Below, piece by piece: positions 1-64,000 of a DNA stretch of 64,000 nucleotides. The stretch's first letter is position 1. Each line of letters starts with the position of its first letter. The notes under the pieces were generated by a model, which ran no database searches, was not told the DNA's origin, and saw only the letters and a program-made list of their open reading frames with translations. Source of the DNA: Naegleria gruberi (lineage: Eukaryota); NCBI GenBank assembly GCA_000004985.1, contig GG738902.1. The stretch is one strand, 5' to 3'. The position numbers were made by a program, and so were the translations under genes.

Positions 1-464
1 GAATATTATTCACATGTTGATATCAACACAACTCAGAATGAATAAGTGTAATAAATATCATCACTTTGCCTATTATTTACCAACAATAAGGCTTCTTTAA
101 TCTTGGTTCTCTATGGAGTGGTTGTTCTTACAAAGTTGGCGTTAAAATGTCCTTTTAGAAAAAGAACCTCTTTTACTGTAATTTACAAGACCTTTTTTAG
201 ATCATTTACAGTTACACATTACAGTTCAGACCTTTTGAATCGTACATACAATAAATTTTTCAAAGACAATATTTCATTTTCTCTCCTTAATACATGAAAT
301 CATTCACCAAATGAAAATTTCACCTTTTTAGTCTCTTTAGATAACATTCGGATATGATAATCTCAGAACCATTTCAATTAAAAATCTTGTCAAATTTCCG
401 TGTCATGTTTTTATTCGCTCCATCTCAAGTTGTTTAATGTGCGCCCTATCTTTCCTTTAAAAAA

Positions 465-3389
465 ATGAGAAATCAACAACAAGCAAGCAATTGTTACTCT
501 TCCGAGAATCATGGCAGTAATAACATTAGTTGTGTTGGTGTTGGTGGTGACAATATTGGATTTGCAACACCATCGTCAGCAATGTCAGCACAATCAACAT
601 TGCAACAATTACTTTTAAATACAGTTGCTGCTCAACAACAAAAAAACCCATTCCTTATGAATTCATCATCAATGGGTATATGTTCTTCTACTCCTCTTTC
701 GACATCATCTGTATCATCTTCCAATAATAATAATACGAATGCTACCAATGTTGGTAGTGCCAATGGAAATTGTGCGAATTTATTTAGTAACTTGCTTGAT
801 TCCACCACCACAAACATCACCAAAAACATTCCTATGAATAATAACAGTAATACTATTACATCTCAGAATACAGATAATAATATATCATCATCAACAACAA
901 CATCTTTTTATAATCCTACTACAGTTAATAATAACAATTTAAATTCCTTGCTAAATAATCCGAATTTTACTTTAAATTCATTACTTCTTCAACAATTACA
1001 ACAATCAAATGTCGATATATTAAATAGTAGTAATAATAATAATAATAATACTTCGTATTTAGCCTCTTCTCCTCCTTCTTCAAATTCCTTTCAATTCATC
1101 AATCAACAAACTAGCTTTAATAATCAAATTAATAGTTCGGATCTAGGCTTTCTATCAACAAGTACTAGCAGTAATAGTAGTAGTAGTAATAGTAATTTAA
1201 CGCCCTCTCCTACTAATCTTTCATTAAGACATTCACCTCCCTTTTCCTCACCAAATAATGTAAACTCCATCAATAATAATAATATGAATAATAATAATAA
1301 TATATTAAATGAAAATCAGAATAATACTATTAATGCAACTACTAGTAGTATTACTCTTAATCATCCAACAAGTACATCTACGACTACTACCAACAATAAC
1401 ACACCATCCAAAGCAAGTAAAAAGAATCTAACAACAAGTTCTACTAGTTTTAATCCATACCCTGTGACAACAAAATCAACGAATGAAAATTCCTCAAATG
1501 GAAAACAGTTAATGTTTATTGAAGAAAATGGAAAGTCAAGAGTTTCTTCTTCTCTGTTACAATCAAATTCAGATCAGTTTGAAATTAGTTGTACGAGTTG
1601 TAGAGCCAAACATCGAAAATGTTCGAAAGAATTACCTGCTTGTTCTTACTGTTTAGCTAGAGGAATAACTTGTATATATAGAAAACCAAAGAAGAAGGGA
1701 AGACAAGGAAAACAACAAGTTGGAGATTTATCTCAACAACCATTTGATTTACAATCGAATACATTTTTAGATATGCAGTCATCTTTTGAAATGAATCCTC
1801 AAATAGTTAATAATTTTAATGAACCGAATAATATGTTTACAATGATGGGAAATCAAACAATTCCTTCAACTTTGGATAATAATTTTATACCATTTCATCA
1901 GCAAAATCAGCAAGAATTATTACAACAACACGAATTCCAAAATGCTAGCTCTATTGAATCATTTGATCCTAATAATTGGATAAATCAAATTAGATCTTCT
2001 CTCCAAACAAACGATAATAGTAATGATATTAACATGTTACATTCACTGTTAACTTCTGATTCAATTAATAATATTTTCTCACTAACTAATTTGATGGAAA
2101 ATAATCCATTACAAAATCAATCAACAACTAATTCAACAACAAATCAACAACAACAGCAACAACATAATTATTCTATTAATGATCTTACAGATGAGTTAAT
2201 GAAACGACTTACATTGGAAGATTATTGTAAATCTACTAGTTTCCCTGTTATAGATAAGAGTGAATTTTCTTCTCTGTTGCACAGTGAAAAGAGAACTCTA
2301 GAAGCAACAGCTTTATTATACAGTATTCATGCTTTAATGTGTCAACGTAAGGGTTTAAAACATGAAGCAGCGTCAGCTTGTAATCAAGCTAGAAATATTT
2401 TATCTAGAGTATTCGATAAGAATAATGATTTCTTAATTGCATGTGCATATTGTAATCTTTCAGTGTATAGTTCAGGTGAAGGTAATTTAGCTGAAGCAAA
2501 ATTCTATCTGAAATTTGTAGATTATTACTTTGAAAATGAATCTACTTCAGAAACCAATAATGTAGTTCATGTAAATAATTTCAATTTGAAAATGCTTAAA
2601 ACTGTTGCTGAAATGTCAGCAGGTATTGCAGCACAAGATGTGGATAGTAATCCTCTAGGAATTGATTCTGAAAAGAAGGAAATTGGAAATTTATTAATTG
2701 GATTTTACAAACTTTGTACTGGAGAAAAGAAAGCACCTCAACCTCTTCTTGACATTGTTTCTAAAACTGTTACAGGTGACACTTTAAAATTGTACATGAC
2801 TTTATTAGAATTGGTTTCAAAACTATTCTATCAACATGAAATGGAAAGAAATTTAAGTAATGAACACAGTGAAATATCTCAACGTGTTATAAATTCTTTC
2901 ATTCACGGAACAAGAGTTTTAATTTTACAAGAATGTGGAATTTCTAGTGGATCTATTATTGAAGAATCAGCCAATAGACTTATTAATATTTCATGTGAAG
3001 ATAATTATGGAACTGCCTATTCTGTTTTGTTGTGTGCAATTGCTGCAGCTTGTAGAGTACATCTTAAAATTGTTAGAGATATAAAGAAGGGTATAAGAAT
3101 GAATAATGGTGAGGATGGAGTTGATTATTTTGAAATGATTAAGAAAGGTCTAAAAGCACTCACTCTATTCAGTACAAGATATGGACGTGTTACCAAATTA
3201 TATCGATCACTCATTATTGAACTTCAAGAAGTTGAAAGAGAACACAGCGGTTTTAAACTCTGTCTCTTGGCAACCAAAGAAATTGAAAGATTGAAATTGA
3301 AAAAACTTTCACCAACTATGGATGTTCCATCACTATTATCCAAAGATGATATTCTAAGTATTTATTATCTAGTTTCTCCAGAACAATAA
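465..3389 (+). CDS. Zn(II)2Cys6 binuclear-cluster transcription factor with long N/S/T/Q-rich low-complexity N-terminal half; single exon
   Basis: Uninterrupted 974-aa ORF with an A-rich context before the ATG at 465. It carries the motif CTSCRAKHRKCSKELPACSYCLARGITC (six Cys in the GAL4-type spacing) followed by a basic KPKKKGR linker. The N-terminal ~380 aa contain homopolymeric N, S and T runs. Confidence 0.8.
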   Translation: MRNQQQASNCYSSENHGSNNISCVGVGGDNIGFATPSSAMSAQSTLQQLLLNTVAAQQQKNPFLMNSSSMGICSSTPLSTSSVSSSNNNNTNATNVGSANGNCANLFSNLLDSTTTNITKNIPMNNNSNTITSQNTDNNISSSTTTSFYNPTTVNNNNLNSLLNNPNFTLNSLLLQQLQQSNVDILNSSNNNNNNTSYLASSPPSSNSFQFINQQTSFNNQINSSDLGFLSTSTSSNSSSSNSNLTPSPTNLSLRHSPPFSSPNNVNSINNNNMNNNNNILNENQNNTINATTSSITLNHPTSTSTTTTNNNTPSKASKKNLTTSSTSFNPYPVTTKSTNENSSNGKQLMFIEENGKSRVSSSLLQSNSDQFEISCTSCRAKHRKCSKELPACSYCLARGITCIYRKPKKKGRQGKQQVGDLSQQPFDLQSNTFLDMQSSFEMNPQIVNNFNEPNNMFTMMGNQTIPSTLDNNFIPFHQQNQQELLQQHEFQNASSIESFDPNNWINQIRSSLQTNDNSNDINMLHSLLTSDSINNIFSLTNLMENNPLQNQSTTNSTTNQQQQQQHNYSINDLTDELMKRLTLEDYCKSTSFPVIDKSEFSSLLHSEKRTLEATALLYSIHALMCQRKGLKHEAASACNQARNILSRVFDKNNDFLIACAYCNLSVYSSGEGNLAEAKFYLKFVDYYFENESTSETNNVVHVNNFNLKMLKTVAEMSAGIAAQDVDSNPLGIDSEKKEIGNLLIGFYKLCTGEKKAPQPLLDIVSKTVTGDTLKLYMTLLELVSKLFYQHEMERNLSNEHSEISQRVINSFIHGTRVLILQECGISSGSIIEESANRLINISCEDNYGTAYSVLLCAIAAACRVHLKIVRDIKKGIRMNNGEDGVDYFEMIKKGLKALTLFSTRYGRVTKLYRSLIIELQEVEREHSGFKLCLLATKEIERLKLKKLSPTMDVPSLLSKDDILSIYYLVSPEQ

Positions 3390-3542
3390 AACTTTCAAAT
3401 GTTGTTCAACATGTTGTAAATATTTTACCACTCTCTATTTATGCAAACTTGAAAATGCACCACCTTGATAATAGATGATTGATAAATAGTACTTCAAAGT
3501 CTTCTCAGTTCTTCAAGAATTGAGAATCAGAAATATAAAAAA

Positions 3543-4613
3543 ATGCAAACACATAAAGAAGAACAAGTAGCATCATCGGAATTGGATGAAATTTCATCAT
3601 CATTGGAAAATGTCTATGAAAAAGCAGCCCAATTAATTTATAATTCCAAATATTTATTAATTACATGTGGAGCAGGATTTAGTAAAGATTCAGGACTTGC
3701 AGTCTATAAAGATATTGCTTCTAATCCAATTTATCAAGAAAAGAATTTAACTTATCATGATTTAGCAAGACCTGTTTCTACATTTGAAACTGAACAAGAA
3801 TTATTAGATTATTATGGATTTTGGGTTAATTGTGCACAAAGTTATTTAAATACTCCTTCTCATTCTGGATATCAAATTTTAAAAGATTGGAAACAATTAT
3901 TATATTCTAAAAAGGAAATTCAAAAGGAATTTAATGAAAAACAAATTGAAATACTTTCAGCAAGTCAATGGTGGAAGGAAAATTGTAAAATTGCATCAAA
4001 TATGTTTATTTATTCATCAAATGTTGATAATCATTTTAGTAGATATTTTGAAAAGGAAGAAATTTATAATATTCATGGACATGCTTTAAATTGGCAATGT
4101 GGAAATCATTGTAATGAAGATTGTGTTTGGAATTTTACAAAACAATTACAAAATATTATAATTAATCAAGAAACATTACAAATTGATAATGAAAAATTGA
4201 AAGAATTAAAATGTGAAAAATGTCAACATGCATCAATGCCAAATGTATTAATGTTTGGTGATTTGGGTCAATATATTAGAAATACAGAAGAAGAAGATCG
4301 TTATATTGCATGGGAATGTTCAGTTGAAACTTTTTCAAAAGAATCTTCAACTAAATTTCCATTTATTATATTAGAATTAGGATGTGGATTAACAGTTCCA
4401 TCTGTTAGACGTGAAAATGAATGTGTTTTATTAGATTGTGATGAATCCTATCTCATTAGAGTTAATTTAGGTCAAGAAGAATTAGATACAATTCATAACG
4501 TTGACTTGATTCCAATGAAAAATGATAGAATTTTAAATATTAAGAATGGTTGTCAAGATGCTCTTCATCGTATTCATCAACATTTATTGAAAATTATTGA
4601 AAATAACAAGTAA
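3543..4613 (+). CDS. Sir2-family (sirtuin-like) NAD-dependent deacylase, divergent
   Basis: 356-aa ORF. Motifs are a GAGFSKDSGL NAD-binding glycine motif, an NVD motif, an HG catalytic His followed by CGNHC...C, and a second CxxC (CEKCQ) followed by VLMFGD, matching the sirtuin zinc ribbon and Rossmann layout. The canonical GAGIS..GIPxFR Arg is not obvious. Confidence 0.6.
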   Translation: MQTHKEEQVASSELDEISSSLENVYEKAAQLIYNSKYLLITCGAGFSKDSGLAVYKDIASNPIYQEKNLTYHDLARPVSTFETEQELLDYYGFWVNCAQSYLNTPSHSGYQILKDWKQLLYSKKEIQKEFNEKQIEILSASQWWKENCKIASNMFIYSSNVDNHFSRYFEKEEIYNIHGHALNWQCGNHCNEDCVWNFTKQLQNIIINQETLQIDNEKLKELKCEKCQHASMPNVLMFGDLGQYIRNTEEEDRYIAWECSVETFSKESSTKFPFIILELGCGLTVPSVRRENECVLLDCDESYLIRVNLGQEELDTIHNVDLIPMKNDRILNIKNGCQDALHRIHQHLLKIIENNK

Positions 4614-5385
4614 AATAGATCTTTTATATGGAAGTAAATGATTACTTTCAAGTCAAAGTTGTTCTATAAATTTGTAAATTTTTGAAAAAATTGAATCTAA
4701 AAAACAGTTTATAAGAGTCTTAAGAAATAAATTTGAAAATAATTTATTAACCTTTCACCTTCTATACAAACCAATGCCAATACACAACCAAGTAATCTGT
4801 GCTCACAATGTCTCAATTTAACGTGACGATTCAATACTTTGAAAGTATTTGCATTCTCTCATTGACACTTTCTCCTGTCCTCATCTCATGAATTCAAAGT
4901 TGATGGATTGAAGCCAGCAATTACATCAAAGATTGGCTAGTGGAGGCAGTAGTTGTGGTGTTAGTAGTGTTGGTTTCGTTGTTGTTTGCAATATTTTGTG
5001 ACATTTTCTTTCTTATTGCTCAACTTCCTATATCAAATTCCGATATCAACTTCCGTTGATTAGAAAATAATTTTAATTACATTGAAGATATTCCGAAGTT
5101 TAGAATAATTAAAGATAATTAATCAATCCTCCCATCAGAAAATAATTTTAATGATAATTAACCGTCAGATGATTAGTGATAATAAAATGTCGTCATGATT
5201 CCGAAATACGTGTTGCTGTATTTTTTCTGTTGGTTTTTGATGGATTTACAATTCAAACTTTTCATTTCTTGAGAAACTTATAAATCGATCAAATAATTTC
5301 AAGATTTACTTTCATTTACTTTTCAAAGTAGCGTTATAAGAGATCTAATATTTTACATTAAATTCAACATTAAATTCAAGAATAA

Positions 5386-6936
5386 ATGTTCATTTCAATT
5401 TTGAATTGTTTTTTCAGATTTAAAAAAACTTTGAAAAAAATGTCTTTAGGTGTAAAAGTAATGAATTTTATTCAACCATCACATTATGAATTATCAATTA
5501 CTTTATCAGATGATTTTTTTTCGGAAAAGACTAATGGCAGTGATATTAGTTATTCTGCAAGTTTAACAATACATTGTAATATTGTTAATGATGAAGATGA
5601 TAATTATATTTTACCTTCTATTGAATTGGATTGTAATTCTGATAGAATTGAAATATTTGGAGTTTCCATTGAAAAGAATAAAAACAAATTAAAAGGAACT
5701 TTATTTGAACAAAATAAGAAACCAATTTCAACATCATCTAATTCATCATCATCTAAGAATGAACAAAAAAAGAAAAAGAATGATAAATCATGTAATCACA
5801 ATCATAATAATAATAATAGTGAAATATCATCAAATAAGAAGGGATTAATTATTAAATCACCAATTGAACCATTTACATTAGGAAAGTATGAAATTAAAAT
5901 TTCCTTTAAAGGAATAATAGTTCCATCTAAAAAAGCCATGTCAGGATTATTCTATTCAATTCATTCTAAAAATTCTTCAAAGATTATTTGTTCACATTTT
6001 GAAGCACATTTTGCACATTATGCATTTCCTTGTTTTGATGATTGGACACAAAAGGCAACATTTCAACTTGGTATTTCAAATTTAAATTCAAATTACAAAT
6101 GTATTTCAAATATGTCTGTAAAGATGAAAAATGATTCAAAGAAAACTGTCATGTTTAATACTAGTCCTAAAATGTCAATTTATTTATTAGGTATATTTAT
6201 TGGACAATTTGAATGTTTAGAAACTAGTTATATTTCTAAAAAGGATGAAGATGAAACTGAATTTCCAATTTCTGTTTATTATTTAGAATCTGGAAGTTCT
6301 TTAATTGTAGATAATTCAAAAACTATTTTAGAAATGAGTTGTAAAATTTTACCTCTTTTAGAAGATTATTTTGATCAATCAATTTTAAAACAAAATATTT
6401 CAAAACTTGATTGGATTATTGTTCCAGAATTAATTATTGGAGGTGGAATGGAAAATTGGTCATGTATTACTTTACTTGAAAAACATACAGCAAATACTTC
6501 GATGGATATGAAGAAATTGGGACCTTTTGTTGAAATTCTAGCTCATGAACTTTCACATTTCTGGGTTGGAAATTTAGTTGGTTTTCCATTTCATATTAAA
6601 GAAGGATTGGCAATGTATTTGGAAAAGATTATTACAGATCAAGTTTTAAAACGTGCAAATTCAATTACCATCAAGAAGAATGATAAGAAGAATAATAATA
6701 CTTCAATCATTTCAGAAATCAAATCAGCTAGTAATAATGATGCTAATTTATCAGTTGAACAAATGTTCCAGAAAATGTTTACAGGTGTTGCCTACACTCA
6801 ATGCTTTGATTTTATTTGTAATGAATGTGTTGGTACTCTGGGTCCAACTGTTTTCAGAGATCGTCTTCGTCAGGTTATTTCAGATAATGAATTTGGTTTT
6901 GTGAATGAAGATGATTTTGTTCAATCTTTTAAATAA
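5386..6936 (+). CDS. M1-family zinc metallopeptidase-like (aminopeptidase N / LTA4 hydrolase-like), short form
   Basis: GGMENW (GAMEN-type exopeptidase motif) followed by HELSHFWVGNLV and a downstream E (HExxH...E zincin signature). 516-aa ORF. The start could instead be the internal Met at about 5446. Confidence 0.65.
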   Translation: MFISILNCFFRFKKTLKKMSLGVKVMNFIQPSHYELSITLSDDFFSEKTNGSDISYSASLTIHCNIVNDEDDNYILPSIELDCNSDRIEIFGVSIEKNKNKLKGTLFEQNKKPISTSSNSSSSKNEQKKKKNDKSCNHNHNNNNSEISSNKKGLIIKSPIEPFTLGKYEIKISFKGIIVPSKKAMSGLFYSIHSKNSSKIICSHFEAHFAHYAFPCFDDWTQKATFQLGISNLNSNYKCISNMSVKMKNDSKKTVMFNTSPKMSIYLLGIFIGQFECLETSYISKKDEDETEFPISVYYLESGSSLIVDNSKTILEMSCKILPLLEDYFDQSILKQNISKLDWIIVPELIIGGGMENWSCITLLEKHTANTSMDMKKLGPFVEILAHELSHFWVGNLVGFPFHIKEGLAMYLEKIITDQVLKRANSITIKKNDKKNNNTSIISEIKSASNNDANLSVEQMFQKMFTGVAYTQCFDFICNECVGTLGPTVFRDRLRQVISDNEFGFVNEDDFVQSFK

Positions 6937-7028
6937 AATTATCCTATTTGAATGTTTGTTTGGATGTTTGAATGTTTGCGAATATGTTATAATAAATAAT
7001 TTATTTTGTTGTTGATTGTGTGTGAAAA

Positions 7029-8555
7029 TTAATTCATACGAGGTCTAGTTGTAGTTGGTAATTTAGTATTAACACCATAACCAAATTCTAAACCACTTGT
7101 TGAGGTGACATCCACATTATTTACAATGGCTTGTTTTGTTGGTTTGTAAGTGATTGATAAACTTGCCTTAACACCCAAACCTTCAAAATCTGAAAATAAT
7201 TGATCCTTCAATGGGAATAACAATCTATTGTAATCTGTGAATTTTGATTCAAAATCAATTACAACAAGATAATGTTCAGTTTCCATAACACAAGTTTGTT
7301 TCAATGGAATTTCAGCAGATCCGAATGTATCAGTAATAGTTGTCCAATTACTTCTATGAACATCAAATGTTAAAACTTTACCATCATTGGTATAATAAAA
7401 TGTTTCACCATAAACAATTAATTGTGTCAATTCAATATGATGTGTCTTGTTTAATCTAATATCGGCAAATCTAGCATCCATAGTACCAAGTGGGAACATT
7501 GCATAAGTTCTACCTGTACCAGCAATAACTGACAATTCATTTTCAATATTATTAGATGGAATATTAGCATAATACCATCCCCATGCATATTTTCTATCTC
7601 CAAAATCATTATCTGGCGCTAAAGGTAAAAATTGTCCAAAATTCATATCACAATAACTATTTCATATTAATATTGTGTGTTAAAATATTGTTAAAAATAT
7701 AAAAACTTACAATCTCCATCTTCTATCATGAATAGGTTGAATAATAGTATTAGAAATTGAATTACTTTGATAATTTAAAATACCATTAACTAAACTATCA
7801 TGTGAATAAGTATTCCACATAATAATTCCTCTAAATTTTTCATCTGGCATTTCAAAACTCTTCTGACCATAATAACCATAAATTCTATCAATTGTTAAAT
7901 TCCAATTAACATTTAATGAATTATCAATTTTATCAGTAAAGAATAAATTAGGTGAATTCTTTCTCATATTTCCAAATATTTGATATTGACCATCTTTTAA
8001 TGGTTTCAATTCATAGAGCATTTCACTTGAATTTGATGGATTAAAAACTTGTAAATGGAAATGACTTCCATCATTAACTGTATGAAGTGAACTATATGGA
8101 AAACGTTCAACTTTTTGAAAAGATGTTCTTGTAGAATGGTCAACCACTGCAAATAAAACGAAAAAACCATCATATTTACATTCATTTTCATTACTAGTTC
8201 TACCTTTACAAAGTGATAAAGCATATGTGAATGCATAATGTCTATTCAATTGTTCATCTCTCAACCAGAAATACCACCACTGATAGAATGGTTTTGTAGA
8301 ATCATATTCATTAACACGAATTCTCTCATGATAATTCTCTGGATCTAAAATTGCTGTATAGAATGGTATTGGAAGAGATGCAGAACATTCAGTTACCATG
8401 AATGATGATACTACTACTATTACTGATAATAATAATAATAATACTAATGATGATGATGATAATGATGATGAGTATGAGAAACTACCATTGGTGGACAATG
8501 TCTTGTTGGAACGGTTGTGTTCTAATCCTCCTCTGTGAAGAATAGAGTAAAACAT
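7029..8555 (-). CDS. Secreted hypothetical protein (signal peptide; two exons)
   Basis: Exons (minus strand) are 8555..7711 and 7656..7029. The intron at 7657..7710 has a GTAAGT donor and an AATAG acceptor, and the frame is preserved (..RRWR/F/YCDMNFGQ..). The N-terminal region is hydrophobic with an S-rich tract. I do not confidently recognise the family. Confidence 0.45.
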
Positions 8556-8978
8556 TTTTTTAAAAACTGTTACTTCATGATTTGCTCGAGTATTAAATGA
8601 AAGCTTGTGATTTTTGAAGGATCACGAAAATTCAATCAAGACCTAATTCATCATCTTTGTGTAATTGAGAGTTTAAATAATTATATTATTGGAAGGAGTA
8701 AATCAGAGCGTATTCGTATCAGAGTTGCTTGCAAAATGATGATTATTATTCTCTTGGCCGAAAATTGTGAAAACAAAGTATAGATCTCCATCAATCCACA
8801 TTTTCACCTGATTCTTTCATGAAAAATAAAAAACTTTGAATTTTTCCCATTGATAACTGGATAACAATCTGAAGATGTTTTTTTATTGGTAGATCTTTGT
8901 ACAGTCGAATGATTCATGGGAGGGGAGTAAAGGGAGGGAAAAATTTGTAGTATTACATTTAGATCAAAGTTTGATCAT

Positions 8979-9731
8979 TTAATTCTTGTGTTGAATTTCA
9001 TCACAGAGTTCAATGATTCTCTTGGATTGGACCATTTCGGCAATCTTCTTGATTTCTTCAACATTTTCCTTGTTGATATTCTTCATGATCATACTTTCAC
9101 ATTCAACTTGCAAATCTTCCAACAAGAACTTGTGAGCAGCGATCCAAACACCGACAACATCATCAACTTCAACTTCGAATTCACGAGTGTAAATATACTT
9201 AAGGATGGCCAACATTTGCTTTTCAGTGGCATCTTCAATATCAATTCTCATGGTCTTCTTTTGTTCATTTTCAACATCACCCAAGAGCATACCGTGGAAG
9301 TATTTACAGGCGCTAGTCAAGATAACAGCGTGGCACTTAACTTCAACAGTCTTACCATCTTCTTCGCTACAGACCAAAGTCAAGTCAGACAAATCCCATT
9401 TACCAGTTCTCAAGTTTTCGAAAGCCCACTTCATGTTCTTCCACCAAGAGGATTCTGGAACAACAACATTCTTGCTCTTATCAAGATAAGTTTCAGCAAT
9501 AACATCTAATCTGTCCAAACTCAAATACTTGGCAGCTTCTTGGGTTTCCTTGATCAAATCCTTTTCAGTATCCTTGTCCCAACTGACTTTATCAGTGTAG
9601 AGGTATTCCAAAACTTCCTTGAAAGCCTTGTGAGTAACTCTCTTATCCAAGGTGATTTGCATCTTGCCGTCAATAGTTGAGAGGGTTGTACCGGCAGTAT
9701 TGATTGATCTCCAATCTTCTTCAGTTGACAT
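8979..9731 (-). CDS. BTB/POZ-domain protein
   Basis: 250-aa ORF with a BTB core (DLTLVCSEEDGKTVEVKCHAVILTSACKYFHGML...). Strong C/G-ending codon bias suggests high expression. Confidence 0.6.
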   Translation of the reverse strand: MSTEEDWRSINTAGTTLSTIDGKMQITLDKRVTHKAFKEVLEYLYTDKVSWDKDTEKDLIKETQEAAKYLSLDRLDVIAETYLDKSKNVVVPESSWWKNMKWAFENLRTGKWDLSDLTLVCSEEDGKTVEVKCHAVILTSACKYFHGMLLGDVENEQKKTMRIDIEDATEKQMLAILKYIYTREFEVEVDDVVGVWIAAHKFLLEDLQVECESMIMKNINKENVEEIKKIAEMVQSKRIIELCDEIQHKN

Positions 9732-10221
9732 TGTTGTAGGTTAAAAGTGAGGTGGTATTTTTTTTTTTGAAAAAATGTGATGCCTCATTTTAATGTTCCA
9801 CCGAGTTTATCAGGTGAAGTGTGCACTGGCAAGCTAGACTTGATGCCTCCATCACACATAAATAAACTCGTTACCGTGCATCGTGGGTAATGTTTACAAA
9901 ACTAATTTTATTGGTCAATTTGTTGTAATCGCTGCTATTTTTTTATGCAGTTCCAGTCTTGGGTGAACTTGATATTAAAGACAAACATTCAACCATTACA
10001 ATTCATACCAACGATGTAACCTTTAAAAATACTTTTACTAATAATAATTCTATGAACAAACATTAATCAGAAACAATTTCTTCCACACTCAACAATAATC
10101 TTATTTTTAATAGGAATAATATTAATCATGTTTTGGCGCCATAAAATTGTGATGATCAAATTCTTTTGTATGATGATAAATAATATTTTATATTAATAAT
10201 TTAAAATAAAAAATATTTAAA

Positions 10222-13200
10222 ATGCCAGCCAGACCAAAACGAAACGTTAAAAAGAAGGTTTTTGAAGAAGAACCTGTTTCGGAGGAGGAAGAAGTGGTTG
10301 ATGAAAAAGATGACCAAATGGATACTTCGGATGCGGAAGAAGCAGCACCTCCTAAAAAAACAACAAAAAGGAGAACTCCTGCTAGAAGATCTCGTGCTAA
10401 AAAGGATGAAGATGAAGAAGAACAACAAGAATCTTCTGAGGAAGAAGAAGAAGAAGAAGAAGAAGATAATGATAAAAGTGGAAATTATCGTGGAGAAGGT
10501 GAGGAATCATCATCTGAAGAAGAGAGTGAAGAACCACAAGAAAAGTACCAATTTATTTCGGAACAAACAAGTAAACATTTAGAGAAAATCAGAAAGGAAC
10601 AAAAATCTCTTCTTAACAGATTAAAAGAGAAACAAAAGAAAGAACTAGTTGGTATTGAAGATCCACAAGAAAAAGTTAAAGTGACATTTAGACATTTGTT
10701 GGAACAAACAGAAATTTACTCTAGTTTCACTCCAAATTTATCTATGCATACAATTATTGATGGAACTTCATCTTCAAAGAAAGGAGGATCTAGAAGAAAA
10801 CACTCTGAAAAGGAAGAGGATGAAGAAATTATTCGTGAAGCCTTGGAGGATGAAGAAGAAAGTTATCAAGGTGTTTTACTTACATCATCACCAAAATTTA
10901 TTGAAAATACTACATTGAGAAGTTATCAAATTGATGGTGTAAATTGGATGATTAGACTTCATGATAGAGGTGTAAATGGAATTTTAGCTGATGAAATGGG
11001 TCTTGGTAAAACTGTACAAACTCTTACTTGGATTGCTTATTTGAAATTTATTAGAAGAATTCGTGGTCCTCACTTGGTTATTGTACCAAAAAGTGTTATT
11101 CCTAACTGGGTAAATCAGGCTAATCAGTGGTGCCCATCTCTACAAGTTCTTAAATTCCACGGAGACAAGGATCAAAGAAGAGAAATCAAGGAAAAATCAC
11201 TTGTTGGAGGAAAATTTGAAATTGTTGTAACTTCATATGAAACAGCTATCAAGGAAAAGGCAGCTTTAAACAAATTTAGATGGTATAGTATTATCATCGA
11301 TGAAGCTCACCGTATTAAGAATGAAAATTCTATCCTTTCACAATCAGTTAGAGTTTTTGATTGCCAATATAGATTATTATTAACAGGTACTCCACTCCAA
11401 AATAACCTTCACGAATTATGGAGTTTACTTAACTTTTTATTGCCAGATGTTTTCCGTTCAGCAGATGATTTTGATACATGGTTTAACTTGAAGGAAGGTC
11501 AGGCTGAAACTCATATTATTGATCAATTGCACAAAGTTTTAAAACCTTTCCTTTTGAGAAGATTGAAAACTGAAGTTAAAACTGATATTCCTCCTAAGAA
11601 GGAAATTTATGTAGAATGTGGTTTATCTAAACTTCAAAAAGAATGGTATCGTAGTATTCTTACAAAGGATTTGAACTCTATCAAGGGTGGTGAAAAAGTT
11701 AGACTTTTAAACGTTGTTATGCAACTTAGAAAGTGTTGCAACCATCCATACTTGTTTGATGGTGCTGAACCAGGTCCACCATATACTCTAGGTGATCACT
11801 TAATGAATAACTCTGGTAAAATGTATCTAGTTGATAAACTATTGAAGAAGTTGAAGGAACAAAACTCTAGAGTATTAATCTTTACTCAAATGACAAGAAT
11901 GTTGGACATTTTAGAAGATTATTGTTATTTAAGAAATTATGAATATTGTAGAATAGATGGTCAAACATCAAGCGAATTGCGTGAACAACATATGGATGAA
12001 TTTAATAAGGAAGGAAGTTCAAAGTTTATCTTCTTGTTGTCGACACGTGCTGGTGGTTTGGGTATTAACCTTGCTACAGCAGATACTGTTATTATTTATG
12101 ACAGTGATTGGAATCCTCAAGCTGACTTGCAAGCTCAAGACAGATGTCACAGAATTGGTCAAAAGAAACCTGTGAATGTGTATAGATTAATTTCCAAAGA
12201 CTCTATAGAAGAAAAGATTTACCAAAGAGCTGTTAAGAAACTTTATTTGGATGCTGTGGTTATCCAACAAGGTAGACTTGCTGAACAAAATAATAAGCTT
12301 TCAAAGACTGAATTGATGTCTATGATCAAGTTTGGTGCTGAAGAAGTTTTTAAGAGCACAGAATCAACTATTACAGATGAAGATCTTGATGCTATTTTAT
12401 CACGTGGTGAACAAAAGATTCAAGAAATCGATCAACAATATAAGAATATCTGCCAAAACAATTTGCTAAACTTCTCATTGACAAATGAAAATAATTTGTA
12501 TGAATTTGAAGGTCTAGATTATTCAAAGAAGGCAACTACAATGATTGTCATTGAAGAAATTCCTGAAACTTTAACAGAAGATGTAATTGTAAAAGAAATT
12601 GGAGATGAAGAACAACTTTTGGATGAAGTTATAATTTCTCATGAAAAGAAGAGTTGTATTCTTTATTTCGACACAAAGAGTGCTTCTGCAAAGTCTTTAG
12701 AAAAACTTGTCTCTAAAAATTATAAGGCCAAATTCTGTAAAAAGAATGATAAATTTATTCTCCAACTCGAAGAAGAGGCCCTTAAGGAAGAATCTCAAAC
12801 TGTTAGAAGTGAAAGATTGGGAAGAAGAAACAAGCAAACAGAACAACAAATTGCTATTGAAGAAGCTCAGCAAAAACGTGGTCCAAAAGAACCAAAATAT
12901 TATGATTTCCAATTCTTGAACACTAAGAGATTGTTAGAACTTTGGGAAAAGGAAACCCAATTTGAACAAGAAAAGAAAAAGAGAAAAAAGAATAAGGATA
13001 GTGATGAAAAAGAAGATGAAGAAGCAGGAGAACTTACCAAAGAAGAAAAGTCTGAAAAGAGAAAACTTCTCCTTGAAGGATTTAATAATTGGAGCAAGAA
13101 GGATTTCCAAAGCTTTATCAAGGGTTGTGAAAAATTCGGAAGAAAGGACTATGCAAATATTGCAGTAGAAGTCGAAAAAACTGAACAACAAATTAAGAAG

Positions 13201-13674
13201 TATTCTAATGTATTTTGGAAGAGATATAAGGAAATTAAAGATTATGACAAGTTGATCAAGAGAATAGAAAGAGGAGAATCTCAGTTACAAAAAATTGATA
13301 ATAATAATTTAATGTTAAGATATAAGACACAAAAATATATCAATCCTTGGTTAGAAATGAAGTTCAACTATGGTCAAAATCAAGTGAAAGAATTTACTCC
13401 TGAAGAAGATAGTTTTATTTGTTGTATGACTGCAAAATTGGGATATGGATTTTGGGAAGAAGTAAGAGCACAAATCAGAAATGCTTGGGAGTTTAGATTT
13501 GACTGGTTCATTAAAACTAGAACTGCAGTTGAAATTCAAAAGAGATGTGATACTCTCATCAAACTCATTGAAAAGGAATACCAAGATGAGCTTAAAGTCC
13601 AAGAAAAGGAAAAATCCAAGAGAAAATTGGAACCCTCAGCTTCTGGAAATTCAACCAAAAAAGTCAAAAAATAA
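10222..13674 (+). CDS. ISWI-type SNF2-family chromatin-remodeling ATPase (helicase ATP-binding and C-terminal domains plus HAND-SANT-SLIDE)
   Basis: 1150-aa single ORF. Motifs are DGVNWMIRLHDRGVNGILADEMGLGKTVQT (motif I), DEAHRIKN (motif II), LLTGTPLQNNLHELWSLLNFLLP and QAQDRCHRIGQKKPV. The acidic N-terminus and the C-terminal SANT/SLIDE-like region (NWSKKDFQSF...) are typical of ISWI. Confidence 0.9.
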   Translation: MPARPKRNVKKKVFEEEPVSEEEEVVDEKDDQMDTSDAEEAAPPKKTTKRRTPARRSRAKKDEDEEEQQESSEEEEEEEEEDNDKSGNYRGEGEESSSEEESEEPQEKYQFISEQTSKHLEKIRKEQKSLLNRLKEKQKKELVGIEDPQEKVKVTFRHLLEQTEIYSSFTPNLSMHTIIDGTSSSKKGGSRRKHSEKEEDEEIIREALEDEEESYQGVLLTSSPKFIENTTLRSYQIDGVNWMIRLHDRGVNGILADEMGLGKTVQTLTWIAYLKFIRRIRGPHLVIVPKSVIPNWVNQANQWCPSLQVLKFHGDKDQRREIKEKSLVGGKFEIVVTSYETAIKEKAALNKFRWYSIIIDEAHRIKNENSILSQSVRVFDCQYRLLLTGTPLQNNLHELWSLLNFLLPDVFRSADDFDTWFNLKEGQAETHIIDQLHKVLKPFLLRRLKTEVKTDIPPKKEIYVECGLSKLQKEWYRSILTKDLNSIKGGEKVRLLNVVMQLRKCCNHPYLFDGAEPGPPYTLGDHLMNNSGKMYLVDKLLKKLKEQNSRVLIFTQMTRMLDILEDYCYLRNYEYCRIDGQTSSELREQHMDEFNKEGSSKFIFLLSTRAGGLGINLATADTVIIYDSDWNPQADLQAQDRCHRIGQKKPVNVYRLISKDSIEEKIYQRAVKKLYLDAVVIQQGRLAEQNNKLSKTELMSMIKFGAEEVFKSTESTITDEDLDAILSRGEQKIQEIDQQYKNICQNNLLNFSLTNENNLYEFEGLDYSKKATTMIVIEEIPETLTEDVIVKEIGDEEQLLDEVIISHEKKSCILYFDTKSASAKSLEKLVSKNYKAKFCKKNDKFILQLEEEALKEESQTVRSERLGRRNKQTEQQIAIEEAQQKRGPKEPKYYDFQFLNTKRLLELWEKETQFEQEKKKRKKNKDSDEKEDEEAGELTKEEKSEKRKLLLEGFNNWSKKDFQSFIKGCEKFGRKDYANIAVEVEKTEQQIKKYSNVFWKRYKEIKDYDKLIKRIERGESQLQKIDNNNLMLRYKTQKYINPWLEMKFNYGQNQVKEFTPEEDSFICCMTAKLGYGFWEEVRAQIRNAWEFRFDWFIKTRTAVEIQKRCDTLIKLIEKEYQDELKVQEKEKSKRKLEPSASGNSTKKVKK

Positions 13675-13688
13675 ACTTGTATATAATA

Positions 13689-14960
13689 TTAGTTTGTACT
13701 TGTAAAGAACTCATCCTCAGATTCATCTGATTGTGTAATAATTTGACTAATCTCTAAGGCATGAAGATCTCTTGATTGAGTCACTAATGTCTTATACGAC
13801 ATGAATACTACCATGAATAGAGTTACAATAATTATTATACATAAAATCAAACTAAAAACAAAATGTAAATCTATCATTAAAATAAAATCATATAATCCAT
13901 GGAAAATTAGTGGTTGATAAATGACATAACAGAAGAAAGATAAATTAATCCAGATTTTTCTCAATGTTGAAGTTCCATTTGCCTGTCTATCTTGATATCT
14001 ACTCTCAATAAATATTGGAACCTCAGTTAAATGTTGAGTTTCCAAACGTATCTTGTATTGAGCAATTCTTAATCCTACAAGACATCCGCTCAATGTATGA
14101 AGTGGAAGAGCAAGTAAAATTCTTCCAATAACTGTCATTGCTCCAAATTGTAAAATTACCATTTGTTGAGAAGCTCCAGAAGTGAGAATATAAATCTTTA
14201 AACAAACTACTAGAATAAATCCAATATTTTCAACTGTAGAAAGTCCAAGAGCCGCCAAAGCACTATAAACCATTGGTGGAAGTGGATGACAATGAGAATG
14301 ATAAAATAACTTCTCTGTTTGATTTTCAAGTTTAAAACATGATGAGAAGAAACTTCCTCCACTTGTTAATTTCAAAGCAAGTAAAGCTTTTGCAACTTCT
14401 TCAACAAGAGATGAAACAAAGAATGATTGTAATACACCAAATAATAATTTCCACACAAAACTCAAATTTTCTAATTGTGTTTCAACTGATTGTATCATTG
14501 ATGATGAATCCACTGTAATAATTTTCAATCCGTGCATAATTGAAATTAATAGTATAGATGCAATAATTTCAAATAAAAAGACAGGTATTACTGATAAAAT
14601 ACCACTCCACAATACATGAAAGGATAATTCTAAATCAATTTTGTTTCTAAACATGAAATAAATAATTAAAAATATTATAATACAAGGAAGAACTCCAATA
14701 AGAAGAAGCAGAGAAATAGCTGGACTAAAAAATAGAGGAATTAAAAGAAGGGAGAGAAGAGGAATAATAGTAAAATAAAGACAAGGTCCTAATTTTTGAT
14801 TCACTAAATCCTGATGAGGTGCCAATGTTGATGGTTCGGAAATGTGATCACCACCAAAACTACCTAATTCTAAATCTTCAGAGTGATCATCTGTATGACT
14901 ATCAGTGTTAGGCATTTTTTTGATGAATTTAATAATAAGTAATGTATATGATGTCATCAT
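13689..14960 (-). CDS. Polytopic membrane protein, CPBP/PrsW/Abi-like intramembrane metalloprotease family (tentative)
   Basis: 423-aa ORF with about 8 predicted TM helices. It has an EEVAK (EExxK) motif inside a TM helix, a downstream ENIGF, and an HGLYD (HxxxD/N) motif, as in CAAX-protease/PrsW families. Confidence 0.4.
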   Translation of the reverse strand: MMTSYTLLIIKFIKKMPNTDSHTDDHSEDLELGSFGGDHISEPSTLAPHQDLVNQKLGPCLYFTIIPLLSLLLIPLFFSPAISLLLLIGVLPCIIIFLIIYFMFRNKIDLELSFHVLWSGILSVIPVFLFEIIASILLISIMHGLKIITVDSSSMIQSVETQLENLSFVWKLLFGVLQSFFVSSLVEEVAKALLALKLTSGGSFFSSCFKLENQTEKLFYHSHCHPLPPMVYSALAALGLSTVENIGFILVVCLKIYILTSGASQQMVILQFGAMTVIGRILLALPLHTLSGCLVGLRIAQYKIRLETQHLTEVPIFIESRYQDRQANGTSTLRKIWINLSFFCYVIYQPLIFHGLYDFILMIDLHFVFSLILCIIIIVTLFMVVFMSYKTLVTQSRDLHALEISQIITQSDESEDEFFTSTN

Positions 14961-15039
14961 GGATAATATGAGTTGATATCGTAACTAAAAAGAATTGCAA
15001 CTGTTTTGATTTTAATATTTTATATAGGATTTATATGAT

Positions 15040-15665
15040 TTATTCTTGAGCAACAGCAGCTTGAGCCTTAGCGACAGCAGTCTTCTTTTCAGTCAAAATG
15101 ATTTCCATGTGGGTTGGGTTAGCCATGAATGGGTTAATTCTACCGTGAGCTCTGAAAGTTCTTCTTCTCATCTTTGGAGCTCTGTTGGCTTGGGAGTGGG
15201 AAATGACCAAATCTCTGACATTCAAACCCTTAACTCTGGCGTTGTTTTCAGCATTCTTCAAAAGCTTCAAAACAGCGAAGATTGACTTGGTTGGGTATCT
15301 GCTGTTAGCAACACCGAATTCCTTGGAGTGAGCGTGTCTACCTGGACCACCGTTGTAAATCTTGAATGGGATAGCTTCAGTGTGTCTCAAGACGTTGTGC
15401 AAGTACTTCTTGGCTCTTCTCAAAGACAAACCCTTGATGGCATTGATAGTTTCACAAGTATTCTTGAAGTGAACTCTAACACCTTCAACCTTAGCCTTGG
15501 CGTGCTTGGAGGTTTCTGGGTCAACAGAGTATCTTTGTCTATTGGCTCTAGTCCTAAATATTTGAAGATAATCACAACATTAATAATAACAAGACAACAC
15601 AAATACACAAATCGTTAAGCAAAGAAGAACAATATTAAAAAAAGCAGTGGTGATGTTACATACAT
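15040..15665 (-). CDS. RPL17: 60S ribosomal protein L17 (uL22); start codon split by a 5' intron
   Basis: Exon 2 (15553..15040) encodes TRANRQRYSVDPE...VRVHFKNT...YNGG...KMRRRTFRAHGRINPF...EIILTEK, which aligns with eukaryotic L17. Exon 2 begins in phase 2. The only upstream ATG (15665..15663) is immediately followed by GTATGT. The model is therefore exon 1 ending ...AAAAAT, a roughly 110-nt intron (15554..15663), and exon 2 starting with G to complete ATG. Confidence 0.75.
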
Positions 15666-16035
15666 TTTTGAGTATTTTTTTTCAACAAAATTTTTAAAAC
15701 TTGGCTGGTTGTCTTTGTTGTTGGTATTTTACAATAAAAATTTTCTGTTGGGCATTTTATGAAGGCAAGAAGCCAAAGAGGAAGGAAAAAAAGCAATGAT
15801 AGAGAATGTTAATACAAACATCAACAATAAACCCACCTGTTAATCAAACATTTTGCTTCAATGTATACATCAATCGGATAGTGCTGAATATGCAGCATTG
15901 ATGTTTTTCATCATAACTAGGAAATACTTGCAAAGCCTATTTCTGCAAGTCTTCGACTCTAGTAGGAACAAAACAATTTATCATATGAACAGAGGATGAT
16001 GATATTATTTACATTATTGGTTTTATTTACATCAA

Positions 16036-18063
16036 TTAACAATCAACAATATTCAAACTCTTATCTTCAATAAGAATTTCTTCCTCATCATCTTCCTCTT
16101 CTTCCTCTTCTGTTGTGGAACTGAACAACATTTGCTTTTCAGCCAATCCTTTGTAAATACCATTAGAAATTTCCATGAGCTCATTGTGTGTTCCCTTCTC
16201 TCTCAATTCACCTTTAGCCAATACACAAATTTGATTGCAATCCTTAACAGTTGAAAGTCTGTGAGCAATGCAAATTGAGGTACGTCCTTTCATTAATTTG
16301 TCTAGAGCAGCTTGAACCAATGCTTCTGATTCAGTGTCCAATGCAGAGGTTGCTTCATCCAAGAGTAAAATCTTTGGATCTTGTAATAAGGCACGAGCAA
16401 TGGCAATTCTTTGTTTTTGACCACCTGACAATGAAACACCCTTCTCACCCAACAAGGTATTATATCCTTCTGGCAAATCTGATATGAAACTGTGGCAATT
16501 GGCTGCCTTAGCTGCCTCAACAACTTTTTCCATTGTTGCATTTTCTTCACCGATAGCATAGGCAATATTTCCATAGATTGTTGTTGCAAAAAGTACAGGT
16601 TCTTGAGTTACGATACCTAAACAAGATTTGTGCAACCACATTGGATCGAGCTCAGCAACATCTACATCATCAATGTAAACTTTTCCTTTGGCAGGGTCAT
16701 AAAATCTTTCCAATAAACCAACAATGGTTGATTTACCAGATCCGGATGGACCAACTAATGCAACAGCTTGACCAGATGAAATATCCAATGAGAAATTCTT
16801 CAAAACGGTAACATTTGGACGGGAAGGATAAATAAAATCAACATTTTCAAATCTGACATGACCCTTAATGGTTTCAATTTTTTTACCTCCTTGAATTGGA
16901 ATGGCTCCCTTTCTCTTTAAAACTTTCAAAACAACTCTTTGAGAAACCATGGCTTTAGTATAATCTGGGAAGAATGCAAAAACTTGAATCAAGCCCATTG
17001 TTGAAAACAAAGACAATCCAATAACCTTCATCAAGCTTCCGATGTTCAATTCAGATGAAACTACTAAACCACCACCATACCAGAAGCAAAGTGCAACAGT
17101 TCCCCAAAGAACACCAATCATGACACCAAAGGTGGAGCCTTGTGCTATGGCCTTTCCCACACCTGCCAAGAACTTCTTTTTCAAATCACGTCCATATTTT
17201 TCTCTTTCTTTTTCTTCACCTGCCATTCCTCTTACAGTTCTCATTGAACTCAAAACTTCTGTAAACATGGCTGCACTGTGGTCATTGGATTTGTTAATCA
17301 TTGTAGTTAATTTACGAATAATACCTCCCAACACAAAAACACCAAATATCATGATTGGAGTGGTTGAAATCATTACAAGTGTGAGTTTCCAAGATGAAGA
17401 CATGGACAATGAGAAACCAATTGCAAATTGAGCAATACTTGTAACAAAGGTTGAAATTCTGGTTGTGTAAATTTCCTGAACTTTTGTACAATCCTCATAG
17501 AGAGTATTAGTAACAGCACCAACTTTCTTAACATCAAAATAGCCCATTTCTTGATCTGTCAATGCATCAAAATAAGCAGTTCTCAATGCAATACCAATTC
17601 TTTCACTTGCATAATTCAAGAAAAAGTTGGATAAAAGAGAGGCAACAGCTGCACCAGCTGCAATTCCAGCAAACTCACTGGCATAAACACTCACTTGGGA
17701 TTTCTTTTCAGCTGTTGTCATGGTTGTTGAGGCAAAAACTGTAATGACATCACCCATTATAAATTGAAACATGAGAGGAATGATACCACTACCTGCACTT
17801 CCAATCATACCAATTAAAATTAAAAGCCAATTCCAACCAATAATCTTATAAATTGTGAATGCATCTTTGAAGGATGGTTTAGGTTCTCTAAGGTCAACCA
17901 TTTCAATCTCAGAGGATGATATCTGCTCACCAGCCTCCTTATTATTATGTTTCTTGAAAGGATTTCTGCTTTGTCTTCTTGTATTTTCAGTCTTTTCCAT
18001 CTTTACATCCCCAACCTGAATCGTTGTTTGTGAAGATGGTTTCTTAATCTCTTGTTCGCTCAT
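16036..18063 (-). CDS. ABCB-type half-transporter (TMD-NBD)
   Basis: 675-aa single ORF with six TM helices followed by Walker A GPSGSGKST, signature LSGGQKQRIAIARAL, Walker B ILLLDEATSALD and an H-loop IAHRL. The C-terminus is an acidic tail. Confidence 0.9.
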   Translation of the reverse strand: MSEQEIKKPSSQTTIQVGDVKMEKTENTRRQSRNPFKKHNNKEAGEQISSSEIEMVDLREPKPSFKDAFTIYKIIGWNWLLILIGMIGSAGSGIIPLMFQFIMGDVITVFASTTMTTAEKKSQVSVYASEFAGIAAGAAVASLLSNFFLNYASERIGIALRTAYFDALTDQEMGYFDVKKVGAVTNTLYEDCTKVQEIYTTRISTFVTSIAQFAIGFSLSMSSSWKLTLVMISTTPIMIFGVFVLGGIIRKLTTMINKSNDHSAAMFTEVLSSMRTVRGMAGEEKEREKYGRDLKKKFLAGVGKAIAQGSTFGVMIGVLWGTVALCFWYGGGLVVSSELNIGSLMKVIGLSLFSTMGLIQVFAFFPDYTKAMVSQRVVLKVLKRKGAIPIQGGKKIETIKGHVRFENVDFIYPSRPNVTVLKNFSLDISSGQAVALVGPSGSGKSTIVGLLERFYDPAKGKVYIDDVDVAELDPMWLHKSCLGIVTQEPVLFATTIYGNIAYAIGEENATMEKVVEAAKAANCHSFISDLPEGYNTLLGEKGVSLSGGQKQRIAIARALLQDPKILLLDEATSALDTESEALVQAALDKLMKGRTSICIAHRLSTVKDCNQICVLAKGELREKGTHNELMEISNGIYKGLAEKQMLFSSTTEEEEEEDDEEEILIEDKSLNIVDC
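16285..16510. repeat. Arm 1 of a ~225-bp near-identical inverted repeat between the two ABC paralogs (partner at 20150..20375)
   Basis: Reverse-complementing 20150..20375 and aligning it by eye against 16285..16510 shows only a handful of mismatches over ~225 nt. Identical 78-aa antisense ORFs in the ORF track (16251..16487 plus strand, 20176..20412 minus strand) reflect the same identity. Confidence 0.8.
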
Positions 18064-18528
18064 TTTTTTGTATGTTGTCTATTGAGAGAGTTTGAATGAA
18101 TTTCCAAGCAATATTTATTCGATACAGCAGCACTAAGAAATCATCGCTTTACTAGAGCGCTAACAGCGCAAAACCTCAATGGATAGAGTTGCGCAGAGAT
18201 GGACATTTTGATGTGGATAACGATATTAGAAAACGTATTGAGATCTAATTCCATCAACCGGTGTAGAAAAGGAGCAACGACAGCGAACTATTTAATTTAA
18301 TGACTTTTTCGTGATCGATATGCTCTTATAGCGCAATGGAATATGTTGCGTACTAAGAAGTGGTGATGGTTTTATTAACATACAACAACCATCGACATGT
18401 TTAATAATAACAACTCCTCTCAGCACTGCTCGGCATTATTATTTAAGAAGAACCAAGAGAGACAAATACAAATATTCAAAAAAAACAACTCAACACTAAT
18501 CACAATTTTTTCATATACAATTCAGAAA
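18064..18528. promoter_or_regulatory. Shared divergent (bidirectional) promoter region between the two ABC half-transporter genes
   Basis: A roughly 330-465 bp intergenic region lies between the two start codons of the head-to-head genes. It is unusually GC-rich for this window and carries near-palindromes (AGCGCTAACAGCGC; TAGCGCAATGGAATATGTTGCGTA). Confidence 0.4.
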
Positions 18529-20549
18529 ATGACTGAAACACATGCATTGGATTATCAGATAGAGATTAAGGATGACAAGCCTACCGATCACAAATTAGAT
18601 ATAGATGCACTTACACCAAGAGATGAGAAGGCAACTAATCCAGCTGCATTATCTAGAAACCCATTCAAGAGAAGAAGACAGAAGAGAAAATTGAATGCAT
18701 TGGAGAAGATGAAAGACGAAATTCCAGATCCAAGAGAACCAAAAATTGGATTCAAAGATCACTTGATTCTACTGAAATTAATTGGTTTCAAGAATTGGGT
18801 ATTGATCTTTTTTGCAACTGTTGGTGCTGGAGGTGCAGGTGTTATTGGTTTATGCTTTCAATTTATTTTGGGAGATTTGATTAATAGTTTGGCAACCATC
18901 ATGTCAGATTCAAATGCATTGAGAGATGAAGTTAATTCAATTGCTGGAAAATTTGCTATTGTTGCTCTGGGTGCTGTGATTGCAAACTTTATGAATCAAT
19001 TCTTTAATACTTTGGCTTCAGAGACAATCAGTAGAACATTGAGACAGAAATATTTTGAATCATTGACAGCTCAAGAAATGGCATTCTTCGATATTAAGAA
19101 AGTTGGTCAACTGGCCTGCATTTCCAGTGATGATGTTGCCATTGTTCAAGAAATTTACACTTCCAAATGGTCAACCTTCTTCCAACAAGTAGTTCAAGTA
19201 GTGGTTGGTCTCATTCTCGCATTCATCAGCTCTTGGAAGATGTCTCTCGTCATCATTTCAACAAGTCCAATTATCTTTGTTTTGATTTGTGGTGTTTCAC
19301 AAGGTATCAAGAAGTTGTCAAAGAAAACATCAGAAGCAAATGAACATGCATCTGCAATTGCAACTGAAATTGTTTCATCAATTAAGACCGTAAGATCAAT
19401 GGGTGGAGAGCCAAAGGAAAGAATTAGATATAGAAATGATTTGAAGAAAGTTCACAAGTATGGTTTATTCAAGTCCATTCTTCAGGGATTCGTTTTCTTC
19501 GTTTTGAGTTTCACCATTTGGGGGACTGTTGCATTGGCCTTTTGGGTAAGTTTTATTATTTATTGCATTTCTAATTATCTTTCGAATAGTTTGGAGGTAA
19601 TTTAACCGTAGACGGTGAGATTAGTATCGGAAGCATGTTTAGAGTCTTTGGTTTATCATTGATGGCTGTCATGGCTTTATCAAATGCTGGTACCTTCTTT
19701 ACAGAATATGCCAAAGCCATTCAAAGTCAAACTTCGTTATTGAAGGTAATTAGAAGAGTTCCTGAAATTCCATTCAAGGGTGGTAAAACAATTGAAAATC
19801 TCAAAGGTGATATCTCTATTAAGAATATTGATTTTATCTATCCAGCCAGACCAAACACCACGGTATTGAAGAGCTTTAGTTTGGAAATCAAAACTGGTCA
19901 AGCTGTTGCATTTGTTGGTCCATCTGGATCTGGTAAATCAACCATTGTTGGATTAATTGAAAGATTTTACAATCCAGTTAAGGGTAACATTTCGATTGAT
20001 GGTGTTGATATTTCAGAATTGGACCCAATGTGGCTTCACCAAGTTGTTGGTATTGTAAACCAAGAACCAACCCTTTTTGCTTGCTCAATCAGAGATAACA
20101 TTACGTATGCTTGTAGAAGACCTGTCTCTCAAGAAGAAGTTGAAGAAGCTGCCAAAGCTGCCAATTGCCATAGTTTCATTTCAGATTTGCCAGAAGGATA
20201 TACCACCTTGTTGGGTGAGAAGGGTGTTTCATTGTCAGGCGGTCAAAAACAAAGAATTGCCATTGCTCGTGCCTTATTACAAGATCCAAAGATTTTACTC
20301 TTGGATGAAGCAACCTCTGCATTGGACACTGAATCAGAAACATTGGTTCAAGCTGCTCTCGACAAATTAATGAAGGGAAGAACAACCATTTGTATCGCTC
20401 ACAGACTTTCAACTGTTAAAAACTCAGACATGCTGTGTGTTCTTTCTAAGGGAGTTCTCGTTGAGCAAGGAAAACATGAAGAATTGATTCAAATTCCAGA
20501 TGGTGTATATAAGAAGTTAGCCGAGAAGCAAATGATGTTTGCTCACTAA
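18529..20549 (+). CDS. ABCB-type half-transporter (TMD-NBD), paralog of the divergent upstream gene
   Basis: Exons are 18529..19545 (or from the ATG at 18397) and 19590..20549. The 44-nt intron 19546..19589 (GTAAGT...CTAAT...AATAG) restores the frame (..ALAFW/FGGNLTVDGEIS..). The NBD has Walker A GPSGSGKST, LSGGQKQRIAIARAL and LLLDEATSALD. Confidence 0.8.
20150..20375. repeat. Arm 2 of the inverted repeat (partner at 16285..16510) within the NBD signature/Walker B region
   Basis: See arm 1. The flanking TMD-coding sequence of the two genes is far more diverged. Confidence 0.8.
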
Positions 20550-20640
20550 TTATATTCCATGTAAATAAATCTAAATGTAAATATAAGCACATTAGAGAAA
20601 TATCTATTGTTGTCGAAGATTATTTCACATAATAAAAAAA

Positions 20641-20961
20641 ATGGAAAATTTACATGAAGATGTTTGCTATGGTCCACCAGAGTATTTTGATGATGATATT
20701 ATTCAAAAGGAAGTTCAAGAGGAAATAATGGACTCCTCCACAGAAATTACAATTAGTAATGATAAGAAATTATTCTTGATTACAACAAGAATTGAATGGT
20801 TGATGGCAATGGAACGTAAAGATGACCAACAGATATCTTATTATGAGGAAAAATTCAATGAAGTTGCCAATATTTGGTTTAGTCTTCCGATTGTAGATGA
20901 AGTAAAGAATGAAACAAGTATTGAAAAATTGGAACAACTCAAACAATCCATAGTGAAATAA
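20641..20961 (+). CDS. Small acidic hypothetical protein (106 aa)
   Basis: An ATG-initiated ORF directly downstream of the ABC gene. No family recognised. It could be spurious. Confidence 0.25.
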   Translation: MENLHEDVCYGPPEYFDDDIIQKEVQEEIMDSSTEITISNDKKLFLITTRIEWLMAMERKDDQQISYYEEKFNEVANIWFSLPIVDEVKNETSIEKLEQLKQSIVK

Positions 20962-21444
20962 ACATGTTTGAAACTGTTTCCATTTTCAATCACACAACTA
21001 GTTCACATTAATATTGTCTCTAATATTCTCCATTTTTACTTGAGAATAGTTCATCACCATCTCTCTCTCAATTTATTTACACAATTTCTTTTCAACTGCT
21101 TTTAATTAGAGTAGAAACTTCCACAGTTGTTAGGCAATCAAAGCCTAAAAGTACATTCTTTTCCATCATCGCAATGTTTGATTTTAACAAGTATCACCTC
21201 ATAACTCTATCAAATTTTTCATAGGATGGAAAGTGGCAACGTCAAACACTTGTCAATCACTCAAACCTTTGGTAACGTTCTGGACCGAACAAAAAAATAG
21301 AAAACAAATAAAACAGAGGCTCATCAACCGCTCTAATCCTCTGCTGCTCTAATCAATAACAACTGTGTCATCATATATTAAATATATTATTATTATACAA
21401 TATACTATTATTATTAAAGAACAACAATTAACTAGATTAAAAAA

Positions 21445-22054
21445 ATGCAGAACAATACATCAATGATGAAACAAAGACTCAATGAAGAGAAGGATAAGGA
21501 CCCAGAGGTTAGTAGAGTTTTTACATTTCAAAATTTACCTATCAATATATTATTAATAATATACTAATATAATAATATTTATTATTATTTACAATAACAA
21601 TAACAAATACTACTATTTACAATCATGATTGTATTCCTTCCATTGATTGTAATCTTGAACAATAATCGTGTAATCTCGTCTAATGTTTACTACAACATAC
21701 AATATTTCGGCTTGTTTCTAATAGTTTCTTAAAAGAACAATCTGTGTTCTGGAACTTCCTTTCGTTGTAGATGAACAACAAGTAGGAAACTTTTTCAAAA
21801 AATGTGATGGTGGTGTGAAACGTTTGGAAATTATTAGGTCTGGTGCTCTCGTATTTAGTGCAGCCTTTGTAGAATTCAACAAGCAAAAAGGAAAAAAGAA
21901 GGCAATTGAACTTTCGGAAAAAGTTGGACAAGAATATGATGTAATAATATTGAGTTCTGAGGATTTTCTTGAAGATAAAATCCCAACGAGAAAGGAAGCT
22001 AGCAAATCAGCTGGTTCAAAGAACACAACTGGTGGTCCTTGCAAAAATCAATAA
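21445..22054 (+). CDS. Hypothetical small basic protein, two-exon model
   Basis: Exon 1 is 21445..21507 (MQNNTSMMKQRLNEEKDKDPE), followed by a GTTAGT donor and a roughly 217-nt AT-rich intron with acceptor ..TTCTAATAG. Exon 2 is 21725..22054, in frame with FLKRTICVLELPFVVDEQQVGNFFKKCDGGVKRLEIIRSG... The intron is atypically long for this window. Confidence 0.25.
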
Positions 22055-22581
22055 TCCTCATGAAGAACAATCATCAACTTGGTATTTTACAACATCAATA
22101 TGTTGATATAACACATTATATATAACTACAAGTGATGCTCTGCTATCTATACATCATTCATTCAATTTTGGTCTATGTATTACTTCTCACCTAAATTTAT
22201 ATGAATATCACTTGACAGTTTTTCAAAATCCAACTTTTCACACAAAAACAACACAACACACTAAGAATTTTCTCCCTTGATTCAATCAACAACTCCACAA
22301 TCGATAGATTGCCTTAAATTGAACACACTTTTGTACTTGTATATAAATTGGCTCTAAAATTTTATAAATTTCATTTCTTTTCAATGGAATTCCACATGAA
22401 ATGATACACAGCTTTGTGATAAATCAAAACAACGAGGACTTTTTAATGGGAGAAACAGAGAGTGAAACAACATGTTGAGCACGTTTACAATTCCGCATAA
22501 CAAGATCGGATTTGGCGCAACAATTAAACAAGCTCGTTAAATGCGGTTTTTGATAAGGATCAACAACACAAAAACAAAAAA

Positions 22582-23688
22582 ATGAAACTACTACTTGTAC
22601 TGTTTTCACTAATTGCAATTGCACTTGCTTTTGGTACACATGTTTATTTGCAATCAAAAGAATTTGATGGTGTTGAAATTTCAACCATCGGTGCAAGTTT
22701 GGTCATTAAAACAATGATTAAAACAGTTGGAGCGAGAGTGAAATTGGTTGAATCTTTAATGCCAAAATTAAATCAAACTAGTGATTCGTTAAGAATTGAG
22801 ACAATTCCAATAACATTTGATACATCAAGCTCTGAAGTATATTTGAAAGAAGTTGGAGAGCCAGTTGCAAAATATGCATTGAGAGTTTATCAACCAAAGC
22901 AGAATAGAGATGGAGGCTATCCTATTGTAATGTATATTCATGGTGGTGGTTGGATGTTTGGAAATATTGATATAAGTAATAGATTATGTGAAGGTTTGGC
23001 TAATAAGGGATTCATTGTTGTGAGTATTGATTACAGAAGAACTCCTGAACACATTTTCCCATCATGTTTGAACGATAATTTGAATGCTTTGAGTTGGATT
23101 GGAAGGAATTATGAAAAATATAATGGTAACATTAACCAATTGATAATTTCAGGAGATTCTGCTGGAGGTCATTTAGCAATTACAACTCAAATTAGATTAT
23201 TCTCAATCCAAAAGAAATTATTGGAAAGAGAATCTATTCCTTCAGTTACTCATCAAGCACTCCTCTATCCTGTTGCTGATTTTTACAGATATGGCGATGA
23301 AAAATATGAATCCTATATGAAATATAGAGATAATGGTCTAATCATTGATGGAGCTGTTATGGACATGTTTTGGAGAAATTTCATTGGTAATAATACTGAA
23401 GAGCAAGTGAAATCCAATCCGCTCATATCTCCTGTTAGTGGTCTCATATTATCTGACAAGGTACTTTATTCTCAATTTCCAAAAGGATTCATATGGCTTG
23501 CTGAATATGATGTTTTGAAAGATGAAGGAAAAAGTTTTGCAAACGCTGTCAACAATGCATCTCCAAACAAGTTGAAAGTCAAGGAATGGAAGAGTTGTGT
23601 TCATGGTTTTATTGATCTGAAACGAAATTATGATGAAATGGCAGATGCTATCTATGAAGTACTGGGAAAAATTAATAAACAGAGTTAA
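22582..23688 (+). CDS. Alpha/beta-hydrolase fold-3 carboxylesterase/lipase (HSL/arylacetamide deacetylase-like), secreted
   Basis: 368-aa ORF with an N-terminal signal peptide, an HGGGW oxyanion motif, a GDSAGG nucleophile elbow and a downstream D...H. Confidence 0.8.
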   Translation: MKLLLVLFSLIAIALAFGTHVYLQSKEFDGVEISTIGASLVIKTMIKTVGARVKLVESLMPKLNQTSDSLRIETIPITFDTSSSEVYLKEVGEPVAKYALRVYQPKQNRDGGYPIVMYIHGGGWMFGNIDISNRLCEGLANKGFIVVSIDYRRTPEHIFPSCLNDNLNALSWIGRNYEKYNGNINQLIISGDSAGGHLAITTQIRLFSIQKKLLERESIPSVTHQALLYPVADFYRYGDEKYESYMKYRDNGLIIDGAVMDMFWRNFIGNNTEEQVKSNPLISPVSGLILSDKVLYSQFPKGFIWLAEYDVLKDEGKSFANAVNNASPNKLKVKEWKSCVHGFIDLKRNYDEMADAIYEVLGKINKQS

Positions 23689-23950
23689 AAATTGAAGCCA
23701 AAAAAAGGAGGGAAAAAATGGAATCGCGCCAAAATTTTGTTTCAAATTTTAAAAAAAAAATTCACCACTAGCTAGACGAAGACCTCTCTTTCAACTTGCA
23801 ACCTATCCCGTCATCACATCAAAATTTAAACAAGTGGTGATCTTTAGTTTTGTACAACAACAACGAGAGGAAATTTTCAACATACGATCCAACAACGATC
23901 ATCTAAATTATTATTTTAACAAATTGTCATAAATCTAGGCTTGATCTAAA

Positions 23951-26900
23951 ATGCCACCAAGAACAAGTAAAAAAAAGGCATCTTCATCAAAAGAAGCACC
24001 ACAAACACCAAAGAGAAAGTCAAGAAATGATGAAGAGGCTACTTTCACACCAATGGGTACACCAAGTCAATCACTCTCACAATCATTATTTAGTTTATCA
24101 ACAAGTCAAGCTCAATTGTCTCAATATCTTGATGAAGGAGAAGAAGTTTCTGATGTTTTATCTGGAGCTTATATTTCGGAAGGTATGACCGAAGGAGATT
24201 TATCTGAAAGAATGAAGGTTAGTATAGTTTAATTATGTGACTAATTAACACGTAATAGAAAATATCTGATATCTTGAAAGGAATGGGACAGTTAGCAACA
24301 CCTGATGATGCTCCTTGGGATGAGCTTTTCATATCTAACATAATTGAAAAGAAAATCATTTCAAATAAGACTGAAGAAGTTAGAGTTTATGCAGCTTGTT
24401 CAATTGTTGATATTTTGAGAGTTACTGCTCCTGATTGTCCATTTGAAGATGAAGAATTACCAAGAGTATTTAAATTTATTATCGAACAAATTGAAGCTCT
24501 CAGTAGAGGTGGTGTACTCTTTTCTAAGAGATTCTATTTATTGGAAAGACTTTCAACAGTTAAAATATTTATTATGCTTGTAAACATTGATGAAGGAGAA
24601 GGTTTAATTATTCCACTCTTTCAATCATTGTTTAGAATTGTAACTGATAGTGAATCTACCCAACCACAAAAAGTCATATCATACATTTGTGATATTATGA
24701 TAACTCTTATTGAATCAATTGAAACTGTTGATTCTAAGCTTATTGAAGTTCTTATTCAACCTTTATTGGAAAATAGATCTAAAATTCCATCAGAAGATGA
24801 TGAAGATGAAGACAAGGATGAAGATGATGATGAAGATTCACATTTCTCAGCCAAATACATTTCCAAGAATGTTTTAGATAAGACTCAAGAACATTTATCA
24901 AATCAACTCAACGACTACCTCAATGACATTCTTAAAGAGCTTGATGTAACAAAAGACAAAACAAAATCTACATACAAGAAGAAACGTGCTAGAGTATTCA
25001 GCTTGATTTATGAAATCAACTTGATTTCTTCAAGACTTTTATTGACTGTTATTCCAAACCTTTGTATTCAATTGAAGGATGAGGAAGTTCAAGTTAGATC
25101 AGCTGTAATTCAATTATTGGGAAATATGTTCAAAGCAAAGGAATCAGAACTATTTAAGGAATATCCAAACATCTTTGAAACAGATTTCCTTTCTAGATTT
25201 ACTGATAAGGATAACCGTGTTAGAATTTATATGAGTAAATTTGCGAGTGGAATGATTAAAAATCACCCATCCAGTAACAAGGTACTAAATGAAAGACTGG
25301 AGGAAAGAATTATGGACCCTGATGAAAAAGTAAGAAGAAATGTTGTTGAAACTATTATCAATATTGCCATGGAGAGTCCTGCTCTTGTATCTGATAGTTT
25401 AATGCAAAAACTTAAGGAAAGAACAAGAGACAAAAAGGCTGTTCTTAGACTTCATGCTTTGGAGTTATGTGCCAAGCTCTATAACCACCATGCTACTGAA
25501 GCATTAAAAATTGGAGATAGTTGGGAAAATACTACAAGTGAAAAGCTTGCATGGATTCCAAATACTATTATCAAGTTGTATGCTGAACAACATGAACAGG
25601 TTGTTTCGAATAGATTAATGGTAGAAAAACTTATTGACCAAGAATTATTGGCACAAGACTCTTCAAGAACCAAGACCCTCTTGGATTTGTACACAAAACT
25701 TGATCAATCATCAAAGCATGTCTTATCAGCAATAATTTCACAAAAGAAGTCTTTACAACACTTTGTCAACACTCTTATTCATTTGGAAGAAGATGATGAT
25801 TCAAGATTACCACTTATTTTGAATAACCTTTCCTCTTCTCTTCCTGATGAATCAGTTGGTAAAAGAGTTTGGAAAGATGTCTTTAATCGTAGAAACAAAC
25901 AAAACGATAATGCTATCACAACCTTAAAGTCTTGCTTGAATACCAATATCACTTTTGATGCTGTAACTAAACTTAAGAAGAAAGGTGAAGAGAAGATTCT
26001 TGGAGAAAAGAAGGAAGAAAAGGACTACATGAAGACTGTAATCCAAAAACTTGCCATGACCATTTTTACAAAGGAACAAGCTAAGGAATTAGTTAAACTT
26101 GCTCACTCATTCTCTGATACTAAACAAATTGAAATGACAAAATCATCAATTCGTCTCTTCAATATAATAGTACAAGCTTACCCAGCAATGGGAAAGGATT
26201 CCATTCCTTCATTGATTGAATTATTCGAGAAGGAGCAAGATTATGATCTTAATATTCTAGTCCTTAAGGCATTATCTCAATGCGTTGTAGAGTTGGAAAA
26301 AACCAACTTCTCTCTTGCTAATGAACTTGAGACAAAAGTTGTCGATTTCTGTACTATGGGCAAACCAAAGGAAGTTAAGAGAGCTGCAGAAGTAATTACC
26401 AAGGCTTTCACACATCCAAAGTCTATCTTTTCACAAATTATCAAAGAGGCCAAGTCTAAGATGAACTATGGTGAAGAACTTTTAACATCTATTAGTGCTT
26501 TCAGACAAGTTGCAATTCATGATATTGAATTATTCAGACGTGATGAAGAAGAAATTGTCGAATTTATTTTGAATGAAGTTATTTTGGTTGATAGAGAAGA
26601 AATGAGCTCCTCTTGGGAAACTTTATCTGTAGATACACAAACCAAGGTTCAAGGATTCAAGTTTTTGGTTGACTATTGCATTGCTTGTACTAAGGAAGGC
26701 ATTACTGAAGAGTCAGAAGCAACTAGTTCAAAACTTGTAAACATTCTCTTCAGTATTCTCAAGAATAAGGGTTCTATTTCTCGTGTCATCCAAGAAATCA
26801 ATGATGAAATGGAAACCAGTGAAGAACAAGAAGAAGATGATAAGAAGGAGAGTAAGAAGAGAGAAATTGATAGGGCAGCTCTTAGACTGATAGCTGCCAA

Positions 26901-28025
26901 CTCTATTATTAAGCTTACTACTTCTGATTTCAAGTTGAATGTTTCAATGGAAAGATTCCTACAATTGGCTTTTGTATTTCTTGATACTTCAGTGGAAGTT
27001 AAACGCAAGTTTGTTGAAAAATTGTTCTCCGAATTAATGAGTACCAGACTTTCAACTAGATTTACTGCTCTTTTAATTCTCTTTGTTGGTGATAAGAATG
27101 CTGAACTTGCTGTAAGAGCTAAATCCCATTTTTCAAAGGTTGTAACCTTTTTTAGAGCTCTCATTTCTAAAACAAAAGGAATCACACTCACATCACCTAA
27201 AGCTAATGACTTATTCCCAGAATATATTTTGCCATACCTTGTATTCTTACTTTCCCATCATCCTCAATTCAAAGACGAAGCACCCCAATTCATGACATTC
27301 CAAAAGTAAGTTACTACAATTAATTTGATATTAATTTTTTAATTAGGATTTTATATGCTTATTTCGATGAAGTTACTCACGATACTGATAATTTATCATT
27401 CTTCCACCACCTCATTACTAAATTGAAACAAAGAAAGGATTCTCTCGCTTTGGAGTCAACCAATCACCTCATAATTTGTGATATGTCAGTCTCAATTGTA
27501 AATAGATGCGCTGAAAGCTCTGGATCATCAACTTCATCTGTTCCATTCCCTGGTAAAGTATTCATCCCTCCATACTTTGTTGTTGATAAGGAAAATGAAT
27601 CAAACTTGGAGACTATCAAGACTTTATTCTTACCAGATGGTTTTAAATTGAACGAAAAGCTTGCCAGACAAGTTCAACCAGTTGAAAAGAAGAAAAAACC
27701 CACAAAAGTAGACGAAAAGAAGGACAAGAAGAGAAAACGTACCACAACAAAGAAGACAACAAAGAAGAAGAAGGAAGAAAAAGAATCTACAAAGAGATCT
27801 TTGCCAAGTAGATCTGCAAAGACAAATAGAAAGAAAATTGAAAGCGAAGACGAAAGTGAGGAAGAAGAGGAGGAAGAGGAAGAAGAACAAAGCGAAGGAG
27901 AAGAACAAAGTGAACAAAGTGAAGAAGAGGAGGAGGAAGAAGAAGAAAAGATACCTCCTAGAACCTCAAAACAGAAGAAAGAACCAAAGGAAAGCGTAAG
28001 CTCTAAAAAGAAGAAATTCAAATAA
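23951..28025 (+). CDS. PDS5: Sister chromatid cohesion protein PDS5 homolog (HEAT-repeat; three exons)
   Basis: Exons are 23951..24217, 24259..27305 and 27347..28025, with two 41-nt introns (GTTAGT...AATAG and GTAAGT...AATTAG). The N-terminal HEAT region (VRVYAACSIVDILRVTAPDCPFEDEELPRVFKFIIEQIEAL...FYLLERL) aligns with the PDS5 N-terminus. The tail is long and lysine- and glutamate-rich. Confidence 0.8.
27841..27955 (+). repeat. Coding GAR/GAA microsatellite (poly-Glu tract) in the PDS5 tail
   Basis: A run of GAA/GAG codons encodes EEEEEEEEEEQSEGEEQSEQSEEEEEEEEE. A similar acidic (GAA)n tract sits at the ISWI N-terminus (10438..10470). Confidence 0.7.
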
Positions 28026-28167
28026 ACTGTACATAAATTATTTATTGAAACTAACAAAATCAATGAAATTCAAGAATTTAGGATTTTAAGATTACTGTAA
28101 TACAATTTCCCTCCATTTTTTCCCTCCAAATCTTTTTACATTTTGCACCAAAATATTATTAAAAAAA

Positions 28168-29538
28168 ATGATTAGACAACAACCCCAACCGCAGTCGCCT
28201 CAAACAACTGTACCTACTGCATCAACAAGTAGACCATCTGCAGAAGAGCAGGAGCATTTCTATTCTTCAGACGATTTTGGGGATGAAGTTGACTTGAAGA
28301 AGGTTAAATTCTCGGAAAATACAAACCTTAAGGATTCAAAAACACCAGAAAAATTGTAAGTTTGCAAACATACAACAATGTTTTGACCATTTTCATAGAA
28401 TTGAAGAATCCGAGACCGATGACGAAAAGTATATACAACAATTGTCTGAAAAGATGAATGAACTCTGTGCAATGATGAGAACAGAAGTCATGGTATGTTT
28501 TGTACTCAAACATATTCCTTATTAAATATATCACCATTTTAATAGAATAACCTCTTTGATTTGAAGAAGAGAAATGTGCAAAGACTCACTGATTTCAATC
28601 AAAGAAGCAATGAAGACAGAGATGATCTGATTCTCCAACAACGTTTAAAAGAGGAAAAACTAAGAGACAGCATTGCCAAACGTGATTATTATTTAGCGAG
28701 ATTTAAAACTCTCACTTTCCGAATGGCTGATCAAATTTCACAAGCTAGAAAGGTGGAAAGAGAAAAGACCCTTGTGAGAAACATTTTAAGCAAATGGAAA
28801 GAACACTCTCAAGAAAAGAAACGAAAGAAAAACCTAGGAGAAATGTTACTTAAAACCTATAAGAGAAATCAAGCAAGAAAAATCCTTCAAGGATGGTATA
28901 TGTGGATTTTAAACTCTAAGCAAAACACAACAGAACGAATTTGGCAAAACAGACTTGAAAATGAAAAAGCCGAACTGAGAAATGATTATGAAATGAAAAT
29001 TGAGCATTTGAAGGAAGAAATTCTTAAACTGAATCAAGCTCTAGAAAGAGAACAAAATGATAAGCAAGTTCTTCAAGAAAACTTAAAGAAGGCACTCATG
29101 AGAGGCGTGTGCGCAATGAATAACAAATTTTTGGAAATTATCAAGGATACAAATACCAAACCAACTCAATCTTTCAATGTTCAACAAGAACTTGAAGATG
29201 CTTTGAACGAGGTACAAAGTGAATCCGAGTTTATTCAAAATATTGCAAATCAACAAACTCAAATTCCAAGACCTTACCCTAGTTATCCTGAACCAACATT
29301 CTACAGTGTCCCACAACCTCAACCATTACCAACTAGTTCACAACCAACACGATTTATAACAGCCCCAATGGAAGCTACACAGGTGAAAAACCCTCAACCA
29401 CAAGTAAGAGTAATCAGAGAAACTGTAAATTATCCACTTAAACAAACTTTGCAATCACCCTTGCATCCACCTAAGAAAGACAGAAATAGTCCTCCAAATA
29501 CTAAACAAAAACCAACCAATCCATCAAATAAACGATAA
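28168..29538 (+). CDS. Coiled-coil protein, possibly centrin-binding POC5-like (three exons)
   Basis: Exons are 28168..28355, 28399..28492 and 28546..29538, with introns of 43 nt (GTAAGT..CATAG) and 53 nt (GTATGT..TAATAG). The LKKALMRGVCAMNNKF motif resembles the conserved AFMRGVCALN motif of POC5, so this is a weak family call. Confidence 0.45.
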
Positions 29539-29856
29539 ACTAAGTTTGATATAATTTTACAATAATTTAATGAATAGTGAGTCCTGTATTCTTTTCTGTA
29601 AACTTCAGCCTGCGTACTCAATGAAGCGTTCAATAACAACCTCAAATAATTATCAAGCTAAGTCACTATTGGTTCGACTTGTCTAAATTGTGAGTTTGTC
29701 CATTTCTGAGCCAGTTAGCGCCACTCACTCTAGTTCGACTCTCTTACTGTATCAATGAATCAATCCACTAAGAAACACGAAAAAACTTTCCAATTCATTT
29801 CTTTCGCTCTCTTGTTCAATTAGAAGCAAAGCAATGAATGCTAAAAATAAAAAAAT

Positions 29857-31007
29857 ATGAATATACAAGCCATTGATGATGCATTAACAAGAGTCAAGTA
29901 TCCGTATGCTTCTCGGGTGCGAACTGATGTCTTTCATTTGATATCTAATATACCTCTCCAGGTTGGTGTTGCTAATTTCAATGGAAAGGATATTATGCAA
30001 TTAACAGGTGAGTAATTTGGGTCTTTGGATCGGATGATGATGAACAATTTAAATATTATTATTAATTAATTAATTGTTTTTGTTTTTATTATTATAATTT
30101 AGGAACTATACCAATGTATTACAAGGGAAGCAGATATAATATTCCAATGACTTTTTGGATTGTTGAAATGTATCCATATCATCCACCTGTTTGTTTTGTT
30201 TCTCCGACAGCAAATATGATGATTAAATCAAAGCATAAACACGTGGACGATAATGGTCAGTGCTATCTCCCATATACTGCAAATTGGAATCCATCATCAT
30301 CAGATCTTTATGAATTAGTTAATCAATTGAGTGCAATCTTCGGAACTGATCCACCAGTTTTTCAAAAAAGCGCAACCACAACAACTACAAACACCAATGT
30401 TTCTAATCACTCCATTCCATCAGGTACCTATCCACCACCTTTCCAACCTCCAACAGGTTCAATGTATGGAAGTACCTATCCAGGAACTTATCCATCATAT
30501 GGAATGAATTCATCAATGTATAATCAAAGAAAACCAACTGAAGAAGAATTGAAAATTCAATTGGTTAACAAAGTAAGACAACATCTCCAAAATGTAACAC
30601 TAAAAGAATATGGATCTAAAATAGAAGCTGAATTCAAGACACAAAATCAATTAACTGCAAGAGAAAAACAATTGGAAGTTGTGGAACAAAGAATGAAAAC
30701 TGAACTTGACCAAATTGAAAAAGAGAGAGAAACATTAACACAAAAAATTTCATCATTAGAAACATGGATTCAAAACAATGAAAATAAGCCAATCGATGTT
30801 GATGTAATTATTAATCCACAAGATATCCAAAGCAAACAAATTCTTGATTTGACAAGTGAGGAAATGGCTATTGATGATGTAATTTATTTCTTAGAAAAGA
30901 AGCTTCACTCAAAGCAAATTACTTTGGATGACTGGTTAGATCAAGTAAGAGAATTGAGTAGACAACAATTTTTAAAGAAGGCACTTGTAAAGAAGATTTC
31001 TAATTAA
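29857..31007 (+). CDS. TSG101: ESCRT-I subunit TSG101/Vps23 (UEV domain, Pro-rich linker, coiled coil, steadiness box)
   Basis: Exons are 29857..30007 and 30103..31007, with a 95-nt intron (GTGAGT...TTTAG). The UEV region is ...[60 protein letters not shown]. This is followed by a YPPP/YPS-rich linker and a C-terminal coiled coil. Confidence 0.85.
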
Positions 31008-31044
31008 ATTTGTAATCATAATCATGCCAGTTTATTCCTTCTTA

Positions 31045-33446
31045 TTAACATCTTTCAAAAACTTTGAACAGCTCAGGAAGATTGGCAACTTCAACAATTG
31101 AGCCATCATTTACAACAGATTCTGGAGGTTTAAACAAGAGTTTGATCGAAGGAAACACTAAATGTTCAGTAATCCATCTCATTCTCTGCTTTGAATATAA
31201 GGTAGAATTGGCATTAGCCTCTTGACTGCTCTTTTGACTATCATTCTCAGATTCGTCCTCCAGTTCAAAATCTTCACATAAATTATAGAATGAGCTTATC
31301 ACTGTTGACACATCACTAAAACATCCAATTTCAGAATCCCAATTTACCTTAAATGCTAGTGCATATAAAAAATCCGGAACTCTGTGCATTGGTGGAATAT
31401 AATTCTCCAGCACATGAGGAAGTGAAACCAATTTAAGATCCTCTGTAATACACACAGAGAAGTATTCCTGTAATATTTCTTTTTTCTCATTAAGAACAGA
31501 CAATGCTTCTCTAATAACTTCGTCATTATCAGATACACCTTGTAAAATTGTTTTAACATCTAGAGAATTCTTCAAATTAATCTTTTTAAATCTACCAAAT
31601 TTGGCAAGAACTCTCTGATATAAGTGTATTTGAGTAATTGCATTCATATCTATTAAAATTAACCGATCATTAAATTGTACAAGTGAATATTTAGCATTGA
31701 TATATCCAACATAACTACTAGATCTCAATAGCTTTTCAAGTTCTGCATGATTTTTGGCATTGATAGAATTTCTAAGTGATTTCAAACTTTCCAAATCATC
31801 AACATTTTCCTCATGCTCAGCTTCAGGTGATTTGGATTGTGAATTTTCCTTTCGTCTAAAAATATTAGAATTTACTCTGGCTATGAATGTACATTACTTA
31901 CTTTTTTGTTACAGGTTGTGCAGACACTGAAATTTCAGCATCCTCGTCCTCTTCCTCTTCTTCTGTAAAGTTTCTTTTAAGGGAGGGGAAATATTGATGG
32001 ATTTGTCCAGTTTGATCTGATGCGCTGGTTCTTACTTTGTTCTTTGGTAGCTCCTTTTGAGTTGCAAGTTTTGGTGATGTGAGAGAAGGAGTTGGAATGA
32101 TAGCATCATCTTCGTCATCATTTATCAAATTAGGTGGCAATATAGGTGTAAAACTTTTAGAAGGGGTTGCTTTTTGAGAAACTTCAAATGTTCTGGACGA
32201 ATTGGAGCCCAATAATTTTTTCCTCAAAACATCCTTTACCTCTTCAATAATTCTATCTTCATCCAATACTGCCACTTCTTTCTTTGTTGGATGCATATTT
32301 ACATCTATTTTTTTAGGATTTACATTAATACTTAAAAATACGAAAGGATGTGTTGACTTTGGTAAATAAGGTTCGAATACACTCATTACGCCTTTTTGTA
32401 ATTTACTATGAGATACTAGTCTTTCTGTTAAAGATAAGTTTAAATAATGAGAGAATAAATATACGTACTGTTAATAAATAAAGTAAATGCTTTTTCCTTT
32501 GAGCTATAATTTACATTTGTAAAGTACATTTTTCCAGTCAACTCAATTTTTTCATTGTTAATATCTGCTTCAATAATTTCCTTCTCAATTTTTGGTCCAA
32601 ATAGTGCTTTGATATTTTGTCTGACATTATTTTTGGTTAGTGTATGTACAATTGGTTTGGTTTCCCCTTGCTTAACAAAAGTTATTAACATTCTAAGAAT
32701 CTATACCAACCTTTTTCAATGTAATACTGACACCAGTATTGAATAGTGCATAGGCTGTAACTATTTTTTGAATAGCTTTAGGTTCTGTATTCAAGTTGAC
32801 AGATTCCCTTCGAGTTTTGTTATCAAAGAATAAATTTTCGGCTCGAATGATGGTACCTCTAGCTCCAGATCTTTTTTTCATTGGTCCTGTGAGTTTTCCA
32901 TCTCTATAGGTTGCACTATTTCACAAACGTCAATAAATTTCATAAAAGGAAACCTACAATAGAGCAGTCGATTGTTGTTCCGTTTTTGATGTTATTGTCA
33001 CGTGAGCACAAGTACTAACACTTGACAAGGCCTCTCCTCTAAATCCGAATGTTGCAATACTTCTCAAATCCTCAAACGAAGATAATTTACTTGTGGTGTG
33101 ACGTTCACAAACAATTTCCAAATCTTTGGCCTTTAATAAATATAATTAATTAAATAATTTAATTTAAATATTCAAATATTCTCAATCAAAGACTACATAC
33201 TCCAATTCCACATCCATTATCAGTTATTTGAAAATATTTTAATCCTGCATCTCCAAACTCTATCGTAATAGAATCCGCTCCAGCATCAAGAGAATTTTCC
33301 AATAATTCTTTAATTGCATTAGAAGGTGCAGCAATAACTTCCCCTGCAGCAATCTTGTTAATCACTTCTTCCGAGAGAGGTTTGATCTTCCCATCAACTG
33401 GTGGCTGAGAAATGCCAACACTGCTTACTGTTTGTTGTGATGACAT
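31045..33446 (-). CDS. MLH1: DNA mismatch repair protein MLH1 (six exons)
   Basis: Exons (minus strand) are 33446..33201, 33130..32958, 32915..32711, 32670..32469, 32424..31902 and 31855..31045. Introns are 70, 42, 40, 44 and 46 nt, with GTATGT, GTAGGT, GTTGGT, GTACGT and GTAAGT donors. The N-terminal GHKL ATPase region ([37 protein letters not shown]...ITDNGCGI) is present. An internal ...[27 protein letters not shown]...HPTKKEV segment and the conserved C-terminal ...LFKVFERC are also present. Confidence 0.85.
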
Positions 33447-33706
33447 TTTTTTTTCCAGTTAAAAAAGGATTATTTTTTTACTCAACCCGCCAACTCCTGT
33501 GGAATTAATACTTTACTGTTAATATAAAGTTCTATTCACACTAGCAGTATTTCTCACTACTTCTGTATTTTACAGCAAAAGCTTTTTGAGCTTCCCCCCA
33601 GTTTTGGTTTTAACAATCAATCAAAGATTGATCCACTTCTTTCGACATTGCAATACTAAGCTGATCAAAGGAAGCTATTTACTGTAAGATTATTGTTTTG
33701 GGTTTA

Positions 33707-44759: not shown

Positions 44760-45115
44760 TATTTATTAAATTACATAATTCTCAATAATGACTATGGAGA
44801 ATTTTACAAATTCCAGTAATCGAGCATTGCTATCTCAAAGATTAGTTTTGCAAACCGTTGAAATTCGAATTGTATTCCATTTCCTTTAAATAATTCAATT
44901 TTATAAAAATTCAAAATCTATTTTAGATTTCAATTTTTAATTTCATAAAAATATCGCAACCGAACTATCGTTCTTCACCACAAGGGATAACGATTTAAAT
45001 TTTTCATCATCAAATTACATTTACAGGAGGAATTTTATTATAGCACATTGGAGATTGTGGAATTTTGTATAATACGATCAAGTTGTTAAAATAATAATAA
45101 TAATTAACGAACAAA

Positions 45116-45799
45116 ATGAGTGAATTATTCCGTAGTTATGAAGATGAATATTTCGAAGCCTCCAACGGAATTAAACGTTCTTTGGCCGAGTTGAAGAGTG
45201 TATCTGGAGATGCCAAGAAGAGAGTTGTTCGTAAAATCGAAAAGGATCTCGACACTGCAAACAAACAAATTAAACAAATGAACCTTGAAATGACAAGTAC
45301 TGCCAATCCTCAAGAAAAGGAAAATTTAAAGAAAAAGTTAAAGACATATGGACAAGATTTAACCAATCTTAAAAAGGAATTTGAAGGAGCCAAATCAGAT
45401 AACAATAGAAATAGAGATGCTCTATTCTCTGGAGGCTATGATGATGATCTTCCATCAGCAAGTGATGATTACAGAAATAGACTAGTTCAATCTACTCAAG
45501 TATTGGAAAGATCAAATGAAACTTTGGATCGTGCCAGTAAAATTCTCGATGAGACTGAACAAATGGGTGTTGAAACAGCAGGTACATTGAGAGAACAAGG
45601 AGAACGTATGAAAAAGACTCGTGACAAACTCTATGATGTTGATTCTCAAATCAAACAAGGTGGTAGAATTCTTGGAAGAATGTCAAGACGAGAAGTTTTG
45701 ATCAAGGTCATTATCATTGCTGTCATTCTCTTCTTATTGCTCATTATTGGTATCATTTTATTCTTTATTTTCTATGGTATCTTTAAGCCATCCAAATAA
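45116..45799 (+). CDS. VTI1: Qb-SNARE Vti1 (Vti1_N helical bundle, SNARE motif, C-terminal TM anchor)
   Basis: 227-aa single ORF beginning MSELFRSYEDEYFE. It has a heptad SNARE motif with a central Q (..LREQGERMKKTRDKL..) and a hydrophobic C-terminal anchor. Confidence 0.85.
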   Translation: MSELFRSYEDEYFEASNGIKRSLAELKSVSGDAKKRVVRKIEKDLDTANKQIKQMNLEMTSTANPQEKENLKKKLKTYGQDLTNLKKEFEGAKSDNNRNRDALFSGGYDDDLPSASDDYRNRLVQSTQVLERSNETLDRASKILDETEQMGVETAGTLREQGERMKKTRDKLYDVDSQIKQGGRILGRMSRREVLIKVIIIAVILFLLLIIGIILFFIFYGIFKPSK

Positions 45800-45903
45800 A
45801 TTGTCAAATATTAATTTTCTTAATCAATATCAGAATTTTTGGATCAATACCAGAATTGATAAATTACAACAAAATTCATGACATAAATAAAAACATAAAA
45901 AAA

Positions 45904-46970
45904 ATGCGTGAAGTTGGTATGTAGAGAGACAATTTTTCGATTCCTATCTAATCACAAATTTAGGTCTTGTTTTTGAATGTCTTCATTGTGAGACATATTT
46001 TGTAAATACTGTAAAATTAATTGATTTGAGTGAAAATAGAGGAAAAAAGAGGGATCTCTTGACTGACACCTATATTTCCCTTCAAAAACATTATGAGGAT
46101 TTTCGGAATAGATATCAACTCTGTGTTTGTCCCACATGTAATGAATTAATTTATCAATCAAAGTATCAGGATTTGGATCAGAATTGTATTTTGAGTTTGT
46201 GTAGAGTTTTCAAATTTTTAAAGGAGGATGATTTACAAGAATTGTCTTCAAATTCTTCTGCAAATAATACGAATGGTGGAATTGGAGGTAGTGATAACAA
46301 TGTAGGAAGCAGTGCATCACATGCCTCTTCTTCTACTGATGAAACAAATACCACTAATAATGAATCATCATTTATGGACCTATTTGAAATATCAAACAAG
46401 GACATTTTGAAAGGATATGAAATGGAAAAATCAAATGGTAAAAAGCAACATGGAAAAAAGTCAAAGGAAGAAAAGAAGGGAGAAGAGCATGATCCTGATA
46501 TTCATGTTCCACTCTATATGGATGTTGGAACCAATGCAGGAGAATCTCAAAAAAAACAAAAGTGGGAATTAGTATTTGGTGTTGGGCCTGCTAGATTGGA
46601 GTTGGATTCATCAAGGTCTGGAAGAATTTACAAACCATCATTGAGATCACTAAACTTACCTCACATCTCAACCAGTCTGTACAAACTTCCAGAAAATGTC
46701 ATTACTTCTGATATTCAATCTCAATGTGAAAAAATTGTTGAACTTGTTCAAGGATTGGATGAACAGGCCTTGACAGATTTAATACTCAATGTACTTGTTA
46801 AAAAGATTCCACTCTATGAGCATTTTGATGAAATTTCAGAGCTCATCACTGAACAACTATCCTCCATCAGACACATTAGAGAAATTGAAAAACAAGAAGA
46901 AATGGAACTTGCAAGACATTACAAGGGTAAAACTCTAACAGACATTCTCTCTAAAAAATCAAAACAGTAA
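45904..46970 (+). CDS. Hypothetical protein with N-terminal paired Cys motifs (zinc-ribbon-like); 13-nt first exon
   Basis: Exon 1 is 45904..45916 (ATGCGTGAAGTTG). It is followed by a GTATGT donor and a 47-nt intron with a CTAAT branch and a TTTAG acceptor. Exon 2 is 45964..46970, in frame (MREV/G/LVFECLHCETYF...YQLCVCPTCNEL...). The long ORF has no in-frame ATG upstream of 46026 without this splice. Confidence 0.5.
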
Positions 46971-47163
46971 CACTCAAAAAATTAAATCATTTCCAACCTC
47001 TTCTCTTCACCAGTGAAAACACGTTTTCATTCCAATCAAATTCCAACCATATCAATTCTATTTAGTTGTTCACGTTGCTCTTTTCATTATCTATTTTTAT
47101 TCTTAAAAAAAATACAAGTCAAGCCTTTGATTTCTACAGTGTGTGATTTTGTTCGGAATCAGA

Positions 47164-50100
47164 ATGCAAAGTCAGAACATGTTTGAGTCTTCTTCGGCTC
47201 CACCTTTGGAGACCAATTATAATAATAATGATGATAACAATAATCAAAATCCACTCTCTATTAGTATGCAGCTATCGGAAATGGCTAATCACATAGTAAA
47301 TCCAAAATATAATATGATACATGCAAGTGTGGAGACTGATCATGCGAGAGAATATAAATTATTGGTCGAAAAGAGAAAATCAATGGCTGGTGCAATTGAT
47401 GTTGGAGGTGCTAAAGGAAATAATGGACAAAACGGAAGACCAGGTAAGAATGGAAGACCTGGAAGAGCTGGAACAACTCGAAGTGAAAGTAAAATTGGAG
47501 ATCGAGGTGAAAATGGAGAACATGGTACAAATGGTGAAGATGGTTATCATGCAGAGAATGGTAGAGATGGTGATGTATTGAATATTCTATTGGATCGATC
47601 ATCTCATCCACAAGAGTTATTTGTTAAATATTCGAGAGAACAATTGAGAGCAAATTATATTCAAAGCCAGAGATATGGATATAATGCAAATATTATTGAT
47701 GAACACAGATTTAATTCCAGTTCAAGATTTCCTCTCAATTCTCCAAATGAGTTTGTCTTGTTTAAATCAAATGGAGGTGACGGTGGAGATGGAGGTAATG
47801 GTGGTATGTAGTAACTTTCATTTGAAATTTGGAATTAACAACTTCATCAATAGGTCACGGAGGAAATGGTGGTAGTGGTGGAAATGGATCTAATGGTACT
47901 GAACAAGGAGGAGATGGTGGTGATGGAGGTAATGGTGGAGATGGTGGCAGGTAAGTTTTGAATTTAAAATATATTTACAATTTGTAAAGAGCAAGTTATG
48001 GAGGTCATGGAGGTAGTGCAGGTTTAATTTTCATTAATGTAAGTGATAGGATGAATAGAGTTGTTGTAAATTTATTATTATAGACCTATGATCCAAGATT
48101 ACTTGTGTTGACAAGATCAGAAACTCATGGAGGAAGAGGAGGTAAAATTGTAAGTGTATAAATTCTTTAACCTATTTACTTTAACTTTACAATAGGGTAT
48201 TTGTGGAGAGTTTGGTGTTGGTGGTAAAGGAGGATCAGCTGGAAAGTAAGTTTTGTATTTTTGAATTTAATTTGTAATTGAATTTGTAAAGGGGTTTACT
48301 CAAGATGGGAAGACATGGCAGACAGGGCTCAAATGGTACAAAACAACAAACCAACATTGCACACGAGTCACAAAATGGAAGCGATGGTGTAACTGTTTAT
48401 AGAGTTCTTGATTTCCGTACTAATCAGATAATGTTTGAAGGACAAAAGTCTTTTACAGCAAGAATTCTTTCATTTGATGTTGAGGCTAATGATGACGATG
48501 GAGTTTTTGAACCTGGCGAAGATATTACATTGAAAAATTTCAAAATCCACAACGATGGAGATATTCCTCTTCCTGCTGGATCAATTCTTCGTATTGCTTA
48601 CGATCCAAATGGATTTATTTTCAGCGAAGATCAATATATTCTTCCTGAGATTGGTCCAAAACAAACACTCAACTTGACAAATACTGCCTTAACCGCTAAA
48701 ATTTTACCAAATGCTTTGAAAACCTCAGAGCTTTCTAAAAACATTTCTCTCAATGTTCAAGTTGACTTGTTTGATAGAATTTTTGAGGAATCAATTATGG
48801 GATGTACCATTCTTGTTCAATATCCAATCAATATTACAAATATTGATTATTTAAAGCAAATGGGAAGAGGAGATTCTTCAGATATCATTATTTCATTCAC
48901 AAATTTGAGTAAGAGACCATATCAATTTGTGTATAATGTCATTACACATGATCAACTTTTCCTTGTAGAGACTGAACAAAGGACAATTTCATTAATGTCA
49001 CAAATCAAACCAGAAAACATCAACATGCATCCACATTCTGTAATATTAGGCTATTGTTCTGAATTTTATCAAAAACAACAAATGGAAATAGAATTGATAT
49101 ATAAGGACACAGTTATTCAAAAAGTCAGCAAATCCATACAAGCAGTCCCTCACTTCAATCCAACTGTAATAGACAGCACAGATGTGTTACTAATTACAAA
49201 TAATACCTTTAGAAGAGAAGATTTCAAGGCATTTTCTGAAATATTCCAACTTTTAAATATCAGAGCTAATTTTTGGGATCTTGATTTTTACAAAGGGATT
49301 TCATATCAAGAAGATACACGAGCTAGACATACCATTTCATGTGTCGATAAGTATAGAGGAAAGCTGATTATTTTATGTGCTAAAAACATGGATGATGTAC
49401 AAAAGTTTATGCCTATGGATCTTATTTATCATTTTGGCCAATATGAAGCTGATCAAGTATTGGCTGCTGACTTTAAGTACAATAGTGGTCTTTTGGTATT
49501 GACACCTGAATTACCAAAGCAGGAGGAAATGAAGAAAATTCTTGGGGACTCTCATGTTGCTGCTCATGTCACTGAATTTGATTCTGACAAGCAATTTTGT
49601 GGATATTACAAATTACTCTATCCTACCCAAAAGGATGTTGAAGAAAAATGCAAAGAATTGGAGATGGAAAAGGAAAAGAATTCCCTTGAGAGATATGTTG
49701 TAAATGTTGACACTTTAGAAATCAAGCAAGTTAAGAGTGATTCTTGGGTTTCATGGAAGTATTCATACGGAAAGGCCTCAATGTTCAAGTTGAATGTAAA
49801 TATTTTCCAAACACTTGTTGGACTCGCATTCAATAGCGAAACAAACTTTGATGATTTTGGAATATTTTCAGATCAATCAACAGGCGAAATTATTGATAAC
49901 CCAACCGTAATTGAACTATTGAAGAATAGGAGGAATACTTTACATTTTAACTTACTCTATTCTATTGCTTATAGTTTGGGATTGGAATCCAAATTACAAG
50001 TTTTACAAGAATTGGATGGTAAAACTGAAACTTCCAGACTCATCAGAGACCTGATTAGATGGACATTATTTGAATCCGTGAAGAGAGAGACTAGACTTGG

Positions 50101-50467
50101 TAGTGGAGTATCTCCAACATTGGAAAGATTAGTTCATACACTTGTACATAAGCCACACTTAATTTGTGAAACTACACTCACCACAGTCATTCATATTTTC
50201 GAAAGAGCTAGTAGTTTCACGTATTATGGTAGTTTTGTTCCATCCTCTTTGAGCTTTGGTTACAAATTCAAAGAAAAGAGAAATGAAATTATCAAATTGA
50301 GTGAAACAGCTGATGTAGAGTTGAGAAGGGCTGGCCTAGAGGCAATCAACAATCAAACTATTCAATATTTCGATATAGATAACACCATTTTAAAGGCAAA
50401 GTCAGAGATCTCTACAACAGAGTTCCCTAAATTGAGGGACGTAGCTTTGACTTATCTTATTGAGTAA
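47164..50467 (+). CDS. Large protein with short collagen-like G-X-Y tracts and glycine-rich (GGxGG) repeats, plus a ~720-aa C-terminal domain of unknown function (six exons)
   Basis: Exons are 47164..47803, 47854..47950, 47990..48038, 48084..48149, 48196..48245 and 48292..50467. Introns are 50, 39, 45, 46 and 46 nt. Donors are GTATGT at the first junction and GTAAGT at the other four. G-X-Y runs include GAKGNNGQNGRPGKNGRPGRAGTT and GDRGENGEHGTNGEDG. The frame is continuous across all junctions into the MGRHGRQGSNG... ORF. Confidence 0.55.
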
Positions 50468-50478
50468 TAAACAAATAT

Positions 50479-51738
50479 TTATTCGTTTTGAATTTCCAAA
50501 TCATGAAGCCATTCTTCATATATTGAAGGATTATCCAACAAGTCAAAGTTATTAGGGTGAATGTATTCTAGTAAAACTCTTCCAGTAGTAAGGTTTAACA
50601 AATACAATCTTGGTATGGTTCTATCAGGGTTTAAAGCTTTTGTTAGTGCCAAGTTAGCTTTTGCACTATCAAAGGGCAATGCATAGAAACCCATATCCAT
50701 TTGTTTCATGTGAAAGAAAACTCTTCCTTCGTTCAATTCATTCGAAACTATTACAAACTCGATAGCTTCCAGACCGTAATCTGCCTTAATTCCATAGTAG
50801 AAATCCACAACTTTGTGGATGTATTCTTTTTGTTTCTGTAACTTCCAACCAACAGTCCATGATGGTGCAAATAAAATTCCCACAATCTTTTTATCTGTCA
50901 ATGTCTCTAACACCTTTGACACTTTCTTCTCTCTAGATACCAAATCAGTTTTTGGAAATAATAAATTAATATTAAGCTCAACATCATCCATAAAAGTTCC
51001 ATCAATTATTCTGTATTTTTTGGTGTCTCCTAGTTTTTCTCTCCATTCATTAAATAATTTCATAACTGGCTCAATATTTCCATCAGACTTGTTGTCAATA
51101 TTAAGGGCTTCCATCTCTCGTAATTCAGAAAGGCTTGGGCCTTTCATTATTTCAAACTTGTTATCCTCGAATTTCCAAGGGTTAAACAACAACAGTTCTG
51201 GCTCTTGACTTCTTGTTGAATATGATATTCCAAGTTTCGGAGCTACAGATCTTAGTAGTCTGATATTATTCGATGCATTATAAAATTGATACCAAGGTAA
51301 TTGGAAATTTGTAATAGGCAGTCTATTTCTTGATCCTAAATCAGGAGGAAACTGCACCATATCAATAGATCGGCTTCCATATTGTTGATGTATTATTTTG
51401 AAGAGTTTTTCAACCTTTTCATGAAATTCCATATGATGTTCGATATCCAAGTTTAGCCTTTACATATATTTTGTATAAAGCATAAACATTAATCATTCAA
51501 CCTACCTCAAAACACCAATTAACCTCGACTTGTTGCACACATCTTCAATAGGTTTGATTATTCTCTTGACCTCCTTCTTTTCTACTGTAACAAACTTTAT
51601 CATCATTCCGGAAAAAACACTCCTCAAATACTCTTGATTCTTCCCCAACATGACCTTCTTTTGAGTCCTACTTCTAGCCATCTCTTCATAATCAATCACA
51701 GGCTCATAAGGTTTTTCATTCTTGAATAAGTCTCTCAT
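50479..51738 (-). CDS. Hypothetical protein (two exons)
   Basis: Exons (minus strand) are 51738..51506 and 51457..50479. The 48-nt intron has a GTAGGT donor and an AAAG acceptor, and the frame is continuous (..SRLIGVL/R/LNLDIEHHMEF..). No family recognised. Confidence 0.4.
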
Positions 51739-52162
51739 TTTTTTCTGTAATTTTTGTTTTTCGAGAAGAGGCTGCTTTTTTGTCCATAGGTATTACTGTC
51801 TTGAAGTGTGCTTCAGTGCCTTCATTATGAACAATAAAGGAGATGAACACTGAAAAAAAACTGGTGCAGCCTCAATAAAGTATTACTTGTTAAAATGAGA
51901 GGAAGAGAGAAATCGGAATGTATTATTATAATCAACAAGAATTGTAATGGATTTTAAGGTTTTTTTGGAAAGCTATTTTGTAAAGGATGTATAAGAAGAG
52001 AGGTGGATGAGTAGAAATGGTGAGAGCTATTGATTCTTAACAATGAATAGTTTTGAAGAAATAGGTTTTATTAACCATAGAACCTTCAAGTAATTTTCCC
52101 GCCCAATTCCCTGATTCATATTACCGTTAAAAACTGTTCCTTAATAATTTAAATTATAAAAA

Positions 52163-53839
52163 ATGATTAAAAATGTCCAGCCTCATTCTAGAGAGTTCAT
52201 GTCCTCTCCTCCGAGAAGGTACTCGTCATTGTATGCCAATAATGGGACAGTTACATCGGTATCATCATCACTGTCCTCAATAAGACCAGACTCACCAAGA
52301 TATAGCACTAATAACATCACAACAACAACAAGTGTTGAATTAATTACTCCTGTAAAAGCCTTCATACCCAAAATTATTCTTAAAAAGAAGGTTCCTGAGA
52401 CTTTTTGTCCTCCAAAGAGAAAAGGGCACTCAATGACTTTTTGGAATAATAGATTATATTTATTCGGAGGTTATCAAGGAGGACATTCAAACGATCTATG
52501 GTTTTTGGAAGGAAATAAGTGGAAAAAATTGGATGTTCAGGGTGTGTTACCTGTAAAACGTTCAAATCATTCTTCGGCAATGTATAGAAATCATCTTATT
52601 GTTTTTGGAGGTGATAAGGGAACGGATTTAATGAATGATATGTGGATTATAGATCTTTCAAAACCAGAGTCGGATATGAGATGGAGAAAAGTAATCCCAA
52701 AGAACCAGCCACCAAAAGTTAGATATGCTCATTGCTCATGCATTTTGAATGAAAAATTAATGTTATTTGGAGGATATTCAACTTCCTATCTGAATGATCT
52801 ATATGAATTTGATTTTAAAACTTTATTATGGTCCCCAATAAGTGTTAACGATGCTCCTCCAGAGAGGTGTCACTTTACAATGACAGCCATACCCGAGTGT
52901 AGCTCATTATTAGTGTATGGTGGTTCAAATGGAGAAAATAATTTGAATGATGTTTGGGTTTTCAATCGATCATTTTGCACATGGTCTTTGTTGCAAATGA
53001 ATACTGATGTTGGTTGGCAAAAGGGCATTAAACCATGCCCAAGATCCAAACATGCTTGTACTAAAATATCTAGGGATACACTTTTAATACATGGAGGTAA
53101 TGTGAGTCCTTCTAAGGATAATAATATTTGGATGCTAAAGCTCACAGGGTTTTACGAAGACAAGAGGTCACTAGGAGTAGAATGGAAAAAGTTAGAATTC
53201 TTAGCTGCGGATGGTTTTTGCATTCGAGAAGCTCACTCTATGAATACAGTTGAGACTGATATTGTGATATTTGGAGGTTTTGCACCACATGTGGAAGGTC
53301 ATTATAGAAACGATACTTGGTGGGGAGACATTTCCTCACTGTTGGAAAATTCATTTGAGGAACCTGAGGAAACAGACGAGGAAGAAGCTGAACCAAAGCT
53401 GGTTGACAATGAAATTGAACAAGAAATTCTCAATAGAATCAATGAAGCTATGGGAAGAGAAAAGCCAATCAACAAAGGTTCTGAGTTTGATTCGGCAGAC
53501 ATTTTTGAAAAGATGGAACTTTACACACCAAGAAAAGTGGAAGGCCTTAAGAGATCAACAACTCCAGATAGAAACGCAAGCCCAGATAAGAAAATCTTAG
53601 AAACACCAAAGAGAACTAACTCGCCAAAACGAGGAAGTACCACACCACAAGAAACAACAACTCCAAAGAATTCAGATTCCACATCTCAAAAAGTAAATAT
53701 TTTAGAAAAATTGGTGGTTGAATTAAGTGAAACAGTTCAACAATTAACAATTTCTCTTTCAACGGAAACAAAGAGAAGGATATCAATGGAACGTGAAATT
53801 GAAATGATAAAGTTCTTACTGGAGCAAGAAAAAAAATAA
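52163..53839 (+). CDS. Kelch-repeat (six-blade beta-propeller) protein with S/T/P-rich and coiled-coil C-terminus
   Basis: 558-aa ORF. It has repeated Kelch signatures (..LYLFGGY..NDLW.., ..LIVFGGD..NDMWI.., ..LMLFGGYS..NDLYEFD.., ..LLVYGGSNG..NDVWVF..). The C-terminal region is acidic, TP-rich and heptad-rich. Confidence 0.75.
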   Translation: MIKNVQPHSREFMSSPPRRYSSLYANNGTVTSVSSSLSSIRPDSPRYSTNNITTTTSVELITPVKAFIPKIILKKKVPETFCPPKRKGHSMTFWNNRLYLFGGYQGGHSNDLWFLEGNKWKKLDVQGVLPVKRSNHSSAMYRNHLIVFGGDKGTDLMNDMWIIDLSKPESDMRWRKVIPKNQPPKVRYAHCSCILNEKLMLFGGYSTSYLNDLYEFDFKTLLWSPISVNDAPPERCHFTMTAIPECSSLLVYGGSNGENNLNDVWVFNRSFCTWSLLQMNTDVGWQKGIKPCPRSKHACTKISRDTLLIHGGNVSPSKDNNIWMLKLTGFYEDKRSLGVEWKKLEFLAADGFCIREAHSMNTVETDIVIFGGFAPHVEGHYRNDTWWGDISSLLENSFEEPEETDEEEAEPKLVDNEIEQEILNRINEAMGREKPINKGSEFDSADIFEKMELYTPRKVEGLKRSTTPDRNASPDKKILETPKRTNSPKRGSTTPQETTTPKNSDSTSQKVNILEKLVVELSETVQQLTISLSTETKRRISMEREIEMIKFLLEQEKK

Positions 53840-53842
53840 AAA

Positions 53843-55195
53843 ATGAAAAAATTCAAACAAATGTTCAATAGAAAGAAACCAGGTACTATCATTCCGCTTC
53901 ATGATCTATCATCTAATATCCAACAAGATGAAGATGAATCTAATTTGTATTCGGAAATAAAAAGTAGTAATCATAATTTCAAGGAAGTGGATTGGTTCGA
54001 AGACTTGGATCAAAAGAATAATTTTAATAATAATAATAATTGGAATGTTGATGAGGAGACTTTTAATTTGGATTATATTAACGAAGAAAATATTAAAGAG
54101 GATATTACTCCTATCATAACAGTGACCAACGATCATGGTGATGATGAAATTACTTTAGCGTACTATCAATCTAAAGATGATCAAAGTGATAATACAAGCA
54201 ATGACGATGATGAAGAATTAGATTTAGAACAGGAATTTGAAATCATTCCAAACTCAAGTCTTCCAAAGTTGGAGAGAATGAATTCACTAAAGGAGTGGAA
54301 TGCATCCTCAAAACCATTCTTAAATCAAGATACCTTTTTCTGTATATATGTATATTTAGAGGACGTGTTTGATATTTTGAGACTTTCTCAAGTATGTCAA
54401 GCAAGTAATGCAGCATTTAGAGATCCTTACTTGTGGAGAAATGAAATTAAGAAGAGAACAATCACCTCAATGAATCTCTATCCAGAATTAAATAATTCAG
54501 TGGTTGATGAGAAATCTGGAAAACAAGAAAGAATGGATGTGATTTATAAATACTGTAGATTATTAATGGATAACAAAATGGATGGAATTAGACGTTTTGA
54601 CGGCATAAGGAAGGCACAAAAAACATCTGAGATTGCCAATATTGAAAAACAAAAACAAGCAATCAAAGATTCTGAACAAAAACTACTTGGATTAATAGCT
54701 TTAACGGTTGTATCTTTCCTATTGGGGTTAGATTTCCTCAGACTAATTATGAGAATGATTGCTTATTTAATTTACTTTGTTGCAAGTTTTGTTGTACCAA
54801 TAATTATTTGGTATTACTATTCAAGTGCTTCACAAAGAAAAGAAAAAGGTATTGCTTTCAAACGTTACGGCCTTCCAATTTGCTTTTTCAGCGCAGCTGT
54901 ATTCATATCTCAGTTCTCATTTGTAAATACTATCATTATGATTGCATGTACCTTATTTACTGGATATTTGAGTGGTCACCTAATTGTGGAAAGGAGAGTT
55001 AAAAAACAATATGTAGCACTGAACGAAAACATTAGTTCTATCAGGAGAGAGATTGATTGTCTAGAGAAGGAAACCTCAGAGAAAGTAGAGCAATTAATGA
55101 AAATTTCTCGAAAAATACCATTAGGATACAGACCAACCACCAATAGACGAGAAAGTCCACCAGCTGCCTCTAACAATATCTGTATGATTCAATAA
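53843..55195 (+). CDS. F-box-like protein with C-terminal transmembrane segments
   Basis: 450-aa ORF with an F-box-like FFCIYVYLEDVFDILRLSQVCQASNAAFRDPYLWRN. Three hydrophobic helices lie near residues 290-390. The ATG is only 3 nt after the upstream gene's stop, and in the same frame. Confidence 0.45.
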   Translation: MKKFKQMFNRKKPGTIIPLHDLSSNIQQDEDESNLYSEIKSSNHNFKEVDWFEDLDQKNNFNNNNNWNVDEETFNLDYINEENIKEDITPIITVTNDHGDDEITLAYYQSKDDQSDNTSNDDDEELDLEQEFEIIPNSSLPKLERMNSLKEWNASSKPFLNQDTFFCIYVYLEDVFDILRLSQVCQASNAAFRDPYLWRNEIKKRTITSMNLYPELNNSVVDEKSGKQERMDVIYKYCRLLMDNKMDGIRRFDGIRKAQKTSEIANIEKQKQAIKDSEQKLLGLIALTVVSFLLGLDFLRLIMRMIAYLIYFVASFVVPIIIWYYYSSASQRKEKGIAFKRYGLPICFFSAAVFISQFSFVNTIIMIACTLFTGYLSGHLIVERRVKKQYVALNENISSIRREIDCLEKETSEKVEQLMKISRKIPLGYRPTTNRRESPPAASNNICMIQ

Positions 55196-55262
55196 CAAAT
55201 TATTATTTTATTATTCAATAACAACATCCAGTTTTTAAAAGACTTTGTCAATTACAAAAAAA

Positions 55263-56495
55263 ATGTCTCAAGTCCCACTTACCATTCTACCTCCGTTTGC
55301 TGTTGTCAGTGAAAAAGATCCTATCAATGGCCAAATGTATGAATTCCAATCAATTACCAAGATGGCAACATACTCTTCCTATTCTTTCGAAAAGCTTCGA
55401 TATGAAGACTATATGGGAAAGAAGAAACAAAAAATAGAAACAACAACATCATCGGATCAGGAAATTGCCACAGAATTATTTCAAAGATATGACATTAAAG
55501 CAGACCAAAATGATGATCAATCTATTATTAATGGAAATGTATCATCGGGAAGGAATTCCTATCTTTCTCTGAATATTAGTAGTATTTATTTTAATATTAT
55601 GAGTGGTGATGATTCAGTTGAGAAGAGATCAAGTGATGTGGCTATCGTAATGGCAGATTCAAAGGTATTATGTCACAAAATAATACTCTTGTGTAGATCA
55701 CCTGTATTTAAGAAATTATTTGAAATGTATCCTGATTGTAAACTTATTTCCATTCCATCTATCAAAAAGCCAATTATGGAAGTATTAATACAGTATATTT
55801 ATACTGGACAGATTGATAATGAACATTTAATTATTCATGATTATGTAATAGATGTGTTTGAGGCTGCAATTTTATTACAAATGAAACCCTTAATAGAAGT
55901 TCTAGCTAAAATTGTTTCATCAACAACTAGAAATGTATATTTAAGCGCCAAGATATGGACCTGGACCAATAAGATGTATTCTCAAAAAGCATCAAAGAAT
56001 ATTTTCGATAATTATTTCTTAATTGATGAAATTTCAGCAAATATTACATTGGAAGATTCATCAACAGGACTCGATGATTTAATTTCAGATCTTCACACTA
56101 AAACAAAGAACTTGTACTTGGAAAGTTTTGGAATGGAAATTGAAAAATCAACAAATTATTTAGAGGAACAAGGTCCAAACTTTTTGGAAATTCTTTTCAG
56201 ACTGCTTGAGGAACCTGATACCAATTCTTTACTTTCTAAGGATGCTACATCAAGTAAGTAGTCTTTAAAAATTCTTTTCTTACAAACAACATTAGAAATA
56301 TTGAAATGGACTGCCAATATCAAGATTAGTACAGCTCAGAAAAGACAATTAATTAAAAAACTTGCAAAAGGTGGATCATTAATTCCAGTAACAATTACAA
56401 CAACATGTTGGGTTGACATTATTCCAATTATAGTTAATGACAGCTCAACTGATGAATGTGTTGAGTTTTTCTTTGAGTGTTGCGTTCAAGAATAA
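55263..56495 (+). CDS. BTB/POZ-domain protein; possible short 3' exon
   Basis: ATG at 55263. The BTB core is SDVAIVMADSKVLCHKIILLCRSPVFKKLF...IMEVLIQYIYTGQI. The ORF stops at 56261 if unspliced. An alternative model uses a GTAAGT donor at 56254, a 42-nt intron and an acceptor ..CATTAG, with a second exon 56296..56495 in frame and no stops. That 3' exon is uncertain. Confidence 0.5.
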
Positions 56496-56540
56496 ATATT
56501 AATATTTGAATTATTCAAAATTATTTAAATGTTTTTAAAT

Positions 56541-57323
56541 TTACACAGATCTTGTTGCCTTGAAGAAGTTACGTAAGACAAAAACTTGACCAACAGCCAT
56601 AACAACAATTCCAATCATTTCAGCAACACCCCAGAACATAACCTTTTCATTGGTAATTTCAGCCAAGTCTCTGTGACTTTCTTCTCTGGTACGATAGAAC
56701 TTTTGTTCGGTTTGAATTTCCGATAAACCTTCAGTCAATCTCAAAACTGATTTAACAATTGGGTCCTTTTCATCCAATTTACTAAGGTTTGGATCCAAAA
56801 GATCACCAACGTGGATTTCAAAACTAACAGTCTTGGATGTAAGCTTGGACATACGATTGGAGAAGCAGAACTTGTATCGTCCAGTTTCCACAGCAGTAAA
56901 TGTATATTTTCCTTCAGTTTCACCCTTGCTTTCGTGAACAAGAACTCCACTTGGAGCATTAATATAAAGATCAACATCTAAATATCCTCCGCTTGATACT
57001 TGGAATTGTAAAAGCACTTTGGCCTTTAATTTTCCAAAACATAATCAATTTGAATACAATCCAATAAATAATCATACAATCATGGCCATGATCAAATAGA
57101 TTAATAATTCAAAAACATCATCGGGGACAAACAACAATAACAAATTTTCCACCACCAATATAATTTTCAAATGACTTACATTCACTTTCTTAACATCCTC
57201 CCAAAAACATTGTTCACTCAATGGTTCAATCTTTACAGACAAGGCATCTGTTCTTTGTACCATCAAAATTGCTACCATCATCAGCACGGCAGCAGCCAAG
57301 CACATTAAACGCTTTGTATGCAT
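56541..57323 (-). CDS. p24/emp24 (TMED) GOLD-domain cargo receptor (two exons)
   Basis: Exons (minus strand) are 57323..57180 (signal peptide and the start of the GOLD domain, ..CFWEDVKKVN) and 57023..56541. The roughly 156-nt intron has a GTAAGT donor and a TTAAAG acceptor. Exon 2 encodes ..QVSSGGYLDVDLYI..GRYKFCFSNRMS..EQKFYRTREESHRDLAEITNEKVMFWGV.. followed by a TM helix and a C-terminal FFKATRSV tail. Confidence 0.75.
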
Positions 57324-57356
57324 TTTTTAATTTATTTTTATAAAAAATTGTAAAAA

Positions 57357-60023
57357 ATGCTGGCAGGGACATCGTCATCAAGCAATGCTGCTAATTTGTT
57401 CCCTGTAGGGCATTCATCATCATCAGGTCATGTTGTTGTTGGTGGTGGAGGTGTTTTATCGTCATCATCAGCATCAGCATCGATGGTTGTAGGAACAACA
57501 ACAACCAATTCTACAACAACATCAGGAGTAGCAAATAATATGAAACCGTGTTATTATACATTCTTTTCTGATGATTGTACTTCTCCTCTTCAACAACAAC
57601 CATCAAAATCAAAATTTCCATCATCTCCGAATTCTAGTGGTAGTGGTGGATCAGTTCCACACTTTATTAGTAAACAAGAGAAGGAAAGATTAAAATTAAA
57701 TGCTAAAAAGACTGTTAGTTTGGCTTTCATAGGAATGGGAAATCATAAGGCTATTGATATTACAAATCAAGTTTTAAAAAAGCAAGTATTTTACGACAAA
57801 ACTAAAACAAATACTGTGCCGAATAATCAGCCAACAAACACATCAACAAAATCAACATCCGAAAATAGTGGATTTGTTATTTTAAATAATGTTGTAAATT
57901 CCAATATCTCCGATCAACAAGGTTCCACTCCAAGAAAACAACATCAAATATCTATTGATTCTTACCATGATGTGGATCAAAATAAGGTTTATTTATTTGC
58001 TGACCTTATGCAAACACCTGAACATTGTAAAACATTCACTGAACAATTCTTACCTTACAAAATGTCAACAGTTGGCCAAACAAATTCTGGATATCAAAAT
58101 ATCTTGACACCAAACACCAATCATTCCTTTGATTTGGAGCATGCTATTGATTTTGAAAGAGTTTTACAAACTCTCTTATTTTTATTCCAAACATCACATA
58201 TGATTTTCTTTATTTTACCTTCATCTCAAAATAGTGGCAGTGTTTGTTCAAGTCTTCACCAAAATTTACTTTCTTTATTCAGAGTTTTACAAATTAGTAA
58301 GCAATATGTTAACTCAAAGGTTTTGGACGTAATCCATCAAGAAAAATCACAAACTACACCAACAAATCCAACCAATGAGAATCCGACTATGAAGATGATT
58401 AACACTATTCTCACAAGTCCAGTCATGTTGTCACTATATAGTCCAGGAAGAGTTTTACCTGTTATTTCCTTTATTTTCGTTCAGGAAAGAGAAAATTGGA
58501 ATAAGATGGCCAGTTTATGTGAACAACAAAAATTAAATGTTGATGATGAATTGGACGAATACATGCTGAACAGAATGCAAAATGGAGTTGAAAATCAAGT
58601 GAGGAATCATATTTTAAAGAAGGGAAAGTTCTCGGGTGTAGATTCTATCAAGACACCTCTTTTCATGATGGATCCAAACACTTGCACATTTGTAATTGTT
58701 GAGCCTGAAGATTCAGAAATTTCTCCATTCGGAACAAAGGTTTCTCTCGAACATTCAAGAAAGGCCCTCTTCTCCTTAAGTGATATTTCTGATAGTGAAG
58801 CTCTTCAAAAATCTAGTATCAACTCTAGAGCCCATCACAAATCAAAAAAGCCATCAGATTCTGCTCAAAGCCGTGAAACTTATATTGGTGTCAACAAGAT
58901 TGCTGGTTTCATTCAAAAGCAATTGGATTATTTTACCAAGCAAATGCAAGCTGGTAAAAGATTTATCTTGCCAACCTCATTGAATTGGTATCAAGCAACT
59001 TTTGCATTTGAAGAATTGTTTTCTCTTAATAATGAGGAATTGCAAAAGATTTTAGTAGACAAGACAAAGGATATTATCCATCCAAACTTTTCATTCTCTG
59101 ACAAGCGTTGCTCTCATGCGTTCAAGATAGCTACAGATCACTTCTTGCAAAAGGTACAAGCTTCTCAATCTACAAATGCAAAAATGATTGAGTTGGTCAA
59201 TGAAACAATTTCCAAGTACAAGACTTTTGCTTGTGGATATTTCTCCTCTCACTATAACCAACAACTTCAAACTTTCCTTCAAGCAAACACTCCAAAGCCA
59301 TCTCAAACACAACCTCAAAAGTTCGTTCCTTATCAATTTGTTACTGGTTGTCCAATTTCACAAATTTCTATTCAAAAAATTGGTGATTATACTTCTATGA
59401 ATGGAAGAAATGGAGCTATCAGAAGAGGAAATCAAATTATTAACTTTATTCAAGTACATACCATGTTATCTAGAGATAGATACCAAAAGAGAAAGAAGAA
59501 AAAGCCAACAAATAACCAAGAATACGCCCAAGATACTGAAGGAAATGATACATTCTTGATTGCTTTTGAATATGAAACTCCAAGAAAGGAATATGTTCTT
59601 AATCTTGATCAATTGACTCAATTATTCAAGCAAACTCATCCTACTGAAGGTCTTGTCAGTGCTTTGGATATGATTCAAAAAACCAGTATCCCTCTCTTCC
59701 TTCCTTCAAATTGGTTCTTATCTGACAAGAAAGGATCATTTGCCAGATTGAAGCAAATCACTATTGGAATTCCAGATGCTGATTTGACAAATACCATCAC
59801 CTTCTCACCTAAAATTTCTGTTCCTGTAAAGCAAGAAGGACCAACACCTGCCACCACTATTGTAGCTCCAAAGATTTTCCCTCTCTGCAACATCAAACAA
59901 GGAATTGTTTTTGGAAGAAATCAATTTTTAACTATTGATATTGATTATGATAGTAACCAACTTAACAATTATGAAGATGTTACTCAATTATTCCTCTACT
60001 CAAATTCTATTCAAATCAACTAA
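57357..60023 (+). CDS. Large conserved-looking protein, tentatively SMG8-like (nonsense-mediated decay factor family)
   Basis: 888-aa single ORF. Several short blocks resemble SMG8 (VYLFADLM, MIFFILPS, LPVISFIFVQ, TFVIVEPEDSE, FLIAFEYETPRKEYVL versus human FVGFEYEDSRGRRFMC). The family assignment rests on recalled motifs only. Confidence 0.35.
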   Translation: MLAGTSSSSNAANLFPVGHSSSSGHVVVGGGGVLSSSSASASMVVGTTTTNSTTTSGVANNMKPCYYTFFSDDCTSPLQQQPSKSKFPSSPNSSGSGGSVPHFISKQEKERLKLNAKKTVSLAFIGMGNHKAIDITNQVLKKQVFYDKTKTNTVPNNQPTNTSTKSTSENSGFVILNNVVNSNISDQQGSTPRKQHQISIDSYHDVDQNKVYLFADLMQTPEHCKTFTEQFLPYKMSTVGQTNSGYQNILTPNTNHSFDLEHAIDFERVLQTLLFLFQTSHMIFFILPSSQNSGSVCSSLHQNLLSLFRVLQISKQYVNSKVLDVIHQEKSQTTPTNPTNENPTMKMINTILTSPVMLSLYSPGRVLPVISFIFVQERENWNKMASLCEQQKLNVDDELDEYMLNRMQNGVENQVRNHILKKGKFSGVDSIKTPLFMMDPNTCTFVIVEPEDSEISPFGTKVSLEHSRKALFSLSDISDSEALQKSSINSRAHHKSKKPSDSAQSRETYIGVNKIAGFIQKQLDYFTKQMQAGKRFILPTSLNWYQATFAFEELFSLNNEELQKILVDKTKDIIHPNFSFSDKRCSHAFKIATDHFLQKVQASQSTNAKMIELVNETISKYKTFACGYFSSHYNQQLQTFLQANTPKPSQTQPQKFVPYQFVTGCPISQISIQKIGDYTSMNGRNGAIRRGNQIINFIQVHTMLSRDRYQKRKKKKPTNNQEYAQDTEGNDTFLIAFEYETPRKEYVLNLDQLTQLFKQTHPTEGLVSALDMIQKTSIPLFLPSNWFLSDKKGSFARLKQITIGIPDADLTNTITFSPKISVPVKQEGPTPATTIVAPKIFPLCNIKQGIVFGRNQFLTIDIDYDSNQLNNYEDVTQLFLYSNSIQIN

Positions 60024-60327
60024 TACTTGGGCTTAGTATTTGCGACTTTTCCTTGCGCATTGAGTCTTTACTCTTTCAGATACACATTTCATTGTGTTAA
60101 AAAAATCATCATATTTGGCTACTTGTCGACTGGAGAAAATTTTAGAACTTTCTTTACCAACACTTTGAAAATCGTCTCAATTATTTCACATTCTCGGCTT
60201 TCAATAAAGTTCCAACAATCGTATGTGTTGTTTCATTCTATCCTTTACCCATTCAATTCAATTATGCATTATTTTAAAAACTAATTAATATTTAAAAAGA
60301 ATTTCAACAAAAAATTGAAAAAGAAAA

Positions 60328-61845
60328 ATGAGTTCATTATTAAAGAGAAATTTACGCACTTGGATGAAAACTGGAAAACCAATCAATTTCCTTCCCTCGT
60401 TATCCTCATCATCCAATTATCATCACCATCAGTTAATTATTACCAACACAAATACTAGTCACTTGAGCAATCAGTACAATAGAATCGGAAGTGGTTGCAT
60501 GAATAATTCTTCATCTTGCTATCACACTTGTCTTTTCAATTCTTCTAACAATTCATCATCCACAACAATAACAAGTGATACAATTGTTTCCCTCATTCAA
60601 CAAGTAAAATCCATTATTCCAGCCAATGCAAGAGTATTACAATATGAACAATCAGAAGAAAAGAAGAGTTTAATCTTTTCACTTGCTCAACAAATTCAAT
60701 CCATTGTTAGAATGAAGAGAAATTCAGAAGAAGAAGTATCATCATTGAAATTGGAATTATTTGAAAAGGATTTACTTTTAACACCAGAAGCTTGTGTTGA
60801 TGTCTTGCTTTCTCTTTATTATTATCATCAATTTGCTGGAGATTTATCAAAGAAATCATTATATGATAATATTTTCTCAAGTATTAATCATGCTATTGAG
60901 AGTAGTATTGAAAAACCAAGTCCTGTACTCTACCACTTGAAAGGAATGTTTTTACAAAGATATTCCAGAGATGTTTTACTGCCAAGCTTTAAACAAGAAG
61001 AAGCTGTTGATAAATGCACAGAGGGTATTAAGAGTTTTGAAAAAGCTTTAAGGTTATATGAAAATAGTGAACTCAAGGATTCTAAGGAACTATACTATGT
61101 TCATGGAGATATTGCTATTTTGAATTTGTGGTTGTCAAATATGTTTAAAGCTCTTGCTTTTGTGAGACCAAACATCAGTCAATTTGAAGAATCTGAAACA
61201 GAAAAGGAATTCCAAAGAATGATTGAACAACAATTTTCTGAAGATGCTGTCAGAGAACAATTGGAAAATATGTCCAAGTCTAAGCCAGTTCAATCTGTTC
61301 CAGAAATGGAAAATTTGTTTTATCAAACTGGTGAAAGAGCTATCAAACATTTTAAAAAATCATTTGAAAAAGTAAGAGAAGCCAAGACAGTTTATGCCTA
61401 TGCTGGTGCTTTATTCTTAATGGAAAAAGTTCCAGAAGCAATCAACGGTTATGGAATGCTCTTTGAAAATAATAGAGAATTATATAATGATTTAATTGAA
61501 GAAACTCTCAAGAAGGAAACAACAGTCAACTATTCACTTTGTTTATATCACAATCATTCATTTTCACAAGCTAAGGATATTTTGAGTGAAACTCTTAAGG
61601 AATTCCCTGATGAAGCTCCACTGGAGGCATTCTTACTTCATCTTCAAGTTGCTGAAGACCCATCATCATTCAATGGAGAGAAAGGAAAGCAAGCTATTCA
61701 AAAATTCAAGAAATATTACTTTGTAATTGAGCAATTAGAAAGAGAAATGTCTAGAGGTGATATTCAAAAGATTAGTTATGATCCAAGACAACTTCAATTT
61801 TTCAAGAATATCTGTCAAGCTTACATGTCTGAATTAAAACAATAA
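60328..61845 (+). CDS. Hypothetical alpha-helical protein (505 aa), possible mitochondrial presequence
   Basis: Single ORF with a basic, hydroxylated N-terminus (MSSLLKRNLRTWMKTGK...). No recognised domain. Confidence 0.4.
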   Translation: MSSLLKRNLRTWMKTGKPINFLPSLSSSSNYHHHQLIITNTNTSHLSNQYNRIGSGCMNNSSSCYHTCLFNSSNNSSSTTITSDTIVSLIQQVKSIIPANARVLQYEQSEEKKSLIFSLAQQIQSIVRMKRNSEEEVSSLKLELFEKDLLLTPEACVDVLLSLYYYHQFAGDLSKKSLYDNIFSSINHAIESSIEKPSPVLYHLKGMFLQRYSRDVLLPSFKQEEAVDKCTEGIKSFEKALRLYENSELKDSKELYYVHGDIAILNLWLSNMFKALAFVRPNISQFEESETEKEFQRMIEQQFSEDAVREQLENMSKSKPVQSVPEMENLFYQTGERAIKHFKKSFEKVREAKTVYAYAGALFLMEKVPEAINGYGMLFENNRELYNDLIEETLKKETTVNYSLCLYHNHSFSQAKDILSETLKEFPDEAPLEAFLLHLQVAEDPSSFNGEKGKQAIQKFKKYYFVIEQLEREMSRGDIQKISYDPRQLQFFKNICQAYMSELKQ

Positions 61846-61855
61846 ATCAATTGAT

Positions 61856-62596
61856 TTATTTCTTCTTTGGCTTAACTTCTGGAATAGCAACTTCACCACC
61901 ATAATAAATAGCATCCATTTCCTTTTGAGAAATCTTCTTTCTTCTATATTGAGCTGGCAGATCACTAGCTGATGAATAGACGAGGACGCTTCCACGAACA
62001 GTAGGAGCAGCTGGAGCAACAGGCTTTGGTTGTGGAATGGTTGGTTGTGGCTTAGTTTCTTGTGGTTTAGCTTGTTCAATTTCGTCTCTCTTGCCATATC
62101 TAAACTTAATCATTGGTTCTCTCTTGTGGGCGGAAGAGGATGGTGTAGTGGTGGTGGTAGTAGTTGGAGTAGAAGCAGCTGGCTTACTTTCAGATGATTG
62201 AGTAGTGGCTGGTTTAGAAGCATCAGATGATGATGACGGAGCAGAAGCATCAGTATCAATAATAAATAAATCTCTTCCGATTTCAACCTTTTCTCCAATT
62301 TTTGGAACCAAAATCTTTGTGATCACTCCGGATTGTGGTGCTTTAACTTCTGCTTGTACTTTATCAGTATCTAAAGCAACAATAACTTCATCTTCCTTAC
62401 AAAAGTCTCCCTCCTTTTTAAACCAAGATCCAATTTCACCATCACTAATAGATTCTCCAAGTGTTGGTACTTTAACAGTTAAACTAGCAAATGGTGTAAT
62501 TTGTTGATGATAATTTCTCATCGACATGGAGGAAACCATTTTACTACTACAATTCAAGAATCGCTTCATATTACCTGCTCTATTGACAATAAACAT
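61856..62596 (-). CDS. Lipoyl-domain protein (2-oxoacid dehydrogenase E2-type lipoyl attachment domain) lacking an acyltransferase catalytic domain
   Basis: A predicted mitochondrial presequence is followed by VKVPTLGESISDGEIGSWFKKEGDFCKEDEVIVALDTDKVQAEVKAPQSGVITKILVPKIGEKVEIG, with a lipoyl-Lys in the TDK motif resembling OGDH-E2 ETDKTSVQVPSPANGVI. This is followed by a Pro/Thr/Ser-rich linker and a short basic C-terminus. Confidence 0.65.
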   Translation of the reverse strand: MFIVNRAGNMKRFLNCSSKMVSSMSMRNYHQQITPFASLTVKVPTLGESISDGEIGSWFKKEGDFCKEDEVIVALDTDKVQAEVKAPQSGVITKILVPKIGEKVEIGRDLFIIDTDASAPSSSSDASKPATTQSSESKPAASTPTTTTTTTPSSSAHKREPMIKFRYGKRDEIEQAKPQETKPQPTIPQPKPVAPAAPTVRGSVLVYSSASDLPAQYRRKKISQKEMDAIYYGGEVAIPEVKPKKK

Positions 62597-64000
62597 TTTT
62601 TTATAATTTTATTATTTTAGAAAATAAAAATGATGAAAATGTCGCGCGAAAAAGTGCCGAAATTCTCTTAATTTAACCAACACTGGAAGATCAAAGCCTA
62701 TGATGATGAAGATTAGTACAAAAGAGAGATGTAGTTTTGATGATGAAGGTGATGATAATTATAGTGTTGATTGGTTGATAGCATATGGAGAGGTATTAAT
62801 TTATTTAAAGTACAAGTAATTGAGAATTTAATGTTCGGAAGTGAGGAAGATTCTCAAAAAAATTAAATTGATTGAATAATTTAATTTAAATTTATTATTT
62901 CAACGCTCTATTTTCTGTACTGTAGTAAATTAAGCCATCAGCTAAGTGAACTGACTGTTCATTGGAATTTATGAATTCTTTCCGATATTCGATTTTTGGT
63001 TAATTTTCTATCAATTCAAAGAGGTCGAAATAGAATATTATAAGTTCAATGAATTTGTAAAGTTTATGAAATTTACTGTGGATTAAACTAATTAAACTAA
63101 TTCAAAACTATTCTAATCAAAGTTGAATAATTACGAGGAAATTCTTCTTACAAATTGCTAAATGCATTACATTATACATTCATCTTATGAAAATGCATTT
63201 TTCAGCTCGTTAACGTTGAAAGATCTTAAGTGTTACAAAGAAGGATCTTTGTATAGATCTGAAAATTAAATGTATTAATTCAATTTTACAATAATTTTGA
63301 GGAGGAAAATTAATTTTTGGTTGAAAACAGATATTCAAAAGCAATTTCGATAATTAATTATACAACCACTAATACAAAATGAACTTTACAATGTTGATAC
63401 AATTCAGCTAAACGACTGAGATTGCAAGTCATACACTTTAGGATGAAGAAATTGTGCAATTTTTGAATGAATTAACCTTTCTCGAATCACATTTCTACTA
63501 ACGTGTTTACGTTCTATTTGAAACTTTCATGGCTTCCTGCAATAGCATCCATCCTCTTGACTTTATTTGTTCAATCTTCGTATTTGAAAACATTCAATTC
63601 TCTTTTAAATACCATTAACTTTCTAAATGGGAAATTTTAAAGTTGACTCAATTGGTGCTATTACAGATTCAATACTTTAATATTTAAAAGGTGTTAATCA
63701 TTTGAAATTGTTTTTGAAATCTTGCACCTGATAAATCCCTGCACAAAACAACTAGCGGAGTTGCAAGAATAGAATTAATCACCCAAATTCATCTCATTAA
63801 TGCGAAATATTTAATATTTCTTTCGAATACCCGGCTGTCTCCTGTTTATCTCAATTTGGCAATTTTTATGTCTGGCAAGAATGAATTAAAGTTGGCAGGC
63901 CTTTCGCTTAATATTGAGACGAAAGACAATAAAAAAATGTCCCAATTACGATCTAGGTTTGTTTCTAAATTGACGTAATTCGAATGACTTTTCTTTTAAA

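Follow-up and report, generated by a model that had tools for sequence, protein, structure and literature searches.

The divergent ABCB gene pair

The window, the whole 64,000-nt stretch of Naegleria gruberi DNA analysed here, carries two head-to-head ABC transporter genes, termed A and B, whose proteins share about 49% identity. Gene A (16036..18063, minus strand) is intronless and encodes an ABCB half-transporter of 675 aa; its open reading frame matched P0001 at 100%, and its product is XP_002671870.1, annotated as 'abc transporter AbcB1' of N. gruberi NEG-M. The protein is ordered as an N-terminal transmembrane domain (TMD; Pfam ABC_membrane, residues 82-346), a nucleotide-binding domain (NBD; ABC_tran, 421-573) and an acidic C-terminal tail. 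Gene B (18529-20549, plus strand) encodes 658 aa in two exons, of which exon 1 (18529..19545) covers the N-terminus and TMD (ABC_membrane, 94-359) and exon 2 (19590..20549) the end of the TMD, the NBD (ABC_tran, 432-582) and a short tail. The 44-nt intron between them (19546..19589; GTAAGT...TAG) was read from the sequence, and the spliced model exactly matched the deposited protein XP_002671791.1 / NAEGRDRAFT_73046.

An ABCB half-transporter was defined as a chain of about 650 aa with one ABC_membrane domain followed by one ABC_tran domain, and both proteins show this architecture. Pfam cut-offs for ABC_membrane (PF00664) and ABC_tran (PF00005) were passed by A with 181.8 and 108.6 bits and by B with 179.7 and 109 bits, respectively. 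Both translations contain the canonical NBD motifs, namely Walker A (GPSGSGKST), the Q-loop, the signature LSGGQ, Walker B (ILLLDEA), the D-loop (SALD) and the H-loop (AHRL). The nearest relatives outside the genus are ABCB/MDR proteins (ABCB1, ABCB4, ABCB5 and ABCB11, at 35-47% identity), and N. gruberi encodes at least three further close paralogues (P0002, P0049 and P0076).

The two genes diverge from a common intergenic region of 465 bp (18064..18528), presumed to act as a bidirectional promoter. This spacer had been described in the initial annotation as unusually GC-rich with near-palindromic motifs. Its GC content was 0.342, and 0.393 in the segment 18150-18350, where the window as a whole has 0.325 and the coding sequences of A and B have 0.37; a GC content equal to or above that of this segment was found in 6.7% of 200-nt windows, so that the description as unusually GC-rich does not hold. 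Short near-palindromes such as GCGCTAACAGCGC do occur; significant structure was not found, as the spacer folded no better than shuffled sequences (z = -1.2). A direct motif, GC[GT]CT[AT]A[CT]AGCGCAA(...)CAATGGA..A..GTTGCG, is present in two copies (18157-18193 and 18322-18350). A tRNA and Rfam search of the spacer gave no match, and an Rfam scan of the whole window returned nothing at threshold except a 5S rRNA gene.

In vertebrates, ABCG5 and ABCG8 are head-to-head half-transporter genes that share a bidirectional promoter, are co-expressed and form obligate heterodimers. The A/B locus resembles this arrangement in having two half-size ABC genes that diverge from a short common intergenic region, while belonging to the ABCB rather than the ABCG subfamily, and we know of no conversion tract in ABCG5/ABCG8. 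By analogy, A might heterodimerise with B, which is pure conjecture.

A near-identical patch within two old paralogues

An inverted-repeat search of the locus returned arms at 16244-16530 and 20133-20419 (287 nt, 92% identity). A near-identical inverted repeat between the two genes had already been reported in the initial annotation and was confirmed here, with 214 of 226 positions identical (94.7%) between B 20150-20375 and A 16288-16513; only the original pairing was, trivially, 3 nt out of register, and the correct relation is A coordinate = 36663 - B coordinate. When edges were set by flanking mismatches, the tract comprised 200 nt in each gene (A arm 16304..16503, minus strand, with codons for ANCHSFISDLPEGYNTLLGEKGVSLSGGQKQRIAIARALLQDPKILLLDEATSALDTESEALVQAA; B arm 20160..20359, plus strand), and the two arms are separated by 3,656 nt (about 3.7 kb from tract to tract). 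Tract identity was 192/198 (97.0%) over B 20160-20357. The B arm differs from the A arm at six positions (20171, 20180, 20203, 20204, 20240 and 20340), and the youngest part of the tract is its core, the 99-nt exact run at B 20241-20339 (plus strand), equivalent to A 16324-16422.

Within the NBD, the helical subdomain/X-loop, signature, Walker B and D-loop fall inside the tract, and the Q-loop (VTQEP / VNQEP, at about B 20061), previously thought to be included, falls outside it. Flanking sequence is unique on both sides in both genes, and no third copy of the tract was found in the 64-kb window. At its 5' edge the tract adjoins EAAKA, a run of five identical amino acids with five different codons.

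Synonymous sites were compared between A and B inside and outside the tract. Among codons specifying the same amino acid in both genes, the identical codon was used in 61 of 64 cases inside the tract and in 156 of 280 outside (Fisher P = 6e-11). Codon usage predicted 30.4 and 142.5 identical codons, respectively, so the value outside was close to expectation, and chance falls far short of explaining A-B identity within the tract. Synonymous codons were unchanged over a run of up to 38, a length equalled in none of 20,000 permutations. Nei-Gojobori dS was 0.09 in the tract in comparison to 1.37 upstream and 1.14 in the upstream part of the NBD, and downstream of the tract dS was saturated (pS 0.81). 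Identity is therefore not uniformly high across the two genes, as a simple recent duplication would have it, since dS outside the tract ranges from 1.1 to saturated.

Phylogenetic analysis of the region upstream of the tract (473 columns) placed A with P0002, P0003 and P0008 in 300/300 bootstraps and B with P0010, P0013 and P0009 in 289/300, while A and B were never paired (0/300). The B intron is also present, at the identical position and length, in the N. fowleri orthologue (P0010), in comparison to continuous tblastx alignments across this site, without an intron, for both gene A and the N. lovaniensis A-clade gene (P0003). An intron common to B and P0010 and absent from A indicates that A and B represent old, separate lineages. 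An alternative in which A and B are a recent inverted duplication, with all but the patch diverging quickly, could draw on their adjacency and inverted orientation and on the branches of both genes, which are longer than those of their clade-mates. It is nevertheless extremely improbable given the dS values outside the tract, and the grouping of A and B with different N. lovaniensis, N. fowleri and metagenomic genes together with the intron contradicts it. On this sequence evidence, the split between the two ABCB half-transporter paralogues is ancient.

No part of the protein is better conserved across the family than the tract segment, which was 76-91% identical to A or B in each of the 17 further members in the alignment. 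This could be interpreted as extreme purifying selection on the signature and Walker B combined with codon bias, or as a nucleotide-level function, without any exchange between the genes. A control set of 20 other pairs was drawn from A, B, N. lovaniensis P0003, N. fowleri P0010 and the metagenomic sequences P0008, P0009 and P0013. In these pairs 46-71% of same-amino-acid codons were identical in the tract segment, which is close to flank level, and A-B was the only pair with a tract value far above its flanks. The equivalent segment is thus synonymously saturated among the orthologues, which come from four other Naegleria sources, and constraint does not explain the A-B patch. Additionally, the 22 codons directly 3' of the tract, which include the H-loop stretch and are equally conserved in protein, had a dN of 0.06 and yet a dS of 1.2, indicating that protein conservation alone does not preserve the DNA. 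The codon-usage expectation given above also falls far below the identity observed, and the tract tree pairs A with B against their own clades. Constraint without exchange is consequently contradicted by the saturated sites of the other pairs and can be regarded as highly improbable.

The tract tree (68 columns) recovered A with B in 284/300 bootstraps. In the tail tree (63 columns), A grouped with its own clade in 212/300 bootstraps and A with B in 0/300; B was placed with the B clade, the exact B clade being recovered in 85/300. Among 19 aligned family members, the derived residues HSFISD occurred in A and B only. Same-codon sharing of the tract with B-clade orthologues was 0.60-0.67 (P0010, P0013) and 0.54-0.56 (P0009), in comparison to 0.50-0.57 with A-clade orthologues, a slight and non-significant excess for the B clade.

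It is very unlikely that an unseen third N. gruberi paralogue converted both arms, or that the patch is an artefact of the reference assembly. Further close paralogues do exist; compared at the protein level only, P0002, P0049 and P0076 match A and B at 85-90% over the tract and lack HSFISD, and the window holds no third copy. An artefact is contradicted by an independent Illumina contig (L006) that carries the tract with identical residual A-type and B-type mismatches, and the unique flanks of the tract on either side in both genes also speak against it.

Gene conversion and a possible inversion

The synonymous sites, the orthologue control, the contrast between tract and flank trees and the presence of the tract in an independent assembly all support the recent non-reciprocal exchange that had been proposed for this locus. 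The patch very probably represents recent non-crossover interlocus gene conversion between divergently transcribed, diverged ABCB paralogues. In the reference, each copy retains the lineage of its gene on either side of the tract, as is expected of a non-crossover event, and the tails remain in their own gene lineages, indicating that no inversion is fixed there. Conversion between A and B is an event of an ordinary, known kind and leaves the understanding of how gene conversion works unchanged.

We infer that homology-directed repair copied about 200 bp of the NBD of one gene into the other, without exchange of the flanks, and that this probably happened more than once. The copied part is the most conserved in protein and thus the segment that retained most DNA similarity (73-81% DNA identity in unconverted pairs in comparison to 69-76% in the flanks), and this ATPase segment may have offered the easiest strand invasion. 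Once homogenised, the patch would be a better substrate for later exchange. Conversion at only about 75-80% identity is expected to be rare, so that the first event would have been either fortunate or preceded by a longer history of continuous exchange. As for the machinery, RAD51, DMC1, MSH2/6 and PMS1/2 are encoded in Naegleria genomes (PMC9928731).

Contig L006 (ENA ERZ929261, 6557 bp), from a metagenome, was 98.7-99.3% identical to the window over the coding segments compared. It contains, in order, the 5' part of A, the spacer, the 5' part of B and the tract, and after the tract continues into the tail and stop codon of A and the A-side neighbour gene (window 13736-16243). Its open reading frame P0297 is intact and joins B exon 2 to the tail of A. 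Up to 20204 the contig has B-type diagnostic bases and from 20240 on it has A-type ones, which places a switch from B-type to A-type at 20205..20239 (plus strand; A 16424-16458), or at 20205-20339 should NEG-M alone have the GGC at 20240. This interval is a candidate for either an inversion crossover point or an assembly mis-join, and the L006 join is accordingly either the product of an inversion or a chimera assembled within the shared stretch.

The possibility that crossover within the tract inverts the 3.7-kb segment, and that this second N. gruberi strain is the inverted isomer with tails and 3' flanks swapped, would add to conversion rather than replace it. We consider it plausible at somewhat less than an even chance. 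The join of the B 5' part, tract and A tail is exactly what an inversion would make, and yeast provides a documented case of inverted paralogues that recurrently convert and invert (PMC9731477). Additionally, the A side of L006 ends inside the tract and L007, the only contig found beyond B, begins 19 nt past the B stop codon, which would amount to two breaks within about 290 nt if the strain is inverted. Against this, the two copies in L006 show no difference between 20205 and the end of the contig (20279), and the first diagnostic site known beyond it is 20340, so the shared stretch is probably at least 135 nt in that strain. This exceeds the assembler k of 127, and a de Bruijn assembler therefore cannot truly resolve the join; pruning of tips or low-depth paths could yield L006 even from a genome arranged as in the reference. 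The expected reciprocal product, with the 5' part of A joined to the B tail, was not found, and the A-side copy has GGT at the equivalent of 20240, a misfit with a simple reciprocal crossover at 20205-20239.

The 3.7-kb block is bounded by near-identical inverted repeats (200-nt arms, 97%), as an invertible segment would be. An earlier suggestion that the repeats could invert the promoter segment did not survive, as both arms are internal to coding sequence, at 190-270 nt from the stop codons. With this geometry an inversion would leave each promoter joined to the first ~85% of its gene and would exchange no more than the last ~70-90 codons and the 3' flank. More tentatively still, the arms may form a natural recombination switch, in which recurrent conversion keeps about 150-200 bp identical within two co-regulated genes, an occasional crossover flips the promoter-proximal 3.7-kb block and N. 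gruberi strains are polymorphic for its orientation. If true, a flip would swap the 3' UTRs and the C-terminal tails, including the acidic tail of A with its acidic dileucine-like motif of the ExxxLI type (EEEILI in the window and EEENLI in L006). A signal for sorting or stability could thereby pass from one transporter to another with a different membrane domain.

Comparison with known systems and significance

The hsp70-7/hsp70-8 and hsp16 inverted modules of C. elegans (reviewed in PMC3966223) are likewise linked paralogues in opposite orientation with tracts of one hundred to a few hundred bp, confined to part of the coding sequence and leaving the flanks unhomogenised. Those pairs are young or highly similar throughout, whereas A and B are ancient and only a 200-bp island has been homogenised. 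For an inversion origin of L006, the model is the 'flip/flop' of Saccharomyces chromosome XIV (PMC9731477), where paralogous inverted repeats are continually homogenised, recombination re-inverts the segment and orientation is polymorphic among strains. The yeast arms, at about 4 kb and nearly identical, enclose 15 genes on 24 kb; the A/B arms, in contrast, are about 0.2 kb and lie inside genes, so that inversion would make chimeric coding sequences, and the second orientation at A/B is a candidate from one contig. In human Y-chromosome palindromes (PMC8600007), intrachromosomal conversion also keeps inverted arms alike, and whole arms of kb to Mb are homogenised rather than a short patch in diverged genes. 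Among ABC transporters, gene conversion has been proposed for fungal PDR-type paralogues (PMC2763886) from whole-protein similarity set against gene neighbourhood, in comparison to the mapped tract described here, and GENECONV tests found no conversion in avian ABCG2 paralogues (PMC7362505). Our literature search found no report of conversion in Naegleria ABC genes.

In summary, any tree of Naegleria ABCB genes built on the NBD will place A and B together wrongly unless the 200-bp patch is masked. The locus indicates that in Naegleria, a genus whose recombination and sexual cycle have so far been deduced chiefly from gene content, ectopic homologous repair works on short stretches of similarity shared by very old paralogues. 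Should the inverted isomer of the second strain be real, it would constitute a natural domain swap between two transporters and a simple structural polymorphism, testable by PCR, with which recombination could be followed among strains of N. gruberi, and polymorphism of the two isomers would provide direct evidence of homologous recombination in wild Naegleria populations.

Two divergent ABCB half-transporter lineages

In this window of Naegleria gruberi NEG-M, gene A corresponds to an ORF at 16036–18063 on the minus strand that is 100% identical to XP_002671870.1 ('abc transporter AbcB1'). Gene B lies at 18529–20549 on the plus strand, and splicing gives a protein of 658 aa that is identical to XP_002671791.1 (NAEGRDRAFT_73046), with both genes divergently transcribed from a 465-bp spacer (18064–18528). 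Each protein possesses one ABC_membrane and one ABC_tran domain with all canonical NBD motifs, and their best matches outside Heterolobosea were ABCB1, ABCB4 and ABCB11-type proteins at 35–47% identity. Outside a short near-identical tract the two proteins are 49% identical.

Neighbour-joining analysis (300 bootstraps) of 19 family members was performed on three segments. Over the upstream segment (473 columns), A grouped with the N. gruberi paralogue P0002, N. lovaniensis P0003 and metagenomic or Logan P0008 in 300/300 replicates and B grouped with N. fowleri P0010 and metagenomic or Logan P0013 and P0009 in 289/300, while A and B were never joined (0/300). The tract (68 columns) recovered neither of these groups (0/300 each) and joined A to B in 284/300 replicates, and A and B were the only members with a derived HSFISD sequence there. 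In the tail (63 columns) the A and B groupings returned in 212/300 and 85/300 replicates, respectively, again with no A and B pairing (0/300), and the tail point tree placed B with its upstream relatives. Gene B has a 44-nt intron (19546–19589, plus strand; GTAAGT...TAG) at the same codon boundary (after ...AFW) and of the same length as the P0010 intron (N. fowleri locus L002, about 9051–9094), although the intron sequences differ; gene A is intronless, and P0003 lacks an intron at this site. Together, the trees and an intron shared by B and P0010 that is absent from A argue that A and B are old, separate lineages.

Additional features of the family were also identified. P0009 and P0013 of the B clade translate without an intron, which may reflect transcript origin or intron loss. 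P0002 is a nearer N. gruberi paralogue to A than B is and looks like the true orthologue of P0003. The A and B branches were clearly longer than those of their clade-mates, which suggests that the head-to-head pair is evolving faster outside the converted patch. At the gene A C-terminus (16036–16125, minus strand) an acidic stretch leads into EEEILI, which reads EEENLI in contig L006 of a second strain (about 4180–4267). Gene B lacks this type of tail, and EEEILI matches the [DE]xxxL[LI] pattern of acidic-dileucine sorting signals, making it a putative signal of this kind. A basic motif, S(R/K)NPFK(K/R), located ahead of the membrane domain at the N-termini of A (about 17950–17970) and B (about 18650–18675) is conserved in many aligned Naegleria half-transporters.

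Synonymous-site analysis of the inverted tract

A repeat search identified inverted arms at 16244–16530 and 20133–20419 (287 nt, 92%), within which codon alignment defined a sharply bounded core of 200 nt with 6 mismatches (B 20160–20359; A 16304–16503). The near-identical patch reported in the initial annotation was therefore recovered, its interval being 94.7% identical after a 3-nt register correction. By standard ABC NBD motif assignment on the codon alignment, the core covers the helical subdomain/X-loop (TLLGEKG), signature (LSGGQ), Walker B (ILLLDEA) and D-loop (SALD), with the H-loop and also the Q-loop, which that annotation had included, outside it. Four mismatches fall in the first 45 nt and two in the other 155 nt (about 1.3%), which includes a 99-nt exact run (B 20241–20339), and the EAAKA residues that abut the 5' edge, identical in the two proteins, differ in all five codons. 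There was no third tract copy or further ABC gene in the 64-kb window.

Codon comparison between A and B found the same codons at 61/64 positions inside the tract (30.4 expected from codon usage) versus 156/280 outside (142.5 expected), a highly significant contrast (Fisher P = 6e-11), and none of 20,000 permutations produced as many as the 38 consecutive unchanged synonymous codons observed. Nei–Gojobori dS values were 0.09 in the tract, 1.37 upstream, 1.14 in the upstream NBD and saturated in the tail, and the 22 codons directly 3' of the tract (H-loop region) had a dN of 0.06 with a dS of 1.2. Five control genes were also compared, namely P0003 (L001), P0010 (L002) and the metagenomic or Logan sequences P0009, P0008 and P0013 (L003–L005). 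In the 20 other pairs formed by A, B and these controls, 46–71% of tract codons were the same, equal to the flanks. Purifying selection or codon bias was ruled out as the cause of the patch because the tract matched its flanks in all pairs except A–B, where it was far above them. Synonymous sites, control pairs and tract-versus-flank trees all agree with the gene conversion between diverged paralogues that had been proposed for this pair. Homogenisation of the patch was recent and, as both flanks in the reference stay with their own gene, it is a non-crossover conversion.

In unconverted family members, DNA similarity was 73–81% in the tract segment versus 69–76% in the flanks. This segment would thus be the site of exchange as the region of highest retained DNA similarity, and the 3.7-kb proximity of the arms in inverted orientation would favour intrachromosomal repair. 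The way the mismatches are distributed points to conversion events that were nested or repeated. A recombination and mismatch-repair toolkit is encoded in Naegleria (PMC9928731).

A weaker second inverted similarity was found in the Walker A region (16627–16902 and 19767–20042; 276 nt, 74%), where dS was 0.71 versus 1.1–1.4, a difference not significant alone; an older conversion may have left this trace, or it may reflect P-loop codon bias. Homologue searches with the 95-aa tract peptide returned only short fragments (67–79% identity) and did not list even the gene A product itself (P0001), so they have no bearing on a third donor. In JGI metagenomes, an exact 27-nt stretch from the tract had no match and the gene A TMD gave 37 pattern matches and 0 relatives. 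In a tblastx comparison for synteny, the loci of N. lovaniensis (L001) and N. fowleri (L002) aligned to the window through the ABC genes only, and L001–L005 had no head-to-head ABC partner, so there was no orthologous pair for a GENECONV-type comparison.

Second-strain contig and the intergenic spacer

The 90% cluster of gene B holds two ENA ORFs, both on contig L006 (ERZ929261, run ERR1078381, 6557 bp). No publication was found for PRJEB11402. This contig matched the window at 99.3% over the 5' part of A, 98.65% over the 5' part of B, 99.25% over the A tail and 98.96% downstream of A, and it comes from another N. gruberi strain. Because its tract retains the same residual A-type/B-type differences (20171, 20180 and 20203/4), L006 independently confirms the tract and puts its origin earlier than the separation of these strains. 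The mismatch of about 1.3% in the last 155 nt of the tract is similar to the strain divergence of about 1%.

Variation between these strains was greatest in the spacer (18064–18528 versus L006 1684–2168; 90%, with indels of 10, 2 and 28 nt) in comparison to flanking coding sequence at about 99%. Its earlier description as GC-rich and near-palindromic was not upheld, as GC content was only mildly raised (0.342 in the spacer and 0.393 at 18150–18350, compared to 0.325 for the window and 0.37 for coding sequence), 6.7% of 200-nt windows were at least as GC-rich, and no significant DNA fold was found in the spacer. Nothing in Rfam matched the spacer at a threshold as loose as E = 1, and no tRNA was found there or anywhere else in the 64-kb window, in which a 5S rRNA gene (41272–41390, minus strand; RF00001, 105 bits) was the sole Rfam gathering-threshold match. 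A two-copy direct motif, GC[GT]CT[AT]A[CT]AGCGCAA ... CAATGGA.A..GTTGCG, was observed at 18157–18193 and 18322–18350 and is conserved in L006; its first half, likewise conserved, occurs nowhere else in the window. This motif is possibly a shared promoter element, and its statistics are circular because the search pattern came from the same two copies.

Gene order in L006 and its interpretation

From 16384 as far as the tract in B, L006 and the window are colinear, after which the contig runs on through the A tail, the A stop codon and the A 3' flank into the adjacent gene of 423 aa, to window position 13736. The resulting ORF (P0297) is intact and is a chimera of B exon 2 and the A tail, which is B-type up to 20204 and A-type from 20240, the switch falling in between. 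Such a join is exactly what inversion via crossover within the tract would give, and the tail trees show that the reference orientation is parental. Alternatively, the join may be an assembly chimera formed in the shared stretch. From 20205 up to the end of the contig, where the A side stops inside the tract, the two L006 copies do not differ, and the diagnostic site that follows is 20340. The copies probably share at least 135 nt, more than the assembler k = 127, and a join of this kind is beyond what a de Bruijn assembler can resolve. The L006 left end (B-equivalent 20279) did not fit a junction limit for k = 77 or k = 127, predicted at 20280 and 20330. A search of ERZ929261 for the reciprocal junction via the B-side neighbour gene recovered only contig L007, which starts 19 nt past the B stop and is therefore uninformative about the junction. 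We therefore consider a real inversion polymorphism a credible possibility that falls somewhat short of probable. Since both arms sit within coding sequence and close to its 3' end, such an inversion would swap only the last ~70–90 codons and the 3' flanks and leave each promoter with its own gene body; this geometry excludes the promoter inversion first suggested for the locus.

Other N. gruberi-like DNA was also present in ENA metagenome assemblies. A 1598-bp contig encodes the 93-aa ORF at 23951–24232 (plus strand) exactly (P0301), and L007 covers window 20568–21216 at 95.6%, a region with a 106-aa gene (20641–20961, plus strand). Strain variation in N. gruberi can be drawn from assemblies of this kind.

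Interlocus conversion between adjacent inverted paralogues (PMC3966223) is well documented, and so are the homogenisation of inverted paralogous arms along with re-inversion between them (PMC9731477) and arm-to-arm conversion in palindromes (PMC8600007). In yeasts, ABC paralogues have been suggested to undergo conversion (PMC2763886), and no literature report of conversion in Naegleria ABC genes was found. The A/B patch is a clean further example of a known process, unusual in how old the two paralogues are and in the possible linked inversion.
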